Shown here: piece by piece, positions 1-64,000 of the stretch
How positions within the stretch are numbered: the stretch's first letter is position 1
How the letters are laid out: every line of letters begins with the position of its first letter
Notes under the pieces: model-generated
Told to the model about the DNA's origin: nothing
Databases searched by the model: none
What the model saw: the letters and a program-made list of their open reading frames with translations, nothing else
Assembly (NCBI RefSeq): GCF_036365525.1
Contig: NC_090382.1
Coordinates: forward strand, 109,774,372-109,838,371
Source of the DNA: Heterodontus francisci
Taxonomy: Eukaryota
Direction: 5' to 3'
DNA: 64,000 nucleotides
Position numbers and translations under genes: made by a program

Positions 1-630
1 GCCATATAAATACCGTGGCTACAAGAGCAGGTCAGAGGCTAGGAATCCTGAGGCGAGTAACTCACCTCCTGACTCTCCAAAGCCTGTCCACCATCTACAA
101 GTCACAAGTCAGGAGTGTGATGGAATACTCTCCACTTGCCTGGATGGGTGCAGCTCCAACAACACTCAAGAAGCTCAACACCATCCAGGACAAAGCAGCC
201 CGCTTGATTGGCACACCATCTACAAACATTCACTCCCTCCACCACCGACGCACAGTAGCAGCAGTGTGTACCATCTACAAGATGCACTGCAGCAATGTAC
301 CAAGGCTCCTTAGACAGCACCTTCCAAACCCGTGACCTCTACCAACTAGAAGGACAAGGGCAGCAAATACATGGGAACATCACCACCTGCAAGTTCCCCT
401 CGAAGTCACACACTATCCTGACTTGGAACTATATCGCCGTTCCTTCACTGTTGCTGGGTCAAAATCCTGGAACTCCCTTCCTAACAGCACTGTGGGTTTA
501 CCTACCCCACATGGACTGCAGTGGCTCAAGAAGGCAGCTCACCACCACCTTCTCAAGGGCAATTAGGGATGGGCAATAAATGCTGGCCTAGCCAGTGACG
601 CCCACATCCCATGAATGAATAAATAAATAA
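1..630 (+). mobile_element. 3' end of abundant APE-RT LINE family ('family A', CR1/Jockey-group-like)
   Basis: ORF 15-335 encodes the post-RT region (RAGQRLGILRRVTHLLT...VRSVMEYSPLAW). It ends in an ATGAATGAATAAATAAATAA tail and is nearly identical to the 3' end of the long copy at 44008-47110. Confidence 0.9.
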
Positions 631-639
631 AGAATGTAG

Positions 640-3360
640 GACCAGGCCACTGAGGTTTAATAAGCCATTAGTTCGGTGATACAGAGCGAACACAGACACA
701 GGACACTAATACAATACACAAACAAACACTTAGGCACACGAGTTTTCTTTCTGACTCCTGCCTAAGTCTGTTCAGGGCAGTTCCCTAAAATGGTTAAACA
801 ACCCCAAATTATTTACTGCCGACCTTCTACGATCCGTTATCTTACCTCATGACTGCTGTGTACCACACACCCACTCTCTTGGCCTTATGTGCCTATGGCA
901 CATAGCTATAGTTCTCTTTTCTGTTTTATCCTTCATTTATTTGTTTGTTCTTTAAGTTAAATGACATTTTAGTTTCTTAAAAGTAATTTGCTAAATTACA
1001 CTGGACTTTTTGCAACTCAAAATTATCCCAAATTCAAATAACAGTGTTGCTGGACTGACAGGTTTTGTTAATGTTCCATTGAGTTCTTCCCAAAATAAAC
1101 ATTTCTCTATATTCATAGAAACCACCCAGACTGCTTGTTTTTTTTTCTAGATTTTGATTTTCCCCTTAAACTTCAAAACATCTCCATTAGGGAAGGCAGT
1201 ATTTTAGATTCAACCCCAATTGTTTCCAAACTTTTAGCATTTTGTAAGAGGTTCCTAACCCAAGGATTTTTTTTGATACAACAAAGATGATTCCAAATTC
1301 CAATTCACAGCAATAAACATTATAAAGTCAAAACTGCCAATGTTCTATAAGAGCGAGCCTTATATCTGGAATTAAATACTCCCTCATACCATGAGAACGT
1401 CTAGGTTCATTGTGGTCTCTAATGAAATTCCAGTTTCCCCAACTTGACAGGTCAGTTAACCTTAATAATTTAAATTTAATTCAAACAAATGCTTATTAAC
1501 TACACATAGAACAGAATAACACATGCTTTTTAAAAGAAAGGTAAATTACATCATTTTTCATGTTCTTTCTTCCGGCGCCTTTTCAAATGATTAAGAAACC
1601 ACAAACTAAAATAAAAGATATTTAACATTCTTACAACAAAGACTTAACAACTGCCGCTTAAACTAACTTTAAAATCTTTCCAATATCTCCTTTATTTACC
1701 CTTTAACAGTCAGTAAGATATGTCTTTAATTTAAACTGCAAAAAGCAATAGTAGATTTTAAACTTTGGCCCACTTAAAGCAAATCGTTTAAAAACTTCAA
1801 ATTGGATTTCTACCAGGCATCTTCAAGCCTTCCAGGCTGAAACTTATCTCTTACAAAACTGTGCATTGCCTTTTCGCAGTTTCAAAACGGCTTTTAAAAT
1901 ACAAATAAAACACTACACCAGCATCTTTAATTTAAAATGTAATTCAGTTTTTATATCCTATTTCTGGGTGCACAATCTTAAATTTAAATGAACACATTCA
2001 ACAATCACATTCACACTTTCTTAATTCCAAACAACTTAGAAATATTGATTCCTGTAATGGTTTATGAATTCAAAGTACCAAAAATCTGCATTAAATTCCC
2101 AGTCCCAAGCCCAAGGAACACACACATGTTAAAACTAGTTCACACCCAAAGCATAACTCAGGTTCCCACAGAAATATTCATGCGCAAGAATAGAACAAGT
2201 AACAAACTCATACTTTCAACATTAAAGCCAGACAACAAAGGGTTAACGACTGTTAGCTCTACAAGCTACACAGACAAGGACATAACGTCGTGGAAGCTTC
2301 CAACATTCATACAGGCTCAAACAAAGACACAGTAACTTGTTTTTGCTCACTTTAAATTTCACTAATGCATCTTGTTTAAATTGCCACTCTTACCTCAACC
2401 TGAAACTGCTCACTTTCCCACTCCGGCTCTCGCCCTTCTAATACTTGTAACATGTCTCTTTTCCTCAGTTAGCCTGGCTAATTCAGACTTTCCAGACTGA
2501 CACATGGTAAGATAGCACTTGCATAATATAATTATTCCCTATTGTCTGTTCTTTCCACCATTCTTAATACTTATCGGGGTCCACGAGGGATCCCAACCTT
2601 CCTGATCATTTTATCTAAAATCTTCTTGTTTTTGGTTGCCAAAAATTTGGTGAATGACCCTTTGGGTTCCCACTCTGAATCCTTATTTGCCATGGCTGAT
2701 GTTTTATAGTCTGACTATTGTTACTATTTGTGTGGGTACGGACCTCTCGTTACCCTGCGATCATTCCTACGTGAGAAACGGACCTCTCATTTCCTCTCTG
2801 ATCGTTCTTACTTTGCCTGGTCAACCCTGAGAACGATACTACCTCCTCGTTTACCCAATGAACCGCAATCCTAGCGCTGTGCCATCTTTAGTTACTCCAC
2901 CCGTGGACCCGTTCTTTGGTTCGGATCCTCAGATTGGCCCGCCAGCTTCCCATCCTGAATTTCTACCTCCCTATCTAATGGGTGGTAAAGTAAATGTACT
3001 CACCTGCTCTCTGATGCCGACTTCGACCGGGCACCAGCGACTGAGCCTTGAGGATCCTGCTGAATACGCCAAACTGTTGTGGAAAAATGTAACCACTCTT
3101 TAGTCCATGGGATTAAAGCAAATAAGGACTTTATTTTGTCACGGATATGTAAAGGAGAAGTCCTTTGGTTCACCCAAAGAGCCTGTCAGTGAAACAGAGT
3201 CTGTAGCTCACATTTATAGAATACAATAACCATTACTCATTGTTCACACTACCCCGACACATTCCAGGTCTGCAGCTTGATCAATTACCTGGATTGTTTT
3301 GCCCCACAAACATTCTCCTGCTATTTCCTCCCAAACCTTGAAGCTGCCAACTTCCATAGT
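640..3360 (-). mobile_element. Degenerate endogenous retrovirus/LTR-element 5' part (partial LTR, tRNA-Ser PBS, leader, decayed gag-like start)
   Basis: On the minus strand: TATAAA (3213-3218), AATAAA (3130-3135) and an LTR end ...CA at 3075. These are followed by TGGCGTATTCAGCAGGAT (3071-3054), close to the tRNA-Ser PBS TGGCGTAGTCGGCAGGAT, a GGTGAGTA splice donor near 3000, and a short ORF start MANKDSEWEPKG near 2693. Confidence 0.65.
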
Positions 3361-3370
3361 TTAATTTCAG

Positions 3371-3470
3371 AGAGTTCCGAAGAAGGGTCACTGACCCGAA
3401 ACGTTAACTCTGCTTCTCTTTCCACAGATGCTGCCACACCTGCTGAGTGGTTCCAGCATTTCTTGTTTTT
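3371..3470 (+). mobile_element. Penelope-like element terminal fragment with minimal hammerhead-like motif
   Basis: AGAGTT-CCGAAGA-A-GGGTC-ACT-GACCC-GAAAC-GTT-AACTCT, followed by the same tail seen at ~6780, ~20030, ~34255 and ~50986. Confidence 0.7.
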
Positions 3471-3729
3471 ATCCCATAGTTTACTGCTTCTCTCGTCTCC
3501 AGCCTCTCCCCTTATCTCTTTGATTAGTGAAGCAAGGACAGCATGTTTACACAGATGTGGAGGCAATTAAATAGAGTTGTACAGTTCCAGCATAGTGGTC
3601 AAGCAAGCATCCCATCATTCAATGGACCCCTCACAACTACAGTGATGCTTCTAAATGTATTAAAACATTCTAATACTAATTCTTTTAATGTTACCCTTCT
3701 GGTCCCTTCTTTTGGACCCCTGGTCAGGT

Positions 3730-4108
3730 GCACCACCAGCACACAGTGGCAGCAGTGTGTACCATGTACAAGATGCATTGCAGTAACTCACCAAGCCTTC
3801 TTTGATGACACCTTCCAAACCTGTGACCTCTGCCATCTAGAAGAACAAGGGCAGTAGATGCATGGGAACACCACCACCTGCAAGTTCCCTTCCAAGTCAC
3901 ACACCATGCTGACTTGAAACTATATTGCTGTTCCTGCGCAGTCACTGGGTCAAAATCCTGGAACACCCTCCCGAATAGCACGTGGGTGTACCGACACAAC
4001 ATGGAATACAGCGGTTCAGGAAGCTGGCTCCCCATCACCTTAAGGCCATTGGGAACGGGCAACAAATGCCGACCTTGCCAGTGATGCCTACGTCCCATGA
4101 ACAAAAAG
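3730..4108 (+). mobile_element. Family A LINE 3' fragment
   Basis: Diverged copy of bases 240-620. Confidence 0.85.
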
Positions 4109-4927
4109 AAAGGGAGGTTATTACTGATAGGGTTAGTGAAATAAAGTGGGAGGAAGCTCTGTGGAGAATAAACACGGCAATAGACCAGGCTTCTTTCTAT
4201 GCTGTAAATTCTATGTAATGATTCATTTATGAATCGCCTGGATGCTGTAATGGATCATCGATAGGACTGGTTCTGAAAAATTGAGATCTAATGGGATAAA
4301 GGATGTCTTGATTCAAATCTTGTGTGTTAATTTTGTAGCAGGAAATGATATTTGTGTGGGAAAGGATAGAAGAAGCATCTTCTAGGTGATGGCTCAGTAT
4401 ACAGGAACGGGGGAGGCTATTCAGTCCATCAAGTCTGTTCCACTACTCAGTGAGATCATGGTTGATCGGTATTTTAATTCTATTCATCCACCTTGTCTCC
4501 ATTTCCCATTCTCAGGTTTGATGTTATTAATTAAGCCAGCATCTACTGCTTTTCGTGTGAGAGTTTTGACAGTTTTCCACCCTTTTGTGCGAAGAACTGT
4601 GAATGTATTCACAACTCTGAACTGGAGTCATATGATTCCTGGTAATGGGGAGATGGGGGAAGCAGAAAAGGTGAAATGGCAAGGGGGCAGGTGAGGTGGG
4701 GGGGGCAGGTGAGGTGGGGGGGGAAGGTGGGGTGGCAGGGGAGGTGGTTGCAGTTGATTTTTCAACTCACTCCAGGGTGTGAAACTGGCTGTGGATCAAC
4801 CACCCATTGTAGAAACCTAAGCTTCTTCAAACAGGATTCTGGGATGAAATCTACTCTTGGGTGAACTTAGAATCCCCTGAAACTGAAGTGAACACTGCAT
4901 ACAGTAAAGACTTTAATCACACCTTCA

Positions 4928-5256
4928 GGGCAGCACAGTGGTGCAGTGGTTAGCACCGCAGCCTCACAGCTCCAGGGACCCGGGTTTGATTCTAGGTACT
5001 GCCTGTGTGGAGTTTGCAAGTTCTCCCTGTGACCATGTCGGTTTCTGCCGGGTGCTCCAGTTTCCTCCCACAGCCAAGGACTTGCAGGTCGATAGGTAAA
5101 TTGACCATTGTAAATTGCCCCTAGTGTAGGTAGGTGGTAGGAGAATGATGGGGATGTGGTAGGGAATATGGGATTAATGTAGGATTGGTATGGGTGGCTG
5201 TTGGTCGGCACAGACTCGAAGGGCCTGTTTCAGTGCTGTATCTCTCTATGACTATG
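4928..5256 (+). mobile_element. HE1-type tRNA-derived SINE
   Basis: Head GGGCAGCACAGTGGTGCAGTGGTTAGCAC with box A/B. The 3' tail GAAGGGCCTGTTTCAGTGCTGTA is shared with the CR1 (HER1-type) 3' end. Matches copies at 28296 and 36944. Confidence 0.85.
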
Positions 5257-5910
5257 CCCTTATCGCACTTCTTGGAATTACCTCAAAGTATTTTTGCATG
5301 CACCATTTGAAATGTTAGTAAATGCAGCTTACATTTTGTGCACAGTAGGATGGGACAAGTCATGATGAGTTGGCAGTAGTTAACTGAGCAGGGAAAGTTG
5401 ACCAGTTCGTCTGGAGGAAAAACTAGATCATTGTGTGTGTGATGGATTAAAGACTTCTTTAAGGGAGGTAATAAGATAGAGAACTGCAAGTCTGTCCTGT
5501 TTATCTGTAGTTTATAGTTGGTTAAGAAACTGGAGCTTAGAGTCATTTCAGTAAATGTAAAAACTATTGCAAGACCGGTTCTGAACCTTGCAACTTTTAA
5601 CTCTGTAGACGGATGCTGCTGAGGGGGAGGGAGTTTCTCCAATTTGTACCGAAGTGCTGAACCCATTTCCCAGAGTTATGGAGCTACTGTTGAATTGAAA
5701 AATGTAATGTTTAACCCCGGTCTGCTGTCAAACTTATTTAGGGGTGAACCTGTTTGAGCTAGTTATTTTGAGAGCTATGTTGGTTGCCGTGTGCTGTCGG
5801 TTTATTCAATAGCCATAAAAGGTTGGCTGTTGGTTAATTCAACAATCATAAAAGGACTTAATTCATGGTTATGGTTGACAGTAATTTTTCTGATTTTGGT
5901 TCCTTTCCAG

Positions 5911-6432
5911 GCTGTATTGAACTCTGGGGCCAAGCCATTGAAGTCGACTGGATGAAACCAGATGGAAAGCAGAAGAGTCACCAGAGACTTCTGTCTGAAG
6001 CCCAGCCCAGCCTGCCCATAGCTCCGTGGCCAGTGCTGACTCGTGGGCTCGCTTTGCCGCCGGTGAGAGGTTCGGCCAAGTGCTCTTTGCCTGAACTTGA
6101 CATCTCCTCTGACTGCAGCCAAGGCATTGTGTCTGTGAAGCAAGGTGGCCGGCTGACCCAGCACATGCGCTTGGGGGAGGGCCTAGGTCCGCTAACCGTG
6201 AGATGCGATGTTGTTCAACTCCTGAATGCATATTGTTTGAAGAAAGAGCTGGGTACTCCGATTTATAACATCCAGTCACTGAGATCCGATGAGCATTGCT
6301 TTCTGTTTAAAGTGTTCTTGCCAGGACTTGCTGCCTGTTTTAGCGGGACGGTGACCCTGACTCCAGATGACTTGGCTTCGGGGAAGGACTTCGCAAAGCA
6401 AGAAGCAGCACATCAGGTCCTGATGTACTTAG
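5911..6432 (+). CDS. dnd1: Dead end protein homolog 1, penultimate coding exon (end of RRM2, linker, C-terminal dsRBD)
   Basis: Acceptor ttcctttccag and donor G|gtgagt. The peptide CIELWGQAIEVDWMKPD (RRM2 end, cf. DND1 VAVEWLKPD) leads without an RRM3 into a dsRBD (LLNAYCLKKELGTPIY...FLFKVFLPG...FSG...AKQEAAHQVL). The gene is linked to zmat2, as DND1 is in mammals. Confidence 0.85.
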
Positions 6433-6496
6433 GTGAGTAAGCTTGTAATTTATTATTGACCTGTACAAAAGAGGTCATCTGCTTTAGACCTAAGAA

Positions 6497-6778
6497 AGCA
6501 CCTTCCAAACCCACGACCTGTACCACCTAGAAGGACAAGGCTGCAGGCGTCTGGGAACAACATTATGTTCCCCTCCAAGTCACTCTGACTTGCAACTATA
6601 TCGCCGTTCCTTCACTGTCGCTGGGTCAAAATCCTGGAACTCCCTTCCTAACAGCACTGTGGGTGTACCTACACCACATGGACTGCACCACCACCTTCTC
6701 GAGGGCAGTTGGGGATTGGCATTAGATGCCTACCTTGCGAGCAATGCCCATGTTCCCAAGCGTGAATAAAAAAAAAAA
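6497..6778 (+). mobile_element. Family A LINE 3' fragment
   Basis: Matches bases 315-630 and ends in AATAAA plus an A-run. Confidence 0.85.
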
Positions 6779-6875
6779 CTGCTGGAAATACTGCTGGCAG
6801 CATCTCTGGAAAGAGAAACAGAGTTTACGTTTCAGGTCTGTGACCTTTCATCACAGTTCTGCAGTATTTTGCTTT
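6779..6875 (-). mobile_element. Penelope-like fragment
   Basis: Minus strand reads ...TGATGAAAGGTCACAGACCTGAAACG..., the same family as 3371. Confidence 0.65.
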
Positions 6876-6889
6876 TTTTAAAAAAAGAT

Positions 6890-9420
6890 CAGTGAACATT
6901 TTTCAAGTGGTGAGAAGCTAGGATCTGTGGAGGAGCAGAGAGATTTAGGAGGGCCAAAATATAATTAAAAAGACTAATGGAATGTTGGCTTTTATCTCAA
7001 GGAGGCTGGAATATAAAGTTATGTTACAGTTATATAAAGCTCTGGTTAGACCCCATCTGGAGAAGTGTGTTCAGTTCTGGGCACCACACACCAGGAAGGA
7101 TATATTGGTCTTGGAGGGGATGCAGTACAGATTCACCAGAATGATACCGGGGCTAAAAGGGTTAAATTATGAGGATAGGTTGCATTGACTAGGCTTGTAT
7201 TCCCTCGAGTATAGAAGATGGATGCTCTAATCAAGATGTTTAAGATGATTAAAGAATTTGATCGGCTACATAAAGGGAAACTTTATGGGGGCGCAGTCCA
7301 GAACAAAGGGGCATAACTTTAAAATTAGAGCTAGGCCACATAGGAGTGACGTTAGGAAGCACTTTGTCACACAAAGAGTAGTTTTAATCTGGAACTGCCT
7401 CCCACAAAAAGCTGTTGAGGCTGGAGGTCAATTGAAAATTGAAACATATAAGATTCTGAGGGGTCTAGACAGGGTGGATGTGGAAAGGATGTTTCCCCTT
7501 GTGGGAGAATCTAGAACTAGGGGTCTGTTTAAAAATAAGGGGTCGCCCATTTAAGACAGAGATGAGGAGAAATTTTTTCTCAGAGGGTCGTGAGTCTTTG
7601 GAACTCTCTTCCTCAAAAGGCAGCGGAAGCAGAGTCTTTAAATATTTTTACGGCAGTGATGGATAGATTCTTGATAAGCAAGGGGGTGAAAGGTTATTGG
7701 GGGTAGACGGGAATATAGTGTTGAGGTTCCAATCAGATCAGCCATGATCTTATTGAATGGCGGAGCAGGCTCAGGCTGAGTGGCCTACTCCTGCTCGTGA
7801 TTCGTATATTCAAAACTGAGGTGGATAGATTTTTGTTGGGCAATGATATTAAGGAATATGGGACTAAGGCGGGAAAATTAAGTTTATATTCAGATCAACC
7901 AAGATTTAATTGAATGGCGGAACAGGCTGGAGAGGCTAAATGGCCTACTTCTGTTCCTATGTTCCTAATAGGGAAGCAAATTGAAGTAGTTTGACATGTT
8001 TGATCCCTGTTCACAGTACTGATAATAGATCTGATGCATGGGTTGCACCTTATGCAGGGTTCTTGATCTACAGAGATAGGGATTTGAATTGTACACTATT
8101 AATCTACTGAAACTTCTGTCTAGCAAAATAATATACTTACAGTCTGCAATTCCCCCCCACCTGACCTTGTTAATGACCTAGGGGAAGAAAATTGACGAGA
8201 AAATGAAGAAGCCTAAGAAACATCGAAGGGGCTTCAGTTATGTGAAGATAGTAGACAAACTGGGAGGAGAAGGTTAAGGGAGATTTAATAAAGGTGTTCA
8301 CAATTATGAAGAGTTTTGATAGAGTAAATGAGGAGAGATTGTTTCCACTGGCAGGGGGGTCAGTACTCGAGGATTCAGATTTAAGATGATGAGTATGGTT
8401 GGGCTAATAAATGAAAGTCAGTATGGATTTGTTAAAGGCAAATCGTATTTGACTAACTTGATTGAGTTCTTTGAAGTTAATGGAGAGGGTTGATAAGGTA
8501 TTGCAGTTAATGTTGTGTATATGGGTTTCCAAAAGGCATTTGACAAAATACTTAGCAAAATTGAAGGGGTGCGATTAAAGGAACAATGGCATTGTGGATG
8601 CAAAATTAGCTAAGGTGGTTGTTTTTCAGACTAGAGGGAGGAGTACAAGGAGTGTTCTGCAAGGGTCAGTATTGCTATTTTTGATACATATTAATAACCT
8701 GGGCCTACAGGCCATAATTGCAAAGGTCATAATTTCAAATACTGCAGATGGTACAAAACTCGGAAATGGAGTAAAAATGAGAAGGATGGTAACAGATTTC
8801 AAGAGAACAAAACAGTGAAATGGGTAGAGAGACGACAAATGAAATTTAATGCTGTGAAGTGATACATTTTGGTAGGAACAATGAGGAGAAGCAATACACG
8901 TAAAAGTTACCATTTTAAGGTGGGGGTGGGGCGTTTTACAGGAACAGACAACTGGAAATGTATGTACACAAATCTTTGAAGGTCGCAGGACAAGTTGAGA
9001 AGGCTGTTAAAAAAGCATATTGAATACTCTGCTTTACGAATAGAGGCATAAAAGTACAAAAGCAAGGAAGCTGTGCCATAAAAACACTGGTTAGACCATA
9101 GCTAGAGAACTGTGTTCAATTCAGGGCACCACACTTTAGGAAGAATGTCACGTCCTTGGAGAGGGTGTAGAAGAGATTTACTGGAATGGTACCAGGATGA
9201 GGGATTTCTGTTATGTGGAGAAGCTACGGTTTCTCTCCTTTGGAGCAGGAAAGGTTAAGGAGAGATTTAATAGAGGTGTTCAGCATTATGAAGGATTTTG
9301 AGTAAATAAGGAGAAAGTGTCTCTGTCAGAAGGGCTGGTAATCAGAGGCCACAGACTTGAGGTGACTGGCAAAAGAACCAGAAACAACTTTAGGAAACTT
9401 TTTTTTATGCAGTGAGTTGT
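6890..9420 (+). mobile_element. Nested degenerate CR1 3' fragments
   Basis: ORF remnants LYKALVRPHLEKCVQFWAP, SVLQGSVL and ADGTKL; CCTATGTTCCT-type tails. Confidence 0.8.
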
Positions 9421-9443
9421 GATTGAAATACACTGCCTGAAAG

Positions 9444-10580
9444 ACAGAGCTAAGCGATCCCATAACCAACGGATCAGATCTAAGCTCTGCTGTCCTGCCA
9501 CATCCAGTTGTGAATGGTGGTGGGCAATTAAACAACTAACTGGAGGAGTTGGCTCCACAAATATCAATGATGGGGGAGCCCAGCACATCAGTGCAAAAGA
9601 TAAGGTTGAAGCATTTGCAACAATCTTCAGCCAGAAGTGCCGAATTGATGATCCATCTCGGCCTCCTCCTGAAGACCCTGGCATCAGAGATGCCAGTCCT
9701 CAGCCAGTTTGATTCACTCTGCGTGATATCAAGAAACAACTGAAGGCACTGGATACTGCAAAGACTATGGGCCCTGACAACATTACAGAAATAGTACTGA
9801 AGGCCTGTGCTCCAGAACTTGCCACACCCCTAGCCATGCTGTTCCAGTACAGCTACAACACTGACATCTACCTGGCAGTGTGAAAAATTGCCCAGGTATG
9901 TCCTGTACACAAAAAGCAGGACAAGTCCAACCTGGCCAATTACCGCCCCATCAGTCTACTCTCAATCATCAGTAAAGTGATGGAAGGTGTTGTCGACAGT
10001 GCCATCAAGCGGCACGTGCTTAGCAATAACCTGTTCACAGATGCTTAGTTTGGGTTCCACCAGGGCCACTCAGCTCCAGACCTCATTATAGCCTTGGTTC
10101 AAACATGGACAAAAGAGCTGAACTCAAGAGGTGAGGTGAGAGTGACTGCCCTTGACATCAAGACATCCCATCTACAAACATTCACTCCCTCCACCACTGA
10201 TGCACAGTGACAGAAATGTGTGTACCATCTACAAGATGCACTGCAGCAAAGCACAAGGCTCCTTTGACAGCACCTTCCAAACCCGCAACTTCTACCACCT
10301 AGAAGGACAAGGATAGCAGATGCATGGGAACACTGCCACCTGCAGGTTCCCCTCTAAGTCACACACCATCCTGATTTGGAACTATATCGCCGTTCCTTCA
10401 CTGCCGTTGGGTCAAAATCTTGGAACTCCCTTCCTAACAGCAGTGTGGATGTCCCTACCCCACATGGACTGCAGCGGTTCAAGAAGACAGATCACTACCA
10501 CCTTCTCAAGGGCAATTAGGGCTGGACAATAAATGCCGACCTAGCCAGCGACGTCCACATCCCAGGAACGAATTTTTAAA
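9444..10580 (+). mobile_element. Family A LINE fragment with internal deletion, inserted into a CR1
   Basis: RAKRSHNQRIRSKLC...GPDNI...VTALDIK is joined at ~10162 directly to the 3' end; the CR1 sequence resumes at ~10585. Confidence 0.8.
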
Positions 10581-11145
10581 AAAGAGTGGTGGAAGAAGAT
10601 TTAATAGTAAATTTCAAAGGGATTTGGATAAATATTTGAAGGGCCAAAAACTGCATGACAATGGGGTAAGAGTGGGAGGAGTGGTGCGACTAATTGAATA
10701 GCTCTATCAAAAGGCCGGTCCAGACATGATGGGCCAAATGGCCTCCTTTAGTGCTATATCACTGTGATTCAAAGATTACTGAATAACCTCAGTTACCTTC
10801 TGGGATGGTGTACAGTGTATAGAAACTTGAGAACAGGAGACCTTTCAGCCTTTTAAGCCCATTCTGCCGTTCAGTTAGATCACGGGTGATCTGTACCATA
10901 ACACCATTTATCTGCCTTTGATCCATAACCCATGATATCCTTACTTAATATAATCGCAGTCTAGAAAATTTCATTTGACCCAGTATCCACAGCCTTTTGG
11001 GGGAGAGAATTCCAGAATTCCGCTACTGTTTGTGGGAAAAAATGCTTCCTGATTTAATTCCTGAATGGTCTAGCTCCAATTTTAGAATTGTGCCCCGTTG
11101 TTCTGAATTTCCGCACCAGAGGAAATCGATTCTTTGTATATACTC

Positions 11146-14100
11146 TATGATATCTCCTGGTTGTTTTTTTGGTTCTGGTTCCCGTAAGTTAGAAATAATC
11201 ACACTTTAAACTTGGAAAGGCTTGAGCTCTTTGTTTAATCATTCAGTCACCACGTTGTCTGATGTCGGACTGCCCCAGGGGCTGGTTTCCTGTTACACGT
11301 CACATCACTCTCTAGTGCAGCCTTGAATGTGGCCCCCACGGAATACTTACACATAACAGTTAGTTCCTAGCACTTTACAGATAGTATAACGATCTATAAC
11401 ATGCCTCTTTCTTTAAAAACATAATGCCCTTATATCAATATAACTGTCCCAGTCATTAACTTTTCTTTAAACTAAAGATTACCAACTGACGTTTGGAAAT
11501 AATCTGAACCTCTTTTTAGAGTCTTTTATAGCATGTATTCTTTTCTAAAAATATTATTCACGGTATCGCTTAGGTGGTAAGATGTTGTGCCTTCATCTTG
11601 TAGATTTGGCATTTGTTGCTGTCAGTGGTGAGTTGGCACACTGCACAGGCGATGTTGTGCCACTTGCTGGTGGTGATGTTGCTGTTGTCTCGCTGGATAG
11701 TGATGTTTCCGGTGTTGTTGATGGTCTTTTCTGTAGTTCCAGCTCAGGTGTAGGTTGAATATGGATTCTGTTCCTTCTCATTTGGTTACCGGTTTCCGTC
11801 TCAATGATATATGACCTTGGAGTCTCAGCTTCACCAACAACTATTGCTGGGCTCCAACATGATTGGATCCTGTACGTGTACAGTTTGTCCTTTCAACAAC
11901 TCGGGTAGGGATTTAGCATCCTTGTTGAAGTGTTGCTCTCTTCTTAGCTGTGCTTCAGTGAGTTGTTGTCTCACTTCCTCCTGGTCGCTTGGCAGAGTTG
12001 TCTTCCACTTTCTTCCATTCAACAGCTCTGCAGGTGATTTCATGTCAGCCTTGAGAGGTGTGGATCGGAGTGACAATAAGGCCAGATTTGGGTCTTCCTT
12101 TGTCTCTTGGCATTTCACAAGTGTTCTTTTGAACATCTGGACATGTCCTTCTGAAAATCTGTGTCCCCGTGGGTACTGTGATGATGAGGTGATGTTGTTG
12201 AACCCATACTGGTCAGCGAATTCCTTAAATTCTGTGGATGTAAATTGGGTGCCATTGTCACATATTAACCTTTCAGGAATCCCTTGCTCAGCGAACGGAA
12301 CTTGTACTGCTGAGATTATTGTTGTGGCTCTCAAGTCTTTCACCTTTGGGATAAAAGGGAACTTTTGAGTCGTAGTCTGCGATTGAGGTATCATTCTTGA
12401 TTATATGTGAATAAATCGACTCCTACAGTATGCCATGGTCTGGGTTGTATTTCAGTAGCTATCATCTCTTTTTGCTGTGTGTTTCTGTACTTCTGGCATA
12501 CATTGCATGTAGACACCATATTTTCAATATCTTTGTATATGCCTATCCAGTACACAGCTGATTTGGCTCTGAGCTTACACCTCTCCATTCCCATGTGGCC
12601 TTTGTGTATCTTTTGGAGAAGTTCTTCCTGCATTGTTTTGGGTCTGATTATTCTGGATCCAGTCAGCAGAACACCATCTTGCAGTGAGATGTCATCTCTG
12701 ATAGACCAGTACTGCCGTATTGCTGGCTGTGTTTGCTGTATCTTATCGGACCATCCTTGGACCACTTGCTGAGACAGCACCTGTAACTCCTCATTGCTGG
12801 TCTCATCTCTAATTTGACTAAGTTTCGGTGGTGTTACGTTCACTAGGTGATGAATCTTTATGTCTAGATCTTCAATCTCGTGTTTCTCCTGTGGCGACAA
12901 CCAAGATAGGGTGTCTGCCAGCACCATTTCTCTTCCTGGCTTGTATTTCAGAGTGAAATCGTAACTGTGAGGTCTTGAGTAACCTCTGCAGTCTTGCTGG
13001 TGCTTTACATAGATTTTTCTTGTAGATCTGCTCCAGTGGACGATGATCACTCTCCACTGTAAGTTTTCTCCCATAGAGATATGTGTGGAACTTCTCACAT
13101 CCATACACGACTGCCAAAAGCCCTCTCTCTACATTTGCATATCTTGTCTCAGCTGATGTCAGGGCTTTGAACACTATTGGCTATTGGCTTTCCCTCTTGT
13201 ACCAGGGCTGCTCCCAGTCCTTTTGTGGAAGCATCTACTTGCAGAGTGACAGGTTTCTTTCTGCTGGAGTATGACAGACTTGTCTCCTTGCATACTACCT
13301 TTTTGAGTTTGTTGAAACTCCTGTCGTGTGACTTTGGTACTCTACATCTACTTTCATCAGCTCCTGCAGGTTTGCTGTGAATTCCAACATGTGCGGAATG
13401 AAGGAGCTCATGATTTGGAAATCAAGCTAAGGAAACTTCTCAACTCTGTCTTATCTCTTGGGGCTTCTATCCACGAGATGGCTGAGATTCTTTCAGGACT
13501 CTGCTTGATTCCATCAGGTGTGTACACCATTCCGAAGAATTGGCATTCTGTCACTTTCACAATGCATGTGGCTGCGTTTAGCTTAATCCCAGCTTTCCTG
13601 GTTCTCTCCATAGCTTCATGTAGATGTTGTCATGATCTTTTCTATCTGCACCATATATCTGGATATCATCAGCTATGCTGTCTGCTCCTTTGCATCCCCT
13701 GTATGTCTCGTCTAATTTCTGTTCGAACACATCCTGGCTCACTTTGAGGCCAAAAGTTAAACACAGGAATTTGTACCGTCCAAAGGATGTGTTGAATGTT
13801 GTCAACAGTGAAGATTCTGCGTCTAGCTTCACATTCCAGTAGCCATTTCTGGCATCAAGCTTGCTGAAAACTTTTGCCCCTGTCAGTGCTGGTGTGATGT
13901 CTTCCAGTGTTGGAATAGGGTAGCAATCCCTCTTTATTGCTTGGTTAAGATCTTTGCGATCTAGACAAATTTTTTTTTTTGCTTTCTCACCACAAGAGAA
14001 TTTACCCAATCTGTAGGCTCTGTGACTCTGGCGATCACCTTCTTTTCTTCCATTTCTTGGAGCTCTCTTTTAAGCTTTCCTTTTAGTTCTATTGGTACTT

Positions 14101-15920
14101 AGGGGATGAATCACTGGTTTCATCGCTGTGTCAATAGTATCAAAAGCATCCAATCGTCTCATCAAAACACTCTGGGTACATTTGTACCAGATCTTCTTTG
14201 CTTCGTATCGGAGGGTGCTTTTCAATGGGTGTACTGTCTTCAACCCTCAGTGTCACCTCCTTCACCTCATGGTTTACTGAGATAATCTGCAGCTCTTCAC
14301 AACTGCTCAACCCCAGGATAGCTGGACCATCTGTTTCAGTGACATAGAACATACAGTTAACATCTTTTCTTTGTGTGTCCCTCTGATTTGGGTTGCTCCG
14401 AGCTGTCAAATCTCAGTTTCCCCGTATGCTGTTAGCATGACGTTGTTCGGTTTCAGAGCACCTTTCCTTGGATAACCATTTTCTTCCAAATTTTCAGGAA
14501 AGATCTGCTGGTATAGTCTGAGCGGGATGATGTTACTCTGCTCCAGTGTCAATCTTCACCTTCAGATTTATCGTGTGGGCTTATTTCTCAGCCTCTTCCT
14601 GATCTGAATGGTTGTGTGAATTTCTTTTCTCTGTGAACTGTCGCATCCAAACATTTCATGCAGTTATATGGTTCCTATGTCTATCGTCTTCTCAAACCCA
14701 TTGTCATTTCCAGGGTATGGATATTTTGGTTTCTTTCACTATTCCTTCGCCTTGTTACTCTGGCTCTGGTGACTCGTCTATCACCTTCTTGCCTTGTTCT
14801 GCACATTTTTTCTGCAAGCTCTGCAGATTGATCCATATGCAGGACATTTCCTTCTGTCTGTGAATTCATGTGGTCGTCCATAGCTCCTGCACATCCTCTC
14901 CTCTCTTTGGTGTACATTCTTTTGTTGTTGTTTTACTGTATCAACCCTGCTGTCTTGCTCTTGGCTTAACTGAAGGCTAGCTGTTTGGGCAGTGAGTGTC
15001 TTCATCTGTCTGCTCGTGGCTTCATGTGCTGTGGCAGTGTCTACAGCCTGCGATATTGCGAGCTTGTCCTGTCCAATTAGAGCTTTCTGTACCTCAGGAC
15101 GTGCAGAACCCCAAATGAGCTGATCTATCAGCTGTTCATCTGTGTCCTTAAATTTACATTTTCTGGCTGCATTTTTCAATCTTGCTACAAAATTGTCAAT
15201 AGGCTCACTTAGTTCCTGTCTGAGGCCTTGAAATTCATATCAGTATATCTGATGATGTGATTTTGGCTGGAGATGTGTGCTGAATCTTTCAAAAATGTTG
15301 TCTGGGTTTCTGCTGTCCTCTTCACTTAGCTCCCAGCTGTTGAATAAATTTAATCCTTTATCTCCTGTCACTGAAGGATATAGCTGACCCTCTCTTCTTT
15401 GCCAGTGCCTTTTAGGAAAGTACTGAATGCCAATCTGCACTTTTGTTTAAACTTCTCAGTTGCCTCTACGACATCATCAGCTTCCCAATTCATTATGGGC
15501 TGCAGCATTCATTCAGTCCCGGCTGACATTTTGCTTTTTCGTTTTCTCACGATTCACTCAGTTTTTCTTTCTCTATAGATCTAATTTGGGTCAATTTTTT
15601 TCCAATGTAATTCAGCGTTCAATCTGTTTAAAGTGTTTTGGGTTTACTCACAGACACTCGCTGCCACCATATTATGTCTCCTGGTGGTTTTCGGGTTCCC
15701 ATTAGTTAGAAATAATCACACTTTAAACTTGGTAAAGCTTGAGCTCTTTGTTTAATCATTCAGCCACCAGCCTCTCTGGTTTAGGACTGCCCTAGGCTGG
15801 TTTCCTGTTGCATGTCACCTGACTCTCTAGTGCAGCCGTGAATGTGCCCCCCTCCCCCGGAACACATAAACATAACAATTAGTTCCTAGCACTTTACAGA
15901 CAGTGTAACAATATATAACA
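11146..15920 (-). mobile_element. Full-length but decayed Ty3/Gypsy LTR retrotransposon
   Basis: LTRs at 11146-11401 and 15670-15920, both ending ATAACA on +. Flanks TACTC/TACTT. Minus-strand PBS TGGTGGCAGCG (tRNA-Leu) at 15659-15669 and PPT AAAGAAAGAGGCA before the 3' LTR. Frameshifted gag, RT (FSKLDARNGYW, IADDI), RNase H (YANVERGLLAVVYG), and integrase (H-H-C-C, DNGTQF). Confidence 0.92.
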
Positions 15921-16884
15921 TACTTTATTCAATCCTTTTATCTTTTTACATGCCTCACTAGAACCTTACCAAGGGGGCTATAATGCAAAGGGGAGGAAAT
16001 TGTTCCTCAGTTGCATAGAGCCATGGGCAGACCCTGACTTGGAGTACTGTCTTCAGTTTTGGGATATATCTGGAAGGATATATTCACCTTAGAGGGAGTG
16101 CAGCACAGATTTACCAGAAAGGAACCAGGGCTTAGAGGGTTAAATTATGAGGACAGGTGTGTAAGTTAAAGGTGTAACATTTGCAAGTTTGCAATCCAAA
16201 GGCACAATTCCTGAGTGTGGTTTAGAAATTATGACTAATGCAGCTGAAATTTCCCAACCTAATTGTTGTAATATCCTGGGAAGGAATGCCATCCAGTCCT
16301 GGAGACTTGTCTGTCTTAAGTCCCATTATTTTCTCCAGTACCAGTTTCTTACTTACATTAAATCCAATAAATTCTTCCCCTTCACACTTTTAGATTCCCT
16401 TGTAAAGCTGATATTTTGTCCTCCTAACTGTGAAAATGAATACACTGTGTTTGCTTAATCTACCATTTTCTTATCTTCAATTATAGCATTGTCTACATTG
16501 CTAATAGGCCCACATTCCCCCTTACCACTTTCTTTCTGATAAAAGATTCATAGCTTTGATATCCCTTTCAAGCTTTTTCTTCATGTTTTTTTTGAAACTC
16601 ATTATTTTTGTTGTTGCTCTTTACAGTTCTCCGAGTCTGCTGGATTTCCACTGTTTCCTGCATTTGTGTAAAAGCCTTTAGACCAAGTTGCAGTTAAAAG
16701 CTTAAGGCTCCTTTATAGTGTTGCTGCTGTAACCAGGGAGCAAATCATTTTCCTGTAAAATCTGTATGATCCATTTGTGAATTTGGGTGGACACTGGTTT
16801 TAACCTAATACGCTTAATACACTTGGGATAGAATACACAAAGTGTCTTTCTACATGCTATTAATGGTTTTTATTTCCATTATAG

Positions 16885-16952
16885 GTCATTCCATGGGTTT
16901 TGATGGATTTAATCTCCCAAAGGTTTCGATTCTGGAGAACTCATCTGAATAA
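16885..16952 (+). CDS. dnd1: Probable dnd1 terminal coding exon (GHSMGFDGFNLPKVSILENSSE*)
   Basis: Acceptor tttttatttccattatag. Phase is compatible with the phase-1 donor at 6432. The stop TAA is followed by ~1.7 kb of TE-free, U-rich, 3'UTR-like sequence. Confidence 0.65.
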
Positions 16953-18705
16953 TAGGTTTTACTGTGAACTACACCTGTACTTGTTGTTTTTGAATTTTTA
17001 AAAAAGTTTTTATATCTAAGCAAGGGTTTATGTATCACTGTTTAAAAATATTTAAAGTTTGTGTTTAATAAGTTTACCTACTCATTGTGAGTTCTACTGG
17101 GATACTTGTTTTGGTCAATTTTTTTTCATTGCTCTATCAGCACCAGCTCCTGAGCTGTTCCCATGTGTTTAAGGTTTAAAATATAAAATGAAAAGTGAGG
17201 GAAAAATTTGCCTGCAGTGTGCCAATAAGAATCTTTGATAATTTAACAATGATTTAGGACACAAGAAACAGGCTTTTAATGCAGAATTTTCAAAGGACTT
17301 TTCGTTGACGTCTCCTGAAATGTCTAAATTCTTGTTTCTAATTCTTGTTGACAGAGCTGGTCATTTACAAAACCTGACTGTTCTGCTAACAATGGAGCAC
17401 CTGAAGTATTTATAACTGCCTTGAGTGCTTTTTGCTCCCCATGTGCAGAGAATGCTGAATTATAATTTCAAGTTTTTTGCATGAAAAATGTAGAATTATT
17501 ATCTAGTATTTCAAAACGAGTGAACGAATTGAGTAGTGGACTGTATCGTTGTGCTTTATTTCCAGTTTTAAAATTAGTTATTGTTTTGCAAAAAAATGTA
17601 AAAACTTAGAGGGATTGCTGTTCACTTGTGTTTAGGGATTTTGCTGCATTTTGTGTTTTCTCTCTCAGTGTAACATTGTAAATATTGCATAGTGGCCCAA
17701 CGACTTTTTAAAAACCTTTTTTCTTGTGCTTTTTGTATGTGCGCTGCCCAATGGGACCTAGACTAGGCCTTGCGTGTGAGAATCTAAATGGAACAAAAAT
17801 GGATTCAGATTTTACTCCCAAGGTATGGATGTAATGTTCCATGTCTGGCTGAAGAGCTCAATAAATGGGTCACAGCTTCCCAACTACAAGATTACTGGGA
17901 CGTTCCAGAGTTGCCGAATTTTTGGTCTGTGACCATCCCAAAGATTTTCATTAGATCTTCTTTACAGTGCACTGTGTAGGATTCAATAGTTATGTTCCAT
18001 GGTGTGCATGTCAGAATTAATATGTCTACCAGCTGCCACCTTGCCAATTAATAGCTTTGATGTGATGGACTTAACATGGGGAGAGGGGTAATGTCTGTTT
18101 ATTTGTTGAACACTGCAGCCTGGAATAACTGCATCAAGGCGATAAAAGTAAAAGGTAAAAAAAAACAATTATGGCAAAGCTTCAACAAGTTTACTCCCCA
18201 GTTCTCATCAGTTCTACCTCCATTTAATACCTGCCTCTTATTCACATGTACAATTCGGTGCAACCAAGAGGGCACGAACCAAGGTTTTCCGTCTGTGTCT
18301 GGAGTGATTCATTTACTGTTTAGCCATTTATTGCCTCATAATTCTCTTCAAATCCAACTGCACCGTACCTACACCAACACCTCTTGTCGGGGAATAAATG
18401 TTCTGAAGGATGATTGATCATTATTTGACCCACTCCCATTGAGTTGTACATTAGAAATGCATTGAATCTTGTCCCAGCAAGATGCCACTCTGGCTACTGC
18501 CCACGCTGGTCTTATGAAAGTGAGACTTTTAAAATGTTTTATTCATAAACCGATGTTTGGTTAGTATTTTTGTTTCATGTAACTTGAAATGTTGTGAAAA
18601 ATAGTTTTGTTTTAAAGTTGGCTGTGGTTTTCATTCATGTTTTGATTTTTTTTGCAAAAATGTTATCCTTTAAGTTTATTAAAGTTTATTAAGTTTATTA
18701 AAACA
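16953..18705 (+). promoter_or_regulatory. Putative dnd1 3'UTR with Pumilio-type element and poly(A) signals
   Basis: U-rich and repeat-free. ATTGTAAATA at 17675-17684, AATAAA near 17860 and 18392, and tandem ATTAAA signals at ~18678-18702. Confidence 0.55.
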
Positions 18706-18929
18706 GAGTTTCAAAAACGGTGTCTCTTGGGTTATAGTAGTGTTTCCGTATGACCCTCTTGCATTATTCAGTTGTATTAGACTGGTGGCAGTAATTCATG
18801 CTTGAAATTCAAAAGGAAACCTTGAAAATGCTGGGTAGGCGATCAATCAGCATGGAGTCTAAAGATCATAACACAGCTTTTCTCTTTACAGCTGCTGACC
18901 GTCCTGCTGTGTATTTCTTGAACTTTTTT

Positions 18930-19228
18930 TTTTATTCATTCATGGGATGTGGGCGTCGCTGGCCAGGCCAGCATTTATTGCCCATCCCTAATTGCCCTTG
19001 AGAAGGTGGTGGTGAGCCGCCTTCCTGAACCGCCGCAGTCCATGTGGTGTCGGTACACCCACAGCGCTGTTAGGAAGGGAGTTCCAGGATTTTGACCCAG
19101 CGACAGTGAAGGAACGGCGATATAGTTCCAAGTCAGGATGGTGTTTGACTTGGAGGGGAACTTGCAGGTGGTGGTGTTCCCATGTATTTGCTGCCCTTGT
19201 CCTTCTAGTTGGTAGAGATCGCGGGTTT
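18930..19228 (-). mobile_element. Family A LINE 3' fragment
   Basis: Reverse complement of bases 330-630. Confidence 0.85.
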
Positions 19229-21245
19229 ATTACAATAATTCATTAGAAAATGCATTTAACCCTAACACCTTAAAAACAGAAGAGTCTTAAATGACAAAAA
19301 CTAAAGGGGGAATGTGACTAGAAAAGGGAAGTTAAGAAACGCGAAGTGGGAGAACAAGTTTTTTTAAAAATTCATAAAACATCCAAAGGAACAGCAAAGC
19401 ATATTTACAAATACATTAGTAAAAATGATTTCTTAAAAGCAATGGGAGGAGATGATTGTCAATTTGTAGAATCACTGAATCTTGTAGACAGAAGGCTGTT
19501 TTGAATGAGATATTAAAACAAAGCTGTATCTGCCCTCTTCAATGGATATAAAAAGAGCACGTAACACTATTTTGAAGAGCAGCAGGGGAGTTGTCCCCAG
19601 TATCCTGATTAATCAACATGGCTAAAAACTGTTATTTGGTCATTAATACGTTGCTGTTTGTGGGAGTTTGCTGTGCACAAAATGGCTTCTGTCACAGATG
19701 CATCTACCCATGACAGTATTGGTAGGAGTGGCCATCCCACAATCTAGTGGAAATAAATTTCATCTTCACACTGGGGACACGCTCCATCGTATTGCCATGC
19801 ACTATCACTGTGCTAAATGGAATAGATTCAGAACAGATGTGGCAGCTCAAAACTGGGTGCCGAGAGGCGCCGTGGTCCATCAGCAGCAGCAGAATTGTTC
19901 TCCATCACAATCTGTAACCTCATGGCCTGGCATATCCTTTATCATTTACCATCAAGCCAGGGCATCAACCTTGGTTCGATGAGGAATGTAGAAGAGCATG
20001 CCAGGAACTGCACCAGGCCTATCTAGAAATGAAATAAAAACAGAAAATGCTGGAAATACTCAGCAGGTCTGGCAGCATCTGTGGCAAGAGAAACAGAGTT
20101 AACGTTTCAGGTCGATGACCTTTCATCAGGATTTGAACTCTTGTCCGCCTGGGCTTCTGGATTACTAGTTCATGACATTATAACTCCGCCATTGTCTCCC
20201 AAAACGAACTGATTCCACAGCCAATGGATCGGATCAAAGCTCAGCAGTCCTGCCGCATCCAGTTATGAATAGTGGTGGTAGGGGAAGATTCCAAAAACAT
20301 CTCCATTCCCAATGATGGGGGAGCCCAGAACATCAGTGCAAAAGACAAGGTTAAAGCATTTGCAACCATCTTCAGCCAGAAGTGTTGAGTTGGTGATCCA
20401 TCTCCGCCTCCTCCTGAAGTCCCTACCATCATAGAAGCCAGTCTTCAGACATTTTGGTTCACTCCACGTGCTCTCAAGAAATGGCTGAAGGTGCAGGATA
20501 CTGGGCCCTGATGACATTCCAATTGTATTACTAAAGCTTTGAGCTCCAGAACTAGCTGCACCCCTAGCCAAGCTGTTCCAGTACAGCTACAAAACTGGCA
20601 TGTGCATGGCAATGTGGGAAATTGCCCAGGTATGTCCTTTCCACAAAAAGCAGGACAAATACAGTCTGGCCACTTACTGCCCCATCAATCTATTCTTGAT
20701 CATCAGCAAAGTGACGGAAGCTGTCATCGACAGTGGTATAAAGTGGCACTTACTCAGCAACAACCTGCTCACCGATGCTCTGGGTTCTGCCAGGGCCACT
20801 CAGCTCCAGACTTCATTACAGGTTTGATACAAACCTGGGTGAAAGAACTGAATTCCAGAGATGAGGTGAGAGTGACTGCCCTTGACATCAAGGCAGTATT
20901 TGATCGAGTATGGCATCAAGGAGCCCTAGCAAAACTGGAGTCAATGGGAATTGGGGTGGTGGGGGGAGGGGGATGGGGGGGGGGGGGGGTGGTGCAAGGG
21001 CTCTCCACTGGTTGGAGTCATACTGAGCACAAAGGAATATGGTTGTAGTTGTTGGAGGCCAATCACCTCAGCCTCAGGACATCGCAGGAGGAATTCCTCA
21101 GGATAATGTCCTGGACCCAACCATCTTCAGCTGCTTCATCTGTTACCTTCCCTCCATCATAAGGTCAGAAGTGGGGATGTTCACTGACGATTGCACAATG
21201 TTCAGTACCATTCGCGAGTCCTCAGATACTGAAGTTGTCTGTGCC

Positions 21246-24200
21246 TGTAGGATGTGGGAGGTAAGGGTCACCACTTGTGTCCTTGCTGACTTCACCTGTG
21301 AGAAGTGCACCCAACTCCAGCTCCTCACAGACCGCGTTAGGGAACTGGAGCTGGAGCTGGATGAACTTCGGATCATTCAGGATGCAGAGGGGGTGATAGC
21401 GAGTAGTTATAGGGAAGTAGTGACACCTAAGTTACAGGATAAAGGTAGCTGGGTGACCGTCAGGGGAGGGAAAGGGAATAGGCGCACAGTGCAGGGATCC
21501 CCTGTGGCCGTTCCCCTCAATAATACGTATACCGTTTTGGATACGGTTGGGGGGGTGACCTACCAGAGGAAAGCCACAGTGGCTTTGGCACTCTGGCACT
21601 GAGCCTGGCTCAGTGGCTCAGAAGGGAAGGGGGGAGAATAGGAGAGCGATAGTGATAGGAGATTCAATGGTTAGAGGAACAGACAGGAGATTCTGTGGTC
21701 GCGAACGAGACTCCCGGATGGTATGTTGCCTCCCGGGTGCCAGGGTCAGGGATGTCTCAGATCGAGTCTGTAGGATTCTTAAGGGGGAGGGGGAGCAGCC
21801 AGAGGTTGTGGTACACATCGGTACCAATGACATAGCTAGGAAAAGGGATGAGGACCTGAAAAACGAATATAGGGAGTTAGGTTGGAAGCTGAAAGGCAGG
21901 ACGAGCAGAGTAGTAATCTCAGGATTGTTACCGGTGCCATGTGCTAGTGAGGCTAGAAACAGGGAGCGAGTGCAGCTGAACACGTGGCTACAGAACTGGT
22001 GTAGGAGGGAGGGATTCAGATATGTGGATCATTGGGATACCTTCTGGGGAAGGTGGGACCTGTACAAGAAGGACGGGTTGCATCTGAACTGGACGGGCAC
22101 CAATATCCCGGGCGGGAGGTTTGCTAGAGCTCTTCGGGAGGGTTTAAACTAGTTTGGCAGGGGGATGGGAACCGGAGCCACGGATCAGTGGATGGGGTAG
22201 CTGTTGAACAGGCAGATACAGAGTGCAGAGAGTCTGTGAGGAAGGTTAGACAGTTGACAGGGCAAGGTTGCAGCCAGTATGATGGGTTGAAGTGTGTCTA
22301 TTTTAACGCAAGAAGTGTCAGGAATAAGGGTGATGAACTTAGAGCATGGATCAGAACTTGGAACTACGATGTTGTGGCCATTACGGAAACATGGATATCT
22401 CAGGGGCAGGAATGGATGTTGGATGTTCCGGATTTTAGATGTTTCAAAAGGAATAGGGAGGGAGGTAAAAGAGGTGGGGGAGTGGCACTGTTAATCAAGG
22501 ATAGTATCACAGCTGCAGAAAGGGAGGTCGTCGAGGAGGGTTTGTCTACTGAGTCATTATGGGTGGAAGTCAGAAACAGAAAAGGAGCAGTCACTTTGTT
22601 GGGAGTTTTCTATAGACCCCCCAATAGCAACAGAGACACAGAGGAACAGATTGGGAGGCAGATTTTGGAAAGGTGCAGAAGTAACAGAGTTGTTGTCATG
22701 GGTGACTTCAACTTCCCTAATATTGATTGGAATCTCCTTAGTGCAAATAGTTTGGATGGAGCAGTTTTTGTCAGGTGTGTCCAGGAGGGTTTCCTGACTC
22801 AATATGTAGATAGGCCGACTAGAGGGGAGACTATGTTGGACTTGGTGCTTGGCAACGAACCAGGCCAGGTGGCAGATCTCTCGGTGGGAGAGCATTTCGG
22901 TGATAGTGATCACAACTCCCTGACCTTTACTATAGTCATGGAGAGGGACAACAGCAGACGGGATGGGAAAATATTTAATTGGGGGAGGGGGAATTACAAT
23001 GCTATTAGGCAGGAACTGGGGAGCATAAATTGGGAACAGATGTTCTCAGGGAAATGCACGACAGAAATGTGGAGGTTGTTTAGGGAGCACTTGCTGCGAC
23101 TGCTGGATAGGTTTGTCCCGATGAGGCAGGGAAGGGATGGTCGGGTGAAGGAACCTTGGATGACAAGAGATGTGGAACAGCTAGTCAAGAGGAAGAAGGA
23201 AGCTTACTTAAGGTTGAGGAAGCAAGGATCAGACAGGGCTCTAGAGGGTTACAAGGTAGCCAGGAAGGAACTGAAGAATGGACTTAGGAGAGCTAGAAGG
23301 GGACATGAAAAAGTCTTGGCGGGTAGGATTAAGGAAAATCCCAAGGCGTTCTACACTTATGTGAGGAACAAGAGGATGGCCAGAGTGAGGGTAGGGCCGA
23401 TCAGGGATAGTGGAGGGGACTTGTGCCTGGAGTCGAAGGAGGTAGGGGAGGTCCTAAATGAATACTTTGCTTCAGTATTCACTAGTGAGAGGGACCTGGT
23501 CGTTTGTGAGGACAGCGTGGAACAGGCTGATATGCTCGAACAGGTTGAGGTTAAGACGGAGGATGTGCTGGAAATTTTGAATGATATGAGGACAGATAAG
23601 TCCCCGGGGCCAGACGGGATATACCCAAGGATATTACAGGAAGCGAGGGAAGAGATTGCTGCGCCTTTGGCAATGATCTTTGCGTCTTCACTGTCCACTG
23701 GAGTAGTACCGGATGATTGGAGGGTGGCAAATGTTGTTCTCTTGTTCAAGAAAGGGAATAGGGATAACCCTGGGAATTATAGACCAGTCAGTCTTACGTC
23801 GGTAGTGGGCAAATTATTGGAGAGGATTCTGAGAGACAGGATTTATGATTATTTGGAAAGGCATGGTTTGATTAGAGACAGTCAGCATGGCTTTGTGAGG
23901 GGCAGGTCATGCCTCACAAGCCTTATTGAATTCTTTGAAGATGTGACAAAACACATTGATGAAGGAAGAGCAGTGGATGTGGTGTATATGGATTTTAGCA
24001 AGGCGTTTGATAAGGTTCCCCATGGTAGGCTCATTCAGAAAGTAAGGAGGCATGGGATTCAGGGAAAGCTGGCTGTCTGGATACAAAATTGGCTGGCCCA
24101 TAGAAGTCAGAGGGTGGTAGTAGATGGAAAGTATTTAGCATGGAGCTCGGTGACCAGTGGTGTTCCACAAGGATCTGTTCTGGGACCTCTGCTCTTTGTG

Positions 24201-25149
24201 ATTTTTATAAATGACTTGGATGAGGATGTGGAAGGCTGGGTTAGCAAGTTTGCCGATGACACGACGGTTGCTGGAGTTGTGGATAGTGTGGAAGGCTGGT
24301 GTAGGTTGTAACGGGACATTGACAGGATGCAGAGCTGGGCTGAGAAGTGGCAGATGGAGTTCAACCTGGAAAAGTGTGAAGTGATTCATTTTGGAAGGTC
24401 GAATTTGAATGCGGAATACAGGCTTAAAGACAGGATTCTTGGTAGTGTGGAGGAACAGAGGGATCTTGGGGTCCATGTCCATAGATCGCTCAAAGTTGCC
24501 ACCCAAGTTGATAGGGTTGTTAAGAAGGCATATGGTGTGTTGGCTTTCATTAACAGGGGGATTGAGTTTAAGAGCCGCGAGGTTATGCTGCAGCTCTATA
24601 AGGTCCTGGTTCGACCACACTTGGAATATTGTGTTCAGTTCTGGTCGCCTCATTATAGGAAGGATGTGGAAGCTTTAGAGAGGGTGCAGAGGAGATTTAC
24701 CAGGATGCTGCCTGGACTGGAGGGCATGTCCTACGAAGACAGATTGAGGGAGCTAGGGCTTTTCTCATTGGAGCGTAGAAGGATGAGAGGTGACTTGATA
24801 GAGGGGTACAAGATGATGAGAGGCATAAATAGAGTGGATAGTCAGAGACTTTTTCCCAGGGTGGAAAGGGCTATTACCAGGGTGCATAATTTTAAGGTGA
24901 TTGGAGGAAGGTTTAGGGGAGATGTCAGAGGTAGGTTCTTTACACAGAGAGTGGTGGGTGCGTGGAATGCACTGCCAGCGGTGGTAGTAGAAGCAGATAC
25001 ATTAGGGGCATTTAAGCGACTCTTGGATAGGTACATGGATGATAGTAGAATGAAGGGTAGGTAGTTAGTTTGATGTTAGAGTAGGTTAAATGTTCGGCAC
25101 AACATCGTGGGCCGAAGGGCCTGTACTGTGCTGTACTGTTCTATGTTCT
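21246..25149 (+). mobile_element. Near full-length young CR1 (HER1-type) LINE: ORF1 Zn-finger/leucine zipper + SGNH esterase; ORF2 APE-RT
   Basis: ORF1 has CEKCTQLQLL..LELEL and esterase motifs GDSMVR, HIGTND and DGLHL. ORF2 (22188-25064) has FNARS, GDFN, SDH, QGSVLGP and FADD with one in-frame TAA at 24309-24311. Tail CTGTTCTATGTTCT. Confidence 0.95.
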
Positions 25150-25488
25150 GTGTGCAGCAAGATGTGCATCATTCAGGCTTGGGCTGATATGTGGCAACTA
25201 ACATTTGGACCACACAAGTGCCAGACAATGACCATCTCAAACAAGAGAGAATCTAACCATCTCCCCTGACATTTATTGGCATTACCATTGCTGAATCCCA
25301 CTCAACATCCTGAGGACTACCATTGACCAGAAACTTAAGGGCACAAGCTATATAAATACTGTGGCTACAAGAGCAGGTCAGAGGCTGGGAATTCTGCAGT
25401 GAGTAACTCACCTCCTGACTCCCCAAAGCCTGTCCATCATCTACAAGTCACAAGTCAAGAGTGTGATGGAATATTCATCATTTGCTTG

Positions 25489-26396
25489 TATTACGATTGA
25501 GGTGGGAGGAGTGCACTGTCTTTTCTAGTTCCACTTCTCCACAAGTCACAACATTTTAAAAAAATGTTTACCCAATTACTGATGCAGTCAGTCAATCATA
25601 TACTCTTTAACCCAGAATAAACAAAAAAAATTATCAGTTTATTATATAACAAGACTTAACCAGTAATGAAGCAAAGCATTAACACACAGATTGAAATATG
25701 AAAGTTCTCCTTTTTAAATACCCCACACACAAACTCTCACATACACTGACAAAATATAGAAATTCTCTCTGCAGAGGTCTGTTACAAAACAAAAGACAAA
25801 AGAATACTTTGGCGAAATACTTGCTCATTCTTGAAGAAAAAGATGTCAACTGTCCATTTTTGGTCTGGCATCCCAAATACACGTAGAGGCTGTCAGTGGG
25901 ATCTTTCTAAAGCACTTCTTTTCAGGCGACGTTGAGGATCAGTTTGGCAGGCTCTCCAGGAGAAATGCAACATCAGTTTCTCTATTTCTTACACTTGATT
26001 CTCAGGAAGTTCTCAAGAGATGGAAGAGGGTGAGCTGATGGTGGCTGCTCTCTTGGCTGGTTTTCTCCAACTGTCTTCAAAACATCCCAACACACTGTCC
26101 AAAATGAAACCAAAAACAAATATCTCAAAAGTCAAGCCTCCTGACCCCTATAAATCTTGACCTGTCACTTCTCTGTAAACATCTTCCCCAGGTCAAAAAG
26201 GTTTCTGTTGTTTATTGCTTAAAGCACATGACTTCCGGCAAGGCCGTTTTTAAACAACATCTCAGTGTCCTGTGAACAACAAAGCAAAGTCCAACTTCTA
26301 TGAAATCTTCAGCCTTCCAATGAATCCATCTTCACAATTTAAATATAGGTCCTCAAAAACATAGTTAACAAAGAATATAGAAGCACTTTCGTAACA
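25489..26396 (-). mobile_element. Solo LTR
   Basis: Termini TATTACGA...TCGTAACA with a 4-bp TSD CTTG (25485-25488, 26397-26400). Homologous in reverse orientation to the LTR at 36192-37628. Confidence 0.85.
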
Positions 26397-28246
26397 CTTG
26401 GATGAGTGCAGCTCCAACAACACTCAGGAAGTTTAACACCATCCAAGAAAAAGCAGCCCTGCTTGATCGGCACCTGATCCACCACCTTGAACATTCACTC
26501 CATCCACCACCGACGCGCTGTGGAAATTGTTTCAGTTGGTACCACCCATGGTCAGAAGTACTTCTTTACAGTAAATGATTATCAACTGGAACAACAATAA
26601 TGGTTGATGAAGTCTGGGACAGCAGTTAGAATGTAGAACTTGTTACCACCTGAAGTAGTTGAGGCAAAAAGCATTGATGCCTTTCAGGGGAAGCTAAATA
26701 AACCCATGAGGGTGGGAGGAAGCTGGCATGGATCAGTTTGGCTGAATTCTCTGTTGTAATTCTATATAAATGTGAGATGATGGAGGATGGGGAAGCAGGG
26801 TTATTGGAACCTTTTGAAATCAAAGTCACATGTTCTAGTTTAACACCAACTTATGTTAATTGAACTCACCCTTAAAGGTAAATGTATGCTAAACTGTCTT
26901 GCAGTCAATGTGTTTTTGATCAGTCTGAAATAATGGTTAGGAATATTCCATGTTTCTTGTCCATCTGCCTCTGGTTTCTCTTCCTAGAGATCAAGAAAAA
27001 GGTTTCAGTGTGGAGTGCTCTTCCTATCAGCAATAGTGTTGATTTTTGCCTTTATCACTTATAGATTCATCTTCCAAATTTCGCAAAACATTCAAAGCTC
27101 TGCTACCTGCATCCTGTTCCACACACAGCCCCATTCCTTTGACAAAATTGGTTCCCTATCTCCCCTCAAATTGAATATAACGTAAGAAATAGGAACTGGA
27201 GTAGGACATTTGGCCCTTTGAGCCTCCTCTGCAATTCAATAAGGTCACGGCTGATGAGCTACCTTAAAGCCATCTTCCTGCACTATCCTCATATCCTGAA
27301 TGCCCTTAGTATGCAAAAATCTGTTGACCTCTGAATTGAATGTACTCAACGACTGAGGATCCATAGCTTGAATTTAATGTTCTTGTCCACAAATCCCACC
27401 CTACCTCGGCATCCTTTTCCAGCCTTCTGTATCTGCCCATCCTCCAGTCCTTTTGACATCGCCCTACTATGGCTACTTCCTTCCAACCTACTAATGGATG
27501 GCCTCGTTCTTGGACCTTATTGAATAACAGCTGCTGCGGAAAAGCCGTAAGTGGAGTTACTCAACTGCAGCAGACTCAACCTTTTCATTAAATGTCACAT
27601 GATCTGGCATCACAGTCAGAATGTCATGTGATCAAATCTTCAGGAGAACCTCTAACCTACATTGGCAACCTTATGCTACAATATATATCAATGCAATCTA
27701 TATTAATGACTTATGGAGTGACTGAGTGTCATGTACCAAGTTTGTTGACGATATAAAGCTAGGTTGGAAAGAAATCTAAGAGGACACAAAGAGTCTGCGA
27801 AGGGATAATGGCAGGTTACGTGAGTGGGCAACAAGGTGGGAAATGTGAGGTTATTCACTTTGGTAGGAAGAATAGAATACAATGAATATTTTTAAATGGT
27901 AATAAACTATGAAATGCTGGTGTTCAGAGGGATTTGGGTGTCCTTGAATAGGAAACATGCAGACAGAAAACAAGTCGGAGGGCTAATATTATGTTAGTCT
28001 TTATTCCGAGCAGGCTTGAGTACAGGAGTGAGGAAGTCTTGCAGCATTGTACAGGGCTTTGGTGAGACCAGATCTGAAGTAATATGTACAATTTTGATCT
28101 CCTTGTGGAAGGAAGGATATACGTGCCTTAGATGGGGTGCAATGAAGTTTTACTTGAGTGATTCCAATGGTTGTCCTATGAGGAGAGATTTAGTAGAATG
28201 GGCCTACATTCTCTGGAGTTCAGAAGAATGAGAGGTAATCTCATTG

Positions 28247-28295
28247 GCGCCGGCTTTAGCTCAGTGGTTACTTCGATTTCATTCAAATCACTTTA
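28247..28295 (+). ncRNA. Vault RNA 5' fragment (retrocopy)
   Basis: GCCGGCTTTAGCTCAGTGGTTACTTCGA closely matches the conserved vertebrate vault RNA 5' stem/box A (mammalian GGCYRGCTTTAGCTCAGCGGTTACTTCGA). The vault box B and 3' stem are absent. Confidence 0.8.
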
Positions 28296-28636
28296 GGGCG
28301 GCACAGTGGCGCAGTGGTTAGCACCGCAGCCTCACAGCTCCAGTGACCTGGGTCCAATTCTGGGTACTGCTTGTGCGGAGTTTGCAAGTTCTCCCTGTGA
28401 CTGCGTGGGTTTTCGCCGGGTGCTCTGGTTTCCTCCCACAGCCAAAGATTTGCAGGTTGATAGGTAAATTGACCATTATAAATTGTCCCTAGTATAGGTA
28501 GGTGGTGTGGGGATGTGGTAGGAATATGGGATTAATGTAGGATTAGTATAAATGGGTGGTTGATGGTCGGCACAGACTCGGTGGGCCGAAGGGCCTGTTT
28601 CAGTGCTGTACCTCTAAATAAATAGAAAAAAATAAA
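28296..28636 (+). mobile_element. HE1-type SINE, full length
   Basis: GGGCGGCACAGTGGCGCAGTGGTTAGCAC head, CR1-like tail and A-rich end. Confidence 0.9.
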
Positions 28637-29184
28637 AATCTCATTGAAACATAAGATTCTGAGAGGGTTTGACAGGGTAAATGCTGTTTCCCCTGTCTGG
28701 AGTGTCTAGAACTAGGGGGGCGTAGTCTCAGCATAAGGTGTTGGCTGTTTAGGACTGAGATAGGAGAAATTTCTGCACTCAGATGATTGTGAATCTTTGG
28801 AATTCTCTACCTCAGAGGACTGTATGTTTTTGAGTATCTGCAAGGCTGAGATTGATAGATTTTTGGACTCCCAAAGAATCTAGGAATATGGGGATTGGGT
28901 GGCAAAATGGAGTAGAGGTCAAAGATCGGCCAGGATCTGATTGCAGAACAGGCTCGAGGGGCCTAATGGGCTAATCCTGTTCCCACTTCATATGTTCCTA
29001 TGTTCATAGGTTTCCGGTCACTCCATTCTTAGAGGATAGAACTTGCAGTCATAGCAGCTCATAACCTTTCTTTTATAAGTGCCACAGCGGAACAGAATTA
29101 TTTTATACCAAAACAAAATACTGTGGATGCTGGTAACCTGAAATAACATTTAGCTGTTAGTTTGACACAGAAGCTGGTCCTCCC

Positions 29185-29344
29185 ATTTCTATAGGGGGCG
29201 CTATGATTTTCGAAAGGCCCTCCAATTTCAGGGTGCCTCTTGTCCGCTCCACACTATCATTGGCGCGGGGGCTCGGCTCGGTTGACGGTGGCCAGGCGGG
29301 CTCCGTGCAACAGCTTGGTGTCGGGCGGCTGGAGAGGAGTCAGG
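29185..29344 (+). promoter_or_regulatory. zmat2 CpG-rich promoter/5'UTR
   Basis: Local CpG enrichment, CCAAT/ATTGG boxes (~29222, ~29259), an AGGGGGCGCT motif (29193-29202), and YY1-like GATGGCG at the start codon. Confidence 0.55.
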
Positions 29345-29362
29345 ATGGCGTCGGGGAGCGGG
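29345..29362 (+). CDS. zmat2: Zinc finger matrin-type protein 2, coding exon 1 (MASGSG)
   Basis: ATGGCGTCGGGGAGCGGG|gtgagt matches the ZMAT2 N-terminus. Confidence 0.9.
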
Positions 29363-29497
29363 GTGAGTCTGAGGGCCGCTGCTGGTTGTTGCGAGTAACT
29401 GGCCGCCGGGTTTATGTGGTGTGGAGGCCTCGGAACTGCCGACTGCGATAGTCCCGGCCTCCGCCAACAGTTGCCCCGCAATAAACAAACATCAACC

Positions 29498-32400
29498 GGA
29501 GGGAGGGTAACTGGAGGGAGGACGGAGGGAGAATGGAGGGAGGGTAACTGGAGGGAGAGCGGAGGGAGGGTAACTGGAGGGAGAGCGGAGGGAGGGAGGG
29601 TAACTGGAGGGAGAGCGGAGGGAGGGAGGGTAACTGGAGGGAGAGCGGAGGGAGGGAGGGTAACTGGAGGGAGAGCGGAGGGAGGGTAACTGGAGGGAGA
29701 GCGGAGGGAGAATGGAGGGAGGGTAACTGGAGGGAGAGCGGAGGGAGGGTAACTGGAGGGAGAGCGGAGGGAGGGAGAACGGAGGGAGGGTAACTGGAGG
29801 GAGAGCGGAGGGAGGGTAACTGGAGGGAGAGCGGAGGGAGGGTAACTGGAGGGAGAGCGGAGGGAGGGTAACTGGAGGGAGAGCGGAGGGAGGGAGAGCG
29901 GAGGGAGAGCGGAGGGAGGGAGAGCGGAGGGAGAACGGAGGGAGGGTAACTGGAGGGAGAACGGAGGGAGGGTAACTGGAGGGAGAACGGAGGGAGGGTA
30001 ACTGGAGGGAGAGCGGAGGGAGGGTAACTGGAGGGAGAGCGGAGGGAGGGTAACTGGAGGGAGAGCGGAGGGAGGGTAACTGGAGGGAGAGCGGAGGGAG
30101 AATGGAGGGAGGGTAACTGGAGGGAGAGCGGAGGGAGAACGGAGGGAGGGTAACTGGAGGGAGAGCGGAGGGAGGGAGAACGGAGGGAGGGTAACTGGAG
30201 GGAGAGCGGAGGGAGGGTAACTGGAGGGAGAGCGGAGGGAGGGTAACTGGAGGGAGAGCGGAGGGAGGGTAACTGGAGGGAGAGCGGAGGGAGGGTAACT
30301 GGAGGGAGAACGGAGGGAGAACGGAGGGAGGGAGAACGGAGGGAGGGTAACTGGAGGGAGAGCGGAGGGAGGGAGAATGGAGGGAGGGTAACTGGAGGGA
30401 GAGCGGAGGGAGGGTAACTGGAGGGAGAGCGGAGGGAGGGTAACTGGAGGGAGAGCGGAGGGAGGGAGAGCGGAGGGAGGGTAACTGGAGGGAGAGCGGA
30501 GGGAGGGTAACTGGAGGGAGGGAGAATGGAGGGAGGGTAACTGGAGGGAGAGCGGAGGGAGAACGGAGGGAGGGTAACTGGAGGGAGAGCGGAGGGAGAA
30601 CGGAGGGAGGGAGAACGGAGGGAGAGCGGAGGGAGGGAGAACGGAGGGAGGGTAACTGGAGGGAGAGCGGAGGGAGGGTAACTGGAGGGAGAGCGGAGGG
30701 AGGGTAACTGGAGGGAGAGCGGAGGGAGGGTAACTGGAGGGAGAGCGTAGGGAGAACGGAGGGAGGGTAACTGGAGGGAGAACGGAGGGAGGGTAACTGG
30801 AGGGAGAACGGAGGGAGGGTAACTGGAGGGAGAATGGAGGGAGGGTAACTGGAGGGAGAGCGGAGGGAGAACGGAGGGAGGGAGAATGGAGGGAGGGTAA
30901 CTGGAGGGAGAGCGGAGGGAGGGAGAATGGAGGGAAGGTAACTGGAGGGAGAGCGGAGGGAGGGAAGGTAACTGGAGGGAGAGCGGAGGGAGGGAAGGTA
31001 ACTGGAGGGAGAGCGGAGGGAGGGAAGGTAACTGGAGGGAGAGCGGAGGGAGGGAAGGTAACTGGAGGGAGAGCGGAGGGAGGGAAGGTAACTGGAGGGA
31101 GAGCGGAGGGAAGGTAACTGGAGGGAGAGCGGAGGGAAGGTAACTGGAGGGAGAGCGGAGGGAGGGTAACTGGAGGGAGAGCGGAGGGAGGGTAACTGGA
31201 GGGAGAGCGGAGGGAGGGTAACTGGAGGGAGAGCGGAGGGAGGGTAACTGGAGGGAGAGCGGAGGGAGGGTAACTGGAGGGAGAGCGGAGGGAGGGTAAC
31301 TGGAGGGAGAGCGGAGGGAGGGTAACTGGAGGGAGAGCGGAGGGAGGGTAACTGGAGGGAGAGCGGAGGGAGGGTAACTGGAGGGAGAGCGGAGGGAGGG
31401 TAACTGGACCGAGAGCGGAGGGAGGGTAACTGGACCGAGAGCGGAGGGAGGGTAACTGGACCGAGAGCGGAGGGAGGGTAACTGGACCGAGAGCGGAGGG
31501 AGGGTAACTGGACCGAGAGCGGAGGGAGGGTAACTGGACCGAGAGCGGAGGGAGGGTAACTGGACCGAGAGCGGAGGGAGGGTAACTGGACCGAGGGTAA
31601 CTGGAGGGAGGGAGAGCGGAGGGAGGGTAACTGGAGGGAGGGAGAGCGGAGGGCGGGTAACTGGAGGGAGAGCGGAGGGCGGGTAACTGGAGGGAGGGCG
31701 GGTAACTGGAGGGAGGGTGGAGGGAGGGAGAGTAACTGGAGGGAGAGCGGAGGGAGGGTAACTGGAGGGGGAGCGGAGGGAGGGTGGGTAACTGGAGGGG
31801 GAGCGGAGGGAGGGTGGGTAACTGGAGGGGGAGCGGAGGGAGGGAGGGTAACTGGAGGGGGAGCGGAGGGAGGGAGGGTAACTGGAGGGAGAGGGGAGGG
31901 AGGGTAACTGGAGGGAGAGGGGAGGGAGGGAGGGTAACTGGAGGGAGAAGGGAGGGAGGGTAACTGGAGGGGAGGGAGGGTAACTGGAGGGAGAGCGGAG
32001 GGAGGGAGGGTAACTGGAGGGAGAGCGGAGGGAGGGAGGGTAACTGGAGGGAGAGCGGAGGGAGAGGGTAACTGGAGGGAGGGCGGAGGGAGGGAGGATT
32101 ACTGGAGGGAGGGTAACTGGAGGGGGCGCGGGGGGAGGGGGCGAGTAGTGGGGGAGCTGGAGGGAGGTGCGAGAGCTGGAGTGGGAGCGGAGGGAGGGTA
32201 ACTGGAGGGGGAGCGGGGGGAGGGTATCTGGAGGGGGAGCGGGGGGAGGGGCGAGAGCTGGTGGGGAGCTGGAGGGAGGGGCGAGAGCTGGAGGGGGATC
32301 GGAGGGAGGGTAACTGGAGGGGGAGCGGGGGGAGGGTAACTGGAGGGGGAGCGGGAGGAGGGGCCAGAGCTGGTGGGGGAGCTGGAGGGAGGGGCGAGAG

Positions 32401-32690
32401 CTGGAGTGGGAGCGGAGGGAGGGGAGAGAGCTGGGGCGAGAGCTGGAGGGGGAGGGCAGGGAAAGGAGAGTGCTGGAGGGGAGGGAGGGGAGATAACGAG
32501 TGAAAACGGGGGAGGGCATAACGGGGGGAGAGCGGGGACGGGGAATAATTGGCGGGACAGCGAGGGGATAACGAGGGAGAGTGGAGGGTGGGTAACTGGA
32601 GGGAGAGCCGAGATGGGGATAATGAGTCAAAAGGGAGGGGGGAGTGACTGGTGGGAGTGCGGAGAGGGTGGGGGGTGGTCGATAACTGGA
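29498..32690 (+). repeat. Purine-rich minisatellite, ~26-bp unit GGAGGGAGGGTAACTGGAGGGAGAGC
   Basis: Directly visible tandem array with variant blocks; degenerate after ~32100. Confidence 0.95.
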
Positions 32691-32759
32691 GAGGGAAATA
32701 AATAAAAAAGGGGCCACTATTATTTCTCATTGTGAAATGTTTTCGGAAATGTCTGAACA

Positions 32760-35700
32760 GGCAGGGGCTCTTGAGAAGGTTGAAAGAAGCACTGATAGAG
32801 GTCTTTAAGATTAGAAAAGGCTTGATAGAGCAGGCGTAAGGATGATGTTTCCAGCTGTGGGTGAGTCCAAAGCTAGGAGGACATAAATATAAAATAGTTC
32901 CAATGAGGATTTCAGGAGAGGCTTCTTTCCACCAAGCGTGGTTAGAATGTGGAACTTGGTACCACAGGGATAAGTTAAGGCGAATAGTGAAGATATATTT
33001 AAGGGGAAGTTTGATAAATAACTCTCGGGAGAAATGGAATAGACGGATATGTTGATGGGGTGAGAGGAGGCTTGTGTGGAACAAACATGGGCATAGACCT
33101 ATTGGGCTGAATGGCCTGTTTTTGTGCTGTAATGCCATGTTATGAATGGGCAAAAAATTGAATGTTTTCTTCTTTTGAACTATTTGTTTGGAATGAATCT
33201 CGTGCACTGTTATTGATTAAGAAAGGACAAACTTGTATTTCTGTAACTCCTGTCATGTCCTCTGGAAAATCCATAGTGCTTCTTAGCCAGGGAATCACTG
33301 TTATCGTGAAGGCAGATACGGCAGCTAAGCTGTGCACAGCAAGATCCCACAAGGGAGAAAACCCCTCAATTGCCAAGGGAATGAAAGGTCAAATTTACTC
33401 ATTAACATGTTAATAGAAGATACTTGCACAGAAAATTATACTTTGGTTGGGGAGGGGCAAGCAAATTCAAAAATGAGCCCTGATTCTAGTTACAAAAAAA
33501 TGAGGGATTTGAGCACAGGAACAGGATGAGGCCATTCAGCCCCTTGAGCCTGTTCCACCTGTTCAGTGAGACAATGGCTGATCTGCGACCTAACTCTACG
33601 TACCTGCCTTTGCTGCATATCCCTTAATACTTTTGGTTGACAAAAATCTTATAGATCTTAGTTTTAAAACTGATCCAGTTCATCTAGTATCAATTATTGT
33701 TTATGGAAGAGAGTTCCAAACTTCTAAAACCCTTTACATATAGAAGTGTTTCTTAATTTCCTTCCTGAAAGATGTGGCTCTAATTTTTCGAACTATGCCC
33801 CCTAATCTTAGACTCCCCAACCAGCAGGAATAGTTTCTCTCTATCTACCCTATCTGCTCCCCTTAAAACGAAGATCAAATCACCATTTAATCTTCTAAAC
33901 TCCAGGAAATACAACGCTTGTTTTTTGTAATCTCTCCTCGTAATTTAATCCTTGGAACTTATTTTGGGAGGGCAGGAATGCTTAGGTTTATCTGTAAATA
34001 TATATTGTATTCTCTGCACTAATTGCAAGAAAAAGATCATTTAAAGGGGCATTATGTTGAGATTTTGCTTTTCCCTAATCGCAGCGCTCAATCACATGTT
34101 TTAAAGCTGAAGCCTTGAGCTGTACACCATTGGAATTCAACAAGTATCTAGTCTCAGAAGGATGACAAAACAATTCAGCACATTGCAGATTTTACCCCCT
34201 CCCCATTTCCCGTAAATTGGAAGTTTTAGAATGAACATGTAAATCAGCTAAAATAAAAGCAAAATACTGCAGATGCTGGAAATCTGAAATAAAAAAGTGC
34301 TGGAAATACTCAGCAGGTCAGGCAGCATCTGTGGAGAAAGAAGCAGAGTTAAAGTTTCAGGTCTGTGACCTTTCATTAGAATTGAACTCAGCTATTTCAT
34401 CTGCCTTGGAGATCCCGGTAGGTGAACCCACAGCAACATAGGAGCAGGAGTAGGCCCTTCAGCCTGTCGAGCCTGCTCTGCCATTCAATTAGATCATGGC
34501 TGATCAGCTACCTCAGTGCCACTTCCCTGTGCTATCGCCATATCCCAATGGGAATTATTCATGGAGGCTTGGAGAATGAGAGACGTATTCTAAAATGCAT
34601 GAATGTTGCCTTGCAGTTGAATTTTGGAATTGTCAAGTTAAAAGCAGCCTGGTTATTTGGTACCCCATCCACTACTGGGGCACAGTGGCAGCAGTGTGTA
34701 CCATCTATGAGATGCACTGCAGCAAATTGCTAAGGTTTCTTCAACAGCACCTTTCAAATCCACAACCTCTACCACCTAAAAGGACAAGGGCATCAGATGA
34801 ATGGGAGATCCCCTCCAATTCACATGCCATCCTAACTTGGAATTATATCTTCATTCCTTCATTGTTGCTGGATTACAATCCTGGAACTCCCTCTCTCAGA
34901 GAGTACCTTCACCACATGGACTGCAGCGGTTCAAGAAAGTGGCTCGCCACCACCTTCACAAAGACAGTTAGGGATGGGCAGTAAATACTGGCCTTGCCAG
35001 CGACACCCACATCCCATGAATGAATTTTTTAAAAAAGCTTTATTAAAGGTGAAATGTTAGACTGGTGATTGAAGGGGACGAAAAGGACAATATGAAGCGA
35101 GAGGGAATGAATGAGGTGGGGTTGGTTAGTGGGCAATAAATGGGGAGGAAAACAAATAAGAGAAAGCAATAAATAGGGTACGGGGATAAAAGGGAAATAC
35201 CCTGAAATTTAACAAACGAATCAACACGCTGGGGCTCTTTTCTCCAGAAAGGAGAAGGCTGAGGGTTGACGTAATAGAGTTGTCTAAAATTATGAAGGGG
35301 TTCGATAGGGTAGAGAAGATATTTCCAATTGTGGGGGAGTCCAAAATTAGGGATTGTGAATATAAAATAGTCACTAATAAATCCAATAGGGAATTCGAGA
35401 AACTTCCTTATCCAGAGAGTGGTGAGAATGTGAAACTCCCTACCAAGGAGTAGTTGAGGTGACTAACATCGATCTATTTAAGGGAAAGCGAGATAAATGC
35501 ATGAGGGAGAAAGTAATAGAGGGTTATACTGAAGCACATAATGATGGCCAATCACAGGCTACAAAGGAGGTTTTATCATAGAAGGTAGACTCATTACAGC
35601 CCCTCCAGATGCCTCCCTACTTCATCTCCCTAGGTTTTACCCCATTCATACTGCTTCTATTGGCAGTACTCCCATATGCATCCCATTCCACAACCCTTCA

Positions 35701-36190
35701 CCCACTTTCATTACTAGTCCTTATCAAGATGCCCCTAGGCCTGCTACTTATTATGGTCCCAAAGCATGTTTGATTTAGCCAATCATTTTTTTTTAAAAAG
35801 AGTTTCCGGTTAGGAGGGTCATAAAGTGAATCTAAATGCAAACATGGTGCAGAAGCAGCTACTCACACCTGTACAGAGAAATTTTCAGCCTTTAGATGGG
35901 AGAAGCTGGGCTTGTCCCGCTTAGAACAGAGAAGGTTAAAGGGAGATTTGATAGAGGTGTTCAAAATCATGAACCATTTTGCTAGGGTATATAAGGAGAT
36001 ACTGTTTTCAGTGACAGGAGGGTCAGTATCCAGAGGACAAACAGATTTAAGATAACTGGAAAATGAACTGGATGTGAGATGAGGAGTGTTTTTGAGCAAT
36101 GATTTATGATCTGGAATGCATTGCCTGAAAGGGTGAAGGAAACAGATTCAGGAGTAACTTTCAAAAGGGAATTGGATAAATATTTGATAA
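32760..36190. mobile_element. Mosaic of old CR1, family A, DeuSINE and Penelope fragments
   Basis: CR1 3' pieces (32760-33140 +, 33515-33960 -, 35230-35530 +, 35890-36190 +), Penelope (34250-34385 -), and family A (34645-35035 +). Confidence 0.7.
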
Positions 36191-36191
36191 G

Positions 36192-37628
36192 TCTTGTGAC
36201 AGTGCTTCCATTTTTTGTTAAATTTTTTGAGGACTTGTATTTAAATTGTGGAAATGGATTCACTTTTTGGAGGCTGAAGGTTTCATAATTACTGGACTTT
36301 TTTTTGAAGTTCTCTGAGGGGACACTTGAGATTTTAGTTTAGTTTAGAGATACAGCACTGAAACAGGCCCTTCGGCCCACCGAGTCTGTGCTGACCATCA
36401 ACCACCCATTTATACTAATGCTACACTAATTCCATATTCCTACCACATCCCCACCTGTCCTTATACTTCTTGAAAACCACCTTTTGCTGGAAATCATGTG
36501 ATTTAAGATAAATAAACAACAGAAACCTTAGACTAAGGGGAGATGTTTATAGAGAAGTGACAGCAAGATTTATGAGGGCCAGGGAGTTTTTGACTTGCTA
36601 TTTGGAGTTTTGCTTTTGGAGAGATTGTTTTTGGTTTCACTTTGGGCAGAGTTGGGGGTGTGGACAGTGTTTTTTTTAAAAAAAAAAGAGAAAACTTGCC
36701 AAGGGAGCAAGCCCCAACTCAGCTTGTTCCGTCTCTTTGAAAAGCCCGCCAACTTTTCAATCTCTTTAAGAAGCCCCGAGAGGCAAGTGTAGGAAACAGA
36801 CTGGAACTTGACACATTTCTCCTGGAAGGTCTGCCAAACTGATGCTCAACGTCGCCTGAAAAAAACTGTTCTAGGAAGATCCCAGTGACAGCTGTCTACG
36901 TGTAATTGGGATGCCAGACAAAAAGGGACAACCGACGTCTTTCCGGCACAGTGGCGCAGTGGTTAGCACTGCAGCCTCACAGCTCCAGGGACCCGGGTTC
37001 GATTCTGGGTACTGCCTGTGCGGAGTTTGCAAGTTCTCCCTGTGACCGCGTGGGTTTTTGCCGGGTGCTCTGGTTTCCTCCCACAGCCAAAGACTTGCAG
37101 GTTGATAGGTAAATTGGCCATTGTAAATTGCCCCTAGTGTAGGTAGGTGGTAGGGAATATGGGATTACTGCAGGGGTAGTATAAATGGGTGGTTGTTGGT
37201 CGGCACAGACTCGGTGGGCCGAAGGGCCTGTTTCAGTGCTGTATCTCTAAATAAAAAAAATGTCTTTTTTTTTCAAGAATTAGAAAGTATTTGGCCAAAG
37301 TAATTTTTTTTTGTAACAAACCTCTGCAGAGAGAATTTCTGTACTTTTTTCAGAGTGTGAGTGTAAGGGGCTAACTTAAAAAGGGAACTTTCATATTTCA
37401 ATCTCTGTTAATGCTTTGCTTCATTACTAAATAAGTCTTGTTCTGATGATAAACGGATAATTTTGTTTTTTATTAAAGAAATCTGGTTGGTGTATTTTAT
37501 TCTGGGCTAAAGAGTAGAGTATATGATTGACCACATTGGTATCTGGGTAAACATTTAAATATATGTTGTGAACTGTGGAGAAGCGGAACTAGAAATGACA
37601 GTGCATTCCTCCCACCTCAGTCGCAACA
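36192..37628 (+). mobile_element. 5' LTR of a Gypsy (probably Gmr1-like) element containing two HE1 SINE insertions
   Basis: Ends TCGCAACA and is followed by TGGGGGCTTGGCTGGGAT (37633-37650), similar to the tRNA-Pro PBS. Homologous to the solo LTR at 25489. HE1 3' part on minus at ~36331-36465. Confidence 0.75.
36944..37260 (+). mobile_element. HE1-type SINE
   Basis: Intact box B GGTTCGATTC, A tail, and flanking GTCTTT on both sides. Confidence 0.9.
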
Positions 37629-37696
37629 TAATTGGGGGCTTGGCTGGGATAACCCAATGCCAACGAAGTACCATTGTGTGTGGGGTGATAATAATT

Positions 37697-40600
37697 AGAG
37701 TCATACAGCGCAGAAACAGGCCCTTTGGTCCACCGTGTCCGCGCCGGCCAGCAACCCTATCCACTCTAATCCCATTTTCCAGCGCTTGGCCCGTAGCCTT
37801 GTATGCTATGGTGTTTCAAGTGCTCATCTAAATACTTCTTAAATGTTGTGAGGGTTCCTGCCTCCACCACCCCTTCAGGCAGTGCGTTCCAGATTCCAAC
37901 CACCCTCTGGGTGAAAATATTTTTCCTCAAATCCCCTCTAAACCTCCTGCTACTTACCTTAAATCCAAGCCCTTGGTTATTGACACCTCCACTAAGGGAA
38001 AAAGTTTCTTCCGATCTGCCCTATCTGTGCCCCTCATAATTTTATATAGCTCAATCAGGTTCCCCCTCAGCCTTCTCTGCTCTAAGGAAACAACCCTAGC
38101 TTATCCAGTCTACCTTCAGAGCTGAAATGCTCCAGCTCCGGCAACATCCTGGTGAATCTCCTCTGCATTCTCTCCAGTGCAATCACATCCTTCCTATAGT
38201 GTGGTGCCCAAAACTGTACACAGTACTCCAGCTGTGGCCTAACTAGCGTTTTATACAGCTCCATCATAACCTCTCTGCTGTTATATTCTGTGCCTCGGCT
38301 AATAAAGGCAAATATCCCATATGCCTTCCTAACTACCTTATCTACCTGTGCTGCTGCCTTCAGTGATCTCTGGACAAGTACACCAAGGTCCCTCTGTACC
38401 TCTTAGGATCCTACCATCCGTTGTATATTCTCTTGCCTTGTTATTCCTCCCAAAATGCATCACCTCACACTTCTCAGGATTAAATTCCATTTGCCACTTC
38501 TCTGCCCATCTTACCAGCCCATCTATGTTGTCCTGTAGTCTAAGGCTATCCTCCTCACTATTTGCAACACCACCAATTTTCATGTCATCTGCGAACTTAT
38601 TGATCCTACCTCCTATATTCATGTCTAAATCATTAATGTACACTACAAACAGCAAGGGTTCCATCACCGATCCCTGCAGTACACCACTGCTCCCAGGCTT
38701 CCAGTTGCAAAAACAACCCTCGACCATTACTCTCTGTCTCCTCCCACGAAGCAAATTTTGGATCCAATTTGTCAAATTGCCCTGGATCCCACGGGCTCTT
38801 ACCTTCTTAACCAATCTCCCATGTGGGACCTTATCAGAAGCCTTACTGAAGTACATGTAGACTACATCAACTGCTTTACTCTCATCTACGCACCTAGTCA
38901 CCACCTCAAAGTTCAATCAAATTTGTTAGACATGCTCTCCCCCGACAAAGCCACGCTGACTATCCTTGATTAATCCCTGCCTCTCCAAGTGGAGATTAAT
39001 CCTGTCCCTCAGAATTTTTTCCAATAGTTTCGCTACCACTGATAGACTCACTGACCTGTTATTACCTGGTTTATCCCTACTACCGTTCTTGAATAATGGT
39101 ACCACATTCGCTGTCCTCCAGTCCTCTGGCACTTCTCCTGTGGCCAGAGAGTATTTGGAAATTTGTGTCAGAGCCCCTGCAATCTCCTCCCTTGCCTCAC
39201 ATTGCAGCCTGGGATACATCTCATCTGGGCCTGGGAATTTATCCACTTTTAAGCCCGCTAAAACCACTAATACCTCCTCCCTTTCAATGCTAATATGTTC
39301 AAGTATATCAATCCCCCTCCCTGATCTCTACACCTACATCGTCCTTCTCCATAGTGAACACAGATGAAAAGTTATCATTTAAAACCTCACCTGCGTCCTC
39401 TGGCTCCACACACAGATTGCCATTTTGGTCCTTAATGGGCCCTATTCTTTCCCTGGTTATCCTCTTGCCCTTAATATACTTATCAACCGCCTTGGGATTT
39501 TCCTTTATCATTCCCACCAGTGTTTTTTCACACCCCCTCTTTGCTCACCTTTTTTAAGTACCCCCCCCCCCCCCCCCCCCCCAATACTTCCTATATTCCT
39601 CCAGGGCCTCTGCTGTTTTGAGCCCTTTGAGTCTGTCATAAGCCTTTTTTTTCCTTATACCAATCCTCTATATCCCTTGACATCCAGGGTTCCCTGGACT
39701 TATTGGTCCTACCCTTCACCTTTACGGGAACATGTTGGCCATGAACACGCTCTCTTTCCTTTTTGAATGACTCCCACTGGCCTGATGTAGACTTTCCTAC
39801 AAGTAGCTGCTCCCAGTCCACTTTGGCCAGATCCTGTTTTATCGTATTGAAATCGGCCTTCCCCAATTCAGTACCTTTATTTCCGGTCCATCTTTGTCCT
39901 TTTCCATAACTATCTTAAATCTTACAAAGTTATGGTCATTATTCCCCAAAATGCTCCCCCACTGACACTTCTATCATTTGTCCGGCTTCATTCCCTAAGA
40001 TTAGATCCAGTACCACCCCTTCTCTTGTAGGACTTTCTATGTGCAGGCTCAAAAAGCTCTCCTGGATGCACTTCAAGCCTTTTGCAGTAAGACTATCCCA
40101 GTTAATATTGGGGAAGTTGAAATCCCCTACTATTATTACCCTGTTATTTTTATGTCTCTCTGAGATTTGCCTACATATCTGCTCCTCTGTCTCTCCCTGT
40201 TTGGAGGCCTGTAGTAGACTCCCAGCAAAGTGATGGCCCCCTTTTTGTTTTTAAGTTCTACCCATATGGCCTCATTTGAGGAACCTTCTAAGATATCATC
40301 CCTCCTTGCTGCAGTAATTGACTCCTTGACCAGCATGCAATGCCACCTTCTCTTTTACACCCCCGCCCCCGGTCACGCCTGAAGATTCAATACCCTGGAA
40401 TGTTAAGCTGCCGGTCTGCTCTTCCCTCAACTATGTCTCTCTGATAGCAATAATATCATATTCCCATGTGTTCAATGTCCTCAATTTATCTGCCTGGTAA
40501 GACTCCTTGCTTTAAAATAGATGCAATTCAGCCTTGCATTATTGTTTTGTGCCTTAACAGGTCGAAATTTGCTCTGCGTTCCAGACTGACTTAGTTACTC

Positions 40601-41770
40601 TTCTATATTTGGCTGTGCATCACCCCCCTACTGTACCTCCATTCTATATCCCATCCCCCCTGCCAAATTAGTTTAACCACCCCACCCCCCCCCCCCACCC
40701 CCAACAGCACTAGCAAACTCCCTGCAAGGATGTTGGTCCCATTCCGGTTCAGGTGCATCCGGTCTGACTTGTCCTGGTCCCACCTTCGCCAGAAACAGAC
40801 CCAGTGACGCAGGAAACTAAAGCCCTCCCTCATGCACCATCTCTTCAGCAACGCATTCATCTGCTCTATCCTCCTATTCCTATACTCACTAGCACCTGGC
40901 ACTGGGAGTAATCCGGAGATTACAATCTTTGAGGTCTTGCTTTTTAATCTGCTACCTAGCTCCCTAAATTCTTGTTGCAGGACCTCATCCCTCTTTCTAC
41001 CCATGTCATTGGTACCAATGTGAACCACGACCTCTGACTGTTCACTCCCCCCCCCCCCCAACCCTTCAGGATGTCCTGCAGCCGCTCTGTGACATCCTTG
41101 ACCCTAGCACCAGGGAGGCAACATACCATCCTGAAGTCAAGTTTGCTGCCACAGAAACACCTATCTGTACTCCTTATGATAGAATCCCCTATCACTATAG
41201 CTCTCCCACTCTTTTTCCTCCCCTCTTGTGCAGCTGAGCCACCTGTGGTGCCACAGACTTGGTTCTTGCTGCATTCCCCTGAGAAGCTATCTCCCCCAAC
41301 AGTATTCCAAGTGGAAAATCTGTTAGAGAGCGAGATGGACCCAGGGGACTCCTGCACTACCTACCTAGCTCTTCTACTCTGCCTGACAGTTTACCCAGCC
41401 ACCACTCCAGATCCGAAACGTGGGTTTCGAGAAGCTGCAGTTAGAGACACTTCCTGCACACGAATTCACCCTGGACACTAGAAGTGTTCCTGACTTCCCA
41501 CGTTGCACAGGAGGAGCACTCCACACTGTTGAGCTGCCCACTGTTGAGCTGCCCTGCCATGACTTACCCTCTATTTACTTCCTTGAATTACTCTAAGATT
41601 AGAGATTATTTACACTAGGGACATTGATTCCCTAAAAAAACACTACTTACTATATTAAAAAAAAACTGTAGACCTTACCTTTCTCTTTAGTTACTAACCC
41701 AGCTATTTACTAATACTCCCGAACAGCAGTTACTCACCAACCAATCACCTTGCAGATTTCCTGTGATGTC
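37697..41770 (-). mobile_element. Near full-length decayed CR1 LINE
   Basis: Minus-strand ORF remnants: esterase (IGDSIIR, HIGTND), APE (GVYYRPPN), RT (QGSVMEP, FADD), and 3' end GGPKGLFL. Confidence 0.9.
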
Positions 41771-41838
41771 ACTGTTCAACTTGAAAAGAGGAAAAGTAAA
41801 GAAACAGTTTTGTTGTCCATTAAAGTTTATGCTATCGG

Positions 41839-42090
41839 AATGTCTTTGTCAGTTGCTGTGACCTTTCTGGGGGAGGAGGCTGTATCCCTGAGTGATTTGA
41901 GAAACTTAACCAAGGCTAGGCTAAAGGATTTAGCAGAATTGTTGGTGGTGGAGTTAAAACCAGGCGTTAAGAAAGCAGACATAGTTGCAGTCAGAGCACA
42001 CCATTTGAAATTGGATGAAGAACAAAGTGAACCAGATGGTAGTGCAGTGAAATTAGCTAAAATTCAGTTACAGATGAAGCAGCTTGAGCT
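41839..42090 (+). pseudogene. Gag N-terminus of the Gypsy element whose LTR is at 36192-37628
   Basis: MSLSVAVTFLGEEAVSLSDLRNLTKARLKDLAELL...LAKIQLQMKQLEL resembles the gag start of fish Gmr1-like elements. It is displaced from the PBS by the CR1 insertion. Confidence 0.6.
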
Positions 42091-42947
42091 CCACAAACAC
42101 AATTGATGCTGCATCAATTGTTAATTTTAAAACTGAGATTGATAGATTTTTCATTATCCAAAGGGCTTTAAGGGATAATGGGGCAATTAGTCCCACTGCT
42201 TCCCCACCCCTGCTCTTTCCCCACCCCTCTGCAACTTTTTCCTTTTCAAATATTTATCCAGTTCCCTCTTGACTGTTACTATTGAATCTGCTTCCACTGC
42301 CTTTTTGGGCAATGCATTTCAAATCATACTACGTTTCAAAAAAAAAGGTCTTATCAATCCCCTGGTTCTTTTACCAATGAACATAAATCTGTGTCTTCTG
42401 GTTACTGACCAGCCTGTCAGTGGAAACTGTCCCCTTATATACTCTGTTTTTGAACGCCTCTATTTAATCTCCCCATCACCACCTCTGCTCTAAGGCAAAA
42501 CATCCCAGGCGCCTCCAGCCTCCACGTAATTGAATCCTTCATCCCTGTGAATCATTTTGGTAAATTGCCATCATGTTTGTTGATTAATCCATGCCATATC
42601 ACTTATTGGCAGCTAGGAGTGGAATAACTGGTTGATTTTTCTTCTCTCACATTTGCATATGTGGGCACTAAGGCCACCTCTAACAACCCAATTACTGCCG
42701 CATGTGAGATGAGCCACCTCAGCAACCCACTTGCAATCTTCATGAAATTTCTGGGGTGTCACCTGGTAAGGTGCAACAGAGTGGAAACGGAGAATAAAAA
42801 CTCAGTTTTGAAGGGAAAAAAATGCTTTTCCAGATTTTCTATCAGAGCCTGGAGTGCTCAACTCAGAGTGAGAGCATAATAAAGAAATTTGATTTTCCAA
42901 CATTGCCATCATTGATCTGAACTGGATTCATTCCTTTCTCTCCCTGT

Positions 42948-43360
42948 CAGCTGTGGCTCAGTGGGTAGCATTCTCGCCTCTGAGCCTGGTGGTACTTGAA
43001 CCAGTAATTTAGTCTGACTCCCCAGTGCAGTACCGTCAGAGGTGCTATATTTCAGATAAGATGTTCAACCAAGGCCCTGCCTGCCTCCTCGAGTGAATAT
43101 AAAGTTTCCATGCAGTGCTTTGAAGAGAAGGGGAGTTCTCTGTGTTCTGGGGCCAATATATCTCCCTCATCCAACATCACTAAAATAGATTAGCTGGTCA
43201 TTATCACATTGCTGTCTGTGGGATCTTGTACGTAAAGTGGCTGCTGTTTATCCTACATGATAATGGTAACTACACTTCAAAAGTACCTCATTGGTTGTAA
43301 AGCACGTTAGGATGTCCTGAGGTGATGAAAGGTGCTATAGAAATGCAAGTCTCTCTTTCC
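42948..43360 (+). mobile_element. DeuSINE (SacSINE1-like) tRNA-derived SINE
   Basis: Head GCTGTGGCTCAGTGGGTAGCA, central GGTCATTATCACATTGCTGTCTGTGGGATCTTG, and L2-like tail AAAGGTGCTATAGAAATGCAAGT. Partial copies at ~19490, ~33290 (-), ~52480 and ~59695. Confidence 0.7.
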
Positions 43361-43500
43361 CTTCCACCCAAAAAATCATACGCACACTTGCGGGGGCACA
43401 GACAGTATCTGGACGTGCCAGCTGCCTGTTTGACTGTTTTGATTAGAGCGTGTTTTTTTTCCCTCAGTTTCTGTTTTAAACTCATCATCTCTCCCCGCAG

Positions 43501-43594
43501 ACGAAAAATATGGACTTCCGCAAGAAGTGGGACAAGGATGAGTACGAGAAATTGGCGCAGAAGCGGTTGCAGGAAGAAAGAGAGAAGCGCGATG
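43501..43594 (+). CDS. zmat2: zmat2 coding exon 2
   Basis: ccccgcag|TKNMDFRKKWDKDEYEKLAQKRLQEEREKRD|gtaagt. Confidence 0.97.
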
Positions 43595-44007
43595 GTAAGT
43601 TGATGTTTGGAATGGATCTTCCCCAAGCATGGTGACCTGGATTTTCCACTTGTCGCCATTTTAACGTTGATGTTAACCCTTTTGTTTTAGAATGGTTAAT
43701 GCTTATCGGAAAATGTCGATGGGCAGAATGTGCAATGACTGACTAAAATGGGCACTTAATTCTGCCGTGACAGCGCACAGGAAGTTTGGCAATATATTTC
43801 CTATTTGGTTAGTAGGAGTCTATTTAAAGTTGGGTAGCGAGGGGAATGAAGAATGTTTTTCACCGGGAGGGTATGGGAGTCTGGAACTTGCTGCCGGAAA
43901 GGATGGTAAAGGCAGCAATATTCATTGTATTTAAAGAACACTTGGATATGCACTTGAAGTGCCGTAAGCTACAAGGCTATGCACCAAGACCTGGAAAGTG
44001 GGATTTG

Positions 44008-47000
44008 TTTTATTAATTCATTCATGGGATGTGGGCGTCGCTGGCCAGGCCAGCATTTATTGCCCATCCCTAATTGCCCTTGAGAAGCTGGTGGTGAGCT
44101 GCCTTCTTGAACTGCTGCAGTTCATATGGTGTAGGTACACCCACAGTGCTGTTAGGAAGGGAGTTCCAGAAATTTGACCCAGCGACAGTGAAGGAACAGC
44201 AATATAGTTCCAAGTCAGGATGGTGTGTGACTTGGAGGGGAACTTGCAGATTGTGGCGTTCCCATGCATTTGCTGCCCTTGTCCTTCTAGGTGGTAGAGG
44301 TCGCAGGTTTGGCAGGTGCTGTCTGAGGAACCTTGGTGCATTGCTGCAGTGCATCTTGTAGATGGTACACACTGCTGCCACTGTGCACTGGTGGTGGAGG
44401 GAGTGAATGTTTGTAGATGGGGTGCCAATCAAGCGGGCTGCTTTTTCCTGGATGGTGTCGAGCTTCTTGAGTGTTGTTGGAGCTGCACCCATCCAGGCAA
44501 GTGGAGAGTATTCCATCACACTCCTGACTTGTGCCTTGTAGATGGTGGACAGGCTTTGGGGAGTCAGGAGGTGAGTTACTCGCTGCAGGATTCCTAGCTG
44601 CTGACCTGCTTTTGTAGCCACGGTATTTATATGGCTACTCCAGTTCAGTTTCTGGTCAATGGTAGCCCCTAAGATGTTGATAGTGGGGGTTTCAGCGATC
44701 GTAATGCCATTGAATGTCAAGGGGAGATGGTTAGATTCTCTCTTGTTAGAGATGGTCATTGCCTGGCACTTGTGTTAAGCGAATGTTACTTGCTACTTAT
44801 CAGCCCAAGCCTGGATATTGTCCAAGTCTTGCTGCCTTTCTACATGGACTGCTTCAGTATCTGAGCAGTCACAAATGGTGCTGAACATTGTGCAATCATC
44901 AGCGAACATCTCCACTTCTGACCTTATGATTGAAGGAAGGTCATTGATGAAGCAGCTGAAGATGGTTGGGCCTAGGACACTACCCTGAGGAACTCCTGCA
45001 GTGATGTCCTGGAGCTCAGATGACTGACCTCCAACAACCACAACCATCTTCCTTTGCGCTAGGTATGACTCCAACCAGCGGAGGGTTTTCCCCCTGATTT
45101 CCATTGACCTCAGTTTTGCTGGGGCTCCTTGATGCCACCCTCGGTCAAATGCTGCCTTGATGTCAACGGCAGTCACTCGCACCTCACCTCTTGAGTTCAG
45201 CTCTTTTGTCCATGTTTGAACCAAGGCTGTGATGAGGTCAGGAGCTGAGTGGCCCTGGCGGAACCCAAACTGAGCGTCACTGAGCAGGTTATTGCTAAGC
45301 AAGTGCCGCTTGATGGCACTGATGATGACACCTTCCATTACTTTACTGATGATTGAGAGTAGGCTGATGGGTGGTAATTGGCCGGGTTGGACTTGTCCTG
45401 CTTTTTGTGTACAGGACATACCTGGGCAATTTTTCACATTGCACGGTAGATGCCAGTGTTGTAGCTGTCCTGGAACAGCTTGGCTAGGGGTGCGGCAAGT
45501 TCTGGAGTACAGGTCTTCAGTACTATTGCCGGAATATTGTCAGGGCCCATAGCCTTTACAGTATCCAGTGCCTTCAGTCGTTTCTTGATATCACGCAGAG
45601 TGAATTGAATTGGCTGAGGTCTGGCATCTGTGATGCTGGGGACTTCAGGAGGAGGCCGAGATGGATCATCAACTCGGCACTTCTGGCAGAAGATTGTTGC
45701 AAAAGCTTCAGCCTTATCTTTCGCACTAATGTGTTGGGCTCCCCCATCATTGAGGATGGGGATATTTGTGGAGCCACCTCCTCCAGTTAGTTGTTTAATT
45801 GTCCACCACCATTCACGACTGGATGTGGCAGGACTGCAGAGCTTAGATCTGATCTGTTGGTGAAGGGATCGCTTAGCTCTGTCTATCGCATGCTGCTTAC
45901 GCAGTTTGGCATGCAAGTAGTCCTGGGTTGTAGCTTCACCAGGTTGACACCTCATTTTGAGGTATGCCTGGTGCTGCTCCTGGCATGCTCTCCTACACTG
46001 TTCGTTAAACCAGGGTTGGTCTCCTGGCTTGATGGTAATGGTAGAGTGGGGGATATGCCGGGCCATGAGGTTACAGATTGTGGATGAGTACAATTCTGCT
46101 GCTGCTGATGGTCCACAGCGCCTCAAGGATGCCCAGTTTTGCATTGCTAGATTTGTTCGAAATCTTTCCCATTTAGCACGGTGGTAGTGCCACACAATAC
46201 GAAGGAGGGTATCCTCAATGTGAAGGCGGGACTTCGTCTCCACAAGGACTGTGTGGTGGTCACTCCTACCAATACTGTCATGGACAGATGCATCTGTGGC
46301 AGGCAGATTGGTGAGGCCGAGGTCAAATATGTTTCCCCTCTTGTTGCTTCCCTCACCACCTGCCGCATGCCCAGTCTAGCAGATATCTCCTTTAGGACTG
46401 GGCCAGCTCGGTCAGTAGTGGTGCTACCGAGCCACTCTTGGTGATGGACATTGAAGTCCCCCACCCAGAGTACATTCTGTGCCCTTTCCACCCTCAGTGC
46501 TTCCTCCAAATGCTGTTCAACATGGAGAAGTACTGACTCATCAGCTGAGGGAGGGCGGTAAGTGGTAATCAGTAGGAGGTTACCTTGCCCATGTTTGACC
46601 TGATGCCATGAGACTTCATGGGGTCCAGAGTCGATGTTGAGGACTCCCAGGGCAACTCCCTCCCTACTGTATACCACTGTGCCACCACCTCTGGTGGGTC
46701 TGTCCTGCCAGTGGGACAGGACATGCCCGGGGATGGTGATGGCAGTGTCTGGGACATTGTCTGTAAGGTATGATTCCGTGAGTATGACTTATGTCAGGCT
46801 GTTGCTTGACTGGTCTGTGAGACAGCTCTCCCAACTTTGGCACAAGCCCCCAGATGTTAGTAAGGAGGACTTCGCAGGGTCGACAGGGCTGGGTTTGCCG
46901 TTGTTGTTTCTGGTGCCTAGGTCGATGCCGGGTGGTCTGTCCAGTTTCATTCCTTTTTATTGACTTCGTAGCAGTTAGATACAACTGAATGGCTTGCTAG

Positions 47001-47110
47001 GCAATTTCAGAGGGCATGTAAGAGTCAACCACATTGCTGTGGGTCTGGAGTCACATGTAGGCCAGACCAGGTAAGGATAGCAGATTTCCTTCCCTAAAGG
47101 GCATCAGTGA
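44008..47110 (-). mobile_element. Near full-length family A LINE (APE-RT, several frameshifts, no ORF1 seen)
   Basis: Minus-strand ORF pieces LLTNIWGL, YRPP/GDFN, GPDNI, QGSVLGP, FADD and LGILQRVTHLL; ATGAATGAAT tail. Confidence 0.9.
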
Positions 47111-48924
47111 TGTTCCCTGAAAGACATTAAGCTGGATAACTTGTCGGCCGGCACAGAGGTGATGGGCTAAATGGCCTCCTGCGCTGTAAATTTCTATGAT
47201 TCTATGTGTATGTTTTGATGGCACCTGTGAAATCATAATTATAGTGTATTTTAGTTTTTTGCATCAGATGTTGGAGGATTTTCTGTTTTCAAGAGTTGTG
47301 TTTAGTATAAACTTGGATTATTTTGTAACATTGTTGCTATTCAACTATAAAAAGTCATGTTGCTACATGATGGTATCTCTTTGAACAAATCCTGGAGTTT
47401 GGAAATTCAGGATATGACTGTAATGTTATCAATTTCCAACAGTCCAAGCACATTCTGATCATCAGTTCTGCAAAGTGTGCTTCGTGACCAAAAAGGACCA
47501 AGTCCTCCAATCCCTCAAGGATTACCTGCGCCTTACTGAGGAAGGAGCACCCCAATGTTCTCCCTAGTCTGTGTTCAGTTCACAGACCTCGGCTGAGCTT
47601 GCAGGCAGGCAGCTGCTGGAAAGGACCTGGTGCTGCTTTGTTGCCTCCATAGTGGAATAGCACTCCTAATATCCTCACGCGAAATGACCTGTCATCCTGT
47701 TCTCGAGTGACATCTACACACACACATTTTGCAGTATAGGCAGCGGAATAGTGGAGATCATGGTTGTGCTCTGTCCCGCTGATTTCCCCCCACTCTACCT
47801 ACTGCGTAGTCTCTGAGTGCAGATGTCAGTTGTAGTGTTTTACTGCTACTTTGGTTGAACCTGGCACCAACTGCAAGATTAAACTGAGATCTTCTGGTCT
47901 GTGTAGCTTAGTGCCGCAACATGTAACGCATTGACTCAATAAAGTTCGCGGTGTTGTGAAATTTTGTATACATTTTCTCTATTTTCTTTTTAAACTTTCA
48001 AACACAGCCTAATTCATTTTATTCCCCAGTTTCTTTATTACAGTATTCAGACTGCTTAGCCACGCAAGTAGTGAAATGTTAAAGTATTCGTCTTGTTAGC
48101 TTGTAAGGAATGGCCGCAGGGAGCAGGATAACGTGGGCTTGAAGGGTGTGCAGACCAACTGTGCAAGTCAAAGCTTTACTTTCTACTCTAAAGCAGATAG
48201 TTCAATGATTGAATAGGAGGTGAAAGTGTGTTGTGTGGGCAAAGCTGCATTCTAATGATGGAGAAAATTGCAACATGGGAAAGAGCCTTGAGGAAGCTGA
48301 GAAGGATGGAGAAATATGAAAGAGAATTTCAAATTAAGATCGTGTTTTGATATATTATGGAGTGGGGCGGTAAAATATACACATCTGACAGGATGATACG
48401 TAATGAAGGAATGCGACTGTAAAATAGAAAGGGAATTAAAAGTTGGCAAACCAGCACTTTAGGATTTTTTTTGGTGTTTTGAAGTAGTTTTTTTCAAAAA
48501 AAAATCACTTGGGTGTTTAGCAAGGTTAATCACTTGCCGCAAATGCACACAGGAAACTTCCAAGTTTGATCCTTGATCCATGTCATGTTAGCTGAGGTTG
48601 GATGGGACAGCAGTAGGAAAACTGCATTTAGTGTCAATGCCACTTCATCTGGGCAGCGGGGAGGTCAGTTCAGTGTTCCTGCGCCTGTTTGATATCCAGT
48701 AACCTGAGATGGAATGTGAGAGTTGTAAAGGATCAGGTTTGGATCTGATGCCGCGACACACACGACCCTGCTACAGCTGCGTGGTTCTGTGGACTGCTAC
48801 TGAGCCACATTAGGCACGAGCACAGAACAGCGATAAGCCTGCGACATTGTTAGCCCCAATTCTGTACCCTGCTCTCTCACCTTAAGACCCTTTGTGGAGC
48901 CTTGCCAATTGTGCCGTTGTGTTC

Positions 48925-49175
48925 AACAACAACTTGCATTTATATACCACCTTTAACATCGTAAAAGGTCCTTCACAGGAGTGCTATCAAACTAAATTTG
49001 ATACTGATCCACATAAGGAGGTATTAGGACAGGTGACCAAAAGCTTGGCCTATGATAGGTTTTAAGGAGCAGCTTAAAGGAGGAGGGAGGGGTTGAGAGG
49101 CAGAGATGTTTAGAGAGGGAATTCTAGAGTTTAGGGTCCAGGCAGCTGAAGGCACAGCCACCAATGGTGGAGCGA
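48925..49175 (-). mobile_element. L2-type LINE 3' end
   Basis: AACAACAACTTGCATTTATATA is the reverse of the (TTG)n L2-type tail; homologous to 62790-63140. Confidence 0.7.
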
Positions 49176-49749
49176 TTGAAATACCTTTGTTTCTCCTCAG
49201 TGTGTCGTCTTGTTGGAAAATAGATGAAAGCACACGATGTTTGCTGCTAAGAATCTTGTTCGCAGTTTTGTGTGGGGTAACAATTAGGACGTAGTCTCAG
49301 TTTACATTTAGAATCTACACCAGATTAATTTAGACTTTGTCCAAACATAGACTTCTGCTTGGAATACACATCCATATGTCATTTACTCATTCATCCCAAT
49401 CTGCATATTATATATTTCAAAATAACAGCAATCAATCAGCACCTGAAGGAGGCGGCTTGTTTAACATTTTGGCTTGGACACTTTAGGAAGGATGTCAAAG
49501 CCTTGGGGAGGGTGCAGAGGAGGTTTACTAGAATGGTACCCTGGGATGTGGGACTTCAGTTATGGAAAGAGACTGGAGAAGTTGGTATTCTGCTTAGAGT
49601 AGAGAAGGTTAAGGAGAGATTTAGTAGAGGTGCTCAAAATTATGAGGGGTTTTGATAGAGTAGATACAGAGAAACAGTTTCCAGTGTCAGAAGGCCAGGT
49701 AACCAGAGGACATGGATTAAAGGTAATTGGTAAAAGAACCAGGAGAGGA

Positions 49750-51590
49750 ATCATAGAATAGTTACAGCTCAGCGGAGGCCATTTGACCTGTTGTGTTTGA
49801 GCTGGCTCTCTGCAAGAGCAGCTCAGCTCGTCCCACTGCCCTGCACTTTCCACGTTGCCCTGCAAATTTTTTCTCTTCCAATGCTTATCCAATTCCTTTT
49901 TAAAAGCCCTGATTGTTTCTGCCTCCACCACACTCTCAACCAGTGCATTCCAGATCTTAGCCACACATTGCATAAAAAAAAGTTTTTCTTCATGTCACTG
50001 TTGTTTCTTTTGCCAGTCACCCTATATCAGTGTCCTCTGGTTCTTGACCCTTTCGCCAATGGGAACAGTTTCACTCTCTACTCTGTCTAGACCCCTCGCG
50101 ATTTTGAACACCTGTATCAAATCTTCTCTCAACTTTCTCTTTGCTAAAGAGAACAAACCCAGCTTCTCCAATCTATCCTCATAACTGAAGTCCCACATCC
50201 CTAGAACCATTCCCATAAACCTTTTCTGCAACCTCTCTAAAACCTCACATCCTTCCTAAAGTGTAGTGCCCAGAATTGAATACACTACTCCAGTTGAGGC
50301 CAAGCCAGTGTTTTGGAAAGGTTTGTCATAACATCCTTGCTTTTGTACTCTATGCCTTTATTAATAAAGCCTAGGATCCATCTGCCTTTGTAACCACTTT
50401 CTCAATCTGTTCTGCCACCTTCAATGATTTGTGCACATATACTCCCAGGTCTCTTTGTTCCTGCACCCACTTTTGAATTGTGCTCTTTAGATTATATTGC
50501 GCCTCCTTGTTCTTCCTGCCAAAATGTATGACTTAACACTTTGCTGCATTACATTTCATCTGCCACGTGTCCACTCATTCCACCAGCCTGTCTATATCCT
50601 CTCGAAGTCTATCACTATCCTCCTCGCAGTTCACAATAGTTCCAAGTTTTGTTTCATCTGCAAGTTTTGAAATTGTGCCCTGCACACCCAAATCTAAGAC
50701 ACTAATATAAATTGAGAAAAGCGGTGTTCCTAGTACCGATCCCTGGGGCACCCCACTGATGCCATCCTCCAGTCCGAAAAACAACTGTCCACCCCTGCTC
50801 TCTGTTTCCTGTTGCTCAACCAACTTCGTGTTCATGCTGCCACAGCCATTTTATTCCATGGGCTTCCACTTTGCTACTTTATCAAATGCCTTTTGGAAGT
50901 CCATCCACACCACATCAACCACATTGCCCTCACCAAACATCTTTGTTATCTCATCAAAAAAACTTAATCAACTTAGTTAAACATGAAATAAAAACAAAGT
51001 GCTGGAAATACTCAGCAGATCTGGCAGGATCTTTGGAGAGAGAAGCGGAGTTAATGTTTCGGGTTTGTGACCTTTCATCTGCTTCTCTGTCCACAGATGC
51101 TGCCAGATTGCTGAGTATTTCCAACACTGTTTTTATTTCAGATTTCCGGCATCCGCAGTGTTTTGCTTTTATTTTAGTTAAACATGGTTTGTCTTTGTCT
51201 TTAACAAATCCGTGCTGGCATTCCTTAATTAATCCGCGCTTGTCCAAGTAACTATTAATTTTGTCCTGGATTATCATCTCTTACAACTTTCCTACCACTG
51301 AGGTTAAACTGACTGGCCTGGAGTTGCTGGATTTATCCTTGCACCTATTTTGAATAAGGGTGTAATATTTGCAATTTTCCAGTCCTCTGGCACTACCCCT
51401 GTATATAAGGAGGATTGGAAGATTATGGCCAGCATCTCTGCAATTTCCTTCCATACTTCTCTCCGCATCCTCAGATGCATTCCATCTGGTCCTGGTGACT
51501 TATCAACTTTAAGTACAGCCAGCATTTCTAATACCTCCACTTTATTAATTTTTAGCCCATCCAGTATCTTAACTATTACCTCTTTCACTG
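49750..51590 (-). mobile_element. Decayed CR1 RT/3' part
   Basis: [25 protein letters not shown] and EDRLEKLGLFSL remnants. Confidence 0.85.
50986..51173. mobile_element. Inverted-repeat Penelope-like insertion with 13-bp TSD
   Basis: Two opposed partial copies, flanked by TTAGTTAAACATG at 50973-50985 and 51174-51186. Confidence 0.8.
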
Positions 51591-52073
51591 ACTTGGGCAG
51601 CAAGGAGGAGAATTTTTCCTGTGCAGTGAGTTGTTGTGATCTGGAATGCATTGCCTGAAAGGGTGATGGAAGAAGATTTAATAATTTTCAAAAGTGAATT
51701 GAATATAAACTTGAAATGAAAAATTAGGACTACGGGGAAAGTAGTGGGGGTGGGGGGGGGGACTTTTGGCCACCTTTTGTGCTGTATGATTCTATTCTGT
51801 GGCCCTCCTCTGAAACGTCAGCCTATTTTCTTGGGTGCTGACTGACCTGTGCAATTTCTTATTCAAAGAATAACTTTGAATAAAGAAATGTGTGTGCTTC
51901 TTGACAATCGTCTAATTCAGTCTTATAAATTTGCAGAGAAAGGTAAGACGAGAGATGCATATTTCCGTACTTGGAAAGAAAACAATGGCCGATCTGAACA
52001 ATTTTATGCAGTAGGAATTTTGAAGTAACTTGTGACTCGTTCCACATCTTAAGGCTTTCTGTTTCTGTTTTAG

Positions 52074-52197
52074 CAAAGCCTCCGGTACCGATCAAACGTG
52101 AGCTCCTACGTCACAGAGATTATAAAGTGGATTTGGAATCAAAATTGGGAAAGACCATAGTCATCACAAAGACAACGCCGCAGTCTGAAATGGGAGG
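52074..52197 (+). CDS. zmat2: zmat2 coding exon 3
   Basis: ttttag|(A)[40 protein letters not shown]|gtaagt. Confidence 0.97.
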
Positions 52198-52639
52198 GTA
52201 AGTGCTGTGTTTCACTCTCCATTTCTTTTCTCTTTCCTCCTCTGAAGATACTGTCTATGACTGGGGGATTGTGTTGGGGGCACTGTTACAGCAGTGCTGT
52301 ACCACCTACTCTCCACCACCCCCCGCCCCCTTCCTGCTACCTCAAACCAGTGATCACTCTATATGTCTAGGGCTGATGCTGACTGGCCTGTACTGTTCCC
52401 TGTTGTCTTTTTGAAGACATAATTTGTAGATTAGGAATTAGGATAAATTAGTCCTGCAGTCCACGTGGACTACGTGTCAACCATGGCTCAGTGGGTATCA
52501 CTCTCGTTGCCGAGTTAGAAGGTTGTGTGCTCCAGTCCCCAATGTAGAGGCATTCTAACTTTACTGAAACAATTAATGAATCAACAGTGGCCCACATGCA
52601 GTAGAGAATAGACTGAGCGCATGAGTCTTGCACGCCCAT

Positions 52640-54025
52640 GCAGTAGGGATCTAACTCCATTATTATTTAAGAAAAGTGAGAGAGAGAAACCGAGAAATTA
52701 TAGAGCTATTAGTCTAACATTTGTTGTGGAAAAGTTATTGGACTCTCTAATTAAGGATAGATTGGATGAACACTTGGAGAAATTTGAGAGCCAACTTGAA
52801 TTTGTGAAGGATAGGTCATGTCTGTTGAACCTAATTACATTTTTTGAGGAACTAACTAAAATAGTAGATGGGGAAATGGATGTAGTTTATAGGGAAATCC
52901 AGAGGCATTTGGTAAGGTTCCACATAAAAGATTGTTGGCTAAAGTTAAAGCTCATGGAATAGAAGGCAAATTATTGACCTGGTTAGGAGATTGGTTAAGT
53001 GGTAGAAGCCAGAGTAGAGATGACGGTATGTACTCAAATTGGAAGAAAGTGCTGAGTGGTGGCCCACGAGGATCTCTACTGGGCCCTCGACTATTCACTA
53101 TATTTATTAATTCCGATAGTAGAATAGAGAACCATCATATCCAAATTTGTTGATGACAAAGATTGCTGGCTTGGTAAGTAGTGTAGATGGGAGCATAAAA
53201 TCACAAACAGACATTGATAGATTAAGTGAGAGGGCAAAACTGTGGCAAATGGATTTCAGTGCAGGCAAGTGTGAGGCCTTCCATTTTGGACCAAAAAAGG
53301 ATAGATCTGAATATTTTTTTTTTTAAATGGTGAAAAGCTAGGAACAGTGAAGGTCTAATGAGATTTCAGGGTCCGTATACACACATCACTAAAATGTAGT
53401 ATTGGGAACAAAACAAATCAGGCTAATGGAATTTTGGTCTTTATAACTAGACGGATAGAATATAAAGAGGAAGAAGTTTGTCACAGCTATGCAAAGCCCT
53501 GGTTAGACCACATGTGGAGTACTGTGTACAGGCCTGGGCACCTTGGTTTAGAAAGGGTTTATTGGCCTTGGAAGGAGTGCAGCATAGATTCACCAGAATG
53601 TTTAGCAGTGCTCCAAGGGTTAAATTATGAGGAGAAATTAGATAAGCAAGGCTTGTATTCCCTGGAATTTTGAAGGTTAAAGGGTGATTTGATTGAGGTT
53701 GTTTGGATATTGAAACAAATTGAATAGGGTAGATAGAAACTTTTTCTGTTGGTAGGGGAGTTTAGGACAAAGGCTGCAACCTTAAAACCAGACAGTAGTT
53801 AACAAACACATCTTCACAAAAGGTGATAGAATTGTGGAATTCTCCAATGAAATGCTGTAGATGCTAGCTCAATTAATAATTTTACATGAGATCAACAGAT
53901 TTTTACTAGCCAAGTGCATAAAAGGATATGGCACCAATGCGGGTGGATGGAGTTAGAATGACATGATCTCACTGAATGATGGAACAGGCTCAACGGGCTG
54001 AATGGCCTCCTCCTGTTCCTATGGA
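52640..54025 (+). mobile_element. Decayed CR1 RT/3' part
   Basis: NYRAISLT and GSLLGPRLF remnants; CCTGTTCCTATG tail. Confidence 0.8.
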
Positions 54026-54125
54026 TCATGAAACCGTATAACTGTAAACTACTTGGGCAAAAGTGATTTCTTTTTTCCACTGTCTCGATCTTACTGCTGA
54101 TTTTGTGTATGGTTTCTCTCGACAG

Positions 54126-54199
54126 ATATTATTGCAATGTCTGTGACTGTGTAGTGAAAGATTCCATCAATTTCCTGGATCACATCAATGGCAAAAAAC
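54126..54199 (+). CDS. zmat2: zmat2 coding exon 4 (matrin/U1-type Zn finger)
   Basis: gacag|(G)[24 protein letters not shown]|gtaagt. Confidence 0.97.
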
Positions 54200-56062
54200 G
54201 TAAGTGAAACAGTACAAGAACGGGTGGCAGATGACAGCAGTGTAGCTGTAGTTCATTGTGTTGTTGGAGAACCTGTTAAGTGTAACCTGGCTGTGCACAA
54301 TTGTACAGAATTGTCACTGAGTCTGTTTGTTTGATCCGGTGGTGACAATACACATAGGGGAAGAAAACACTCAACATTGTGCAATGTTCTTAATTCAGCA
54401 GGAGGGTCAGTAACCACAGGACACCGATTTAAGATAATTGGCAGAAGGACCAGAGGCACGATGAGAAATTTTTCATGCAGCGATTTGCCATGATCGGGAA
54501 TGCACTGTCTGAAGGGGAAGTGGAAAGAGATTCAATAGTAACTTTCAAAAGGGAATTGGACAAATACTTGAAGAGGAAAATTTTGCTGGGCTTTGGGGAA
54601 GGGGCAGGGAGTGGGATTAATTGGATAGCTTTTTCACAGAGCCAGTGTAGGCACTTAGAACCAAATAGCTGCCTCCTATGCTGCATGAGTCTATGGCCCA
54701 GATTGCTCCCACCAGCAAAGACAGACCTGGAATCCACAGTACTTCATGCTGGTTTTATAAAGAATCTATCACCAGGTACAAGCAATGTGTAGAAGGACAG
54801 TGTGCTTTGGTACAATTCTGGTGGCAGCACCACCTCGTGACGTCAAAGTCTATGAAATCTCTGAGCTGTGCCTGTTCAGTGATACTTAACAATGCCATCC
54901 AGATGAATTTGTGGGTGCGCTGAAATAAAATGGTCCTTTATATCAGTTGTAAGAACTGAGAAATTTGGTGTTGGGAGAGACAGTGGGGTGGAGGTCACAG
55001 CGGTGGGAGAGATAGCTTGGGCATCACGGTGAGAGAAGCAGGAACTGGTCATGGTGATGGGGGTGACAGGGCAGGGTGGCTTGGAGGGGGCGCCGGTAGT
55101 CACCATGATGTGAGAGGTCGAAGGGGTGGGGTTCACCATGATTTGAGAAGAATGAAAGGTGCTGATCACGGTTCTGAGAGGATTAGGAAGCTTGTGATCA
55201 TGTGGAGGAGGAGGCAGCAGCAGGGGAAGGGGAGTGAGTAGAAGAGACATTTCCCTGGATATCAGATGAGAGGGAGATGCTAGTGAGGAGAATAAGGTCA
55301 CTAAGGATATAAAAGCAACGTGAGGTATGGATCTCTCAATGAAAGTGAGGGAATGTAATTGGGCCGAATGGTGCTTGAGGATTGGGGACTCTTTCTGTTG
55401 CTGATAGATTTTCCTGCATTTTTGACCTGGAAGGATTCTAGATCATTGAGGGTTAACACGATTTTGTTTTGGAGCAGCTTTTCTCTTCCTTGCCTTTTCT
55501 CTGTTCTTGTCCCCTCTGTTGGGGTATGGTTCCATAATGCATGTCATCTCGCGTTCTCGAACAAAGGGGCCATTCTTCACCTGTGAATTTAAGCAGCAAA
55601 ATAATTAGATCTTTGGTGGGGATGGGGTGGGCGGGTGCTGCGCGGGAAAGGAATCACAAACAACTTTGATGCTGTCCTCACTGAGGCCAGTCATGTACAT
55701 TGTCCAGCTGGGAGAGTGAATCCCAGCTGATTATCACCCACTCCACCACGACCTCCACCATCACCACATTGTACAGGCACTGAGGCCAATTCTAGCACAT
55801 TGCCATGTTGGAATTGGCTAACTTTAAAGGCACCAGGGATCAAAGTTTGATGTGCAGGTGTGTATGGATTCAGTACTACACCAGTCAGGACCTTTTGAGT
55901 ATTAGCCCATGAAAGAAAGTTGGGGAGCATAAACACACCAGGTGGTAGTGCACACTGTTTTATGGTCTGTAGGATTCGGAGAACTGGTGATCCCCAGTTA
56001 TTTTACCCCATAATAAACATGGAACAACCCATATTGGATCAGATGATACAGCACTTGCCTTT

Positions 56063-57565
56063 TAGAACATTACAGCGCAGTACAGGCCCTTCGGCCCTCG
56101 ATGTTGCGCCGACCTGTGAAACCATCTGACCTACACTATTCCATTTTCATCCATATGTCTATCCAATGACCACTTAAATGCCCTTAAAGTTGGCGAGTCT
56201 ACTACTGTTGCAGGCAGGGCGTTCCACGCCCCTACTACTCTCTGAGTAAAGAAACTACCTCTGACATCTGTCCTATATCTATCACCCCTCAACTTAAAGC
56301 TATGTCCCCTCGTGTTTGCCATCACCATCCGAGGAAAAAGACTCTCGCTATCCACCCTATCTAACCCTCTGATTATCTTATATGTCTCTATTAAGTCACC
56401 TCTCCTCCTCCTTCTCTCCAACGAAAACAACCTCAAGTCCCTCAGCCTTTCCTCGTAAGACCTTCCCTCCATACCAGGCAACATCCTAGTAAATCTCCTC
56501 TGCACCCTTTCCATAGCTTCCACATCCTTCCTATAATGCGGTGACCAGAACTGCACGCAATACTCCAGGTGCGGTCTCACCAGAGTTCTGTACAGCTGCA
56601 GCATGACCTCGTGGCTCCGAAACTCGATCCCCCTACTAATAAAAGCTAACACACCATATGCCTTCTTAACAGCCCTATTAACCTGGGTAGCAACTTTCAG
56701 GGATTTATGCACCTGGACACCAAGATCTCTCTGTTCATCTACACTACCAAGAATCTTCCCATTAGCCCAGTACTCTGCATTCCTGTTACTCCTTCCAAAG
56801 TGAATCACCTCACACTTTTCCGCATTAAACTCCATTTGCCATCTCTCAGCCCAGCTCTGCAGCCTATCTATGTCCCTCTGTACCCTACAACATCCTTCGA
56901 CACTATCCACAACTCCACCGACCTTCGTGTCATCCGCAAATTTACTAACCCACCCTTCTACACCCTCTTCCAGGTCATTTATAAAAATGACAAACAGCAG
57001 TGGCCCCAAAACAGATCCTTGCGGTACACCACTAGTAACTAAACTCCAGGATGAACATTTGCCATCAACCACCACCCTCTTGTCTTCTTTCAGCTAGCCA
57101 ATTTCTGATCCAAAGCTCTAAATCACCTTCAACCCCATACTTCCGTATTTTCTGCAATAGCCTACCATGGGGAACCTTATCAAACGCCTTACTGAAATCC
57201 ATATACACCACATCCACTGCTTTACCCTCATCCACCTGTTTGGTCACCTTCTCGAAAAACTCAATAAGGTTTGTGAGGCACGACCTACCCTTCAGAAAAC
57301 CGTGCTGACTATCTCTAATGAACTTATTCTTTTCAAGATGATTATAAATCCTATCTCTTATAACCTTTTCCAACATTTTACCCTCAACCGAAGTAAGGCT
57401 CACAGGTCTATAATTACCAGGGCTGTCTCTACTCCCCTTCTTGAACAAGGGGACAACATTTGCTATCCTCCAGTCTTCCGGCACTATTCCTGTCGACAAT
57501 GACAACATAAAGATCAAGGACAAAGGCTCTGCAATCTCCTCCCTAGCTTCCCAGAGAATCCTAGG
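56063..57565 (-). mobile_element. 5'-truncated young CR1 (HER1-type)
   Basis: ORFs 57065-57523 and 56131-57075 (one frameshift) closely resemble ORF2 of the 21246 element. Confidence 0.92.
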
Positions 57566-59444
57566 CCTTGAAATATATATTTTTCTGATTTCTACATTAA
57601 ATAAATCAAAAGAAACCTAATGGCTTGGCAGAATCCCATGAGATAAAAATCCATTGTTAAGCTGGAGTACTTTGTCATGCTGTTGAAGACAGTTTGTTTA
57701 TTTTATAGAATTGGTTGCCTGTTCACAGTGGAAATTGGATCCAGTTCAGTGCTATTTAGAAGCAAAATTAAATCTCCAGAGTGTTCAAAAAGCACGTTCC
57801 AGTGGAACTAGGATACATTCTGGGGCCTGGACGTTACATTCTAGTCAGGCACAGGGCGTTTACTGGCGATTACAGTGGGACAGGAGATGAATTGAGAACC
57901 TAATCCAAATCCCATGTGCTTGAGATGACGATTTTATATTAGTGTGTGCGCCTGAGACAGTTTAAGCTGAGCATCAGTGTGGTGTGTTCCAATTCATGAA
58001 AGAATTACAGGATCTCATTTAAATTAGACACTTTTACTTAATTGACAATCTTTGGTTGCTTTTGTCAAGGGTTTTATAAAAGTTTCCATCGACCCCCCCC
58101 TAACCTACCAGAGACAGCAATGGGCAGTGTCATCTAGTCACAACATCTTTCCTATTAGGAGTTTGTATAAATAGCAGCAGCAGGCGTTTTAACTAAACTG
58201 ATAAAAGGTGGGTTTGTAAAACTCCTGGGAGGAGCGATAGAAATATTGAAATCTCTGCACTTGGTTTTATATAGATTTATATTTCCTTTTATTTAAACAA
58301 GGGTAAATCAGCCCTTTTTCAACAGTGCACAATCAGCATCAGAAACTAGAAATCTTGTGCCAACTGTTTGAGAATGATGCAGCCCATCGTGCCTGAGCCA
58401 GCTCTTTGAAAGAGCTATCCAATTAAAGCCACTCCTCCTGCTCTTGCCCTCCTGCAGATTTTTCACCATCCAAGTATATATCCAATTGCATTTTTGAAAG
58501 TTACTATTGAATCTGCTTCCACACCCTTTCAACCAGTGCATACAGATCATAACAATTTCTGGATTAGTACAAGGCACTATGCCACTTATGTCAGGGGATA
58601 GACCAAATGCACCAGTTAACTCACCTCATTGTGGAGAGATGTGGGATTTAAAAGGTTTGAACTCTTGTGTTACTGTGACCTCTTTTCCACTTGTAAGGTG
58701 ATCAAAATGGCCAGTAGTGAAACTGAAGATGAGGAAATTCTTTGCCTTTTATCGTAGTATATGTAGGGACAGGATAGACCATTCAGCCCCTCAAGCTGGT
58801 TCCACCATTGTGCCCTTTGAGCCATTTCCACCATTTAGTTAGACCATGGCTGATCTGTATCTTAACCCTGTTTACCCACCTCGTTCCATAACCCTTGCCT
58901 AAAAACAATCTTTCGATCTCAGTTTGAAATTTCAATTGACCGCCGCTTCAACAGCTTTTTGGAGGAGAGAGCTCCAGATTTCCACTACCCTTTGTGTGAA
59001 GAAGTGCTTCCTGACATCATAAATGGCCTAGCTCTGTAAGGTTGTACCCTCTTGTTCTGGACTCTAACCAGAGGAAATATATTCTCTCTCTCTACCCTAT
59101 TAAACCATTTTATCACTTTAAATATCTCTGTTAGATCAGCCTTCAACCACCTATACTCTAGGAAATACAAATTATGTTTATGCAACCTGTCCTCATTAAC
59201 CATTTAAGTCTCGTATCATTCTGGTCAAGCTGCGTTGCACTGACTGCCCTCAGCCCAAGACTAATTCTCACGTGCGGCGCCAGAACTGAACGTCCTACTG
59301 ATTACGACTAGGGTGCAATTAATATGTATTTTCGTTATTCTTGTTTTTCTCTTAACGTGTGATTTGTGCACTTGTGAATGGTGCCTGAAGGCCAGTGAGT
59401 TCTGTTATCGAACGCAGTTTGATGATGCTGTTTTTGCTCGGCAG

Positions 59445-59590
59445 ACCAAAGGAATCTGGGGATGTCGATGAAGGTGGAACGTTCGACGCTGGACCAAGTA
59501 AAGAAACGTTTTGAGGTCAATAAAAAGAAAATTGAGGAAAAGCAAAAGGAGTACGATTTTGAGGAGCGCATGAAGGAGCTCCGGGAGGAG
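59445..59590 (+). CDS. zmat2: zmat2 coding exon 5
   Basis: ggcag|(H)QRNLGMSMKVERSTLDQVKKRFEVNKKKIEEKQKEYDFEERMKELREE|gtgaga. Confidence 0.97.
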
Positions 59591-60388
59591 GTGAGACTCA
59601 TAGGGGATTGATGGCAACTCAGTTACATTTGTCATAAGTGCTTAATTGTGTGGTTATTTTATATCATGTTGGCAAATCCATAGAGGAAACTGGATGTCCT
59701 GGTCAATACTTATCCCTCAACCAATATCACCAAAAAAATAGATTGTCTGGTCATTATCTCATTGCTGGTTGTGGGAGCTTGCTGTGTGCAAATTGGCTGC
59801 CACATTTCCAACGCAACAGCAGTGATTACACTTCAAAACAAGCATTTATTTAGCTGTAAAGTTCTTTGAGATGACATGAGGTTGTGAAAGGTGCTATACA
59901 AATGCAAGTTAATTTTTTTTTTTGTTCCCTACTCTTGACTGCTCAAATTGAATCTTAACTTTTTGATGTTGAGGTTTATTCTGGTACTCAGTACTTTACT
60001 GGAGCTTCATCAATGGTTCACTTGAGTCCAGCACTGAACTAAGCTGTACACACCAGTAAGGTCTTGGCTTCAATCCCTGCTCTGTGCTGAGTTAGCTAAT
60101 CTTGCTTACTGAGGAATCTGCCACAGTCTCAGCTCTGCTTGCCATCCAGCGAGTCCTCCTGAAAGTGCACTATTGGGTAGAGGTCAGATTGGGATTTACA
60201 GTGATGGAATAATTTGCTTGGCACTCACTTGGGAAGAGTGGTGACTGAGCTGATCCCAATGGAACTGAATCCCCAACATGAGTCAGTGTCATGCAGGAGA
60301 GGAGGAGAGAGAAACTGGAGCATAGTATTATCCTGAGGATTATGGAATAATGCACCAGGAATGAATTGGAGCAAAGTAATAAAGAACT

Positions 60389-61518
60389 CAAGCACCGCTG
60401 ACTCAGTAGTGTGTATAAGCTGGGGATGTTGGCCGCCTCGAGGACATCTGTGTTGGAGATACGGTCCTGCCACCTGATGCCAAGGATTCTCTGGAGGCAG
60501 CGAAGATGGGATGAATTGAGACGTCGCTCTTGGTTGACATACGTTGTCCAGGCCTCGCTGCCGTAGAGCAAGGTACTGAGGACACAGGCTTGATACACTC
60601 GGACTTTTGTGTTCCATGTCAGTGCGCCATTTTCCCACACTCTCTTGGCCAGTCTGGACATAGCAGTGGAAGCCTTTCCCATGCGCTTATTGATTTCTGC
60701 ATCGAGATACAGGTTACTGGTGATAGTTGAGCCTAGGTAGGTGAACTCTTGAACCACTTCCAGAGCGTGGTCGCCGATATTGATGGATGGAGCATTTCTG
60801 ATGTCCTGTCCCATGATGTTCGTTTTCTTGAGGCTGATGGTTCGGCCAAATTCGTTGCAGGCAGCTGCAATCCGGTCGATGAGTCTTTGCAGACACTCTT
60901 CAGTGTGAGATGTTAAAGCAGCATCATTGGCAAAGAGGAGTTCTCTGATGAGGACTTTCCGTACTTTGGTCTTCGCTCTTAGATGGGCAAGGTTGAACAA
61001 CCTGCCACCTGATCTTGTGTGGAGGAAAATTCCTTTTTCTGAAGACTTGAACGCTTGAGATGGCTTGGCCATGTGAGCCGCATGGAAGATGGCAGGATCC
61101 CCAAGGACACATTGTATAGCGAGCTCGCCACTGGTATCAGACCCACCGGCCGTCCATGTCTCCGCTTTAAAGACGTCTGCAAACGCGACATGAAGTCCTG
61201 TGACATTGATCACAAGTCGTGGGAGTCAGTTGCCAGCGATCGCCAGAGCTGGCGGGCAGCCATAAAGGCGGAGCTAAAGTGTGGCGAGTCGAAGAGACTT
61301 AGCAGTTGGCAGGAAAAAAGACAGAAGCTCAAAGGGAGAGCCAACTGTGTAACAGCCCCGACAACCAATTTTGTCTGCAGCACCTGTGGAAGAGTCTGTC
61401 ACTCTAGTATTGGCATTTATAGTCACGCCAGGCGCTGCTCCACAAACCACTGACCGCCTCCAGGCGCTTACCCATTGTCTCCCGAGACAAGGAGGCCAAA
61501 GTAGAAGAAAAAAAAAAG
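60389..61518. mobile_element. RTE-clade LINE, 5'-truncated with inverted 5' segment
   Basis: Minus 60389-61051 encodes RT (RELLFANDAAL, FTYLGS, LLYGSEAW). Plus 61052-61518 encodes RWLGHVSRM...CSTC..H and an A-rich tail. TSD AATAAAGAACT. Confidence 0.9.
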
Positions 61519-62786
61519 AATAAAGAACTAATGCTTTAAACACAGAAAATACAGAATTGTTAAATCAGTGTTAATATTTCGAGTGGCAACCCTCCCAACA
61601 GAACTTGAAGTGCTTGCATGTCTTCTCTTTCAGAGACTGACAGCACTGTTGCATATTTGCAGTGGTTTCTTTTTCTTTGATTTCTGGTATTTTACAGCCT
61701 TTCCTTTTATATCCATCTCTTCCAAAATCATGTTTTCACTTGTGGATGAGACCAAAACTGGGGCCCATAAGTATAAGATGGTCACTAATATCTCCAATAG
61801 GAAATTCAGGAGAACCTCCACTCTCTTCGCACCCCACTCTCTCCCCCCACCCCCCCCCCCCCCCGGCCCAGGCATGATATAAATTCTAAGATGATTCTCT
61901 CTTTTGCCAGGTATGCTTCAATGCTCTAAAGGAATAATTTTATTCTGATGCTAACATAGATGTATTTTTTTGACTGTAAATACTGTCTCTGCTGCTTTGA
62001 GTCCAGAAGGTGTCTGCGGCAAAACCAGAGTGAATTTGTTAGCAGATCTCCCACTGCCATAATTAACATCAACTCTTGTGTTATCAGTTTTGGAGAAGTG
62101 AGGATTACAAGTAATAGTACAAGTGTGTGTATGTTCTGGGGAGATGGGGGAAGAGCAGAAATTCTGGTTCATTGTATTGAAGGTCTTTTTAAAAGTCTTA
62201 TTGACTTTGTTTAAATCAGAAAATTATAGGATTTTGTCTCAGCTTGCCATGAAGATGCAGTGAAGCAAAACTTGCATTAAACAGTCCTGGCTTCTTGGGT
62301 TTGACAAATGAAGAGGCAAAAGGAGACAAAATTAGTTTCCCTTCACTTGTGCAATTAGCAGTGGTGGGAACATGCCGAATTGTGAAATTGGATTTGATTG
62401 AATTTGCTTATTTTGTGAGCTGCAAAAAAAAAAAATTGAGTGTTGCCAGATCATCGTAAAAACTCAACTGGATCGCTAATGCTTTTCAGAATTTGGATTT
62501 GTGCTTTTCACAGAACCATGGATGGAATCACAGAATGTAATTTACCTGTATACCCACTCCACCCCACTCAAACAAAAACTCTGGCAAAAGTCTAGCAATT
62601 CCAAGTAACAAAGCTGGAATTTGACTTAACCAGACAACATCAATCTGAGATTGTCAGACAGAATGTCATTTTTGAAAAATCAAATAAAATCCATAAACCA
62701 CTGGCCCTGCTGTTAAATCTTCCATTAGATTCCCCACTCTTCTTGCTTTGTTTTTTTTCTTTCTCTCTCTCTGTTTAATGATGGGA

Positions 62787-63140
62787 ATTTTAATATTGTC
62801 TTCAAATCCCACCATGGCCTTGCCCCTCCCTATCACCTCCTCCAGCCCTACAACCCTCCTTCGATATCTGCACCCCTTCCAATTCTGGCCTCTTGCGCAG
62901 GCCCAATTTTCATCACTGGCGGCTGTGCCTTGAGCTCTGGAATTCCTTCCATAAACCATTCTGGCTGTCCACCTCTCTCACTGCTCTTTTAGGATGTTCC
63001 TTAAAACCTACCGTTTTGACCAAGTCACCTGTCCTTATATGGCTTGGTGTCAAATTTTTGTCTGATTACACTCCTGTGAAATGTCTTGGGGGTCTTTTAC
63101 TATGTAAAAGGTTCTATATAAATGCAAGTTGTGTTGTTGT
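62787..63140 (+). mobile_element. L2-type LINE 3' end abutting the zmat2 last exon
   Basis: CATGGCCTTGCCCCTCCCTAT...AATTCTGGCCTCTTG, and tail TATATAAATGCAAGTTGTGTTGTTGT. Confidence 0.75.
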
Positions 63141-63142
63141 AG

Positions 63143-63286
63143 GAGGAGAAAGCTAAGGCATATCGGAAAGAGAAACTAAAGGAGAAGAAGCGGAAAGCAG
63201 AGGAGGAACTGACGTTTGAGGAGGACGACGAGATGGCGGCAGTGATGGGATTTTCCGGCTTTGGCTCATCAAAGAAGAGCAGCTGA
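63143..63286 (+). CDS. zmat2: zmat2 coding exon 6
   Basis: EEKAKAYRKEKLKEKKRKAEEELTFEEDDEMAAVMGFSGFGSSKKSS*. The exons sum to 600 nt, i.e. 199 aa plus stop. Confidence 0.97.
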   Translation, partial: EEKAKAYRKEKLKEKKRKAEEELTFEEDDEMAAVMGFSGFGSSKKSS

Positions 63287-63417
63287 CCAATCCCACCAGA
63301 CTGACGCAGGACATCCTTCTATTGACTCTTTTCTCTTCCCCCTTGCTGCCCCTTTTTATTTCTCCCCCACCCCAACCGAGTGGGATTGTGCACAGCGTGA
63401 ATGAAGATGTGTTTGTT

Positions 63418-63423
63418 AATAAA
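63418..63423 (+). terminator. Probable zmat2 polyadenylation signal
   Basis: AATAAA ~130 nt after the stop codon. Confidence 0.55.
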
Positions 63424-63649
63424 GGATTCTTCTGTTATGAAAAGTTACATGTACCCCTTTCTCAAACATTTTCGTGGAAAAGTTTCAGATGTGTTCAGAA
63501 GGTTGTATGGCTTTTGGCTTCAGAAGGAGGAAGCCATTCAGTCCTTCGAGCTTGATTCAGTTAGATCATGGCTGATCTTTATTTTGGTTTTCTTTTGTTA
63601 AAAGTGCTGCCCCTTTGGGCTCTCTGAACAGGTAACCTACAGGCAAAGA

Positions 63650-63940
63650 ATGGCCCTAGTATGGTTCCTGATATGTACCAATGTGGATCAGCAGCCAGGA
63701 CAACATTGGGGTGCAACAATTGGGCTCAGCACCGCTTGGGATAAGGAAGGGGAAATCGGTCAGGGTTCACACTGATTGTTTTGTAGTATCTTTGCAGAAA
63801 GTATGGTAGTGTCTGTAGCCTCTTGTGGCTGACTGTATGCTGACTCATGAGAAATGGCCATTTTGGTAAAGTGTTGGAGGGCTCCTGACCTTCATGGCAC
63901 AATACCCTGGTACAGAAACCAGCAACTCTGGAACGGTGAA
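63650..63940 (+). mobile_element. Ancient SINE remnant (tentatively AmnSINE2/Nin-domain-like)
   Basis: GGGGTGCAACAATTGGGCTCAGCACC...GGGGAAATCGGTCAGGGTTC. Related pieces at ~48560-48760, ~55790-55880 (-) and ~60030-60200. Family assignment is from memory only. Confidence 0.35.
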
Positions 63941-64000
63941 AAAATACTAATAATTTGTTTTTATTAAATTCCCTCCCTTTCTGATCCAGGTGAAAAGTAT

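Follow-up and report, generated by a model that had tools for sequence, protein, structure and literature searches.

The 64-kb stretch of the Heterodontus francisci genome analysed here (hereafter the window, C12:109774372-109838371) contains a full-length SINE that is preceded, inside one target-site duplication (TSD), by a 49-base leader resembling the 5' end of a vault RNA. The locus raises the question of whether this leader really derives from vault RNA and, if so, whether the element arose by a single event that joined two templates or belongs to a SINE family with a vault-derived head, the two possibilities put forward in an earlier note on this DNA.

The insertion and the origin of its leader

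The decamer AATCTCATTG was found on the plus strand at positions 28237-28246 and 28637-28646, with no third occurrence within the 64-kb window, and the two copies enclose 390 bases comprising the leader, the SINE body and an A-rich tail. On both sides lie the parts of an old, broken LINE in plus orientation, at 27950-28236 (left limit approximate) and 28647-29000 (right limit approximate), delimited by paralogous copies that align across the site and, for the 5' part, by reading-frame pieces. A Pfam search with the short reading-frame pieces of the 5' part gave no match. When the insert and one decamer were removed, the flanks aligned continuously with seven paralogous LINE records from six places (68-79% identity), one of them with a local gap in the alignment across the insertion site. 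Because these paralogous LINEs align across the site without the insert, the decamer is a target-site duplication of 10 bp in an old LINE, and both the duplication and the LINE continuity described in the earlier note have been confirmed. A single TSD encloses head and SINE together, and none was found around the SINE alone. Reads and contigs from four of 24 listed runs, compared at likeness 87 over the insertion, showed joints skipping the insert in all four, with sides of 21-36 letters and other letters between them; these joints likely correspond to paralogous LINEs. No piece spanning the whole insertion was present among the four runs (X1, X9, X10 and X21), in which repeats swamped the reads.

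The last base of the 5' TSD copy (G at 28246) is also the base that precedes most vault genes. The leader (28247-28295, plus strand) is joined to the complete body of a putatively tRNA-headed SINE (28296-28615, plus strand), which we take to be HE1, followed by an A-rich short-repeat tail (28616-28636, plus strand) and by the 3' TSD copy (28637-28646, plus strand). According to the consensus that we assume for these motifs, the SINE has a box A-like motif of its own (28307-28317) and a box B-like motif (28351-28361), in which position 28354 is C instead of the T of most copies. No tRNA was called in the SINE by ARAGORN or Rfam, though box A- and box B-like motifs are visible. No such leader precedes the other full SINE copies in the window (4928 and 36944), as had been stated. 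The 3' end of the SINE matches the end of a LINE at 25090-25136 (84% over 49 nt), and this LINE, at about 21559-25140, contains esterase, endonuclease and RT domains, with the shared 3' end just beyond them. The host LINE and the mobilizing LINE are presumably of CR1 type, on the basis of the motif at the end of ORF2 and the domain content. Elsewhere in the window, the long ORFs at 29257-33216 correspond to a 26-bp minisatellite and not to a gene.

The Rfam analysis of the whole window gave nothing at the gathering score. With positions 28100-28800 the best match was Vault (22.1 bits, E 0.03), which falls below the gathering score of 34 bits because only the 5' half of the RNA is present. Full 5' and 3' stems of the Vault model (RF00006) above the threshold were not found in the leader, which is a fragment corresponding to nt 1 to 46-49 of a short-loop vault variant. 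It contains a box A (28257-28267), box B being absent, and its last bases (28293-28295) may come from the vault RNA, from the SINE or from untemplated addition. Comparison with the vault genes of this genome revealed that the leader shares 43 of 46 nt (44 of 49) with the gene at C12:109868336, itself scoring 62.7 bits with the Rfam Vault model. A stretch of 30 exact bases is common to the leader and vault genes (0 with the reversed-pattern control), and among 47 distinct vault gene starts the leader fits best this short-loop gene. The loop variant, allowing up to two mismatches, has exactly two matches in the 6-Gb genome, which are the window and the gene at C12:109868336. The leader, proposed earlier to be vault RNA from its 5' stem and box A, therefore matches a real vault gene beyond box A, and the search for a parental gene has yielded this donor, located 65.7 kb from the insertion.

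The head begins at the first base of the vault gene and includes none of the gene's upstream flank, which is the signature of an RNA. It differs from the best donor at 5 of 49 positions, more than the 3% end branch of the SINE, so that the true donor allele is gone or has drifted. An origin of the leader from a tRNA or from an upstream variant of HE1, which the earlier note had named as competing matches, was ruled out by Rfam (positions 28100-28800) and ARAGORN, which found no tRNA in or near the leader, by the headless HE1 copies and by the vault match itself. An in-place remnant of a vault gene was also discarded, as the flanks are continuous LINE and unlike those of vault genes.

The vault gene cluster and the dispersed vault and U6 pieces

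A cluster of vault genes starts 8 kb beyond the end of the window. Motif searches of the genome placed about 96 genes at 109.847-110.263 Mb (94 positions on the plus strand, a further gene in locus L138 and one minus-strand gene), and all 49 scored candidates passed the Rfam cut-off, with 56-68 bits, and lie on C12. Most of the cluster is built of units about 3.07 kb and 8.08 kb long, and 29 kb separate its last vault gene from the first protocadherin exon that follows. The donor gene of the head thus belongs to the protocadherin-linked vault locus, whose conserved synteny has been described (PMC7058938). In the same source, human has four vault RNA paralogues, and the validated genes of other species number one or two. 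No shark vault array was described in the literature found, nor any paper joining vault RNA and cartilaginous fish, and this cluster of about 96 genes will probably be more striking to vault RNA specialists than the chimera itself. All the 94 cluster positions checked run on into the vault 3' half (68 by motif, one divergent gene and 25 of 25 examined separately). A master copy of the element was sought over about 315 kb of the roughly 400 kb of the cluster, plus short stretches around the remaining 25 genes, and none was present at the 94 positions; a remnant lacking the 24-mer described below could escape this search. One cluster gene remnant (L093) abuts an antisense HE1, which indicates that strikes on vault genes at the DNA level do occur.

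A 24-mer from the vault 5' end, allowing up to three mismatches, had 110 matches genome-wide (one with the control), and 94 of the 100 matches listed lie in the cluster. About six of the 10 further matches were identifiable and about four stand outside the counts of dispersed pieces given here, as do heads with more than three changes in the 24 nt, which escape the search. Vault 5' motifs outside the cluster amount to at most about 20 genome-wide, versus 40,312 exact HE1 heads in the genome. Among the matches read, seven are dispersed vault 5' pieces, L069-L072 and L146-L148 being excluded because they share gene flanks. None of the seven has the vault 3' half and none is solitary, all of them being joined to SINE or LINE pieces.

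In addition to the window element (C12, vault nt 1 to 46-49 with a full HE1 and a 10-bp TSD), the dispersed pieces include two others with a complete SINE in the same orientation, L001 (C5, nt 1-44 with a full HE1, no definable TSD) and L066 (C5, nt 6 to 41-42 with a full HE1 and a 4-bp TSD). In L136 (C10), vault nt 1-43 are joined to a 3' piece of a 5'-truncated HE1 followed by an A run and a LINE end, with a TSD of about 5 bp, and in L061 (C32), nt 1-32 are followed by about 160 bases without assignment and a LINE end, with a 7-bp TSD. A divergent vault head is joined to a LINE piece in L067 (C5), and in L068 (C10) an antisense vault 5' piece lies head-to-head with a full HE1; neither has a definable TSD. 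Six of the seven pieces, all except the window element, are on other contigs, mostly with the same start base. A single-event origin is less sure for these six, since a long clean TSD was found in the window element only. An HE1 start within 15 nt of a given site has a rough chance of 2.5e-4 and was seen in three of the seven dispersed pieces.

These three SINE-joined heads do not behave as members of a family. A search with the junction (28247-28330) gave 346 candidates; of the 40 that were scored, the window and L001 alone cover the head, and a pattern consisting of the common vault loop plus the HE1 start was found only in L001 and L066. The sole further match extending into the leader, at C2:171829269 (query 25-84), was rejected because it is an HE1 without a head, its target site being similar to the leader by chance. 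The earlier note had held that variable junctions in this search would mean recurrent template switching, and variable junctions were the outcome. Diagnostic indels distinguish the three full HE1 bodies that follow vault heads, and a clade uniting them, named before the tree was built, was rejected in a tree of 18 bodies (p-AU 0.0008), a test that assumes a tree-like SINE history, yet SINE copies can recombine. The U6-headed locus L120 was left out of this tree, its HE1 being cut short at the 3' end. Three of 18 HE1 copies were located at the same LINE position, which reveals target-site re-use. The sequence ahead of HE1 starts is heterogeneous in the reads, with a loose-end agreement of 0.35 (514 contigs of X1 and 12,170 reads of X21). 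Because the 110 vault motifs lie mostly in the cluster, versus 40,312 HE1 heads, and the junctions are not shared, a vault-headed SINE family is absent from the H. francisci genome at the sensitivity used. The composite subfamily proposed as one alternative is accordingly not supported, the junction being single-copy, the HE1 variants different and no master having been found at the 94 cluster positions.

U6 was used as a control, since it should behave like vault RNA if capture is a general behaviour of the machinery. Three of the 30 U6 loci examined (48 matches) were directly joined to the HE1 start (L114, L120 and L135). An exact U6-HE1 pattern gave six matches, two already in this set and four new ones with 5'-truncated U6, so that at least seven U6-HE1 chimeras are present in the genome. 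Vault and U6 yield similar, small numbers of chimeras.

Mechanism and alternative explanations

The element in the window is a single-copy chimera of a vault 5' half and a complete HE1-type SINE, probably produced in one event through template switching by a CR1-type RT. The LINE proteins would bind the SINE RNA through the 3' end that it shares with the LINE, nick the old LINE copy and prime reverse transcription there. At the 5' end of the SINE, the RT would jump to a vault RNA and copy it up to vault nt 1. The vault RNA could be entered where a 5' half, either cleaved or still in transcription, has its free 3' terminus, or at the unpaired U/A-rich central loop. Repair would then leave the 10-bp duplication, which is observed, around both parts. 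The single-event alternative of the earlier note fits this arrangement, with head and SINE in one TSD. The process has recurred independently, with different vault positions (nt 41-42, 43, 44 and 46-49) and different SINE variants, and likewise with U6. The junctions are in or bordering predicted unpaired parts of the vault central domain, which would fit a jump onto a 5' half that was cut or not yet completed, as well as entry at the loop. The antisense piece in L068 would fit twin priming. Vault genes use upstream elements (PMC7058938), and the window copy is likely dead because it has no daughters, has neither the vault upstream flank nor a vault box B and carries an altered SINE box B; the product would be a dead end. 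The 5' end of the hybrid folds no better than shuffled sequences (z 0.06), in contrast to two vault genes (z -3.8 and -2.3), and nothing found here suggests a function for the chimera.

Among the alternatives, RNA ligation before retrotransposition survives best and is nevertheless unlikely. A vault 5' half cleaved to a cyclic phosphate would be joined to the SINE RNA by an RtcB-type ligase, and the hybrid would be retrotransposed. Pol III transcripts carry a 5' triphosphate. RtcB ligation depends on a 5'-OH, and a 5' triphosphate strongly reduces it (PMC6789731), so that the SINEs of the window, L001 and L066, all complete to the first base, would be poor substrates. Ligation has been demonstrated in the case of U6/L1, and the same study regards it as possible for small RNAs truncated at the 3' end (PMC6789731); the heads of all seven dispersed pieces are 3'-truncated in the central region and L136 joins a 5'-truncated HE1, as ligation would predict. 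It leaves unexplained the closeness of the donor, at 66 kb, and the antisense L068. From the sequence alone, template switching and prior RNA ligation are inseparable, and the three SINEs without any 5' loss are the reason for favouring switching.

The closeness of the donor gene bears on both the template-switching reading and a further alternative. A random site would lie this close (65.7 kb) to the donor with a probability of 2e-5, which rises to 1.5e-4 when any of the seven pieces may count and to 6e-4 with the whole cluster as target, figures that concern one case noticed afterwards. Along with the size of the vault array, this closeness is a more surprising feature than the chimera itself. 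As a tentative extension of template switching, which we regard as possible but somewhat short of an even chance, the RT working at a site 66 kb away would have jumped onto the nascent or just-released Pol III transcript of that vault gene, and the locus of about 96 genes would feed 5' halves into SINEs about as often as U6 does. Capture of a nascent or local transcript would account for the nearness of the donor as well as for the absence of the vault 3' half. If true, this would be a genomic record of template switching at the integration site using an RNA made nearby, and vault 5' halves would be the raw material for a vault-headed SINE in some shark or ray.

The same closeness would also be expected if the new SINE cDNA had copied 49 bases of the nearby vault gene DNA while its 5' end was joined, and flanking DNA is a frequent source of the additional 5' bases in L2-type inserts (PMC4245944). 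This DNA-level capture is considered improbable, however, as the head starts at the first base of the RNA without upstream flank and six of the seven dispersed pieces are on other contigs, mostly with the same start base. Slightly less probable still is an origin in two events, in which either a vault 5' fragment was in place before an HE1 landed at its 3' end, or a vault gene interrupted by an HE1 gave a read-through transcript that was then retrotransposed. HE1 is abundant and re-uses target sites (the three of 18 copies at one LINE position), and one cluster gene has been struck (L093); against this stand the sole TSD, with none around the SINE alone, the lack of solitary vault 5' fragments among the seven pieces and the absence of an interrupted sense master from 94 genes, three junctions requiring three lost masters. 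Least credible of all is a vault-headed family amplified from a master and transcribed from vault box A and HE1 box B, a pair that in principle might serve as a type 2 promoter, since the three full-length elements of the same design have no junction common to any two of them, their HE1 bodies are not one clade, vault 5' motifs outside the cluster are scarce and the sequence before HE1 starts in the reads is heterogeneous.

Comparison with known chimeras and SINEs

Template switching by a CR1-type RT, the reading preferred here, has close relatives among chimeric retrocopies. In the literature searched, which lacked most subscription papers, neither a vault-SINE chimera nor a vault-headed SINE was found. 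Vault RNA is known to be reverse transcribed and inserted, as in the case of a human retrocopy of vault RNA that bears poly(A) and a TSD (RetroSeeker, PMC11727581), and the vault pseudogenes VTRNA2-2P and VTRNA3-1P have been reported (PMC7058938); unlike the window element, the human retrocopy is a stand-alone L1 product with poly(A). HE1 is listed as a V-SINE with the partner LINE HER1 in sharks and rays (table in PMC3747384). The SINE described here, assigned to HE1 by a name that we assume, agrees with it in the LINE-shared 3' end, the short-repeat tail and the very high copy number, and putatively in a tRNA-type head, given its box A- and box B-like motifs; the window element differs in its extra vault head.

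Chimeric retrocopies of U6, U3, U5, 5S, tRNA, Y, 7SK, 7SL and 28S RNA with LINE-1, and of snRNAs with Alu, have been described (bioRxiv 10.1101/2025.02.02.635956 and PMC6789731). They are single-event fusions as proposed for the window element, and U3 is sense and truncated as the vault heads are. Antisense 5S and tRNA pieces comparable to L068 were put down to twin priming (bioRxiv 10.1101/2025.02.02.635956). Unlike the vault-HE1 element, these chimeras use the mammalian L1 machinery, and vault or vtRNA is absent from the main text of the bioRxiv report, as is vault from PMC6789731. The addition of U1 to SINEU-2 at variable junctions, set apart from true families (Kojima 2015, PMC4494074), is similar in that small-RNA 5' additions with variable junctions are read as repeated independent events and as a route to new SINE heads; in contrast to vault-HE1, SINEU has masters and many uniform copies.

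The nearest parallels are the U6-Mon-1 chimeras of platypus and the U6-AnolisSINE2 chimeras of anole, made through non-L1 LINEs and ascribed to template switching (Doucet et al. 2015, PMC4476161), in which a 5' Pol III RNA is followed in the same orientation by the SINE of a 3'-end-specific LINE, with a short TSD and few independent copies. The differences are that the partner here is vault RNA, 3'-truncated in the central loop and with a mostly intact 5' end, and that the LINE is presumably of CR1 type, a system represented in PMC4476161 by one unresolved U6 case in turkey. By its sequence features, the window element belongs to a known kind of chimeric retrocopy and does not establish a new SINE class. 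With it, vault RNA would join the RNAs captured as 5' partners by the machinery of non-L1, 3'-end-specific LINEs, and recurrent small-RNA/SINE chimeras, with vault and U6, are shown in a presumably CR1-type system. The set bears on the choice between switching and ligation, because three SINEs are complete to the first base and one case lies beside its donor, and it records, in the absence of amplification, the stage through which new SINE heads are proposed to arise.

HE1 chimeras and template jumps

At least seven U6-HE1 chimeras, in which the SINE is joined to U6 sequence, were found in the genome, at loci L114 (contig C13), L120 (C26), L135 (C1), L173 (C20), L174 (C27), L175 (C32) and L176 (C41). 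The U6 part is nearly full in three of them and 5'-truncated in the other four. Other U6 copies read continue into further, unassigned sequences.

A tripartite insertion was located on C10 (L136 1510-1680, G000:C10:55498109), where vault nt 1-43 are followed by a 3' piece of HE1, an A run and the 3' end of a LINE, and this arrangement may be a record of two template jumps.

Target position and neighboring elements in the window

Of the 18 full HE1 copies examined, 3 are inserted at almost one and the same point, close to where the LINE ORF2 ends. They are the vault-headed element in the window (target site 28237-28246), the copy in L066, which also carries a vault 5' piece (about 1965, minus strand), and that in L072 (about 3196, minus strand), and a preferred HE1 target site at this point is possible. 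A fairly complete LINE interrupted by stops, with a GDSL esterase ORF1, endonuclease and reverse transcriptase, is present at window 21559-25140; its 3' end is common to the SINE, and this LINE is a candidate for the partner family.

Other features of the window are an LTR-element remnant (12391-13128, minus strand), whose ORF fragment encodes an integrase zinc-binding domain (PF17921), and a minisatellite (29498-32500) in which a G-rich 26-bp unit is repeated about 96-110 times. The minisatellite generates ORFs of 868-1319 codons, and their extensin match is spurious.

Vault RNA genes and vault-like loci

Seven divergent vault-like genes are dispersed on C32 (L069, C32:56293570), C34 (L070, L071, L146, L147 and L148) and C48 (L072). 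They have 100-600 bases of flank in common, with 66-99% identity among them, and are therefore copies of a second vault-like locus that arose by duplication of DNA. The score of L070 is over the Rfam Vault cut-off (35.6 bits), and those of L146 and L069 are under it.

The tandem vault RNA gene cluster (G000:C12:109846702-110262745; L003-L065, L073-L105, L138 and L150-L168) begins 8 kb beyond the window end and directly precedes the protocadherin cluster. Its repeat units are of about 3.07 and 8.08 kb, and all 49 cluster candidates scored passed the Rfam Vault cut-off. A lone divergent gene (L062 8330-8432, G000:C12:109846804, minus strand, 55.7 bits) is oriented away from the array, and upstream of it lies sequence related to the one that precedes the short-loop gene (C12:109868336), the best donor match for the vault head. 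Within the cluster, the vault gene at L093 (G000:C12:109965385-109965771) lacks its 5' part, and its 3' third is joined to an antisense HE1. The genome assembly holds about 96 vault RNA genes in this cluster; a review gives 1-4 validated vault genes per species (PMC7058938).
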